The translations under genes were made by a program, and so were the position numbers. Positions 1 through 64,000 of a stretch of 64,000 nucleotides of DNA are shown here, in pieces. The notes beneath the pieces were generated by a model that saw only the letters and a list, made by a program, of their open reading frames with translations, had not been told where the DNA came from and searched no databases. Positions within the stretch are counted from its first letter, which is position 1. The number at the start of each line of letters is the position of its first letter. This DNA comes from Eledone cirrhosa (Eukaryota). The stretch is taken from contig OZ024742.1 in assembly GCA_964016885.1 (NCBI GenBank), forward strand, positions 228,222,001 to 228,286,000, written 5' to 3'.

Positions 1-1
1 T

Positions 2-352
2 CACATCCGCATTCATACAGGAGAGAGACCATATCTTTGTGGCATCTGTGGTAAATCTTTCTCTCAAAGTGGTGACTTGATTCGTCACAAACGCACGCAT
101 ACAGGAGAGAAGCGATATCACTGTGACATCTGTGATAAATCATTCTCTAGCAGTGCTCACAATCGCATTCATACAAGAGAGAAGCTATATCACTGTGACA
201 TCTGCAGTAAATCATTCTATACACATACTAAATTAACTAAACACAAATGTATTCATACAGAAGAGAAGTCATATCACTGTGATATATGTGATAAATCATA
301 TCCTAAAAGTAGATCTTTAACTCAACACAAGTGCATTGATACTGCAAAATAG
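2..352 (+). CDS. 3' end of a C2H2 zinc-finger gene (ORF enters from upstream of the window)
   Basis: Frame from position 2 reads [37 protein letters not shown]...CIDTAK*. It has CxxC-x12-H-x3-H repeats and TGEKP-like linkers. One finger is shortened ([13 protein letters not shown]). Confidence 0.85.
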
Positions 353-618
353 ATTTGAAATAGAGAAAAGCCATATCAATGTGTTATCTGGTAAATCACT
401 CTCTCAAAAATCTCTGTTAACTACACATGTATGTTGTAATACATTAGTGTAACTATATCAATGTGAAAACTCATTCGATAAAGAACATCTCATATACCCA
501 TAAAAGTATTCACATGACAAAGAAGATATCACAATGTGTTATAAGAACCTCACACTACTATCTTTCATAGCACAATTATATTCTCATTGGTCAGATAATG
601 TACTATTGTGATATTTTA

Positions 619-624
619 AATAAA
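619..624 (+). promoter_or_regulatory. Candidate polyadenylation signal of the first ZNF gene
   Basis: AATAAA in the context AATAAAATTATTCTTT...ACATTT, which recurs after the other two ZNF genes (15015-15020, 51504-51509). Confidence 0.5.
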
Positions 625-669
625 ATTATTCTTTTAGAATACATTTTTGTTTTTCATCTAACATATTTC

Positions 670-963
670 TAGAAGCATAGATGAGTTGTGAGAAAATAAT
701 TTAAGAGGAACCAGTGTGCATGAAAGAAGATTGCACTTGTGTATAGATGATTATCATTGGGTGAAGAAGTATCAGGAGATCTGAGTTTGAAGAAGCTGCA
801 GTTGAGGTAGATGAAGAAAGACTTGGATAGATCTGGTGAGAGCAGATCTCAAAACACTGAACCTCAGAGTAGAGGATAAAGGAGTTCAACAAATGGAAGG
901 AGGCTATACTGAGAAAATCTCATCTAACCCATGTAAACATGGAAAAGCTGATGTATAATGATG
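670..963 (+). mobile_element. Degenerate RTE LINE 3' fragment
   Basis: Decayed similarity to the C-terminal RT region of the RTE copies in this window; ends in ACCCATG...GGAAAAG...ATGATG. Confidence 0.55.
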
Positions 964-1744
964 TTTGTTTGACATTGTGGGTAAATGGCTGAGAAATGTA
1001 TTCTTGTAAATTAGTGATAATAACACTGTACCGTTTTTGTGTTAGAAATAAATACCAAATCATAAACGAAAATGTTTCATTATGCCATAGTCAGATTCTA
1101 AATTGATAGATCTTATTTATATAGCATCATTTTCCATGCTTGCATGGTTTAGATGAATTGTCACGTTCTGTGACATGTTAGGATAGGTGACCATATCTTG
1201 CAGATACAGATCTGTTTTAGGTTTGGTTTCTAATGCCAGAGATATTACAGCATGGACTTGATGCTTTTTATACTGACACTAAAATGACCATCAAACTGGG
1301 TGGACTCAATATTTTTGTTTTGTCATTAGTACTAGTACTTTACTGGTTGATCTCAGTGCATTTTTCTTGTTACCATGTTGACTGGGTGCTTTTTTGTTGT
1401 GTCATCCACACTATTTCCTTATTGGGTGGAATGGGTGCTTAATTGTCCTGTCACCAGCTCAACCCCCTTACAAAGTGGTGTGGGTGATTTTGTTGTGACA
1501 TCAGCTCCATCACCACACAAGTTAGACAAAATGTTTTTTTGTAGCAGCAGTCCAGTGGGAGAGCAGGTATGGAGCATGTCCAACTTTCCAAGCTTGTATG
1601 TGTGAGGGAGATCTGAAGTAGGATACTTAGTGGGGGAGGAGGAAGATTGGTGCAGACTAGTGTCCTACATATGTTTCATCCTGTGCACATTGGAAAGCAG
1701 CTTCTCTGTAGTAAAGTTGATTGCCAGAGATTTTGATCCTGTGT

Positions 1745-2745
1745 CATCTTTCAAATGATTAATTGTGCGATGTCAGTTTTTATCACTTCATCCCAACCTC
1801 CCCTAGGACATCTGTTTCCATAGTTTTTATCAGCTTTGAGTGCCTTGCACCTTTTTATACAGCTGTCATCCTCCATACGCATCACATGTCCATACCATCG
1901 TTATCTCCTCTTCTGCGCACTGCATTTAACTCCACTTATGCTCAGTTTTTTTCTCAGTTCATTGATGCTTCATCATTCATGTACTCTACTTTTCCACATC
2001 TATTGGAGCATGCAAGCTTCATTTCTTTCCAATCTTCATAGGTTCTTTGCACATAGAGCCCAGACCTCAGTACCATGCCGAATTGCTGATCAAACACAAG
2101 CATCATACAATCTGCCTATCATTTTGAGGCAAAAGCCTTTTGTAGCTAGCAGCAGTAACAGCTCCATGAACTTTTTCCATTCCCTTCTTACTTTGGCTCT
2201 GTACTTTCAGAACACCCGTCTCCATTGCTAATTTGGTCACCATGGTAACAGAAACTGTCAACTACTACAGAGCCCTTGGGTCATTTGATAAAGCTTGTTT
2301 TATGTGAGCTTTTACTGCTTACTGTTCTTAAGCATCTACCATATATAAAAGCTACATTCTTTGCTGGTCTGTCTGAGGTCCTGCTACATCTCTAGTGTAT
2401 GCATAGCTTGCATTTGGACTGTAGAATGAACTTTCTACTCACACCTTTCCTGCACACTGAGTAGGACTCTGCTTTCTTTCTACTTACTAGGATTTTAGTC
2501 TTTATCAAATTGAATTTAACTTTTATGACCTGGTCCATCCGTTTGATGCCTCTATAGTTTCCTCTGTCTAATGCATTTCCTTTACACTTGTAGCAGTGAA
2601 CAATGATGCTGATACACTAGCCATTGGGTATGAAATTCTATATTACTTGGTTTATGATACGGGTGGTTAAGGTGTGACCCAGTATCTCACCAACTATGCC
2701 CTACAGTTCAGGTGCTTTGCCTATCTTCATATCCTTAATTGCTGT
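1745..2745 (-). mobile_element. Degenerate RTE LINE RT fragments
   Basis: Reverse strand matches the RTE RT C-terminus ([11 protein letters not shown]-like) and the CYKCKGNALDRGNYRGIK region of the 40445 and 45704 ORFs, with internal deletions. Confidence 0.75.
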
Positions 2746-3049
2746 CCCAGCACATTGGTGATATGCACCAGACCTACTTTGGCATTATGGTCTTAAAAAA
2801 GTGTGTGTGCAGCGTTCTATAGAAAGTAAAAAACTATCAACATGTGTGAGTGTGTACGTGCACATACATACATGCATGTGCGCGTGTGTGTCTGCATGCA
2901 TGTGTGTATGTGTGTGCGGTGTTCCACAATCACCATTTATTTCAATCACTCTTGTGAAGATATTCACGTAACTTTCACTCATTTTTTCATTTAATCCCCA
3001 ATTTAATTTTCAAAAAGGTTTCTGAGAAAAATGTTTTCACTCTCTACAA

Positions 3050-5030
3050 GAGGAGATGGGATAGATGTAGATGATCAGTATTCTACAGTGAAGCAAAGAC
3101 AAGTACAGGTAGCCAGAGTAAGGTCACTACAGACCCCTGCACAATGACAGCAAAGACTTGAAAATGACTGGAGGAGAGCTGCTGCACACAGGGCCAATGA
3201 GTTACAAGGGAAAAACGGTTAGAACAATTATGTCAACACGATGCAATCCGCAGGAGCCAAAAGTAAAAAAAGGAAAGAGAAAAACGTTTAAAGGATGCAA
3301 GACAAAGACAAGCTGCCAGAGTTGCCAATGAGACAATAGGTCAGCGAGAGATTAGACAAAGAAAAACCAGGAGCAAACAGTTGCTGCAAGACTTCGCCAA
3401 TCCTCAGAGGAAAGACGTAAGCGTCTTGATCAAGATAGGCTGAATACATTTGACAAAAGTTCAAGGGGAGTTGGAAAAGATCAGCTTTCAACTATGATCC
3501 AAAACATGATTATTCTACAGAGAGATTGATTGATATTGGAGCTATGTCAAAAGAGTGCAATTTTTGTAAAGGAAAGAAATAAGAAAGAGAAACCACCAGT
3601 GTTGTGATGGAGGAACGGTTGTTTTACCAACGTCTGGTACATCCCCAGATACTTTGAAGGCATTGCTTTTGGGAAAATCACCAAGGAGCATGCACTTCTT
3701 GAAAAACATTAGGAATTATAATTCTGCTTTCCAATTGACCTCCTTTGGTAGCAATATTATAAGAGAAGGGGGTATGAAGCAAACTTTTAAAGTTCAAGGT
3801 CAAGTATACCATCATATTGGATCTTTGTTGCCAACTGAAAGCAAAAATCCTCAATTTTTACAGCTATATTTTGTGGCAGAGCTGGCTGCATTTGTGAATG
3901 AACACGAACCTAAACTTTTTCCAGAACAACGCTGTGCATATGATAAAATTATTTCGTCAGTCAGAGAAAAATGGAGGAATTTTCTTTCTTGATGTGCCTG
4001 GTGGCACAGGTAAAACATTTGTAACAACATTGCTTCTCTCCAAGCTTAGGTGGCAAAAAAGAATTGTACTTGCTGTAGCATTGTCTGGCATTGTTGCCAC
4101 CCTTCTCCCAGGAGGATGAACAGCTCATTCTGCTTTTAAGTTTCCGCTAAACCTGGTCACAAATGACAGTCCAATTTGTAACAGAAGGAAAGGTTCAGAT
4201 TCACCAGAAGCGTTGCGTCCGTTGCGCCAATGCCATCTGATCATTTGGGATGAATGCACTATGTCACATAGAGGTGTAATGGAAGCTCTTGATAAAACCT
4301 TATAGGACATAAGAGGCAACAATAAATCTATCGGCCGAGTTGCATTAGTTTTATCAGGAGACTTCAGCCAGACATTACCAATCGTTCCGAGAAGAACGAG
4401 AACTGATGAAATAAAAGCATGCATTAAGTCTTCGCACCTATGGAATAAAGTACAGAAATTCTCCTTCAATACTAACATATGAGCTTTATTACATGGGGAC
4501 CAATGTGCAGAACAGTTTTCAACCCAGCTCCTCCAATTAGGAAATAGGAAAGTACCAATTGATGGGAATTGTGATATCAGTTTGGCTCATATTGCTATCA
4601 TGGTGGATTCCCCAGCTGAATTGAAGAACAGGGTATTTCTAGACTTAAGTAATTATTATAATTCACATAAATGGTTGCGTGAAAGGGCAATTCTTGATCC
4701 AATATTGAGACAGTAGCAAGGATTAACCATCAATTAATAAATAAGATTCCAACAGTCATTAATAAGTACAAATCAGTTGATTCAGTACTTGATGAAAATC
4801 AAGCTGTCCACTATCCAACAGAGTTCCTTAATTCTCTTGAGCTACCTCCACATTAAGAAAGCTCAAGGTCAGACTTCCAAATCTACTGGCTTGCATTTAA
4901 TTCAGCCTTGCTTTTCTCATGGTCAACTTTATGTTGGTTGCCCCGGGGTGGGCAGTTTACAAAACTTTTTGTCTATGCTCTAAACCAAAAAACAAAGAAT
5001 GTTGTTTACCCAGAAACTCTTACGTAATTT
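3050..5030 (+). mobile_element. Degenerate Helitron RepHel with the Rep core deleted
   Basis: N-terminal Helitron motifs (FLKNIRNYNSAFQLTSFG, FKVQGQVYHHIGSLLP, PQFLQLYF) join near 3878 to PIF1-type helicase motifs (FFLDVPGGTGKT, IIWDECTM, SGDFSQTLP, FSHGQLYV). Stops and frameshifts present. Confidence 0.9.
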
Positions 5031-5090
5031 CCTTCAGCATATGTGATAGAATTTATTTCCCTTCATAAAAGTGGTAAATTTTGTATTTTC

Positions 5091-5277
5091 GTGGCAGTAT
5101 CGGTAAGGGTCGGACGCCATGCTTTGAAGCATAGAGTTACCTCCCTTTATGATCTGAGTTCAAATCCCGCCGAGGTTAACTTTGCCTTTCATCCTTACGG
5201 GGTCGATAAAATAAAGTACCAGTAATGCACTGGAATAATTGCTGGCCTTGTGCCAAAAGTAGAAACAATTATTATTA
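5091..5277 (+). mobile_element. tRNA-derived SINE with a Meta/MESC-like core
   Basis: B-box GAGTTCAAATCC, core GCCTTTCATCCTTACGGGGTCGATAAAATAAAGTACCAG and (ATT)n tail. Other copies at 5857, 8820 and 11320. Confidence 0.8.
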
Positions 5278-5857
5278 TCTATATATTAATACGCTTATAC
5301 CTACGTACCGTACGGATGTCCGACCGTGTGTGTCACGCTTTAAGTAATATAAATAAAAGTCAAATGACGTCCGTGAGATGTGCTAAAACAATGGAAGTGG
5401 GGTGGTAAACAATCTACAAAAATCTACGGCGAAAGAAAATCAAAGAGGGTTGCAACGTTTGGAAAGGAGCGAGATAGGGGGTTATAATATAGAGAAAGGG
5501 ATGGGTTATTATATATATAGAGAGAAGGGGATTATAATATATATAGAGAGAGAGGTGATTATACTATATTTAAAGAGAGGGGTTTATAATATAGAAAAAG
5601 GGATGGGTTATAATATATAGAGAGAAGGGGGTTATAATATAAAGAGAGTGGGTTATAATATAGAGAAAGGAGGGTTAAAATATATATATATAGAGAGAGG
5701 GGGTTAAATATATATGTAGAGAGAGGGGTGTTATAATATATAGAGAGGGTGGTTTTAATATATAGAGAAAGGGATGGGTTTATGTATATAGAGAGGGGTT
5801 TTTTAATATATTTAGAGAGAGGGGATTATCCATGAATTTTTTCACGGGTCCAGCTAG
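5278..5857 (+). mobile_element. Non-autonomous Helitron
   Basis: 5' A|TCTATATA; 3' imperfect hairpin CCATGAA-TTTT-TTCACGG followed by CTAG|T; internal GA/TA-rich minisatellite. Confidence 0.7.
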
Positions 5858-6049
5858 TGGCAGTATCGGTAGAGGGTCGTACGCCATGCTTTGACGCATA
5901 GAGTTACGTCCCTTGCCATTCTGAGTTCAAATACCGCCAAGGTTAACTTTGCTTTTCATCCTCACGGGGTCGATGAAATAAAGTACCAGTAATGCACTGG
6001 GTAATTGCTGGCCTTGTGCCAAAAGTAGAAACAATTATTATTATTATTA
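5857..6049 (+). mobile_element. SINE, same family as 5091
   Basis: Close copy of 5091-5277 with an (ATT)n tail. Confidence 0.8.
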
Positions 6050-6707
6050 CTATGTCCAATGTCCGTGCATTACTGACTTGTGGAGTTATGTCGAACAGCT
6101 ACTGTCGCGTGTGGAACGAATCCGGCTATCGGCCGAGTCCATAGTGAAGATCGAGCCGCCACCTTCCTTAGGTCAGGAAGAGCAGGAAATTTTCCTGTCT
6201 GGTGGCAGTTGCGAAAGAGATTATATGGTGGACCAGGTTGAAAGGACTAAAGACAGACACTTTTCTCTTCGGCCAATCCCTCATCAACTTCTTCAAGTTT
6301 CACCTGGAAAGGAGGGTGAGGGTGGAGAGAGAAGTGCTGCCCCCCCCCCCCAGTACATTTGCTAAAAGGTGGGTGAATGTGGCGAGAATGGCTCGTGTGA
6401 ATGGGCCTACTCTGACCATGCGCCTATAGGCTGGCTAACTTGAGGAGAGGGGTGCTCTTCTGGGTGCCCTAGAAGCGCAGGGTGGTTCAGGATTGGTGGG
6501 GTACCCGAATCACCCCAGGGTCGTCCACCCCCTATCGGGGAATTTATTTTGTTATATTTATGCATAGTTTATTTTATATTTTTATATTTTCATTGTTAAA
6601 TTAGTCTTGCCATTGTGCACTTTTACTCGACCTTATTGTAAACCCCCACTGTCCCTGTCTTTGTATTGTCCCCTACATGTCGGCCCTTGTGGCTAATAAA
6701 TGAAATC
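6050..6707 (+). mobile_element. 5'-truncated Tx1/L1-clade LINE 3' end
   Basis: Reads QCPCITDLWSYVEQLL...KEIIWWTRLKGLKTDTF...FAKRWVN, a zf-RVT-downstream C-terminus. The 3' end GCCCTTGTGGCTAATAAA is shared with the minus-strand copy at 58275. Confidence 0.7.
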
Positions 6708-7798
6708 ATTATTATTATTATTATTATTATTATTTTTTTTTTTTTTTGTATTATGAATTCACAAATGATTTCATCATGTATCCCAATTGAAGAATAAATT
6801 GAATTTAGGATAACAAATTTCTATACAATATATTTTGCTTTTTTCTCCTAATATATAAGGAACAATTTCACTCCCGGACAACGCCAGGTCTCTCTGCTGG
6901 TAACACATATAGCCATACACTATATCACATCGCTTACATAAACGTTCATATATTTGCATCATAATATTTATATTTCCATCCCTAATTTTCTCTTTTTCGT
7001 TTTCATAACATTTAGCCGTAATGCAGTTTATATATAATATCGTCTTTTTTTAAATGTATCATTGATTACTTTACTGATTACAGAAGAGAGTGTAACACAG
7101 TCTCTCTTCAATTTCTATGCATATTGTCAATTACAATATTATTTGACGTATCATATCTACATGCATATATATTTGCGTATATCAATATGCACACTACACA
7201 TGCTAGCAGAAAACCACCCGAAGTTAGTTTTTCTGTTAGTTAAAGTAATAATTGATTCTTTTATTCATGCGTTTTTATGTTAAAACCTTCTAAAACTTCC
7301 CAGTATACTATTGTGTGTGCTTGTATGTATGCAGTATGCATACACATAGTACATCCACTTTATCACTGGTTACCAACCCATATAATCCACTTTACCTATA
7401 TTTAAACCCTTATATTTTACCTGATCTTATTTATTAATTTAGGTAACTATTTGCTCATTTACCTCTGTATAACCCACTTTTTCTTGTTAATTCTTCACTT
7501 AAAAACACTCCTTCAGCCAGTAAGCCCAGTCAATAAATAGCCTTACACGTCACCCTATTCCAATGACCATTATGCCCCTTCTCCCCAACTCTATTCATAC
7601 CCATTAACCCCCACCAACACTACATCTTTTTGACCCCTTGCCTGTAGAGATATACTTACAATTCTCTCCGCTGTTTCCATCAGAGCACTTTACTACTATG
7701 ACAAATTCAACCAAAGCACTACCAAGACTACCACCCCAATGAAAAGCTTGCTGTACACACAGACAGAAACCGTTTCTTGCCGCGGTCGGGATTTTATA

Positions 7799-7864
<66 letters not shown>

Positions 7865-7879
7865 GATAGATATAAACAC

Positions 7880-8005
7880 ACTCGATCGTGCGCTTGCATT
7901 CACTTATGTTTATTTTAAACATCCCATGCTTCACTGACATTTCATAACTGCGCATGATCAACCGGATATTGATTTCATTAAGCCGGGCTCTATGATAAAG
8001 TATAT
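7880..8005 (+). promoter_or_regulatory. Conserved non-coding block, candidate ZNF promoter element
   Basis: Clear homolog at 28395-28518 with core CCATGCTTCACTGACATTTCATAACTGCGCATGATCAACCGGATAT. Function is inferred only. Confidence 0.35.
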
Positions 8006-8819
8006 TTTAATATTATTTTCAAACGATTCGTATCTATCTTTAGAATATACTTTTTAGCATAAAGCAAACAAGTTATTGTGGCGTAGTCATATTTATCAAC
8101 TATAATACGTAAAGGACGGAAGAAATACAAGGACAAAGCGGCAGTTAGAGAATATTAGTAAATGTCCTCCGTTCCATTCGACCACACAGCTGTGATTAAT
8201 ACGAGGTATTTTATCTTAACATTTTCTTTATTCAATCGTCTTTGCTTTGGGGTATCATTGACAGAAAATTCCTATAAACCTTCTCTTTATTGAAGAGAAT
8301 GTAAAATCCAACAATCCAGCGTACCGTGTGTTTTGATTAAATAATTGGAGTAAATAAAGTGAATGAAAGAAAAAGCTTAAGTTTTCTTTTTCTTCAGTTA
8401 TCCCTCCATCGAAGGTGAAGCATTCATTTTGCTTTTTCTAATGGCTAGAATATATGTGGTCGTCACACCTGCATACTCATATATTTCTCCGCTAACTAGA
8501 ACATTTGTGCCAACCCATTGTTGAATTAATAGTCAATTACTGGCGAAATATGAACATTTAACACATATTTACATACCCACCCGTTATATACATATCTACA
8601 CACTATTGGATGGTCGGTAACTCACATGAGTTCCTTCGCCCTTAGGTTTTATTTTTCTTCCTGCAGGGTGTCCCAAATCACCCTCCTCACCAAGCAAACT
8701 TGGTGCGGTTGCCGGTTTAGTAGCCTACGACACGACCATGTGACAGGTTGTATTAGGTTACATGTTACCAGTAGCACACAAGAATGACCTGACACTCTTC
8801 CTCCTAACAAACATAGAAT

Positions 8820-8995
8820 CAGTAGAGGGTTGGAGGCCATGCTTTGCAGCATAGAGTTACGAGCCTTTACGGTTTGAGTTCAAATCCAACCAAGGTTAAC
8901 TTTGCCTTTCATCCTTACGGGGTCGATAACATAAAGTACCAGTAATGCACTGGGATAATTGATGGCCTTGTGCCAAAAGTAGAAACAATTATTAT
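8820..8995 (+). mobile_element. SINE, same family as 5091
   Basis: Same B-box, core and 3' end. Confidence 0.8.
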
Positions 8996-9059
8996 ACTTA
9001 CTTTATTTTTGTTGCCAACACTGTTGGTGCTGAGCTATTATCAATAAAGCCGTCTTCAC

Positions 9060-10800
9060 TGAAGTCTACTAGTGCTAATGAAGTTGTAACTGCTGGAAAA
9101 GAAACCTTCAAGATTTGCAGAACAATCTATGCTCGATTTTTGACAGATCTGAGGACAGAAGGATAAATAATATCCTACTTTCCTTTAAAAATCCTGCTGC
9201 CCCAGCTGTCATGATGAATGTCTAGAATCTGGTTAAGGAGCTTTCAAGAAAAAGAACTGGAAGTGTCAACTTTATTGCGGGTGAAGATCATCTCAAGACC
9301 TGTGGGACTCGTTTCAAAAACCTCCTTAATGCTCCAACTACTGCTGTAACTAATATTCCCATTAATAAGATCTTCGATGCGTTTAATAATATCAAACAAG
9401 GAGATTTCTCGCAAGCTGAAATCAACTCAGCAATTCGTTAAATGAAAAATGTGAAAGCTCCTGGTCTTGATAGCCGAGCACCAGAGTTCTGGAAACTCCC
9501 CAAGATGGAGAAGATTCCTTCAGAAGTTCTGCGATGAAACTTACAATGGCAATTGACCTAAGGAGTTGGGTATATCAAGCCTTTCTCTAATCCTAAAGAA
9601 AGGTGATCTGCGCTTCACAGACAACTACAGAGGTATATCTCTCACTCAAGTTGCTTCTAAAATATACAATCATTGTTTGCTGAACAGAATCCATCCAGTT
9701 ATTGACGCAGTTTTTGTCCAAACAGGTAGATCCACAACATTTGATCTCTCTTTACGTAGAATTGTCAAGGAGCTTAAAAATTATGACAAGGAAACAGTTC
9801 TAACGTTTATTGATTTCTGTAAAGCCTTTGATTCAGTTGATTGTACCAAACGTTTCCCAATTCTTGAAGCTTATGGAATTCCTTCTGTTGTAGTTGCTGC
9901 TATTGGTGTCATGTATGAGAATGTACCAACTGTTGCTCTTGAAGGAGGGACCAACATGTTTACAATCGATACAAGTGTTTTGCAGTGTGATTCATTTCCT
10001 TGGTTCCTTTTTATATGTTTGGACTATGCCCTTCACACTGCCATCACAGATACTGATAGTATAATCATCAAGAGCCATCAGAGTCACCGTCACCAAGCTA
10101 TTGTGCTCTCTGATCTTGACTATGCAGATAGCACCACACTTTTAGAAGATACAATTGAATCAGCTCAGGATCTCCTCCATCTTGTTGAGACTGCCTGCCA
10201 GGAGGTTGGTTTGTTTTTCAATGCTTCAAAAACTAAATTCATGCTTTTGAATCGATCCACTCTCGGGCCACTACATTCTTCTGATGTTTCACCTATCAAA
10301 CTGGTTCAAGAATTTAATTATTTGAGTGATTACATTGACTCTAAACATGATATGACCACTAAAATTGGTCAAGCATGGTGTGCAATAAATTCACTACAAA
10401 AAGTCTGGAAAGCTCCTGTCTCATGATCTACAAAGTGCAAAATCTTCAAAGCTATGGTCGAGACTATCTTACTATAATGTTCAAAATCCTAGACTCTGTG
10501 TTGCTGACTCAAGGAGACTTGACAGTTCCTATACCATGATATGTGGTGTTCAAGATTTCGTGGCAAAGTCGTACTACCAGCAAAGTTCCTTATGGTGATC
10601 TGTCACAAGTTTCATTGAAAGTTTGATGATCCCATCGCTTGGCTCTTGCTGGTCATGTTTCCACAATGATGAACCTGCAGAGAAACTGCGTCTCTGGTCA
10701 CCTTTTGCAGAGCGCTGAGTAGGATGTCCAAACATAACCATCGGGACTCTGTTGGCAAGACACTGGCCACACTGGACAGGATTTTGTTGCTGTGATGAGA
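9060..10800 (+). mobile_element. Degenerate non-LTR retrotransposon RT, RTE-like, a different family from the (GAT)n-tailed RTEs
   Basis: ORF 9566-10426 has NYRGISL, FIDFCKAFDSV and SDLDYADS (YADD mutated). No PHD-like insert. Confidence 0.85.
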
Positions 10801-11049
10801 AATTGGGAAGTCTGGAACAAGAACTTTGTGTATGCTTCACATTCAGTGGGGGGATGATGTAAGAAGTATAATGATTTCTAAATGAGATTAATACAAAAGA
10901 ATTGAGGGTAGTTAGAGGAAAACAGATGAAATAATGAAAATAATTACAAGGCTCTCCTTTGGGGAAATGGCATTGCTCCTTATGTAGGAAAAGAATAGGT
11001 AGAAACTATATATGGTGCACTTAATACAAATCTTTGGTACACAGGATGT

Positions 11050-11790
11050 GTAGTGGAATAGCAGTAGACTTTGTATGTAGCAGATACACTGGGATAACTT
11101 TTTCTAATCCCTAGAAGGATCTATAGAAGTGGTTGATAACTTCTGCTACTTAGGTGATCAAATTTGCAGTAGGAGAGGTTGCTACAATAGGAACAGAACG
11201 GAAAAAGTTCAGGAGCTGGTACCTTTGCTGACAACAAAAGTTCTCTCTCTAAACAAAGGGTTGGCTTTGTGATGCCTGTGTGCAATGTTGCATGGTAATG
11301 AGACATGGGAAATAATTGCTTCTCCTTTTGGCACGAGGCCAACAATTTGAAGGGAAGGGGTAAGTCAATTAAATTGACTCTAGTGCATTACTGGTACTTT
11401 ATTTTATCAACCTCGGAAGGATAAAGAGACGTAACCATATGCTACAAAGCATGTCCAATGCCCTACCAATAATGCCAATCCACCAGTTAGTTTAGGGTTA
11501 GAGAAATAATGCAGAGCATATGCGAAGGTTGGAGAGAAATGAAACTAACTTGCTTTAATGGATGTGCAATGTTAATATGTATGAATGGAAAAGCATGGTA
11601 TAAGAAGAAACATGTAGTATGCCAAAGAAGACTGCTGGTATGGACATGTCATGCATATGGATGATGATCATTGGGTAAAGAAGAGCCAAGAATCCTAGTG
11701 GAAGAAAACTGCAGTTGACAGATACCAAAAAAGACCCGGGTGAAAGTTGGGCAATCTGATCTCAAAATCCTGAAGCTAGTGATTCATCAT
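11050..11790 (+). mobile_element. Degenerate RTE 3' fragment interrupted by an antisense SINE (~11320-11485)
   Basis: Remnants of MLHGNETW, LERNE and WYGHVM. The inserted segment is the reverse complement of the 5091 SINE core (CTGGTACTTTATTTTATC). Confidence 0.65.
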
Positions 11791-12520
11791 TACTATCATC
11801 ACAATTTTACATCTATTTTTCATGCTGGCATAGCTTGGATGGGCTGTTATCTTCTGATGTGAGACAAGTCAAGAGAGCCACACCTAGCACATAGGCTGCA
11901 TTTTGACACAGTTTCTTTGATTGGGTGCCCTTCGTAGTGCCTAGCACTTTGCTGAACCTACCGGGTGCATTTTATCTTGGCACCAGCACCACCACTTTAC
12001 AAAGTGTATTGGGTGCATTTTATCATGGAACCAGCACTACCACTTTACAGAGTATATTGTGTGCTTTTAATCATGACAATAGCACTACCTCTTAGATGTG
12101 TATACTGAGTGCATTTTATCATAAGACCAACAGTAATGTTACACAATTTGCAAGTGTAACTGTAGTTTAGCAACATCATCATCATTTAACATCCATTTTT
12201 CACACTTAGATGGGTTGTCACATGTGATAAGTCACATCCAGAAACCACATCAGGCTCATGGGGATCTGTATTTTGGCTTGGTTTCTATGCACTTCCTGAC
12301 ACCAACCATGTTACAGTGTGGACTAGGTGCCTATTTTATGGTACCAAAACGACCACATTACAGGGTGAAGTGAGTGCTTTCTGTCATGTCACCAACAAGA
12401 CCACCTTACAGGGTAACTGGGTAATTTTTGTTGTGTCACCAGCACAACCACCTTACAGTATGGATTGTGTGCTTTTGTTGTAGCACCAGAGCAGCATACA
12501 AGTTGGACTTTGTGCATTTG
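11790..12520 (-). repeat. RTE-tailed non-coding elements with degenerate ~45-50 bp tandem units
   Basis: (CAT)n tails and repeated CACCACTTTACA...GGGTGCATTTT units, matching the reverse complement of the RTE 3' UTR unit CACCCAG...TGTAAAGTGG. Confidence 0.55.
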
Positions 12521-13030
12521 TCATGCCAATGGCATTGTGGGAGATCAGATGTCGAACATCATCCACCATATAAGGTGGTAGTGCTGAAGTCATGATAAAA
12601 TATTCCCACTACACACTTAAGTGGATGGTGTTAGGAAGGATATCCAGCTATAGAAACCATGCTCTCAGTAATAGCTGTAGTGTGGTTATTGTTAGGAAGG
12701 ACATCCAGTCATAGAAACCAAGCCATAAATGGAATGCAAGAGCAAGTAATGGTCAAATTACTAGTTAAACCTCAAAATACAAGAGCTTGTCTAACCTATG
12801 CAGGCATGGAAAATGGATGTTAAACGGTGATAATGAATCTTATGGTGTATCTGTAATCTATAAATATGTAGAAATCACAAAAGATTGTATTATGTAATTT
12901 TAATTACAAATTAAAAGGTAATCTTCAATTGTTCATGTAACTGTTTATATCAATAGTTTATCTATATAAAAATGTAGTAAAATTTCCACTGTTGAATCTC
13001 TATATTTAAAGTACCCTCATATCTTATACT

Positions 13031-13048
13031 GTTTCTTTATTATTTCAG
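13031..13048 (+). promoter_or_regulatory. Splice acceptor upstream of ZNF gene A coding exon
   Basis: Pyrimidine-rich GTTTCTTTATTATTTCAG, identical in the paralog (ends 49750); about 115 nt before the ATG. Confidence 0.6.
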
Positions 13049-13162
13049 AACATCAGATGTCATTGATATTAAAGAATTCTTTATTCAGATACATCATCTT
13101 TTAAATACTAAAGGAAGTCATTATACTGAACAGATATAAAAAGGGAGTGAAAAAGAAAAATT

Positions 13163-14680
13163 ATGGAAAATGAATTATGGGAGAAACAGGTTAAGATTAA
13201 AACAGAATCCAAAAGGAATGATTATGCTGATGAGGTACTGAAAGAAATAGGAAAAACATCATACCATTGTGATGTCTCTAGTAAATTATTCTCCAAAAAA
13301 TCTCAACTAACTTTTGACAGATATATTCATAGAGGTGAGAAGCTATATCACTGTGACATATGTAGTAAATCATTCTCTGCAAGTAATGACTTTTCTATAC
13401 ACAAATGTACAAGAGAAAAACCATATCACTGTAATATCTGTGGTAAATCATTCTATACTAATACTAACTTGACTTTACACAAACATATTCATACAGGCAA
13501 GAAGCCATTTCACTGTGATATCTGTAGTAAATCATTTTCTCAAGGAAGTAACTTAACTAGACACAAGCGTATTCACACAAAAGAGAAGCCATATCACTGT
13601 GATATTTGTACTAAATCATTCTCTGAAGGAGGCAACTTAACTTTACACAAACGTATTCATACAGGAGAGAAGCCATTTCACTGTGATATCTGTGATAAAT
13701 CATTCTCAGATGGAAGTGCCTTTACTGTACACAAAAGAATTCATTCAGGAGAGAAGCCGTATCACTGTGATATCTGTGGTAAATCATTCTCTCGAAATGC
13801 TGTGTTAACAATACATAAACGTATTCATACAGGTGAGAAGCCATATCACTGTTATATCTGTGGTAAATTATTCTCTACTAATTCATGCTTAATTATACAC
13901 AAACGTATTCATACAGGAGAGACACCATATCACTGTGATATCTGTGGAAAATCATTCTCTATAAATCGAAATTTAACTGTACACACAAATATTCATACTG
14001 GAGAGAAACCATATCACTGTGATATCTGTGGTAAGACATTTTCTGAAAGTGGTAACTTAATTGTGCATAAACGTACTCACACTGGAGAGAAGCCATATCA
14101 CTGTGAAGTCTGTGGTATTTCTTTTTCTAGAAGTAATGATTTAACTAAACACAAGCGTATTCACACAGGAGAGAAGCCATATCACTGTGATATCTGTGGT
14201 AAATCATTTTCTGGAAGTGGTGACTTAACTAAACACAAAAGTATTCATACAGGAGATAAGTTGTATCTCTGTGATATTTGTGGTCAATCATTCTCTCAAG
14301 CAAATACTTTAACTAGACATCGACGTATTCATACAGGAGAAAAGCCATATCATTGTGAAATCTGTGGTAAATCATTCTCTGATAATACTCCCTTAACAAA
14401 TCACATACGTACTCATACAGGAGAGAAGCCATTTCACTGTGATATCTGTGATAAATCTTTTTCTCAAAGTGGGGATTTGACTTGTCACAAACGTGTTCAT
14501 ACAGGTGAAAAACCGTACCACTGCGATATCTGTGGTAAATCATTCTCTAGAAATGGAACCTTAACTATACACAAGCGTATTCATACAGGCGAAAAGCCAT
14601 ATCATTGTGATATCTGTAGTAAATCATTCCCTCAAAGTAGTGACTTAACTAAACACAAACGTATTCATACTGCAGTATAG
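13163..14680 (+). CDS. C2H2 zinc-finger protein A, 505 aa, 2 degenerate plus 15 canonical fingers
   Basis: Uninterrupted ORF of tandem 28-aa [10 protein letters not shown]...[10 protein letters not shown] repeats; short N-terminus with no recognisable effector domain. Confidence 0.95.
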   Translation: MENELWEKQVKIKTESKRNDYADEVLKEIGKTSYHCDVSSKLFSKKSQLTFDRYIHRGEKLYHCDICSKSFSASNDFSIHKCTREKPYHCNICGKSFYTNTNLTLHKHIHTGKKPFHCDICSKSFSQGSNLTRHKRIHTKEKPYHCDICTKSFSEGGNLTLHKRIHTGEKPFHCDICDKSFSDGSAFTVHKRIHSGEKPYHCDICGKSFSRNAVLTIHKRIHTGEKPYHCYICGKLFSTNSCLIIHKRIHTGETPYHCDICGKSFSINRNLTVHTNIHTGEKPYHCDICGKTFSESGNLIVHKRTHTGEKPYHCEVCGISFSRSNDLTKHKRIHTGEKPYHCDICGKSFSGSGDLTKHKSIHTGDKLYLCDICGQSFSQANTLTRHRRIHTGEKPYHCEICGKSFSDNTPLTNHIRTHTGEKPFHCDICDKSFSQSGDLTCHKRVHTGEKPYHCDICGKSFSRNGTLTIHKRIHTGEKPYHCDICSKSFPQSSDLTKHKRIHTAV

Positions 14681-15084
14681 CTTTGAAAAGGAGAGAAGCC
14701 ATAGCCATGTGATATTTGCAATAAAATCTTTCTCTCAAAGTGGTGATTTGACTTCTTGCAAATGTGTTCATACCGGAGAGAAGTCTTGTCATTGATATGT
14801 GATAAATTATTCTCCAAAAAATGTTTTTAGGCACATGTTTGTATTAATAAAGAGTAAGCATATCAATGTCAAAAGCCATTCTACAGAAAAATATTATATA
14901 ACTAAATGGATTCACACGATTATGATATCACTATGTATGATAACCTCCCAGCACTAAATTTTATATAACTACAAATCTTTGTTGGTGAGATAATTTACCA
15001 CTTTGGAAGTTTTTAATAAAATTATTCTTTCACAAAACACATTTGTTTTCCATTTAACATATTTGCAGAAGGTAGAACGAATAT

Positions 15085-15987
15085 CATCATCATCATCATC
15101 ATTTTACGTCCGCTTTTCCCTGCTTGCAAGGGTGGGACGGGTCTTATTCAGCACAGCATCTCTCCACTCGTCATGGTCCCTCGTCATCTCCACCGTGAGC
15201 TTCAATGATCTGAGGTCTGTTCTCACCACCTCCGCCCATGTTTTTCGTGGTCTACCTCTACCACGTCTTCCTTCAACTGGCATTTCCTGGCACTTCTTCA
15301 CCCATCGGTCATCCTCCATGCGCATCACATGTCCATACCACCTCAGTCTCCTCTCCCGTACACTACATTCTATCCCTCTCAGACACAGTTTCTCTCTCAA
15401 CACATTTATGCTGGGTCGTTCACGCACATTTACACTGCACATTCAATGGAGCATGCTTGCCTCATTTCTCTCCAGCCGTCGCATATCCTCTGCGGTTGCT
15501 GCCCATGTCTCACTACCATGCAGCATCGCGCTCCTCACACAGGCATCATACAACCGGCCTTTCGTACGCAGGGAGAAACCCTTCTTCGTCAACAGAGGAA
15601 GCAGCTCCCTAAACTTCTTCCAACCCGTCCTTATTCTAGATACTATGGCCTCGGAACACCCTCCTCCCATGCTAATCTGATCTAGGTACCGGAAGCTATC
15701 CACCACTTCTATAGCGCCCTCTCGCATTTGAAAAATGTGTCTATCAGTGCGACTTCTACTGTCTAATTTCCCTGTACATCTACTGCATACATATTTCTCC
15801 CTACCTGTTAGTTTGCCTGCTATCCCACTACATCTCTTGTGTACCCAGGACCTGCATTGTGTGCATTTTATAGAATTTATGCCAGTTCCTTTTCTGCATA
15901 TCGAACATGGCCATTTCCCTGACGGAATCAGGGTTTTGTCCTCTTTTCTACTCATCAACACTTTTGTCTTAGCTAGATTTACTCTCA
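15085..15987 (-). mobile_element. 5'-truncated RTE LINE with a short 3' tail and a 6-bp target-site duplication
   Basis: RT C-terminal ORFs (15104-15442, 15443-15987) and a (GAT)n tail. GAATAT flanks it at 15079-15084 and 15988-15993. The paralogous site near 51565 is empty. Confidence 0.9.
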
Positions 15988-16099
15988 GAATATGTGCTGT
16001 GAAATGGAGGAAAACGTCAGCCAGACTCCTTTCAGGCAAACAGTAAAGATATTAGCTTTTCTGTATAGGTGGAGTAGGCATTTTGCTCTATGAAGGCTT

Positions 16100-16790
16100 C
16101 TTAATAGATAAACTCAAATAACAGATGGCAGCAACTTCATCATCCTGGCTGGTGATTTCAATATACATTCTGGACAACATGAGGATGGATACTCTGGATT
16201 GCATGGTGGCTATGGATATGGCTTAAGAAATGAGGTGGGATCAAGGTATTTATTTGTGACACTAAAACACCTTTCTCATAGAAGAATGCACTACCAAACA
16301 TAAGTTAGTAACAGCAGAATAAGATGTAATCATAAATGGAGGAGGGTGTGGAAGTTAAATGACCACCCTGTTAAATATAGATTCAGAAAACCTCTTCGTG
16401 ATGTATATGATGAACAGGAGGAGTTGTATGACATGGACGATTTAAAGTTTCTACAGAACAATCTATACTAGAGGCCATTGATAAGACTTGTGATTTGAGC
16501 AAGGTACCAGACAAATGAAGGGTGACCTGGTGGCATAACAACACTGTAGACAGAGCCATTAAAGCTAAGAAATAGGCAAAAAAAGAGTGGAAGAATAGGG
16601 TAACAAAAAGCAATGTTACTGGTAATGCCAGTAGAAGTTTCAGAAAAGTTTGGGCAGATGGTTAGAGCTGATTTCATGACATTGAACCTCACGGCAGAGA
16701 TATAGGAATGCTAAGGGAGACAATGCTGCAAAGAACCCATCAAACTCATTCCTGCTTAGAAGAGCAGACATGAAATGATGATGATAATAT
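16100..16790 (+). mobile_element. Highly degenerate RTE fragments (APE and linker region)
   Basis: IILAGDFN and HGGYGYG..RNE remnants, VTWWHNNTVDRAIKAKK, and a (GAT)n tail. Confidence 0.6.
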
Positions 16791-17124
16791 ATATAAAGCA
16801 TGACAACCTCACTATTGTGCCATAATAAAATGAACCCTGTGCATTTGGTAAAGTGCAGGAATGTATATAAGATCCTGGTCCCCCCCCCCCCCCCCCCCCC
16901 AGCAAGTCAAAGATCCCAATTACTCTGATTAATTACTGACTTGGTTTGTAACAACCCATTAAACCATTAAACCAGGGCTGGATCAATCATTAAGCATCAA
17001 GAGAAATGAGGTACCATAGATTTACCATGGACCATATAGTGTAGATGAGCCATTGGGACCAACAACAAATAAATATATATATTAAAAAATATGCCTCGAC
17101 ATCATCATCCAGGAGCTAAGTTGA

Positions 17125-17453
17125 AACTTTGATATCTGTGGTCAGTTATTCTCATACAAATGCCTTAACTAGACATAAATGCATTTATATAGAAGAAAAA
17201 CCATATCATTGTGATATCTTTAGAAAATCATTTTCTAATAAAACTCATTTAAAAGATCACATCCACATTCATACAGGAGACGGACCATATCTCTGTGGCA
17301 TTTGTGGAAAATCTTTCTCTCACAGTGGTGACTTGATTCGTCACAAACACCTGATACAGGAGAGAAGTGATGTCACTGACATCTGTGGCAAATCATTTTC
17401 TAGCGGCGTTCACAATCGCATTCATACAGGAAAAAAGCTATATCACTGTGATA
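17125..17453 (+). pseudogene. C2H2 ZNF pseudogene fragment, paralog of the gene ending at 352
   Basis: [30 protein letters not shown]...KSFSSGVHNRIHTGKKLYHCD. Damaged fingers, small indels, truncated at both ends. Confidence 0.85.
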
Positions 17454-17486
17454 AATTAAGCTATAATTTGATTGGTTTATATTTTG

Positions 17487-17528
<42 letters not shown>

Positions 17529-17619
17529 CGCTTTACCATGTCGGTTGTCACAAACAGTCATGACCGGCATGGGCTGGTGTTTGGATTCTGTTGATCGATT
17601 GGTTATTGATTAGGCGATA

Positions 17620-17729
17620 CCAGCTGATGAAGCCGCATAAGCCGATTGTGCATTGTTGCATAATATATGCAGACAGATGGTGCAGTGCACCTTACTGCTG
17701 CATTAGTGCGGCAGAAACTCAAGTCCGGG
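17620..17729 (+). ncRNA. Type I hammerhead ribozyme motif with large stem II, in a ~350 bp element (17527-17876) flanked by (TA)n
   Basis: CCAG-CTGATGA-A-GCCGCA...TGCGGC-A-GAAA-CTCAAG-TC-CGGG. GUC triplet; one mismatch in stem I and an A-A opposition at the base of stem II. Confidence 0.65.
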
Positions 17730-17871
17730 AACCTTATAGGCACCCGTTTTACGTGTGTTGTGTTGAGGCAAATAACTATGTGTATACTCTGGTAATGTAT
17801 CTTACATTGCCCATGGAGTGTGCCGAGATACAACCGGTACTGGCATTGATAAATATGATGGGTCCGTCAAC

Positions 17872-17911
<40 letters not shown>

Positions 17912-18069
17912 CATCATCACCCCTTCCTACCTCAGTTTGTCATCACCTCTTCCTTCCTCACTCATCTCTAGTTTGTGACAGACAAATACACAAGCATATT
18001 ATATCTTAGTAGATATATATATATACATATATATTTTATATATATATATATATTTTATATATATATATA

Positions 18070-18134
<65 letters not shown>

Positions 18135-18165
18135 TATATATATAAACATATATTATATATATATA

Positions 18166-18699
18166 AAAAAACCTGGGACGATCTGATAAATTCCTACCTT
18201 ACACACTTGCACCACTCTAAGACAATGTCACTGGACTGAGATCTTTGGCGCTACGCAGTAATACAGAAGACCCGCCTTGCCTATGTACAAAGCAAAACCT
18301 ACAGTCAGTAGGCACCTCTTAACCAAATATACACCCCAATCCACTACCCCTACTCTATCCTCCCACTCCCACCAACACCACCCTCTCTCTGTAAAGTTGG
18401 TACCACAACATCCAGTCCAAATAAATGAAATAATGAGATCGAGATTGTGTAGGTGTCACGACAAAAAAACACACAGTCCACGCTGTAATGTGGCTGTGTA
18501 GGTAGCACGGTAAAAAGTTCCCAGTTCCACACTGTAAATGTGGTTGGTGTTAGGGAGGGCATCCAGCCGTAGAAAACCTGCCAGATAGTCCTATATGAGC
18601 GAGACACGGTCACCCGACCAACCTTACCTCAAGTGGGACAACTCCCGTCTAACCCATGCTAAGCGTGGAAGATGGACATTAAACAACAATGATGATGAT
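18166..18699 (+). mobile_element. RTE LINE 3' end
   Basis: Matches 21825-22266 and 47250-47758; (GAT)n tail; flanked by (TA)n. Confidence 0.85.
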
Positions 18700-18802
18700 T
18701 ATATATATACATATACATACATACATATTATATATATATACATAGATATTATATATATATACATAGATATTATATATATATACATAGATATTATATATAT
18801 AT

Positions 18803-18863
<61 letters not shown>

Positions 18864-18908
18864 TATACAATGAAAAAATGGCGTGCTGCGTTGTTACGAG
18901 TGTGATAC

Positions 18909-18953
18909 ATATGAATGAAAATAGACCGAGAAACGGTCTATTTTCATTCATAT
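18909..18953. repeat. Perfect 20-bp-arm palindrome with a one-sided ~40 bp unique extension (18868-18908), inside (TA)n
   Basis: ATATGAATGAAAATAGACCG-AGAAA-CGGTCTATTTTCATTCATAT. Confidence 0.9.
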
Positions 18954-19022
18954 ATATACATATATATTATATATATATACATATATATATTATATATATA
19001 TACATATATATTATATATATAT

Positions 19023-19069
<47 letters not shown>

Positions 19070-19113
19070 TATATATATATACATATATATTATATATATA
19101 TACATATATATTA

Positions 19114-19146
<33 letters not shown>

Positions 19147-19474
19147 TATATATATATATACATATATATTATATATATATATATACATATATATTATATA
19201 TATACATATATATTATTAGATAAAATATATACCATTTCTTCTCCCAAATAGCATAATTAACCATATAAAAAATCAATTAAACCAAGCTATAAGAATAAAG
19301 GCTCTTATGAAGAAATCTCCGACAAATAACCGAAAGTAGCCTCTTCGCGGTGGCCCCAATAGAGTATTTATCCAACATTTCGACAGCATGTAGAAACTGA
19401 CTAAATATACCATCAACCATACACAATTAGGTGTAAATTCAAACTTAGAAGAAATGTGTACATACTGTAATTAT

Positions 19475-19552
19475 ATCTCTACCATGGTTTCATCCGTATT
19501 TTTAGACATCCAATTAATAGGAAATGTCCAGAGTTAGGATTCATCAGGAGAC
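19475..19552 (-). ncRNA. Type I hammerhead ribozyme motif, in element ~19215-19560
   Basis: Minus strand reads GTCTC-CTGATGA-ATCC...GGAT-GAAA-CCATGG-TA-GAGAT. Complete core, GUA triplet, palindromic stem III. Confidence 0.85.
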
Positions 19553-19727
19553 AAACTCATATATATTATATATATACATATATATTATATATATACATAT
19601 ATATTATATATATACATTTATACATGTATATTATATATATAGATATATATTATATATATACATATATATTATATATATATATATATTATATATTTATATA
19701 CATATATATTATATATATATATATACA

Positions 19728-19758
<31 letters not shown>

Positions 19759-19994
19759 CATATATATTATATATATATATACATATATATTATATATATA
19801 TATATATATTATATTTAATACATTAACAGAGAAAGCTTTAAGCAATACTCCGACCGGCTTCCGTCTCACTCAACAAACATTAGGATATACCTTAGTATAA
19901 TCCCAATTATACGTTTGGGGTGCTAACTATACGTATTTTACGGATAGCCAGTTGTATTATTTTATATGAGACATAATTAAAATACATCTCTCTT

Positions 19995-20116
19995 TCCAAA
20001 CGATTGTTTCATTATAAGTTTTCTACAAATTGGGAAAATAATGTCCTGGTTATGTAGAAGCCTACACATAGTCCGTAGGAATATATGTAGGTGGGCACTT
20101 ATAAATCATCAGTGGA
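19995..20116 (-). ncRNA. Type I hammerhead ribozyme motif with branched stem II, in element ~19815-20250
   Basis: Minus strand reads TCCA-CTGATGA-T-TTATAAGT...ACTTATAA-T-GAAA-CAATCG-TT-TGGA. Two hairpins lie inside stem II; U-U at its base. Confidence 0.7.
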
Positions 20117-20253
20117 TGCCCGACAAATATCGATATAAAAAAAACCTTACCGATATTAATGTCCAGCGATGGTACCCCTCCGTGCTAGAATGACCGCCAA
20201 ATTTGAAATTCCAGCAGTCTCACAATGAGAAATATCACACTGCCATCATTATA

Positions 20254-22266
20254 TATGAGGAGAATAAATGGGAAAAAGATAGTCTGCCTCAAATCGATCC
20301 AATAGAAGGACCAGCGGTGCAAGTTGAAGGTAGTATAATAAGTAAGGCAATCAAAGATATGAAGACAGGCAAGGCAGCTGGACCTTTGGAGATAGTTGCT
20401 GAGATGTTGAAGGCATCTGGTGGGACACACTATGGTCACCCGTATAGTTAACCAAGTAATACAGAATGGGGTCATACCGAAAGACTGGCGTAGCAGCATC
20501 ATCATTAACTGCTACAAGGGTAAAGGGGATGCTCTAGATAGGGGAAACTATAGAGGCATTAAGTTAGTTGACCAGGTCATGAAGGTCACAGAAAGAGTTA
20601 TAGCGCAACTAATCAGAGAGCGAATTGATCTAGATGAAATGCAGTTTGGGTTTGTGTCAAGTAAAAGTACCACAGACGCTCTTTTCCTTGTACGACAACT
20701 ACAAGAGAAGTACCTAGCTAAAAGTAAACCCCTCTACTTAGCTTTTGTAGACCTGGAGAAAGCTTTTGACAGAGTCCCCGCTCCATTATCTGGTGGGCTC
20801 TTAGAAAACTATGTGTAGATGAATGGCTTGTGAGAGCTATACAAGCTATGTTAGAATTAACAATGAATATTGTGAAGAATTTAGTGTAAAAGTTGGCGTT
20901 CATCAAGGCTCTGTCCTTAGCCCCCTCTTATTTATTATTGCCCTTCAGGCTATAACAGGAGTTCAAGACCGGCTGCCCATGGGAACTCCTATACGCAGAT
21001 AATCTAACGCTCATAGCTGAATGAATGGCTGAACTAGAGAAGAAATTCCAAACATGGAAGCATAGTCTAGAATCAAAAGGCCTTAAAGTTAACTTGTCTA
21101 AGACTAAAGTTCTAGTTTGTAGAAAGGAAAATAGGGCACAGATGCCCTCAGGGAAATGGCCATGCTCAGTGTGTAGGAAAGGAGTAGGCAGAAATTCCAT
21201 TTTATGTCCCAAATGCAAAGTATGGGTACATAAAAGATGTAGTGGGATCACAGGTAAACTAAGAACGTAGACTTTATATGTGGCCAATGCTCAGGTGCAA
21301 TAAGTAGCAAGTGTCCAAAGGATACTAGCTCCTTCTCTTGCCCAGATGGTTCTATAGAAATAGTAGACACTTTCCGTGACCTGGGTGACGAAATCAGCAG
21401 TGGTGGAGGGTGCTCTGAAAGTACAGTAGCCAGAGTCAGAACGGGATGGAAAAAGTTCAGAGAGCTTATACCGCTGTTGGCCACAAAAGGTTTCTCTCTA
21501 AAAATGAAAGGCAGATTGTATGATGCCTGAATGCGAACAGCAATGCTACCTGGCAATGAGACATAGGCATTACGTGCAGAAGACCTGCGTAGACTGGAAA
21601 GGAACGAAGCATGCATGCTCCGTTGGATATGTAATAGTAATATACGTGAACAGCAAAGCATAAATGAACTAAGTGAGAAATTAGGAATAAGAGGGATCAG
21701 ATGCTATTTACTTGAGAGAAGACTACGTTGGTATGGTCACGTGATGCACATGAAAGACGACAGCTGCATAAAAAAGTGCAGGGCGATCAAAATTGATGGT
21801 AGTTACGGAGTAGGTAGACCCAGAAAAACTTGGGATGATCTGATAGATTCCGACCTTACACACTTACATCTCTAAGACAATGTCACTGGACCGAGATCTT
21901 TGACGCTACGCAGTAATACAGAAGACCCGCCTTGCCTATGTACAAAGCGAAACCTACAGTCAGTAAGCACCTCTTAACACCCCAATCCACTACCCCTACC
22001 CTATCCTCCCACTCCCACCAACAGCACGAGATAATGAGATCGTGTAGGTGTCACGACAAAAAACACACAGTCCACGCGGTAAAAAGTTCCCAGTTCCACA
22101 CTAAATGTGGTTGGTGTTAGGAAGGGCTTTCAGCCGTAGAAAACCTGCCAGATAGTCCTATATGAGCGAGACACGGTCACCCGACCAACCTTGCCTCAAG
22201 TGGGACAACTCCCGTCTAACCCATGCTAGCGTGGAAAATGGACGTTAAACGAAGATGATGATGATG
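20254..22266 (+). mobile_element. Degenerate 5'-truncated RTE LINE
   Basis: RT fragments (NYRGIKL, FVDLEKAFDRVP, WELLYADN, PHD-like finger) with stops and frameshifts; (GAT)n tail; same subfamily as 44898-47758. Confidence 0.92.
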
Positions 22267-22443
22267 GTCATATACATATATATTATATATATATATATAT
22301 ACATATATATTATATATATATACATATATATTATATATGTATATATATATATAATATATATACTGCCACGTCACAGTTCTTAGCCATTTTGAATTCGTTT
22401 CTGGCGGGCATCATTTAAGAAATATCTTTGTCCAAGTGAGTTT

Positions 22444-22524
22444 GTTTCCTGATGAGTTCGAAGCTCGAGAATTTATCCTTGATAGGATATTTCCAAAAGC
22501 GAACGAAACCCTAAGGGTAGAAAC
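22444..22524 (+). ncRNA. Type I hammerhead ribozyme motif, in element ~22364-22800
   Basis: GTTTC-CTGATGA-GTTCG...CGAAC-GAAA-CCC-TAA-GGG-TA-GAAAC. Canonical core, all three stems perfectly paired, GUA triplet. Confidence 0.92.
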
Positions 22525-22887
22525 GTAATCCTGGTATGTGTATATGCATTTTTTCTTCTAACTTTAATTTTATACCTAATTGTGTATGGTTGACGGTATA
22601 TTTAATCGATTTCCATGTGCTATTGAAATGTTGGGTAAATATTCTATAGCGGTTGATCGCTGTCGTTTATCTACTATTTCTTCATAGGTGCCTTTTAATC
22701 TCATAGCCTGGTTTAATTGGTTTTTTGTGTGGTTGATTATGCTAATTGGGAGAGGAAATGGTGTATATATATTATCAAATGATTCTATGGACATACTTTA
22801 TAGTATATATTATATATATATATATACACATATATGTATACATATATATATATTATATATAGTATATATTATATATATATATACGTA

Positions 22888-22927
<40 letters not shown>

Positions 22928-22983
22928 CATACATATATATTATATATATATATACATATATATATATATACATACATATATAT

Positions 22984-23015
<32 letters not shown>

Positions 23016-23351
23016 CATACATACATATACACACATATACATATATATACATATATATATACATATATATACATATATATATACATATATATAGACATAT
23101 ATATATACATATATATATAATATATATATATACATATATATACACATATATATATATATAATATATATAATATATATATATATAATATATATATATAATA
23201 TATATATATTGTTATACTTTGGGAGGGTCATATTGCCAATAAGAAACACACGCACCAGTTGCTTTCACTTCAATTTATTATAATAAATTTATAAATTTAG
23301 GAATTTATAAATTTCCGGTTGGTTCCACAACCAGATGGTTGTTTATATATT

Positions 23352-23394
23352 GTCAAAGTTCTTTCGTCACACATTCTGTGACCTCTTCAGTGAC
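23352..23394 (-). ncRNA. Minimal hammerhead motif in the left pseudo-LTR
   Basis: Minus strand reads GTCA-CTGAAGA-G-GTCACA-GAATG-TGTGAC-GAAA-GAAC-TT-TGAC. Confidence 0.8.
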
Positions 23395-23546
23395 TGGGGA
23401 TTCTTTTCTTTGTTTTAGTGCCTCTCCTTTGTTCTGTCCTACGCCATCTTGTTTCTGTGTATGTGTTGTGTGCTCAGTCTGCGCATGCGCCACATCTGGG
23501 TGTCTGTGTGTGTTTATATTCGTTTATTTATTTGTTTATTTACATG

Positions 23547-24250
23547 TTACTGGTTGCTTGTTTGTTCTATGTGCGTGTGTGTTTTCATTTTGTCCTTAAT
23601 TGTAAGTTGTGATGTTGCTTTCCACTCATGTTTTCTATTTAATTTTGGTTGTAATTCTTTTATGTTTATTGCCTCTGTGATTTGTCTAAACATTGCGTCT
23701 TTTCTGTGTGTAGATTCTATTTTTATTTCTATGTTCTCTAATTTACCCTTATGTTCTATTTTAACATGTTGGTAGAGTACAGATGATTCTTTACTATCTT
23801 GAAGGTCTCGCCAGTGTTCATTTATCCGTTCCCCTACACTACGAGCTGTCTCAGCTATGTACACTATATTTTTATCTCTACATTGTCCTTCAGTACATCT
23901 TATGCTATATACTACATTTCTAGTTTTACAGTTAATATGGGGGCTTAATTTACAGGTTATACATTTCTTATCTATACAGGGGGGTCTTTGAAAAGGGTAT
24001 GTCTTGCTAATAAGTGTTTTTATGGAGGTACCTGGTCTTTCTACTAAATATTGAGTTTATGTTTATCTAGGGCCCTTCTAAATTTGTAAGCTAATTCACC
24101 TCTAGGGGTTGTATCGATGAACATTACACTCTGGTATTTATTGCTATCATACCATGAGTTTATTCTATTAGCCTTATTCCTAGTTCTTTCTATTCTATTC
24201 CAAAATTTGCTCCTATACAAGGGGCAGGTCCCATTTGTGTCATTATTTAC
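23547..24250 (-). pseudogene. PLE ORF C-terminus: linker, Cys-rich finger, GIY-YIG endonuclease (one frameshift near 24045)
   Basis: PLYRSKFWNRIER...SVMFIDTTPRGELA...CIDKKCITC...CKTRNVVYSIRC...VYIAETARSVGERINEH...RQITEAINI...LNRKHEW. Confidence 0.88.
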
Positions 24251-24253
24251 GTC

Positions 24254-24986
24254 CCGAGTTTACACCAACACCATCAACACCGATGTAAGAAGATTACAGC
24301 TCACCAAAAAGCAAGCAGATAGGCTAAAACGAACACTAATTCTAAACATAAAAAAGAAGATCTATAGAGAATTAAGTCATCAAGAAAAACATAAGCGTAA
24401 CCTAATACAAGAAATAATTAAGATCACCACACCAAGAGGAAAACTAATATTTATAAACCTTATACGTCCTGAAGAACAGTACATTGTTCAAGAATGTGAT
24501 AAGCACTTTAACAAGAAACTAAAGTGGCTTAAACAGATAAAACTAAATCAAGATACTGTAGAGAATATCAATAGATATCCCGAAATAAATATGGCCGACA
24601 TCTCATTAACAGATGAGTTCAACAACAACAACACAAATATATACGGCAACACTACGGTCGACTCTGATGAATTATCTGTATTACAACTGCCGCCTAGGTA
24701 TGCCACATTCAATAAGGTAAATATGATTAGATGTTTGTCAGAAATAGAAAAATCATTTACAAAATTACGTTGGAGCCTCAAAAACAAAAACAAAAGTAAC
24801 ATACACACACACATATACAACACACATCCCAACAACAACAGACACACAGACACAAACAACAATAACAACAACACACACATCAACAATAATAACATACTCA
24901 GAAACAACAACAACAAACACGCAGATACAAACAACAATAATAACATACACGGAGACAACAACAACAACACACAACAACAGCACACA

Positions 24987-25019
<33 letters not shown>

Positions 25020-25478
25020 CACACCCATTCAATGCGTCTCACCACCACCACAATCTTAACAAACACACAGGCACAGAAAACAGGTAATGACAGTAGCACA
25101 GAAATAAGGGAAGGTAATAGGACTGAAAGAAGAAGGGAGACTATGGACAGAGAAAATAACCAAGACGAACACACAGACACACAAAATAGAGTAGATAATA
25201 ACAATGAGCCAGAGGAAAGAGACAGGAGTAATAATGAGAGACATAGAAACAACCATGAGGCTGTTGGTGGAAATAGAAATAGAAACAACACAACTAACAA
25301 TAACAATAGCACTAGTACACATAAAGCAGCAGCCTGGAACTCTACTTTTTATAATCCCTCCGATAAGTCGTTCGACCTGCGACGAGTCCACGCCACGACT
25401 TTAGCTTTTAACAAACGCACGAAATTGCCGTCGCAGGTCGATGAACAAACAGAAGCACAATTTAGTATAGCTAAATGA
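24254..25478 (+). pseudogene. Probable N-terminal (pre-RT) part of the PLE ORF with an Asn/Thr-rich insert
   Basis: Open for about 400 codons and enclosed by the pseudo-LTRs. Motifs KKLKWL, EIEKSFTKLRW and FYNPSDKSFDLRRVHATTLAFNKRTKLP resemble PLE pre-RT regions from memory. Codons 24117-24253 of the listed ORF are only the antisense of the other arm. Confidence 0.65.
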
Positions 25479-25668
25479 AAACACACACGCACATAGAACA
25501 AACAACCAACCAGTAACATGTAAATAAACAAATAAATAAACGAATATAAACACACACAGACACCCAGATGTGGCGCATGCGCAGACTGAGCACACAACAC
25601 ACACACAGAAACAAGATGGCGTAGGACAGAACAAAGGAGAGGCACAAAAACAAAGAAAAGAATCCTCA

Positions 25669-25711
25669 GTCACTGAAGAGGTCACAGAATGTGTGACGAA
25701 AGAACTTTGAC
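25669..25711 (+). ncRNA. Minimal hammerhead motif in the right pseudo-LTR
   Basis: GTCA-CTGAAGA-G-GTCACA-GAATG-TGTGAC-GAAA-GAAC-TT-TGAC. Confidence 0.8.
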
Positions 25712-25904
25712 AATATATAAACAACCATCTGGTTGTGGAACCAACCAACCAACCGGAAATTTATAAATTTATTATAATAAATTGAAGTGAAAGCAACTGG
25801 TGCGTGTGTTTCTTATTGGCAACATGACCCTCCCAAAGTATAACAATATCGGTTTCAACACACGTTTTCAGATAAAAAATTTTGCTAAACAAATTCAGAA
25901 ACGA

Positions 25905-26019
<115 letters not shown>

Positions 26020-26032
26020 ATATATATAATAT

Positions 26033-26153
<121 letters not shown>

Positions 26154-26217
26154 GTTATGTAATAAACAACATAAGGCAATTATTCCATTTACCAGTGGTT
26201 TCTTAAAAGCAAAAAAT

Positions 26218-26283
<66 letters not shown>

Positions 26284-26798
26284 TGAAAAGATAACAAGGA
26301 CGATTGGTTACTCCTTCGTTACATTTATTGGTTGGTGACGCGCGTTTGGCCACTGATCAGCTCAAGGTTCGATCTGTATCGATCTTACCCGACTCTGTAA
26401 TCCACAGCTCGACGGACCCCTTAAATTGCTAGTAGAAAATGAATACATATTATATGACAAAGTCAGAAGTTCATATGTTGGTCAATAAGGATTGTTTTGA
26501 TTGGTGGAATAGATCATAGGGATGTTTTCACCTGTAGTGTATGTGGGGGTGGATGTGATGGTAAGATGGCGGTGACGGTCAAAGGCTGAGAAGGGCTGTG
26601 TTGTGTGTGTGTGTGTGTGTGGGTGGGTGGGGGGGGTTTCGGTAGCCAGATTGGCGTATATTTGTGGCTGATTATTGTGTGGTGTGGGTGTGGTGGATGT
26701 GTCGGTGGAGTCAAATACAATGAGGAGATACATACCTAGACACTTAGTCTGACAAAGACGTTGTATACATACACATTTGTATAGATACACACTCAGAG

Positions 26799-26843
<45 letters not shown>

Positions 26844-27029
26844 TATACGTGCGTGTACATATAGAGAATTTGGAGTGTCAGTGGGGATGGCGTAGTACAT
26901 AGATAGAGGGCGGGGGAGAGCCAATGGAGATGGCGTTGTACATATAAATATACTTACACATAGACACACTTGCGTTGTTTAGGGAGGGAAGATATGTGTT
27001 GGCGATGTTAATGATTGTTGATGTATGGA

Positions 27030-28368
27030 GATGTTGCCCACGGGAACTCCTGTATGCAGATGATCTTACACAGAATTAGAGAAGAAATTCCAAAGTTGGA
27101 AGCATGGCCGAAAAGCAAAGGGTCTTAAAGTCAATCTAACAAAGACTAAGGTCCTAGTAAGTAGAAGGGAAAACAGAGCCTTGATTGCCTTGGGGAAATG
27201 GCCTTGCAGAGTGTGTAGGAAAGGTGAAGGTAGAAATTCCATCCTCTGTCCCAAATGCAAGCTATGGGTACACAAGAGATGTAGTGGTATCTCAGGTAGT
27301 TTAGCTAAGAATATAGGCTTTTCATGTAGTCATTACCATGGAGCAGTAAGCAGCAAACGATCACAGGAAACATGTGCTATCAAATTATGGGAACCATTTG
27401 GTAGAAGCAGTAGACAGCTTCTGCCTGGATGATCAAATTAGTAGTGGAGGTGGGTGTCTCGAAACTACAGTAGCAAGAGTGAGAATGGAATGGAAGCGGT
27501 TCAGGGAGTGACTACCACTGCTAGATACAAAAGGTTTTTCCCTCAAAATGAAAGTCAGATTGTATGATGCATGTATATGAACAGCAATGTTGCCTGGTAG
27601 TGAGATCTGGGCGGTGTGTAGAGAACTTGCGAAGATTGGAAAGAAATGAAGCTTCCATGCTTCGATGGATGTGTAATAGTAACATATGTGAATAGCAAAG
27701 CATAAACGAACTGAGAGATTAACTAGGCAAAAGAGGAATCAGATGCAGTGTGCAGGAGAGGATGTTGGTTTGGTATGTACATGTGATGCGTATGAAGGAT
27801 TACAGCAGTATAAATAAGGTGCAGAGTGCTGAAAGTTGATGGAAGCCATGAAGCGGGAAGATTTTGGGAGGAAGTGATAAAAGCTGACGTTACTCAACTG
27901 CACAGGACTGAGATCTCTGGCATTATGCAGTAATACAGAAGACCCATGGGCACAGGCTGAAGCATACATATAGAATGCAACACCTTCATTTCCACCCACC
28001 TCCTTTCATAAATCTTCCATGAGCACAGACTGAAGCATATATCTGGTATGCACCTCCTTTATCCCTCGCTTCCATACACCTCCCACGTCCTAACACTCCA
28101 CTCTCCATACATGCCCATATACCCACCTGCCCACACACACTTCCCACCGAAGTCCCCAGACCACACTGCAAAGTGATCGTGTATGTGACACGACAGCAAA
28201 GCGTCAAGCCCAGACTGCAAAGTGGTCGTGTAGGTGTCACGACGAAAAACACCCAGTACTGACTGTAAACGTGTTTAACGTTAGGAAGGGCATCCAGCTG
28301 AAGAAACCAAGCCAAAATCAGTTCTGTATGAGCAACATGGTCTCCAGACGTTAAACGGTGATGATGAT
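27030..28368 (+). mobile_element. Degenerate RTE LINE 3' part
   Basis: CPRELLYADDL, KWPCRVCRKG...WVHKRC, RTE 3' UTR and (GAT)n tail. Confidence 0.85.
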
Positions 28369-28394
28369 TACACATATAGATACATATACCGATA

Positions 28395-28518
28395 CACGAT
28401 CGTGCACCAACATTCAACTATGCATTTTAAATACATGCCATGCTTCACTGACATTTCATAACTACGCATGATCAACCGGATATGGACTTCATTATGCCGC
28501 GTTCATTGATAAAATATA
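28395..28518 (+). promoter_or_regulatory. Second copy of the conserved non-coding block at 7880
   Basis: Aligns with 7880-8005 and runs directly into the N gap. Confidence 0.35.
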
Positions 28519-28718
28519 NNNNNNNNNNNNNNNNNNNNNNNNNNNNNNNNNNNNNNNNNNNNNNNNNNNNNNNNNNNNNNNNNNNNNNNNNNNNNNNNNN
28601 NNNNNNNNNNNNNNNNNNNNNNNNNNNNNNNNNNNNNNNNNNNNNNNNNNNNNNNNNNNNNNNNNNNNNNNNNNNNNNNNNNNNNNNNNNNNNNNNNNNN
28701 NNNNNNNNNNNNNNNNNN
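28519..28718. other. Assembly gap (200 N)
   Basis: Run of N. Confidence 1.
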
Positions 28719-29060
28719 CCTTTCCACCCCCACCCCTCCCTAAATATAATATATTTTTTCCTCGCACATATCCTCCCTTCGTTAATTTTCAAAATTTTTA
28801 ATTTATACAGTATCTTCCAACGGTTTTCAACCCCTCTCTATATATAAAATATATCTCCTCTCTGTTATAAAAACTATCTCTTTCTCTCTATCACCCATCT
28901 CTCCCTCTCATCTCCTTCCCTTTTCATCCTTTTCTCTCCCCCCTCTCTAAATAAAATATTTTTCCCAATATCATACATCAATCTAAAACCACTTTTCATA
29001 TGTTGATTTAAAACTGCACTATCAACAAGTGTTTTTTTAGCCTTCATATCATGTTCTCCT

Positions 29061-29129
29061 GTTTTATCTGATGAAAACACAAATATTATTATTTGATGAT
29101 GTTTGTTTTTGAAATGCGCATAATAAAAT
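29061..29129 (+). ncRNA. Type I hammerhead motif, possibly an assembly duplicate of 35012
   Basis: GTTTTAT-CTGATGA-AAACACAAATATT...GATGTTTGTTTTT-GAAA-TGCGCA-TA-ATAAAAT. Confidence 0.8.
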
Positions 29130-29160
29130 ATATTGAACTCCTTTAACCATCTTTTGATCT

Positions 29161-33724
<4,564 letters not shown>

Positions 33725-33849
33725 GTAGGAGGTGAGTTTTATTGTAGTACAATAAAGCAATGCAGATATCGGATAAGAAGCACTCTACAGTTTGTGGGAC
33801 TGGAGTATGCATAATATAAGATCAAAAGATGGTTAAAGGAGTTCAATAT

Positions 33850-33917
33850 ATTTTATTATGCGCATTTCAAAACAAACATCATCAAATAATAATATTTGTG
33901 TTTTCATCAGATAAAAC
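33850..33917 (-). ncRNA. Type I hammerhead motif (left arm)
   Basis: Reverse complement of the 35012 motif; 7-bp stem I and palindromic TGCGCA in stem III. Confidence 0.82.
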
Positions 33918-35011
33918 AGGAGAACATGATATGAAGGCTAAAAAACACTTGTTGATAGTGCAGTTTTAAATCAACATATGAAAAGTGGTTTTAGATTGAT
34001 GTATGATATTGGGAAAAATATTTTATTTAGAGAGGGGGGGAGAGAAAAGGATGAAAAGGGAAGGAGATGAGAGGGAGAGATGGGTGATAGAGAGAAAGAG
34101 ATAGTTTTTATAACAGAGAGGAGATATATTTTATATATAGAGAGGGTTGAAAACCGTTGGAAGATACTGTATAAATTAAAAATTTTGAAAATTAACGAAG
34201 GGAGGATATGTGCGAGGAAAAAATATATTATATTTAGGGAGGGGTGGGGGTGGAAAGGATGAAAAAAAGGGGAGGAGATGAGAGTGAAGGTGGAAAGGGA
34301 GAGATGGGTGATAGAGAGAAAGAGATAGTTTTTATAACTGAGAAAAAGATATAATGTTTTAATATAGAGAGGTTGGGAACCGTTGGAAGATAATGTATAA
34401 ATTAAAGGAATTGAAAATTAACGAAGGGAATTTTTTTCTCTCTATCGTTATTTTTTTCTCTCTATCGTTATTTTTTTCTCTCTATCTCCATACATAATTT
34501 CCCTTCGTTAATTTTCAAATTCCTTTAATTTATACATTATCTTCCAACGGTTCCCAACCTCTCTATATTAAAACATTATATCTTTTTCTCAGTTATAAAA
34601 ACTATCTCTTTCTCTCTATCACCCATCTCTCCCTTTCACCTTCACTCTCATCTCCTCCCCTTTTTTTCATCCTTTCCACCCCCACCCCTCCCTAAATATA
34701 ATATATTTTTTCCTCGCACATATCCTCCCTTCGTTAATTTTCAAAATTTTTAATTTATACAGTATCTTCCAACGGTTTTCAACCCCTCTCTATATATAAA
34801 ATATATCTCCTCTCTGTTATAAAAACTATCTCTTTCTCTCTATCACCCATCTCTCCCTCTCATCTCCTTCCCTTTTCATCCTTTTCTCTCCCCCCTCTCT
34901 AAATAAAATATTTTTCCCAATATCATACATCAATCTAAAACCACTTTTCATATGTTGATTTAAAACTGCACTATCAACAAGTGTTTTTTAGCCTTCATAT
35001 CATGTTCTCCT

Positions 35012-35080
35012 GTTTTATCTGATGAAAACACAAATATTATTATTTGATGATGTTTGTTTTTGAAATGCGCATAATAAAAT
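35012..35080 (+). ncRNA. Type I hammerhead motif (right arm)
   Basis: GTTTTAT-CTGATGA-stem II-GAAA-TGCGCA-TA-ATAAAAT; AUA triplet. Confidence 0.82.
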
Positions 35081-35111
35081 ATATTGAACTCCTTTAACCA
35101 TCTTTTGATCT

Positions 35112-38076
<2,965 letters not shown>

Positions 38077-38235
38077 ATATTGTTATACTTTGGGAGGGTC
38101 ATGTTGCCAATAAGAAACACACGCACCAGTTGCTTTCACTTCAATTTAATTTAATATATATTTATAAATTTACAAATTTATAAATTTCTGGTTGGTTGGT
38201 TGGTTCCACAACCAGATAGTTGTTTATATATATAT

Positions 38236-38280
38236 AGTCATAGTTCTTTCGTCACACACTCTGTGACCTCTTCAGTGACT
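38236..38280 (-). ncRNA. Minimal hammerhead motif
   Basis: Minus strand reads AGTCA-CTGAAGA-G-GTCACA-GAGTG-TGTGAC-GAAA-GAAC-TA-TGACT. Confidence 0.82.
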
Positions 38281-38406
38281 GGGGATTTCTTTCTTCGTTT
38301 CTGTGCCTTTCCTTTCTTCTATCCTACGCCATTTTGTTTGTGTGTCACAAACAAAATGGCGTAGGATAGAAGAAAGAAAGGCACGGAAACGAAGAAAGAA
38401 ATCCCC

Positions 38407-38451
38407 AGTCACTGAAGAGGTCACAGAGTGTGTGACGAAAGAACTATGACT
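38407..38451 (+). ncRNA. Minimal hammerhead motif
   Basis: AGTCA-CTGAAGA-G-GTCACA-GAGTG-TGTGAC-GAAA-GAAC-TA-TGACT; CUA triplet. Confidence 0.82.
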
Positions 38452-38672
38452 ATATATATATAAACAACTATCTGGTTGTGGAACCAACCAACCAACCAGA
38501 AATTTATAAATTTGTAAATTTATAAATATATATTAAATTAAATTGAAGTGAAAGCAACTGGTGCGTGTGTTTCTTATTGGCAACATGACCCTCCCAAAGT
38601 ATAACAATATCGGTTTCAACACACGATTTCAGATAAAGAATCTTGCTAAACAAATTCAGAAACGAAATATAG

Positions 38673-38732
<60 letters not shown>

Positions 38733-39037
38733 TATATATATATATATATATAGTATATATATATATATATATAGTATATATATATATATATATATAGTAT
38801 ATATATATATATATATATAGTATATATATATATATATATATAGTATATATATATATATATATATAGTATATATATATATATATATATAGTATATATATAT
38901 ATATATATATATAGTATATATATATATATATATATAGTATATATATATATTATATATATATATAGTATATATATATATATATAGTATATATATATATATA
39001 TAGTATATATATATACATATAGTATATATATATATAG

Positions 39038-40268
<1,231 letters not shown>

Positions 40269-40281
40269 ACATATATATATA

Positions 40282-40333
<52 letters not shown>

Positions 40334-40334
<1 letters not shown>

Positions 40335-42163
40335 AGGTAATACTAGAGGGGGCCATACCAAAAGATTGGTGCAGTAGCATCATTGTCAACTGCTAAAAAG
40401 GTTAAGGCGATGCACTAGATAGAGGAAACTATAGAGGTATAAAGTTGATGGAACAGGTCATGAAAGTAACAGAAAGAGTTATAGCACAGCTGATTAGGGA
40501 CCGGGTGAATATAGACGAGATGCAATTTGGGTTTGTACCAGGGAAAGGCACCACTGATGCCCTCTTCCTTGTGAGGCAATTACAGGAAAAGTACCTAGCT
40601 AAAAGTAAGCCACTCTACTTGGCATTTGTCGACCTTGAGAAAGCCTTTGACAGAGTTCCACGTGCAGTAATCTGGTGGGCTCTTAGAAAACTAGGAGTAG
40701 ATGAATGGCTTGTGAAAACGGTACAAGCCATGTATAGGGGAGCAGTCAGCAAAGTTAGGATTGGCAATGAGTATAGCGAGGAATTTAGCGTACAGGTTGG
40801 GGTCCACCAGGGCTCTGTTCTTAGCCCTCTCCTGTTCATCATAGTCCTGCAGGCAATAACGGAGGAGTTTAAGACCGGATGCCCATGGGAACTCCTGTAT
40901 GCTGATGACCTCGCACTCATAGCTGAATCTATGGTAGAACTAGAGAATAAATTCCAAACCTGGAAGCAGGGACTAGAGAGAAAGGGCCTCAAAGTCAACA
41001 TGACAAAGACTAAGGTCCTTGTAAGTAGACGAGAAAACAGAACCCAGATCCCCTCAGGGAAATGGCCTTGCTCAGTATGTAGGAAAGGTGTAGGTAGGAA
41101 CTCCATTCTCTGCCCCAAATGCAAACAATGGGTACACAAGAGATGTAGCGGGATCTCAGGAAGCTTAATTAAGAATGTAGGATTCACATGCAGCAGCTGT
41201 GCTGAAACAGCAAGCAAACAGCCACAGGAAACAAGTACCACCAATCTCTGGGAGGGCCCTGTAGAAACAGTAGACAGCTTCTGCTACCTAGGTGACCGAA
41301 TTAGCAACGGAGGTGGGTGCTCAGAAAGTACAATAACTAGGGTAAGAACGGGATGGAAGAAGTTTAGGGAACTACTACCACTGCTAGCTGCAAAAGTCTT
41401 CTCCCTCAGAATGAAAGGCAGACTGTATGATGCGTGTATCCGAACAGCGATGTTACATGGTAGTGAGACCTGGGCGCTGAAGGTGGAAGACTTACGTAGA
41501 TTAGAGAGAAACGAAGCCTGCATGCTCCGATGGATGTGTAACAGTAATATACGTGAACGACAAAGCATAAAGGAATTGAGAGAGAGACTGAGCATAAGAG
41601 GAATCAAATGCTGCGTGCAGGAGAGGCGGTTACGCTGGTATGGACATGTGATGCGTATGAAGGATGACAGCTGCATAAAAAGGTGCAGAGCACTAGAAGT
41701 TGATGGAAACCGCGGAGTGGAGAGACCCAAGATGACTTGGGATGAGGTGATAAAAGCCGACCTTACCCAACTACACCTCTCAAAGTCAATGACACACGAC
41801 CGTGACTTCTGGCGTCACGCAGTAATACAGGGTACCCGACCTCCCATGGGTACATGCTGAAGCATATAAACAATATGCCCCCCCCCCCCCCACCGCAAGG
41901 TGGCCGTGGAGGTGCCACGGCAAAAAAGCACCCAGCCCACACTGTAAAGTGGACGTGTAGGCGCCACGAAAAAGCACCCAGCACTCACTGTAAATGAGGT
42001 TGGTGTTAGGAAGGGCATCCAGCTGTAGAAATCAAGCCAGATCAGTTCCTGTATGAGCAAGGCATGGTCAGCCGACCAGACACTGCCCACAACAGGACAA
42101 CCCGTCTAACCCATGCTAGCGTGGAAGAACGGACGTAAAACGGTGATGATGATGATGATGATA
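40334..42163 (+). mobile_element. Young 5'-truncated RTE LINE with an open RT frame (40445-41860)
   Basis: FVDLEKAFDRVP, GVHQGSVLSPLLF, WELLYADDL, a C4HC3 finger, 3' UTR and (GAT)n tail. Confidence 0.95.
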
Positions 42164-42335
42164 TAGTATATATATATATATATATATATAGTATATATAT
42201 ATATATATATATAGTATATATATATATATATATATAGTATATATATATATATATATATAGTATATATATATATATATATATAGTATATATATATATATAT
42301 ATATAGTACATATATATATATATATATATAGTGTA

Positions 42336-42847
42336 CTAGCATTAAAGCCCGGCGTTGCTCGGGGTCATTAAGTTACCAAAGTTAGGTTGCACCACCCATT
42401 TTATGGCAGCACCTTTTTGTCTGCCAGGCACTGGGTGAATGAATTGCAGACCTGGAAGCATGAGCTGCGCCAGCAGTGACAATTGTAGTTTCGCCTATGG
42501 ATATTATCTCTGTGAAAAAAAGTGTTGAAATTTATTGTTTCACAGTACTTGCGCAACACGCGCGTAGACGATGCCAGCCGAACAACAGAGCTGTGATGGA
42601 GTTGTTCTGCATGGTTGTCTGTGTGTTTTCTAAATTTAAGACAGTAGGGAGGGTTGTGATATGAGGGAGAGTTAGCTGTTGTTTCTAGCAGGTTTAGTGA
42701 CCTCATAGAGGATATGTGTTTTCTAAATTTAAGACAGTAGGGAGTGGTGTGATATGGGGGAGAGTTAGCTGCTGTTTCTAGCAGGTTTAGTGACCTCATA
42801 GAAGATATGTATTCTAAATTTAAGACAGTAGGAAGGGGTGTGATATG

Positions 42848-42850
<3 letters not shown>
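42336..42850 (-). mobile_element. Helitron 3' end with ~95 bp tandem repeats
   Basis: Minus strand ends CCCGAGCAACGCCGGG...CTAG|T, like the end at 58099-58126. About 2.5 repeat units at 42620-42850. Confidence 0.7.
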
Positions 42851-42890
<40 letters not shown>

Positions 42891-42931
42891 GTGTACATGT
42901 ATATATATATATAGCGTATATATATATAGTG

Positions 42932-42974
<43 letters not shown>

Positions 42975-43013
42975 TATATGTATATATATATAGTGTATAT
43001 GTATATATATATA

Positions 43014-43785
43014 AAAGGCTTCTCCCTCAGAATGAAAGGCAGACTGTATGATGCGTGTATCTGAACAGCAATGTTGCATGGTAGTGAGACCTGGGCGCTG
43101 AAGGTGGAAGACTTACGTAGATTAGAGAGAAACGAAGCCTGTATGCTCCGATGGATGTGTAACAGTAATATACGTGAACGACAAAGCATAAATGAATTGA
43201 GAGAGAGACTGAGCATAAGAGGAATCAAATGCTGTGTGCAGGAGAGGCGGTTGCGCTGGTATGGGCATGTGATGCGTATGAAGGATGACAGCTGCATAAA
43301 AACGTGCAGAGCACTAGAAGTTGATGGAAACCGCGGAATGGGGAGACCCAAGATGACCTGGGATGAGGTGATAAAAGCCGACCTGAACCAATTAGACCTC
43401 TCCAAGGCGATGACACACGACAGTGACCTCTGGCGTCACGCAGTAATACAGAGTACCCGACCTCCCATGGGTACAAGCTGAAGCATATAGACAATATGCC
43501 CCCACACCCTCCCACTGCAAGGTGGTCGTGGAGGTGCCACGGCAAAAAAGCACCCAGCCCACACTGTAAAGTGGACGTGTAGGCGCCACGAAAAAGCACC
43601 CAGCACTCACTGTAAATGAGGTTGGTGTTAGGAAGGCCATCCAGCTGTAGAAATCAAGCCAAATCAGTTCCTGTATGAGCAAGGCATGGTCAGCCGACCA
43701 GACACTGCCCACAACAGGACAACCCGTCTAACCCATGCTAGCGTGGAAGAACGGACGTAAAACGGTGATGATGAAGATGATGATA
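43014..43785 (+). mobile_element. 5'-truncated RTE LINE
   Basis: Close relative of the 40334 copy; (GAT)n tail; flanked by (TA)n. Confidence 0.92.
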
Positions 43786-43804
43786 TATATATATATAGTG
43801 TATA

Positions 43805-43838
<34 letters not shown>

Positions 43839-44048
43839 GTGTATATGTATATATATATATAGTGTATATGTATATATATATATTGTATATGTATATATAT
43901 GTATATGTATATATATATGTATATATATATATATATATAGTAATAATAATAAAATTGAAGACTCAAATCCAAAGAGGGCTCGATAATGAAAATATATATC
44001 AAATATATAAGAACCGTAGAGCAAATATTTATTAAAATAACAGATTAA

Positions 44049-44099
44049 AGTTTAAGCAAAGAATCGCTGCTTTCACCCTTAACGGGATCTTCTGAAACT
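44049..44099 (-). ncRNA. Degenerate hammerhead motif, in element ~43950-44383
   Basis: Minus strand reads AGTTT-CAGAAGA-TCCC-GTTAA-GGGT-GAAA-GCAG-CGATTCT-TTGC-TT-AAACT. Stems I and III pair, but the core has CAGA instead of CUGA. Confidence 0.5.
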
Positions 44100-44432
44100 A
44101 ACAAAGTCAATCTGTAAACGCAGAACTGGATATTTCAAAAAACGTTGCAACCGGAGGAAGACAGGAAGACGATACTTTGGTTCGTGGTAACGTTCGCTGG
44201 CAAAGAACGGGAAAAAACGAATAAAACGTCATTAATAGGAGCGGTGAAAAACAATTACGCGCAAAGACAAAACCACGTTTATGGTATAAAAGAGGTCGTA
44301 GACTAATGTTCTCTTAGGTGGTGCATAGAGATGTTCTCTGGCAATGAACGAAAAAACGAAGATAATAAGTCATATGTGGAGCGATATATATATATATATA
44401 TATATAGTGTATATGTATATATATATATAGTG

Positions 44433-44475
<43 letters not shown>

Positions 44476-44515
44476 TGTATATGTATATATATATATATAT
44501 ATAGTGTGTATATGT

Positions 44516-44858
44516 CATTTTCATTTCATTTCATTTTACGTCCGCTTCTCCCTGCTTGCAAGGGTGGGACGGGAACTGATTTTTGGCTTGATTTCTACAG
44601 CTGGATGCCCTTCCTAACACCAACCTCATTTACAGTGAGTGCTGGGTGCTTTTTTGCCGTGGCACCTGCACGACCACTTTGCAGTGGAATGATATGGACC
44701 CCAGTCTCTATCATCTCATTTCTACAGCTGAGTAAACTGGAGCAATGTGGAATAAAGTGTCTTGCTCAAGGAAACAACACATCACCCGGTCTGAGAATTG
44801 AACTCACAACCTTTTGATTGCAAGGCCAATGCTCTAACCACTAAGCCATGTGCCTCCA
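44516..44858 (-). mobile_element. Full-length composite SINE: tRNA head, CORE-like domain, RTE-derived middle and tail
   Basis: A-box TGGCTTAGTGG, B-box GAGTTCAATTC, then CCTTGAGCAAGACACTTT...CTCAGCTGTAGAAATGAG, then RTE UTR matches and a (TGAAA)n tail. Confidence 0.85.
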
Positions 44859-44897
44859 TGTATATATATATATATATAGTGTATATATACATATATA

Positions 44898-47758
44898 CAA
44901 AAAACGAGACAATCACTTGATCACCTACAGATCAGGGGAACATACCAGCCAGGTAGATTATATCCTTACCAGAAGACGTGACAGAGTGTCTGTTGTAAAC
45001 ACTAAATCCCTCCCCCATGAAGAATGCACCTCCCAACATACTCATAATTAGCGACCTCATAGTCAGGACGAGACGTACTCGACAGCAGAAGAGGACTATC
45101 CTCAGGAGAAAAATATGGAAGCTAAAGGACCCCACAGCCAGAAATAAATTTAAAAGCATATTACTTGATGCTTTCGACAGTAAGGAAGAGCATTTAGAGT
45201 CGTACAATATAGAGGAACAGTGGGAATTCCTGAAAGCAAACCTGCTGATGGCGGCAGACGAAGTCTGTGGCTGGAGCAGGCCTATAGGCAGGAGGAGAGT
45301 AACATGGTGGTGGAACAGTAAGGTGGAGGAGTCATTTAAGGCCAAAAAGCAGGCTTGGAAAGTATGGCGGGATGGGGGAAGTAGAGAAGACTATCAAGTG
45401 GCCAGGAGGGAAGCTAGGAGACAAGTGTACTTCGCAAGAAGGGAAGCAGAGGAAAGAAAGTTCAAGCATGTTCTACAACGCAAGGACCAAAAACGTGAGG
45501 TGTTCGGGATTGCTAGGCAATGTGTCAAGGAAAACCGTGATATTGTTGGGGAGAAGTGTGTACTTAATGATGATGGTGTACTTGCCATCACTGATGCTGA
45601 TAAGAAGGTAGCTTGGAAGTGTCACTAAGAAAGGCTACTAAATGAGGAGAATAAATGAGAGAAATACAGTCTCCCCCACATCGACCCAATAGAGGGACCA
45701 GCAGTGTTAGTCGAAGGTAGTATAATAAGTAAGGCAATCAAATATATTAAGACGGGTAAGGCGGCTGGGCCTTCGGAAATAGTTGCTGAAATGCTGAAAG
45801 CCTCTGGAACGGTGGGACACACCATGGTCACCCGGATAGTAAACCAAGTCATACAGAATGGGGTTGTTCCGAAGGACTGGCGTAGCAGCATCATCATTAA
45901 CTGCTACAAGGGTAAAGGAGATGCCCTAGATAGGAGTAACTATAGAGGCATTAAATTAATCGACCAGGTCATGAAGGTCACAGAAAAAGTAATAGCGCAA
46001 CTAATCAGAGAGAGAATTGATCTAGATGAAATGCAGTTCGGGTTTGTGTCAGGCAAAAGTACCACAGACGCTCTTTTCATTGTACGACAACAACAGGAGA
46101 AGTACCTAGCTAAAAGTAAACCCCTATACTTAGCTTTTGTCGACTTGGAGAAAGCCTTCGACAGAGTCCCCCGTTCCATTATCTGGTGGGCTCTTAGAAA
46201 ACTAGGTGTTGATGAATGGCTTGTGAGAGCTATACAAGCCATGTATAAAGAAACAGTCAGCAAGGTTAGAATTAACAACGAATATAGTGAAGAGTTTAGC
46301 GTAAAAGTTGGTGTTCATCAGGGCTCCGTTCTTAGCCCCCTACTATTTATTATTGCCCTTCAGGCTATAACAGTGGAGTTCAAGATCGGCTGCCCATGGG
46401 AACTCCTATACGCAGATGATCTAACGCTCATAGCTGAATCAATGGCCGAACTAGAGAAGAAATTCCAAACATGGAAGCATGGCCTAGAATCAAAAGTCCT
46501 TAAAATTAACCTGTCTAAGACTAAAGTTCTAGTTTGTAGGAAGGAAAATAGGGCGCCGGTCCCATCCGGGAAATGGCCATGCTCAGTGTGTAGGAAAGGA
46601 GTAGGTAGAAACTCCATTTTATGTCCCAAATGCAAAGTATGGGTGCATAAAAGATGTAGTGAGATCACAGGTAAGCTAACTAAGAACATAGATTTTATAT
46701 GTGGCCGGTGCTCTGGTGCAATAAGTAGCAGCAAGTGCCCACAGAATACTAGCTCATTCAATTGCACAGATGGTTCTATAGAAATAGTGGACAGCTTCCG
46801 TTACCTGGGTGACAAAATCAGCAATGGGGGAGGGTGCTCTGAAAATACAGTAGCTAGAGTCAGAACTGGATGGAAAAAGTTCAGAGAGCTTATACCACTA
46901 TTAGCCGCTAAAGGGTTCTCCCTAAAAATGAAAGGCAGGCTGTATGATGCCTGCATACGAACAGCAATGTTGCATGGCAGTGAGACCTGGGCATTGTGTG
47001 CAGAGGATATACGCAGACTAGAGAGGAACGAAGCTTGCATGCTCCGCTGGATGTGTAATAGTAATATACGTGAACGGCAAAGCATAAACGAACTAAGGGA
47101 AAAATTAGAAATAAGAGGGATCAGATGTTGTTTACTCGAGAGAAGGCTACATAGGTATGGTCACGTGATGCGCATGAAAGACGACAGCTGTATAAAAAAG
47201 TGCAGGGCAATAAAAATAGACACTAGCCACGGAGTAGGCAGACCCAGAAAAACCTGGGACGACTTGATAAATTCCGACCTCACACACTTACACCTCTCCA
47301 AGACAATGTCACTGGACCGAGATCTTTGGCGCTACACAGTAATAGAGAAGACCCGCCTTACCTAATTACAAAGTAAAACCTACTACAGTCAGTAGGCACC
47401 TCTAACAAAATACACCCCCGTCCCTCTACCCCCGCCCCATCCACACCACCCCTTTCAATGTAAAGTTATGTTGGTACCACAGCATCCAGGCCGAAACAAA
47501 TGAGGTCGTGTAGGTGTCACAAAAAAACACACAGTCCACGCTGTAATGTGGCCGTGTAGGTAACACGGTAAAAACCTCCCAGTCCCACACTGTAAATGTG
47601 GTTGGTGTTAGGAAGGGCATCCAACTGTAGAAAACCCGCCAGACAGTCCTATGCGAGCAAGACAACCACTCTTGCCTCAAGTGGGAAAACTCCCGTCCAA
47701 ACCCATGCAAGCACGGAACACGGACGTTAAACGATGATGATGATGATGATGATGATGA
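44898..47758 (+). mobile_element. Longest RTE LINE copy (APE C-terminus to 3' tail), disrupted
   Basis: SQVDYILTRR and EECTSQH (APE end), linker ORF 45017-45628, RT frame 45704-47365 with YADD and a PHD-like finger. Stops at ~45626 and ~45656. Confidence 0.95.
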
Positions 47759-47773
47759 CTATATATATATATA

Positions 47774-47809
<36 letters not shown>

Positions 47810-47848
47810 ATATTAAATAAATGGAAACTATATTTATAAAACCATATT

Positions 47849-47912
47849 TATTTTATTATATATATTTCAAGGGTACCAAGACAACATTGGTACGCTTTCA
47901 TCAGATAAAATA
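47849..47912 (-). ncRNA. Type I hammerhead motif
   Basis: Minus strand reads TATTTTAT-CTGATGA-AAGCGTACCAA-TGTTGTC-TTGGTACCCTT-GAAA-TATATA-TA-ATAAAATA; 8-bp stem I. Confidence 0.85.
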
Positions 47913-47933
47913 CAAAGTTTGTTTTATAAATAG

Positions 47934-48025
47934 AGACGTACACATGAAAAACATACCTTATCGGTTGGAAATTCACTATCCAGTGAATTTCCAACTGATA
48001 AGGTATGTTTTTCATGGGTACGTCT
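47934..48025. repeat. Hairpin with 44-bp arms and a 4-nt loop
   Basis: AGACGTACACATGAAAAACATACCTTATCGGTTGGAAATTCACT-ATCC-reverse complement; two non-Watson-Crick positions. Confidence 0.92.
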
Positions 48026-48424
48026 TTGAAACAATGCAGAGATTTCAATACAAGAATGAAAGTTAAATAATGTACATGAAATTACATGATAGCAAACTTC
48101 ACATCTTTTCCAAACAAATTTACTGACAATATAGATATCTAGAAATTACAAACACAAATGCCATGGATGTTAAAATTCAACACATATGCACATATATCTG
48201 TATTAAATATTTCACATGAAAATATAGAATCAAAACAAAAGAAAATATTAAGTCAACACTGTGTCAACATGTTGAACACCATAGGCTGGAAAAAATAGTT
48301 TGTTGATAATTGACAAGAGAATTAAATATGAAAGGAAATTGGTAAAAAAAATATCTTATACGGTAGCATTCTGATACATTTTAACCCTTAGACAAAACTG
48401 TCCCTGGTTTTACGATACTAAGCT

Positions 48425-49128
48425 GTGATACCCTCTTTCTTCTTAGTGAAACAACTACAAGAGAAGTTCCTAGCCAACTGTCTGGTGTAATGACTAACTT
48501 TTGTTGATTTGGAAGAGGCCTATGACAATCTTACACAATTTGTTATATGGTAATTTTTAAGGAAAAATAGAGGTAGGTAAGTAGCTTGTGAGAGCAGTGC
48601 AAGACATGTAAACATGTACAGTCAGCAAAGTGAAAGTAGGTAATGAGTTTAGTTGAAAATTCAATGTGTTGTTCAGCGTTAATCAGGGTTCAGTCCTCAG
48701 CCTACTCTTCTTTATTTTACTTCTTCAAGTCATAAGAGAATTTTAAGGCTGGATCTTGGGGGTAACTTCTCATCATCATCATCACCGTTTTACGTCCGTT
48801 CTTCCACGCTAGCATGGGTTAGACGGTCTGTATGCTGAAACCTTGTTTCTTATTGCTGAATCTGTGGGAGAGCTAGTGAAAACATTCATATTGTGGAAAC
48901 AGAACTTAAAATCAAAAGGACTAAAAGTAAACATTGATGAATGTTTTATTAAGTAGGACAGAAGACAGGACTCTGGTTCTATTAGGGAAGTGGCCATATT
49001 CAGTATGTACCCAATGTAAAACATGTACACTAGAGGTGTGTGTGAAGTGCAGTGTTGCATTGGAAATGAAACCTGGGCTGTAATTGCAGGAGGTATATGG
49101 TTGGTGGAGAGAAATGAAGCAAGCATAC
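48425..49128 (+). mobile_element. Old degenerate RTE fragment containing a ~55 bp antisense young RTE tail (48771-48826)
   Basis: QLQEKFLA, FVDLEEAYD and NQGSVLS remnants. The insert is the reverse complement of the RTE end at ~40205-40262. Confidence 0.75.
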
Positions 49129-49823
49129 TTTGTTGTGTCACCAGCACAACCACCTTACAGTATGGATTGTGTGCTTTTGTTGTGGCACCAGAGCAGCATA
49201 CAAGGTGGACTTTGTGCATTTGTCATGCCAATGGCATTGTGGGAGATCAGATGTCGAACATCATCCACCATATAAGGTGGTAGTGCTGAAGTCATGATAA
49301 AATATTCCCACTACACACTTAAGTGGATGGTGTTAGGAAGGATATCCAGCTATAGAAACCATGCTCTCAGTAATAGCTGTAGTGTGGTTATTGTTAGCAA
49401 GGACATCCAGTCATAGAAACCAAGCCATAAATGGAATGCAAGAGCAATTAATGGTCAAATTACTAGTTAAACCTCAAAATTCAAGAGCTTGTCTAACCTA
49501 TGCAGGCATGGAAAATGGATGTTAAACGGTGATGATGAATCTTATGGTGTATCTGTAATCTATAAATATGTAGAAATCACAAAAGATTGTATTATGTGAT
49601 TTTAATTACAAATTAAAAGGTAATCTTCAATTGTTCATGTAAGTGTTTATATTAATAGTTTATCTATATAAAAATGTAGTAACATTTCCACTGTTGAATC
49701 TCTATATTTAAAGTACCTTCATATCTTATACTGTTTCTTTATTATTTCAGAACATCAGATGTCATTGGTATTAAAGAATTCTTTATTCAGATACATCATC
49801 TTTTAGAGTGAAAAAGAGAAATT

Positions 49824-51173
49824 ATGGAAAATGAATTATGGGAGAAACAGGTTCAGATTAAAACAGAATCCAAAACGAATGATTTTGCTGATGAGGTACT
49901 GAAAGAAATAGGAAAAACATCATACCATTGTGATGTCTCTAGTAAATCATTCTCCAAAATATGTCAACTAACTTCTCAGAGATATATTCCTAGAGGTGAG
50001 AAGCTATATCACTGTGACATCTGTAGTAAATCATTCTCTGCAAGTAATGACTTTTCTATACACAAATGTACAAGAGAGAAACCATATCACTGTGATATAT
50101 GTGGTAAATCATACTGTAGAAATATTAACTTGACTTTACATAAACATATCCACACAGGCAAGAAGCCATTTCACTGTGATATATGCAGTAAATCATTCTC
50201 TCAAGGAAGTAACTTATCTAAACACAAACGTATTCATACGAAAGAGAAGCCATATCATTGTGGTATCTGTGATAAAAATTTCTCAGATGGAAGTGCCTTA
50301 AATGTACACAAAAATATTCATACAGGTGAGAAGCCATATCACTGTGATATCTGTGATAAATCATTCTCTACTAATTCATACTTAATCATACACAAACGTA
50401 TTCATACAGGAGAGACACCATATCACTGTGATATCTGTGGGAAATCATTCTCTACAAATAGAAATTTAACTGTACACAAAAATCTTCATACTGGAGAGAA
50501 GCCATATCTCTGTGATATCTGTAATAAGTCATTTGCTGGAAGTGGTAACTTAACCGTTCACAAACGTATGCACACAGGAGAGAAGCCATATCACTGTGAT
50601 ATCTGTGGTATTTCTTTTTCTAGAAGTAATGTTTTAACTAAACACAAACGTATTCATACAGGAGAGAAGCCATATCACTGTAATATCTGTGGTAAATCGT
50701 TTTCTGGAAGTGGTGACTTAACTAAACACAAACCTGTTCATACAGGAGATAAGTTATATCTCTGTGATATCTGTGGTCAATCATTCTCTCAAGCAAATAC
50801 TCTAACTAGACATAAACGTATTCATACAGGAGAAAAACCATATCATTGTGATATCTGTGGTAAATCATTCACTGATAAGAGTCCCTTAACAAATCACATG
50901 CGTATTCATACAGGAGAGAAGCCATACCACTGTAATATCTGTGGTAAATCATTCTCTCAAAGTGGGGATTTGACTTGTCACAAACGTGTTCATACAGGTG
51001 AGAAACCATACCACTGTGACATCTGTGGTAAATCATTCTCAACAAATGGAACCTTAACTATACACAAGCGTATTCATACAGGTGAAAAGCCATATCATTG
51101 TGATGTCTGTGGTAAATCATACACTCAAAGTAGTGACTTAACTAAACACAAGCGTATTCATATTGCAGTATAG
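49824..51173 (+). CDS. C2H2 zinc-finger protein B, 449 aa, 2 degenerate plus 13 canonical fingers; paralog of A
   Basis: Intact ORF collinear with 13163-14680; splice acceptor at 49750; AATAAA at 51504. Confidence 0.95.
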
Positions 51174-52171
51174 CTTTGAAAAGGAGAGAAGCCATATCAC
51201 TTGTGATATCTGTGATGAAATCTTTCTCTCAAAGTGGTGATTTGACTACTTGCAAATGTGTTCATACCAGAGAGATGTCATGTCACTGATATCTGTGGTA
51301 AATCATTCTCTGAAAAATGTCTCTTAAGTACACGTTTGTATTAATACAGAAGAGTAAGCATATCAATGTCAAACGCCATTCTACAGAAAAATGTTAAATA
51401 ACTGTAAATATGTTCACACAGTTCAGAAGATATTACAATGAAATAGCACTATATTTTATATAACTACAAATCTTTGTTGGTGAGATAATTTACCATTTTG
51501 AATAATAAAATTATTCTTTCACAAAACACATTTGTCTTCCATTTAACATTTATAGAAGGTAGAAATGAGAATTGTAGATGTGTGTTGTGAGATGAAGTGA
51601 AACATTAACCAGACTCCTCATAGACAATCAGTAAAGTTATTAGCTCTACTGTGTAGGTGGAGTATACATTTTGCTTCCTGAGAACTGGATAGATAAAATA
51701 ATTGTGGTAGTAAGAGTGACAAAATTATCAAGTTCAGTATAGTGATAGGCAAGAGAATGACAATGTTTATCTCCACTTATAGTCTAGGCTGAATAAAGAA
51801 GGAAAAGACCGTCTCTATGAGGGCTTCTTAACAGATTTCTCTAAGCGGAAGTGACGTGTTTGAGTGGTGGCTAGGTGAAGGGAGAAAGAAAGAAAAGAAG
51901 CAGTAAGAGGAAGGGAAAAGCGGGGAGGGAGAAAAAGAATGAAAGAGCCATTGCGCTGAGTTCTTCCAATTACTCTACAAATTCTAATACATACATACAT
52001 CATCATCATCATCAATTAACGTCTATCTTCCACGCTTGCATGGGTTAGACGGGTCCCATTTAGAAGCAAGTTGGGTCAGGTGACCGTGTCTTGCTCATAT
52101 AGGACTGTTTCTGGCTGGTTTTCTATATATATTTGCATGTATATATATATACACATATATATATATATATA

Positions 52172-53720
52172 TCATCATCATCATTGTTTAACCTCCATCT
52201 TTCACAGTAGCATGGGTAGGACGGATTGACCTTTAGGGAGAAAATCGGGTCAGAGGACAATGTTTAGTTCACCCGGGACAAGTTTTGGCTTGGTTTCTAC
52301 TGCTGGGTGCCATTCCTAATGCCAACCACATTTACAGTGTGTGCTGGGTGCGTTTTGTCGTGTCACCTACATGACCACTTTACAGTGGGGACTGGGCACT
52401 TTTGTCTTGGAACTAGAGAGTAGAGAGGAAGCTTGGGAAAATTGTGGACATAGGTAATAGGGCAGGGACGGTTACTACAAAAAGAGGTGAATGAGAGAGG
52501 AAAAGGTTGAGGAAGTTGTTACCTACTAGGTATAAGCCTGAGCCTGAGAATAATAGAGGGCGGGTCTTCTGTAATACTGCATAGTGCCAGTGGTGGCGGT
52601 CCTTTGAGAGGTTTAATTGTGCAAGGTCAGCTTTTATTACCTTATCCCAAGTCTTCTTAGGCCTGCCCACTCCATGGCTACCATCAACTTTGAGGGCTCT
52701 GCACCTTTTTATACATCTGCCATCTTGCATACACATCACATGTTCATACCAATGCAATCTCCTCCTACATGCAACAACTGATCCTCTTATACCTAATTTC
52801 TCATGCAGTTCATTTATACTTTGCCGTTCACGTATATTGCTACTGCACATCCTGTGAAGCATGGAGGCTTCATTTCTTTCTAATCTTCGAAGGTCCTCAG
52901 CACACGGTGCCCAGGTCTCACTGCTGTGCAACATTGGTGTTCGTATACATGCATCATACAGTCTGCCTATCAGTTTGAGGGAAAAATCTTTTGTATTTAG
53001 TAACGGTAGTAGCTCACTGAACTTTCTCCAACCTGATCTTACTCTGGTTACTGTGCTTTCAGAACACCCTCCCCAACTACTGATTTGGTCACCCAAGTAA
53101 CAGAAACTATCTACCACTTCAACCGAGCCCCCTGAGCATTTGAAGGTGATTGTATCCTGAGGGTTCTTGCTTCTTACTGCTCTTGTGCACTGGCCACAAG
53201 TAAAACCTACATTCTTTGTTAACCTGCCTGAGATCCCACTACATCTCTTGTGTACCCATTGCTTGCATTTGGTACATAGAATGGAATTTCTACCTACTCC
53301 TTTTTGGCACACTGAGCAACGCCATTTCCCAGAGGAGATCTGGGCCCTGTTTTCCTATCTACTTACTAGGACTTTAGTCTTTGCCAGACCTTTAAATTCT
53401 AGGTCTTGCTTCCAGGTTTGGACTTTCATCTATAATTCAGCTATAAGGGTTAGGTCATCAGCATACAGAAATTCCCATGGGCAGCTGGTCTTAAACTCCT
53501 CCGTTATTGCCTGCAGAACGATAATAAACAGAAGAGGACTAAGAACAGAGCCCTGATGGACACCAACCTGCACGCTAACTTATTCGCTATAGTTATTATT
53601 AATTCTGATCTTGCTGGCTGTTCTATACAATGCTGGAACTGCCCTCACAAGCCATTCGTTAACTCCTAGTTTTCTAAGAGGCCACCAGATAATGGAACGG
53701 GGGACTCTGTTAAAAGCTTT
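52172..53720 (-). mobile_element. Degenerate 5'-truncated RTE LINE (a separate tail fragment lies at 51998-52125)
   Basis: ORF 52413-53312 has PHD-like and RT C-terminal motifs; upstream KAFNRVP and GVHQGSVLS; (CAT)n on the plus strand. Confidence 0.9.
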
Positions 53721-53879
53721 GTTTTTTATTATGTTTCACATTCTGAAATTATCGACAAGATCCCAGACCTCATTCGCTTAATGAGTGGGGTGGAGCTCGT
53801 CAAATCAGACCGATGAAACAATGTTTCCATTGGTCTTTCCAATTGCTAATACTATCTGTCAGTTGTAAGTCAAGGCAGA

Positions 53880-53995
53880 AGGAGCAACGTGAAGTAAAGT
53901 GTCTCTCTCAAGGATATAACGCATCGCCCGGTCCGAGAGTCAAAATCACCTCACAATTGTGAATCCAATTCTCTAACTACTCAGCCACGTGCCAT
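53880..53995 (-). mobile_element. tRNA-derived SINE head fragment
   Basis: Similar to the head and CORE-like start of 44516-44858. Confidence 0.55.
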
Positions 53996-54264
53996 CACTT
54001 TATATATATAACACACGATTACACGCTTTTATAGTTTCTTCACACACATATATAAGTATAGTATATATATATAATATATATATAGTAGGCTTTAGGGGAG
54101 CAGCGACTTTGATTAAAAATTACTGCACAAGGCAAACGTGAACTGCGAAAGCCATTGTAAAGGCAGCCTGTCAGGGAGAGTAAACACTGAATAAAAACTG
54201 ATAGAGGGTGAAGAGGACTGCAGTCCATTAAGACAATCTCTTTAGTGCTGGTGGCACAAATAAT

Positions 54265-55195
54265 GTACCCAGTCCATGCTGTAAAGTGGTTGCTGATAGG
54301 AAGAGCATCCAGCCTGAAAAAACCCTGCCAATCTTATGGAAAGCACAACAAATAAGATTAACACTAATTGCATATACAAGGTTAACACTAGTTATGTTAG
54401 TGTTGCACACGGTTGTGGGCTGGCCAGAGAAGCCATGTGCAAGAAATCCTTGACCGCCATCAAGCAATCACACAACCTTTTCCATTTCCAATTACAAGGA
54501 ACTAAGCACTGTCAAGTTACAAATCTCAGGACTGCCACCCTAAATGTTAGCACACTCAAAGGTAAATCAGGTGAAATATTGGAACTGTTAGAGAGAAGAG
54601 GATGTATGCTGTGTATAAGAAGTGAGATGGAGGGGTGCCTCAGCAAAAAGCATAAATATAAACTTTTCCTGGCAGGAAATGATCATGGGGTAGGTGGTGT
54701 AGGCATCCTGTTTGCTGAGAAATGGATGGATAAGGTGATAGAAATAGACTGGTGACAATTACATCTACCTATGCTCCACAGGCTGGACTGAGTAAAGAAC
54801 GAAAGGAAAGGTTCTATGAGGAACTTTTACTGACAAACTCAGATTTTGATGAAAGAGACCTCATCATCTTGGCAGGGGACTTCAATGAATATGCTGGTCA
54901 GTATCACGATGAATTCACTGGAGTTCATCATCACTATGATTATGATTCAAGAAATGAAGAGGATGTAAGGCTCCTACAAATCTGTGATGCAAATGAACTA
55001 GTCATTTGTAATACAGATTTCAGGAAACTGGCCAGCCACCTGATCACATACTAATCAGGCAAACACACAAGCTACATTGATTTCTTACTTGTAAGACATC
55101 GAAATAAATGGACTATAATAAATGCTAAGGCCTTTCCTAGGAAAGAATGTGCCACCCAACACAAGTTAGTTATTAGTGGCATCAAACTAAACAAG
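54265..55195 (+). mobile_element. RTE LINE 5' region: 5' UTR and degenerate APE endonuclease
   Basis: LRTATLNVSTLKGKSGE, GVGGVGIL, STYAPQAGL, IILAGDFN and IDFLLVR. Confidence 0.85.
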
Positions 55196-55579
55196 TGTGT
55201 AGCATTTTAGCAGTGAAGTGTTTGGCACTGTCTTGAAGAGCATCGAAGCGAAGTCACAGTAAATCTTCTGTAGAATCGAAGTTTGGTAAATAACTTGACG
55301 AATGTGATTCGTGAGCGTCAACAGTTGAAGTAAAGTTTATGCTTAGCTTGGAGTCACCATTATGCATTGTCACGTCTGGCGCACTATAATGTGGTGAGAA
55401 GGCTGTGAGCTTGAATCATGTCAGACGTTAGGGACATCGATGAATCGTGAAGTTTTGTGAAGCAGTGAAAATTTGTAAGCGTTGACAGTTGAAGTGTTGC
55501 TTTAACTCAGGTCTCTGTTTGTAGCAAATAGTGTCGGTCATCAATTGTAGTGGATAGTGAGGAGACTGTGTTCGTTTCA

Positions 55580-55658
55580 CGGGGTCACCAGTTGTAGCAG
55601 ATTCGTAGAGGATAATGAGAAGGCTGTTTTTTCGTTTCTCGGGGTCACCAGTTGTAGC
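55580..55658 (-). mobile_element. Two tandem LTR-end plus tRNA-Trp primer-binding-site motifs
   Basis: Minus strand has GCTACA-AC-TGGTGACCCCG twice, 60 bp apart. TGGTGACCCCGA is complementary to the tRNA-Trp 3' end. Confidence 0.6.
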
Positions 55659-56832
55659 GCATAAGTGGTATTCTTTGTATGGTAGTTTTGATGAAAAGAA
55701 TGTCATGATTGAGTTGTTAACAACGTTTATTTTATAATAAAAATATTCAACTTGAACATCGAGTAATAAAATTTATGACATGAAATATCACTATATTAAT
55801 TTGCTAGCTGCTACGAGCTAGCGTGAATGCATGTATCAGAGAATTCGATATAGTAAAAGTTGTGTTGTATCTTACAGATACAATATGACAGGAAGAATAG
55901 GATGAGCGTATAATGTAAACAATATGAACTAACTATATGTGTGTGTGTGTGCCTATTCTTAGAATATATTATTCTTCTCAAGGATGCTGCTTCATGTCTG
56001 GCTGCCTGGCTGTGTCGGTGGCCGAGAAGGTCGAAGCCAGTAAGGGCCAGGAGAGATAGAGTGAAAGGTCTACTGATGCCTACATCGTTATCACTTGCTG
56101 ATTGCTGTTTCGGGTCTCTCTGTTGGGTTTCCTAAGTCGTCGTATTTATAATAACCCTATAGTTAGACGGATGGATATATGAGGTTGATTTATGATCAGC
56201 CATGTGGTTATTGTCTCCCAAGAAGCTGGGGTCACAGGTCAAGTAGAATGTACGTTTATCATCGCTGTCTTTGACAAGACAATGGTGAGAACCTCCAACG
56301 ATAGATAGTCCCAGAGGCAAGAAACCTCAGATTCGGTTTCGAATCTTCGCCGGTAAAACATAGGTGTATTCCGTTATACACAAAACAATAGAATACAGAG
56401 GAAGACATTGAGACAGAGGATTTGGAAGCTAAAGGACCTATTGGTAATATATAGGTTCAGAAATGCCCTACATGATGCATTTGATGAGAGGGTAAAAAGC
56501 TAGATATATACAACGTAGATGACAATAGGAAATTCTTGCATGATAATCTTTTCTGACCTACTGATGATAGAACCATTAAAGCTAAGAGACAGGTGGGGGG
56601 AAAATGATGATCTGGCCTTTATAGCTGAATCCATTAAATAACTAAAGATTAAGTTCCAACTACGGTAACAGAATTTGGAATCAAAAGGACTGAGAGTAAA
56701 CCTCGCCAAAACTAAAGTGCTAGTAAGTAGGAAAAAAGATAGAAACCTGAATAATGTAAGAAGCAAATAGATACTATGCGCAAAATAATTTCTATATTGA
56801 AAGAATCCCTTGGTGGAGCTATCCAATACTAA

Positions 56833-58126
56833 TCTATATATATAAAACAGAGGATGCATGTCTGTGTGTCTTTTTCCCTAAAACTCGAGAAGTACCCAAC
56901 CGTTTTTTTTCAAACTTTACACATGTAACCCGCATGGCCCCGGAAGTGTTTTGAGCAAAAATAAATTTCAAATTATTCTGACCTAGGGATCGAATTAGTG
57001 AAGTGGCCAATGTCTGTACATAATGAGGGAGTGAGAAGGGAGAGAAAGAAACGTAGAGGCGAAGTGAAGAAGTGGCTCTCTACTCCTCCTCCTCCTTCTC
57101 CCCATTCGTCACAGCGTTTTTCGATAGAGGGGAGAAATGTGAACGAGTTACAGAGAGAAAGAGTGAGAGTGAAAGAAACAGACAGACTAAAAGAGGGGGA
57201 TAGCGGGAGAGAGAAGAGAGTGACAGACGCCGTCTTTTGAGAGTTGTATGCATCAAAGATACATGACAGTGGAATAACTATTGCGTGTGTGTCTGAGTTT
57301 GTGTGCGTTTGCATGCGTGAGTGTGTATGTGTACGTGAGTGATTATAAACTCTCTCACATGGTCTGATGGAATTAACCCTTTAGTATTTACATTACTCTA
57401 TATATACTATACTATTTTCATGGTAAAGGCTTTATCTCACATAATATAAAAATCTCATAGATTTAATATTATTTATTTTGAGAACAATACCTTAACCCTT
57501 TAGTATTAATGTGAGTGAGTTATAAAGAGAAAGAGTGAGAGTGAAAGAAACAGACAGACTAAAAGGGGGATAGCGGGAGAGAGAGAGAGAGACGCCGGAA
57601 GAGGGGAAAGAAAGCTATATGTCTTGCTGTCTGCATTACGATACATATATATACACACACACACACTGATCGCGTCATAATGACGTAATGCAGACAGCCA
57701 GACATACAGACAGATATTATAAGGGCGCAACGTTATATCTATGTATCTATCTAAAAAGAAAGACTAAGAATTATAGAGAGAGAGATCGCTAAATCGCTTA
57801 ATGCGGTCCCTAGGGCATTGAAAATCTGAAATATCTTTTGCTCAAAACACTCACATGATCATAAGTATTACATGTGTAAAGTTTGAAAACAATCGGTTGG
57901 GTGGTTCTCAAGTTTTAGTGAGCTGACTGACAGACAGACAGACATTCTCTGTTTTAGATATATAGATATATATATAATTATATATTCGTGTACAGATATT
58001 TTTGCTTACACAATAACAAAATATAAATAAACGTATTTATTTCGCGGGGCTCAATAAGGATAAATATATATCAAATATATAAGAACCCTAGAGCAAATCC
58101 CGAGTAACGCCGGGCCATTCTGCTAG
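56833..58126 (+). mobile_element. Non-autonomous Helitron-like element with an internal inverted copy of its 5' end
   Basis: 5' A|TCTATATA; 3' CCCGAGTAACGCCGGG hairpin then CTAG|T. 57800-57966 is a diverged reverse complement of 56833-56998. Confidence 0.7.
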
Positions 58127-58274
58127 TATGAAATAAAGCTCTACAGATTCATTTTCATCTAAAACATTTTGATCTTTCTACATGTTTCTTTTGTTCAATT
58201 TTCTTGAATAAAAATATAAATATTTCTCAAACTCATTTAATTTTTTTGTCTGGGAGTGTATATATTGATAGATA

Positions 58275-59050
58275 TATTTCTTTATTTGCCACAAGGGCGC
58301 AAAAAGATGGGGACAAATACAGAGTGGGGTGTTTACATACAAGCGTGTAAAAAATAGAATTAATAACAAATAACAATTAACAATTGAAATCCCCAATAGG
58401 GGGGAGGCGTTACATATGGGTTGTACACACCCCGAAAAAATGTACAACCCTCATCTCCAGGAGCACAAAGAGTGAGCGCTCCTTTCCTCTCTTCCTCTTT
58501 TTCCTCAACCTACAGGTTTATATAGAGAGAAGGCCCAACCACTCGGGCCATTCTTGCCACATTCACCTACCTTTTCGGAAAGTTTGCTGGGGTGCAGCAC
58601 CTCTCTCTCCACTCTGATTCTTCTTCTAAAGTGATATTTGAAGAAGCGAACCAGTTGTTCGCTGGAGAGAAAGGTGTCTGACCTTAGCCCTTTCAGCCTC
58701 ATCCACTATATAACCTCTTTCACCATAGCCATTACACAGAGGAAAACCTCCTCTCCTTTGTTTTTGAAGGAGGGTGGCGGTTTGATCGTAATAATGGACT
58801 CGATGGTCAACTGGATTTGTCCCACCTGCGACAGTAGCCGTTCTGTGTAGCTCTACAGGTCGGTAACGTCCGGGCAGTGTACGAATGCGTGCGCGACGGT
58901 TTCCTCGTCTCGCACGCATCTCGGACAGATCTTTTTCGAGGGATCCCTGCCCGCGCGTCCGTGTCTGTAGAGCTTGTCTCGAACGGGTAGAGCTCCTCGG
59001 TAGCACTGCCAGGACAGGGACTTTTGGAAGTTGTCCATCGGTCCCGGGCG
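58275..59050 (-). mobile_element. Tx1/L1-clade LINE 3' fragment
   Basis: WQCYRGALPVRDKL...CPRCVRDEETVAHAFVHC (zf-RVT CCHC); same family as 6050-6707. Confidence 0.8.
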
Positions 59051-59054
59051 GAAG

Positions 59055-62000
59055 GTCCTACCGAACCACGTTGTCTGCGCAGAAGAAATTCCAGACACTC
59101 GTCAATGACGAACATTTGGGTGATCGGACGCCCACACAGCTTCTGCGTCGCATGAGAGAGCTGGCGGAAGACGCCTCAACTGACAGCGCCCTCCTTAAAC
59201 AGCTTTTCTTTTCAAGGCTGCCGCCCGGTGTTCAGGCGATGTTAGCGCCTACGATGGAGAGACTACCACAGGCGACCAGCTAGCGGCTTCGGCCGACAAA
59301 ATTATAAGTTTCACTGGAAACCCTGCCTCCTATGTTGCACCTCAGCCACCGGCTGCGGTCTCTTCGTTCTCTCGAGCGGCTGCCGTCCACACCGATCAGT
59401 CGCTCGCGTCGGTGGCAATTCTTCAAGCCATAGAGCAACTCACCAAAGAGGTGAGAAAATTGAGTACCTCCAGGGCTCATTCGCCCAGACGTTGCTTTCA
59501 GAGCCGTTCGCCCTCGCCACTCAGCCGCCCCACAAGTAGGCCAGAACTGTGCTACTACCACAGCCGTTTTGGCGCGGCAGCACACGCTTGTAAACAACCG
59601 TGTTCATTTTCCAACCAGGGAAACGGATTTCAGGAGACCTGAGCACGGCACAGTCTCCTTTGACGCTCCCAAATAATCGTGCGTTCTTTATAACAGACAC
59701 GGATTCCCAAGCACGTCGTTTGGTTGACACTGGCGCAGCTTGCAGCATATGGCTGTTAAAACTTCTCAAAGAGAAGCCGCCACTTTCACCCATCTCGCTG
59801 CAAGCTGTAAATCATTCACCTATCCCCACGTACGGTCAAATTTCTCGTTCTTTGAACCTGAAATTGCGCAGAGACTTCACGTGGATTTTCACTGTCGCCG
59901 ATCTGCTTACCCTATTCTAGGCTCGGATTTCCTGCACCACTATAACCAGTTAGTAGTGGATATGTGCAGACGACGCTTGTCTATAAAGACGTACGGGCAA
60001 ATCTCGCTTCCTCTCAAATTCCTAAATCTTCGTAGGGATTTTAAGTGGATTTTTACGGTTGGCGATTTGTCATATCCCATCTTAGGAGCGGATTTCCTAC
60101 ACAACTTCTCTTTGACTGTGGACGTCCGTGGCCAACGCCTGGTGGATAACATCACCGGTTTTTCAATTCATGGGCAGGAAGCCAATGCTCCAATAGTCAG
60201 CCCCATGTTCTTCGTCGCTGCCGCTGGAGACGCCTACCATTCGTTGCTGGGTTCTTTCCTGGAGCTCACGGATGGAAATTTTCGAGTCACTGAGTCAACA
60301 CACTCGACCGAACATTTCGTTTCCACCACCGGTGCTCCAGTGTTTTCGCGTCCACGCCGCTTACCGGCGGAAAAATTAAAGGCAGCACGGTCCGAGTTCG
60401 ACCATATGCTGCAGCTGGGCATTATTCGCCCATCTACGAGTCCTTGGCTTCACCGTTACACATGGTTCCCAAGACTTCCGGCGACTGGAGACCCACTGGG
60501 GATTATAGGAGGTTAAATGCCATGACCGTCCCGGATAGGTATCCCATTCCCCATCTCCAGGATTTCGCATCTTCACTGCAGGGGTGTAAGATTTTTTTAA
60601 AGCTAGATTTAGTGCGAGCCTACCACCAAATTCCGGTCAGGAAGGAAGATATTCCGAAAACGGCGATTACAACCCCTTTCGGATCCTTCGAATTTTTGAC
60701 CATGCCTTTCGGACTCAGGAACGCCGCTAGCACTTTTCAGCGGTTGATTGACAAGGTCACTCGTGGTCTGGACTTCGTTTATGCTTACATAGATGATATT
60801 CTCGTCGCTAGTTCCTATCCGGAAGAGCATATGCGCCACATGCATCTCTTATTTCGGCTACTTCAGGATTACCGCGTTCGTGTGAATCCAGCAAAGTGTG
60901 TTTTCGGTTCCACTTCCCTAAATTTTTTAGGCCACCACATCGACGCCGAAGGTATTAGGCCGCTCCCTCAGCAAGTTCAAGCCATACAGGAGTTACCTCC
61001 GCCTACTACACTTCACCAGTTGCGTCACTTCTTAGGCCTAATCAATTTCTATAGGCGTTTCGTTCCTCATTGTGCTAATTTGCTATCTTCCCTTACTGAC
61101 ATTTTAAAAAATCGTCGTAAGAAGAATGAGGATATTTCCTTGACACAAGGACAGCTTCAAGACTTTCAGACTGCCAAGACAGCACTCGCTAGTTCATCTT
61201 TGCTAGCCCACCCGGTACCAGAGGCCAAGCTTTCGCTTTGTGTTGATGCATCTGATACCGCTGTGGGAGCAGTTTTACAGCAGTTCTACGCTGGAAACCA
61301 ACAACCTTTGGCATTTTTCTCGAGGAAGCTGAAACCAGCAGAAACGCGTTATAGCACGTTTGGGCGGGAATTATTAGCCATATATCTGTCGGTGAAACAT
61401 TTCTCTCATATTCTTGATTTGAGAAATTTTACAGTTTTAACCGACCACAAACCGTTGACCTTCGCTATGAGGGCTAAAGCCGACAGATATTCGCCCAGAG
61501 ATACAAGGCACCTGGACTACGTTTCACAATTTACAAACGATATCCAGCACATTGCTGGCTCGCATAACATAGCTGCAGACGCATTGTCACATTTGCCAAT
61601 CAGCTCCATCTCGTCATCCCAGTAGATCGACTTAGGTCGTTTAGCTACAGACCAACCTGCACTCCAATCGTTGGACACTCTTTCTGCTGAATTTGCGACT
61701 TGCATTTTCAAATATCTGCCCTTGTCCACCACCGACAGGCAGATTCTATGTGATGTATCTACGGATTCACCACGACCACTTGTTCCTGAGACTCACCGTC
61801 AAATTGTGTTCCTGGCTTTGCACAACATTTCTCACCCAGGATCTGCTGTCACAGTAAAGCTCATAACAGCCAGATTCTTCTGGCCAAATATGAGGCGCGA
61901 CATTGCTGCTTGGTGCCGTTCCTGCATCGCTTGCCAGAAATCGAAAATCCATAGACACATCCGGGCTCCACTTGTTACTTTCAGTACTCCTGATGCTCGG

Positions 62001-62930
62001 TTTCAGCACATACACATTGACCTCGTTGGACCTTGGCCATTCAGCAGTGGATATTCATACATATTGACGTGTGTCGATCGTTTTTCGCGATGGCCTGAAG
62101 CCATCCCCTTACAAGACATGACTGCTGAGACTGTAGCACGTGCCCTGGTATCAGGGTGGATTACCCGCTTTGAGGTACCAACTACAGTCACCACAGACCG
62201 TGGTAGACAATTCGAGTCCCATCTCTTCTCTGAGCTCACAAAGATAATTGGAGCTCAACGGATTCGGACCACAGCCTATCATCCTGCTTCAAACGGAATG
62301 GTGGAACGATTCCACCGCCAATTAAAGGCCGCTCTTCGCGCCTATCCAGGCTCTCAACGTTGGAGCGAGTACCTTCCTATTGTGTTGTTAGGAATTCGGT
62401 CATCAATAAAGGAGGACCTGGGGTTCTCCTCGGCCGAATTACTTTACGGTGCTCCTCTAGTGTTGCCTGGGAAAATGCTTGCCCCTGTTGATCTTGCTTT
62501 CCAAGATCCGCTTTCCTACGTATCCCGTCTGCGTTCTTATTTTCAGGACCTGCCGCCGATGGATACGAGGAAACAAACTGTAAAACCTGCGGTCCCGAGG
62601 GATATTGCCTCGTGGACCCATGTGTTCGTAAGGAACGATGCTGTGAGACCACCCCACACACAACCCTACTCTGGATCCTACCGTGTGTTAGCACGTACTG
62701 ACAAACATTTCACTGTAGACGTTAAGGGGTCCAAAGAGACAATTTAGGTGGATAGACTAAAAAAGAGCACACAATGACGCTCATACACCCGAACCACAAA
62801 TACCCCAATCTTTCTCTCTTGTGCATACACCTGCTCCTTCTGCCCCACCTTCACCTACATACAAGACCACGACCCGTTCCGGTCGGAGAGTCCACTGGCC
62901 CAAAAAGTTCTGCCAAACTGTTTTCATGTG
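59055..62930 (+). mobile_element. Degenerate Gypsy LTR retrotransposon internal region (CsRn1-like gag-PR-RT-RH-IN); no LTRs seen
   Basis: Gag LGDRTPTQLLRRM and CYYHSRFG...CKQPC; PR LVDTGA; [13 protein letters not shown]; RH VDASD...RELLAIY; [28 protein letters not shown]. Several frameshifts and stops. Confidence 0.95.
59618..59659 (+). other. Programmed -1 ribosomal frameshift signal (gag-pol)
   Basis: G GGA AAC is in gag phase and pol is in the -1 frame. A 7-nt spacer precedes the stem AGGAGAC/GTCTCCT. Confidence 0.75.
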
Positions 62931-64000
62931 AACTGGCCACTGGAGCCTTATTTTTTTTGTTGTTATTTTTATTTATTTATTTATTGTATTACTATGTACC
63001 TCTCATTACAATTTCACTGGATGTATATATATATGTTTTTCGTTTCTTCTTACAACGAACATTTTTTTTTAAAAAAATGAACACTTATTTTCGCTGAATC
63101 TCAACTATTGCTTATTCTTTCCGCCAAGCATTTTTCATCGTTCACAAAAAAGTTGAACTCGCCATATTTGTTATACCAAGTGAAGCCTTTCTTTCTGTTT
63201 CATCATATTATCACGTTCACACACGAGTTTTTCAAAATGGCTGCCAACAACCTTGTTTAGGCGCGTGTCGGCAGCACACATCTCGACTCACTGAGATACC
63301 ACATGGTTTCTTGCCAAGGATTCTCCAGCCTTAAGCTATATTCTCCTATTTGCCGGTTTAAAAATTTACCACGTAAATTTGCCGTTGAAAACTGCGCATT
63401 TATTCAGAATGCTTATTTCTTTGGTCGCTGGCCTCTTGACCCTTCCAGGTCAACGCATTCTCAACATCGACCATCAACTTTTGCTGTTATTTCTAGCACT
63501 TTGCGCAACTCATTTTTTCTGGGAAAATTTTTACTGTGAATTTAAACATCGAATACGCTCACTCCGCGAGACAACAACATCAACAACAACAACACAGCTT
63601 CATCAACAACCAAAACCAGCAGAACAAGCCAGAGAATTTATTTTTGCAGCACTCTTCCTGTGAGAAAATCCCTTCGGAGGTTGGAAATTTCACGTTATAC
63701 CACAGACCAGAAACCACCTGCATTCATTCTCTGGAACACACTTTCTTTCCTGCTGTCATGTGATTGCACACCTGTGAACTGTATTTGGAACATTTGAACT
63801 TTGACCTCTTCTTTTACTTTGATTACATTGTATCTTTGAGTGATGGATAGATAGTTCTCTGGCCAAGAGCGGTTGGATACCTTGATATCTATCATTAATT
63901 TTTGCATGCATATATTTTGCTGTTTTCCTTTTATTGCAAAGATTATTTTTTTCGTAATTTTCATGCCTCTTACATGCTCGCCATCTTACTCCATACATGT

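What the first reader, a model, noticed from the sequence alone, without database searches (positions are those of the whole stretch)
19215..22800. Two diverged homologous elements whose hammerheads covary in all three stems
Seen: 19215-19560 (minus) and 22437-22780 (plus) align along their length, but the stems differ while staying paired. Stem I is GTCTC/GAGAT vs GTTTC/GAAAC; stem II ATCC/GGAT vs GTTCG/CGAAC; stem III CC-AT-GG vs CCC-TAA-GGG. CUGAUGA, GAAA and the GUA triplet are invariant, and both have an extra hairpin inside stem II. Inference: selection for self-cleavage in the source elements. The 22444 copy is the best candidate for a currently active ribozyme.
Basis: partly seen in the sequence, partly recalled or inferred. 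Interest (0 to 1): 0.75.

Follow-up and report, generated by a model that had tools for sequence, protein, structure and literature searches.

The report
Octopus hammerhead retrozyme, two subfamily copies
These are shortened copies of two subfamilies of a very common non-coding repeat in an octopus-like genome; its hammerhead self-cutting RNA motif has kept its base pairing as the subfamilies diverged, and the repeat was likely pasted into TA microsatellites by Penelope-type jumping-gene enzymes, a known kind of element whose cutting is untested here.

Summary
Both type I hammerheads are present as described; the two elements are 72% identical. They are 5'-truncated copies of two subfamilies (80% identical) of a 641-679-nt non-coding tandem unit. 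The genome holds 1,438 exact core matches and 2,815 exact matches to a 3' anchor; reversed controls give 0. Across subfamilies, compensatory changes occur in stems I and II and in the helix inserted in loop II (6 events on a tree). None occur in stem III, where A and B differ only in length. A further ~180-nt rod 3' of the ribozyme is conserved on the same strand. Insertions have two fixed 3' ends in (TA)n, variable 5' ends, partial tandems and inverted heads, as Penelope-like elements leave. 5' ends ignore the cleavage site, so the template was likely an RNA circle or an uncut multimer. None of seven autonomous families sampled shares the sequence. The 22444 motif is one of 60 copies with the same core and stems, and B copies decay neutrally. 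Verdict: new member of the animal non-LTR retrozymes. This scan noted such repeats before, in this and other genomes.

The parts
19213..19559 (-). Copy A: 5'-truncated copy (about unit positions 292-646 of 655) of subfamily A, between two (TA)n tracts; lacks the last ~15 nt of the usual 3' end
   Evidence: 6 substitutions from the subfamily majority
19475..19552 (-). Type I hammerhead A: 5-bp stem I, 4-bp stem II opening with A-U, helix inserted in loop II, 2-bp helix III with palindromic CAUG loop; predicted cut after A19480
   Evidence: sequence; constrained fold; pair counts
19243..19431 (-). Predicted long imperfect hairpin (rod) between the ribozyme and the fixed 3' end, copy A
   Evidence: z -3.06, 0 of 200 shuffles; family consensus fold
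22362..22808 (+). Copy B: 5'-truncated copy (unit positions 224-679 plus 6) of subfamily B, between (TA)n tracts; 15 nt deleted relative to the subfamily
22444..22524 (+). Type I hammerhead B: 5-bp stem I, 5-bp stem II opening with G-C, helix inserted in loop II (about 22467-22494), 3-4-bp near-palindromic helix III; predicted cut after A22519
   Evidence: sequence; fold; 60 genomic copies with the same core and stems
22575..22750 (+). Predicted rod hairpin, copy B
   Evidence: z -2.03, 3 of 200 shuffles
22800..22808 (+). Main fixed 3' end of the family (unit junction, TATA-like), running into (TA)n; inferred start site of reverse transcription
   Evidence: 59 of 87 sampled segments end here, 23 about 100 nt further on
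19820..22270 (+). Unrelated decayed LINE (RTE-like by recalled motif resemblance) lying between the two copies; not part of either element
   Evidence: broken RT frames such as 20411-20818, similar to the 568-aa frame at 45659-47365; limits read from the sequence

Best explanation
The two stretches are independent, 5'-truncated copies of two subfamilies of a high-copy, protein-less ~660-nt tandem repeat with one conserved type I hammerhead per unit, likely a non-LTR retrozyme copied into (TA)n by Penelope-like (PLE) enzymes. Shown: unit, subfamilies, copy numbers, compensatory changes, strand-specific folding, insertion anatomy. Inferred cycle: a tandem source locus is transcribed; the hammerheads would cut it to unit length (A-type as dimers through the palindromic helix III, B-type also as monomers); the unit would be ligated to a circle; a PLE RT/GIY-YIG protein would nick (TA)n and start cDNA synthesis internally at one of two TATA-like sites about 100 nt apart; synthesis runs through the former cut site and stops at variable points, sometimes after more than one turn. 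Selection acts on the source RNAs; inserted copies, including these two, are most likely inert.
For: Unit 679 nt (B) and 655 nt (A), 522 of 650 aligned bases identical, no shared open frame. 114 full units fall into 14 groups, 641-679 nt, 70-91% identical. 1,438 core matches and 2,815 anchor matches, controls 0; a tandem array spans C1:92.986-93.015 Mb at ~657-nt spacing. Pairing 91.5% vs 31-48% for slid controls; 9 same-branch double changes vs 2.7 expected, 6 compensatory. The ribozyme region is less conserved in sequence (66-68%) than most of the unit (72-90% in 10 of the other 11 windows) while staying paired. Circular fold of the unit: z <= -2.6 in 6 of 7 representatives on the ribozyme strand, -1.6 to +0.1 on the other strand (12 shuffles each). 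Rod: alignment energy -21.8 vs -4.9 +/- 2.4, antisense -2.5; 155 G-U vs 9 A-C cells. In a sample picked without regard to the ribozyme, 82 of 87 segments end at two sites, 78 of these 82 run into TA repeats, and 21 of 79 loci have a head-to-head inverted copy. 5' ends within 10 nt of the cut site: 3 seen, 2.3 expected; 49 of 52 pass it and 4 of 4 pass a second one. Autonomous PLEs with long frames are abundant here, and family C shows the same two 3' ends, TA target and inverted head. PLE tails mark internal RT start sites (PMC11167929).
Against: No cleavage, transcript or circle was observed. No autonomous element with this sequence as its pLTR was found in seven families or in 137 upstream flanks. 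In the anole PLE, hammerhead cleavage is not needed for insertion and unprocessed RNA is the main substrate (PMC11167929). Eight of nine Xenopus retrozyme dimers did not cleave (10.64898/2026.07.22.740005). The predicted share of the active fold is low: 3% (B), 0.2% (A), without tertiary contacts. Expanded subfamilies R2 and R10 mostly have an A-A mismatch or shifted register at 10.1-11.1. The rise in stopping rate after one unit is not specific: p 6e-4 at 655 nt but 1e-4 at 500 nt. Double changes in the rod are few (6 pairs, 48 of 500 shuffles reach this).
Confidence: 0.72

Rival explanations
1. Same non-autonomous PLE parasite, but copied from uncut linear multimeric or read-through RNA. The hammerhead is a protein-assisted or rarely cutting structure kept for RT binding or folding, and no circle is involved.
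For: Crossing of the cut site fits an uncut multimer equally well. PAc uses unprocessed RNA and its ribozyme cuts only with protein (PMC11167929). Low predicted active-fold share. Subfamilies with a weakened 10.1-11.1 pair still expanded.
Against: The catalytic core and GUA/GUC site are kept in the majority type of every subfamily parsed over 10-30% divergence, which is more than a binding hairpin needs. Related mollusc retrozymes cleave and accumulate as circles (PMC7229834).
Confidence: 0.18
2. The copies are solo or truncated pLTRs of an autonomous Penelope-like (for example Hydra-clade) element that was not sampled.
For: Most PLE insertions are 5'-truncated. The published Hydra-1_Obim ribozyme has a similar helix III (acca-a-tggt) and targets (TA)n (PMC8557442 supplement). 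Only seven autonomous families were examined.
Against: Copies longer than one unit continue into another copy of the unit, never into coding sequence (23 of 82 exceed 655 nt; no shared coding flank among 137). All 14 groups keep the same 641-679-nt period.
Confidence: 0.06
3. A satellite spread at the DNA level (unequal crossing-over, replication slippage in TA tracts), with the hammerhead a relic of a PLE end.
For: A ~30-kb tandem array and segmental duplications exist. Li et al. discuss satellite-type expansion.
Against: Dispersed copies with two fixed 3' ends, random 5' ends and inverted heads; strand-specific structure and compensatory changes.
Confidence: 0.03
4. The 22444 ribozyme is functional in place, cutting a host transcript.
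For: Intact core and the more stable helix III.
Against: One of 60 such copies. Core decays at the neutral rate in B copies. No evidence of transcription; position inside a TA tract among other repeats.
Confidence: 0.03

Closest known systems
Metazoan non-LTR retrozymes (Cervera and de la Pena 2020, PMC7229834; Li, Clavereau and Pollet 2026, 10.64898/2026.07.22.740005)
   Same: Non-coding tandem unit with one type I hammerhead, low GC (0.34-0.36), thousands of copies as monomers, dimers and arrays, short or palindromic helix III, self-paired predicted circle, co-occurrence with autonomous PLEs.
   Different: Unit of 641-679 nt against about 170-400 nt reported for invertebrates (within the 51-972 bp range of Li et al.). 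About 30-nt helix inserted in loop II. Clear PLE insertion signature (two fixed 3' ends, tail of about 100 nt, inverted heads, TA target). Conserved rod before the 3' end. Cleavage and circles are shown for coral, mussel and axolotl, not here.
pLTR hammerheads of EN+ Penelope-like elements (Cervera and de la Pena 2014, PMC4209133; Hydra clade incl. Hydra-1_Obim, Craig et al. 2021, PMC8557442)
   Same: Type I fold, palindromic helix III, many divergent families per genome, partial tandems, inverted 5' copies, tail, (TA)n target.
   Different: No RT or GIY-YIG frame and no sequence match to the pLTRs of seven autonomous families of this genome; six motifs of these elements were not found in the Craig supplement (line breaks in the file could hide a match). 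Larger stem II domain than minimal PLE hammerheads. Tail about 100 nt rather than 30-40 bp.
PAc, Poseidon element of Anolis (Frangieh et al. 2024, PMC11167929)
   Same: Two internal RT start sites that define the genomic ends; AT-rich target; no read ends at the hammerhead site.
   Different: PAc is autonomous and its start sites are not homologous to the target; here both ends are TATA-like and merge with the TA target, so priming by microhomology is possible (inference).

Membership tests
Type I hammerhead ribozyme | Core CUGANGA, GAAA, NUH in type I order | tested here: met
   Both copies; majority type of all subfamilies parsed
Type I hammerhead ribozyme | Three helices around the core, supported by covariation | tested here: met
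   Stems I and II covary; helix III is paired but invariant
Type I hammerhead ribozyme | Tertiary contact between stem I bulge and loop II | tested here: inconclusive
   An A-rich strand 5' of the 3' arm of stem II is nearly invariant and stem I can extend past a bulge; no contact was modelled
Type I hammerhead ribozyme | Self-cleavage | not testable with these tools
   Needs an in vitro assay
Non-LTR retrozyme | [quoted passage not shown] | tested here: met
   Family level; B pair 724 nt apart on C3. The two window copies themselves are single and truncated
Non-LTR retrozyme | Low GC, high copy number, no protein | tested here: met
   GC 0.34-0.36; 2,815 anchor matches; six-frame translation
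Non-LTR retrozyme | Highly self-paired RNA on the ribozyme strand | tested here: met
   58-67% paired, z <= -2.6 in 6 of 7 tested; rod
Non-LTR retrozyme | Expressed as unit-length linear and circular RNA | not testable with these tools
   No run on record as RNA was listed
Non-LTR retrozyme | Sequence relation to the pLTR of an autonomous PLE | tested here: inconclusive
   No match in seven families sampled; sampling incomplete
Autonomous EN+ Penelope-like element | RT plus GIY-YIG open frame | tested here: not met
Autonomous EN+ Penelope-like element | Insertion signature: fixed 3' ends with tail, 5' truncation, partial tandem, inverted head, microsatellite target | tested here: met
   shows that it works like a PLE passenger, not that it is a PLE

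The most novel reading that the evidence does not exclude
An old radiation of at least 14 lineages of protein-less RNA circles whose whole fold is selected (hammerhead with an inserted loop-II helix plus a ~180-nt rod ending about 50 nt before the fixed RT start site), and which recruit by shape alone PLE reverse transcriptases with which they share no sequence. The rod would be the RT-recruiting element, and the unimpeded run of cDNA through the cut site would be genomic evidence for rolling-circle copying of a re-ligated RNA.
Probability: 0.25. Interest if true: 0.55.

Novelty: new member of a known kind. Interest (0 to 1): 0.3.

Why it matters
Animal retrozymes and their dependence on Penelope-like elements are already in print, so the class is not new. 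This family is a good test system: many young subfamilies supply natural compensatory variants, the insertion ends show where reverse transcription starts, and several autonomous PLE families with long open frames are in the same genome. It allows a direct test of two open questions: whether hammerhead cleavage matters for PLE-driven mobility, and what RNA feature a PLE enzyme recognises. The loop-II helix also explains why Rfam's hammerhead models miss these motifs (inference).

Tried and rejected
Rfam scan of the window: no hammerhead hit. RNA evidence: no RNA holder listed; the four runs of unrecorded kind, laid on one B unit, gave thousands of short variant contigs and the unit junction, which say nothing on expression or circles. 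Pfam gave no significant family for the two window PLE fragments and sub-threshold RVT_1 and GIY-YIG hits for relatives; a search for longer homologues of the window GIY-YIG fragment found none. Search for the cognate autonomous element: families C, C', D, E and three further Hydra-like families carry their own 3' ends; not found, not excluded. Shared upstream flanks among 137 segments were segmental duplications, overlapping loci or other repeats. Comparing the two passes within 53 longer-than-unit insertions: self more alike than the best other copy in 18, equal in 8, less in 27; uninformative on circle versus multimer. Stopping-rate rise after one unit: not specific to 655 nt. Rejected: A and B as one insertion or a cis dimer (different subfamilies, opposite strands, separate TA tracts); a hidden coding frame in the unit (stops in all six frames); stem III covariation. 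The search of earlier findings by sequence found nothing. Literature searches listed no paper on cephalopod retrozymes; the library lacks most subscription papers, Repbase could not be searched, and the supplements of the bioRxiv preprint were not seen (its invertebrate sample is stated as three insects and one anthozoan).

Full report
Observation. Both motifs are in the sequence as written. The two elements align at 71.6% over 359 nt, far above 200 shuffles. Each is a type I hammerhead with core CUGAUGA, GAAA and GUA, and an extra helix in loop II. Rfam missed both at E<=1, and the folding energy of the ribozyme regions alone is unremarkable. The claim of covariation in all three stems is too strong. 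Between A and B, stem I has one double and one single change and stem II two double changes. In stem III the paired bases are identical and B has three more nucleotides.

What the elements are. The window lies in a 3.0-Gb genome. The nearest named relative of one of its retroelement proteins is from Octopus vulgaris, at 69% identity, so the host is probably an octopod (inference). DNA searches returned 40 of 40 scored candidates as 93-100% (B) and 96-100% (A) matches (the 4,202 and 3,940 first-look candidates are not copy numbers). Flanks show that both window copies are 5'-truncated pieces of a tandem unit of 679 nt (B) and 655 nt (A), identical at 522 of 650 aligned bases, with stops in all six frames. 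A core pattern has 1,438 exact matches and a 3' anchor outside the ribozyme 2,815; both reversed controls give 0. One array spans about 30 kb of contig C1. The 114 full units in the fetched loci form 14 groups of 641-679 nt, 70-91% identical. A and B are different subfamilies on opposite strands in separate TA tracts, with a decayed LINE between them, so they are independent insertions and cannot pair in one transcript.

Selection on the fold. I aligned 23 hand-picked subfamily representatives; several came from the core-pattern search, which fixes the core and parts of stems I and III. 91.5% of cells pair, against 31-48% when partners are slid; 9 of 21 pairs have a double change (15 of 500 shuffles reach this): 2 in stem I, 3 in stem II, 4 in the inner helix, none in stem III. 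Because cells count relatives many times, I mapped changes on a tree from the 3' flanks (22 rows; L079 dropped for a short flank): 9 same-branch double changes against 2.7 +/- 1.6 (P=0.0012), 6 of them compensatory. Most subfamilies keep the palindromic helix III ACCAUGGU, the dimer-type arrangement described in PMC4209133 (parts 1-2 of 4 read). B's helix III can form alone (-2.9 kcal/mol) and as a duplex; A's only as a duplex. The predicted share of the active monomer fold is low for both, 3% and 0.2%.

Structure beyond the ribozyme. The unit folded as a circle is more stable than shuffles on the ribozyme strand (z <= -2.6 in 6 of 7 representatives tested of 14; 12 shuffles each) but not on the other strand. 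A rod of about 180 nt 3' of the ribozyme is predicted in both window copies and across 14 representatives: -21.8 against -4.9 +/- 2.4 for column shuffles, -2.5 on the antisense strand, with 155 G-U and 9 A-C cells. Double changes there are few (6 of 48 pairs; 48 of 500 shuffles reach this), and the structure was derived from the same alignment, so this support is moderate.

Insertion anatomy. I took 95 of the first 100 listed anchor matches, all on contig C1 (five lying in earlier loci were left out, and segments cut by a locus edge were dropped), giving 87 segments. 59 end at the unit junction, 23 about 100 nt further on, 5 elsewhere. Of the 82, 78 run into TA repeats; 21 of 79 loci have a head-to-head inverted copy; 23 of 82 exceed one unit. 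These are the PLE features listed in PMC8557442 (passages; section 11), and two fixed ends correspond to internal RT start sites in PMC11167929 (parts 1-2 of 4). 5' ends show no pile-up at the cut site: 3 seen, 2.3 expected, 49 of 52 pass it. The template was therefore continuous there, either a ligated circle or an uncut multimer. Two tests meant to separate these failed to do so.

Partner. The genome has several autonomous PLE families. Family C (a deleted copy lies at window 23214-25910) has a 995-aa RT plus GIY-YIG frame and the same insertion signature; its linker motif fits Neptune or Nematis. Family E has the CxCX5C linker and lacks CCHH, as the Hydra clade does. None of seven families sampled shares sequence with the A/B unit, and 137 upstream flanks show no common coding sequence. 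Hydra-1_Obim has a similar helix III and TA target (supplement passages), a lead only.

Are these copies active? Sixty copies carry B's exact core and stems. Among 39 B copies the core mutates at 16/441, the rest at 611/16,785; 20 of 33 spanning copies keep an intact core. In the anchor sample 33 of 61 do. For A the core is less mutated (2/442 vs 294/14,770; private changes 2/442 vs 163/14,770; 32 of 34 intact), but most A copies were chosen by likeness to the window's ribozyme stretch. Individual copies thus appear to decay neutrally. Both window copies also lack part or all of the conserved block upstream of the ribozyme, which may be the promoter (speculation; its RFX-, CCAAT- and YY1-like motifs are named from recall).

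Comparison and verdict. The family meets the sequence criteria of animal non-LTR retrozymes (PMC7229834: passages and section 14; 10.64898/2026.07.22.740005: parts 1-3 of 5). Cleavage and circles are untested, and 8 of 9 Xenopus dimers in the latter paper did not cleave. The passages of PMC3088659 that I saw describe variable stem II lengths but not an inserted loop-II helix; I did not read it whole. Four searches listed no paper on cephalopod retrozymes. Earlier notes of this scan describe the same kind of repeat in this and other genomes; they are not independent evidence. New member of a known kind; interest 0.3.

Noticed in passing
window 23214-25910: Internally deleted PLE of family C with an inverted head; minimal hammerheads at 23390 (-) and 25673 (+), GIY-YIG fragment 23547-24056 (-), N-terminal fragment 24090-25478 (+). 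A relative with a 995-aa RT plus GIY-YIG frame is at L201:2037-5024; two 3' ends about 60 nt apart.
   Followed up: partly
window 38275 (-) and 38412 (+): Head-to-head pair of family C ends with hammerheads; the long perfect hairpin at 38296-38391 that gives spurious microRNA hits in Rfam is the inversion junction.
   Followed up: no
window 29068 (+), 35019 (+), 33910 (-): Another hammerhead-like family with a long A/U-rich stem II and a palindromic helix III; also seen in L226.
   Followed up: no
window 47904 (-): Hammerhead-like motif with a TA-palindromic helix III, similar to the 3' ends of a Hydra-like family (L272, L274).
   Followed up: no
window 17624 (+): Hammerhead-like motif with an insert of about 70 nt in stem II and a GUC-type site; stem I has one mismatch (read).
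   Followed up: no
G000:C1:92,986,000-93,015,100 (L174, L175): Tandem array of about 45 units of subfamily R2; most units have an A-A mismatch at the base of stem II and many have further stem II lesions.
   Followed up: partly
L226 (G000:C1:134.27 Mb): At least four young Hydra-like PLE families, each filling the 150 scored places; family E frames reach 1,240 aa; one family has dozens of copies identical over 55 aa.
   Followed up: partly
L243-L265: Two Hydra-like families show no CUGANGA motif of their own within 1.5 kb after the endonuclease, although hammerheads are said to be universal in that clade; one ends in a short, very common TA-inserted sequence.
   Followed up: no
unit positions about 100-240 (window 22362-22390 holds its end): The most conserved non-ribozyme block of the unit, with RFX-, CCAAT- and YY1-like motifs (names recalled); possible internal promoter.
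   Followed up: no
window 13151-14680, 17120-17527, 49812-51173: C2H2 zinc-finger frames, two of them close paralogues.
   Followed up: no
window 58867-62747: Gypsy-like gag-pol remains (protease, RT, RNase H, integrase motifs by recalled resemblance), broken into several frames.
   Followed up: no
G000:C12:17.03-17.49 Mb (L005-L010, L012): Seven near-identical loci about 60 kb apart: a segmental duplication array that carries one B copy.
   Followed up: no
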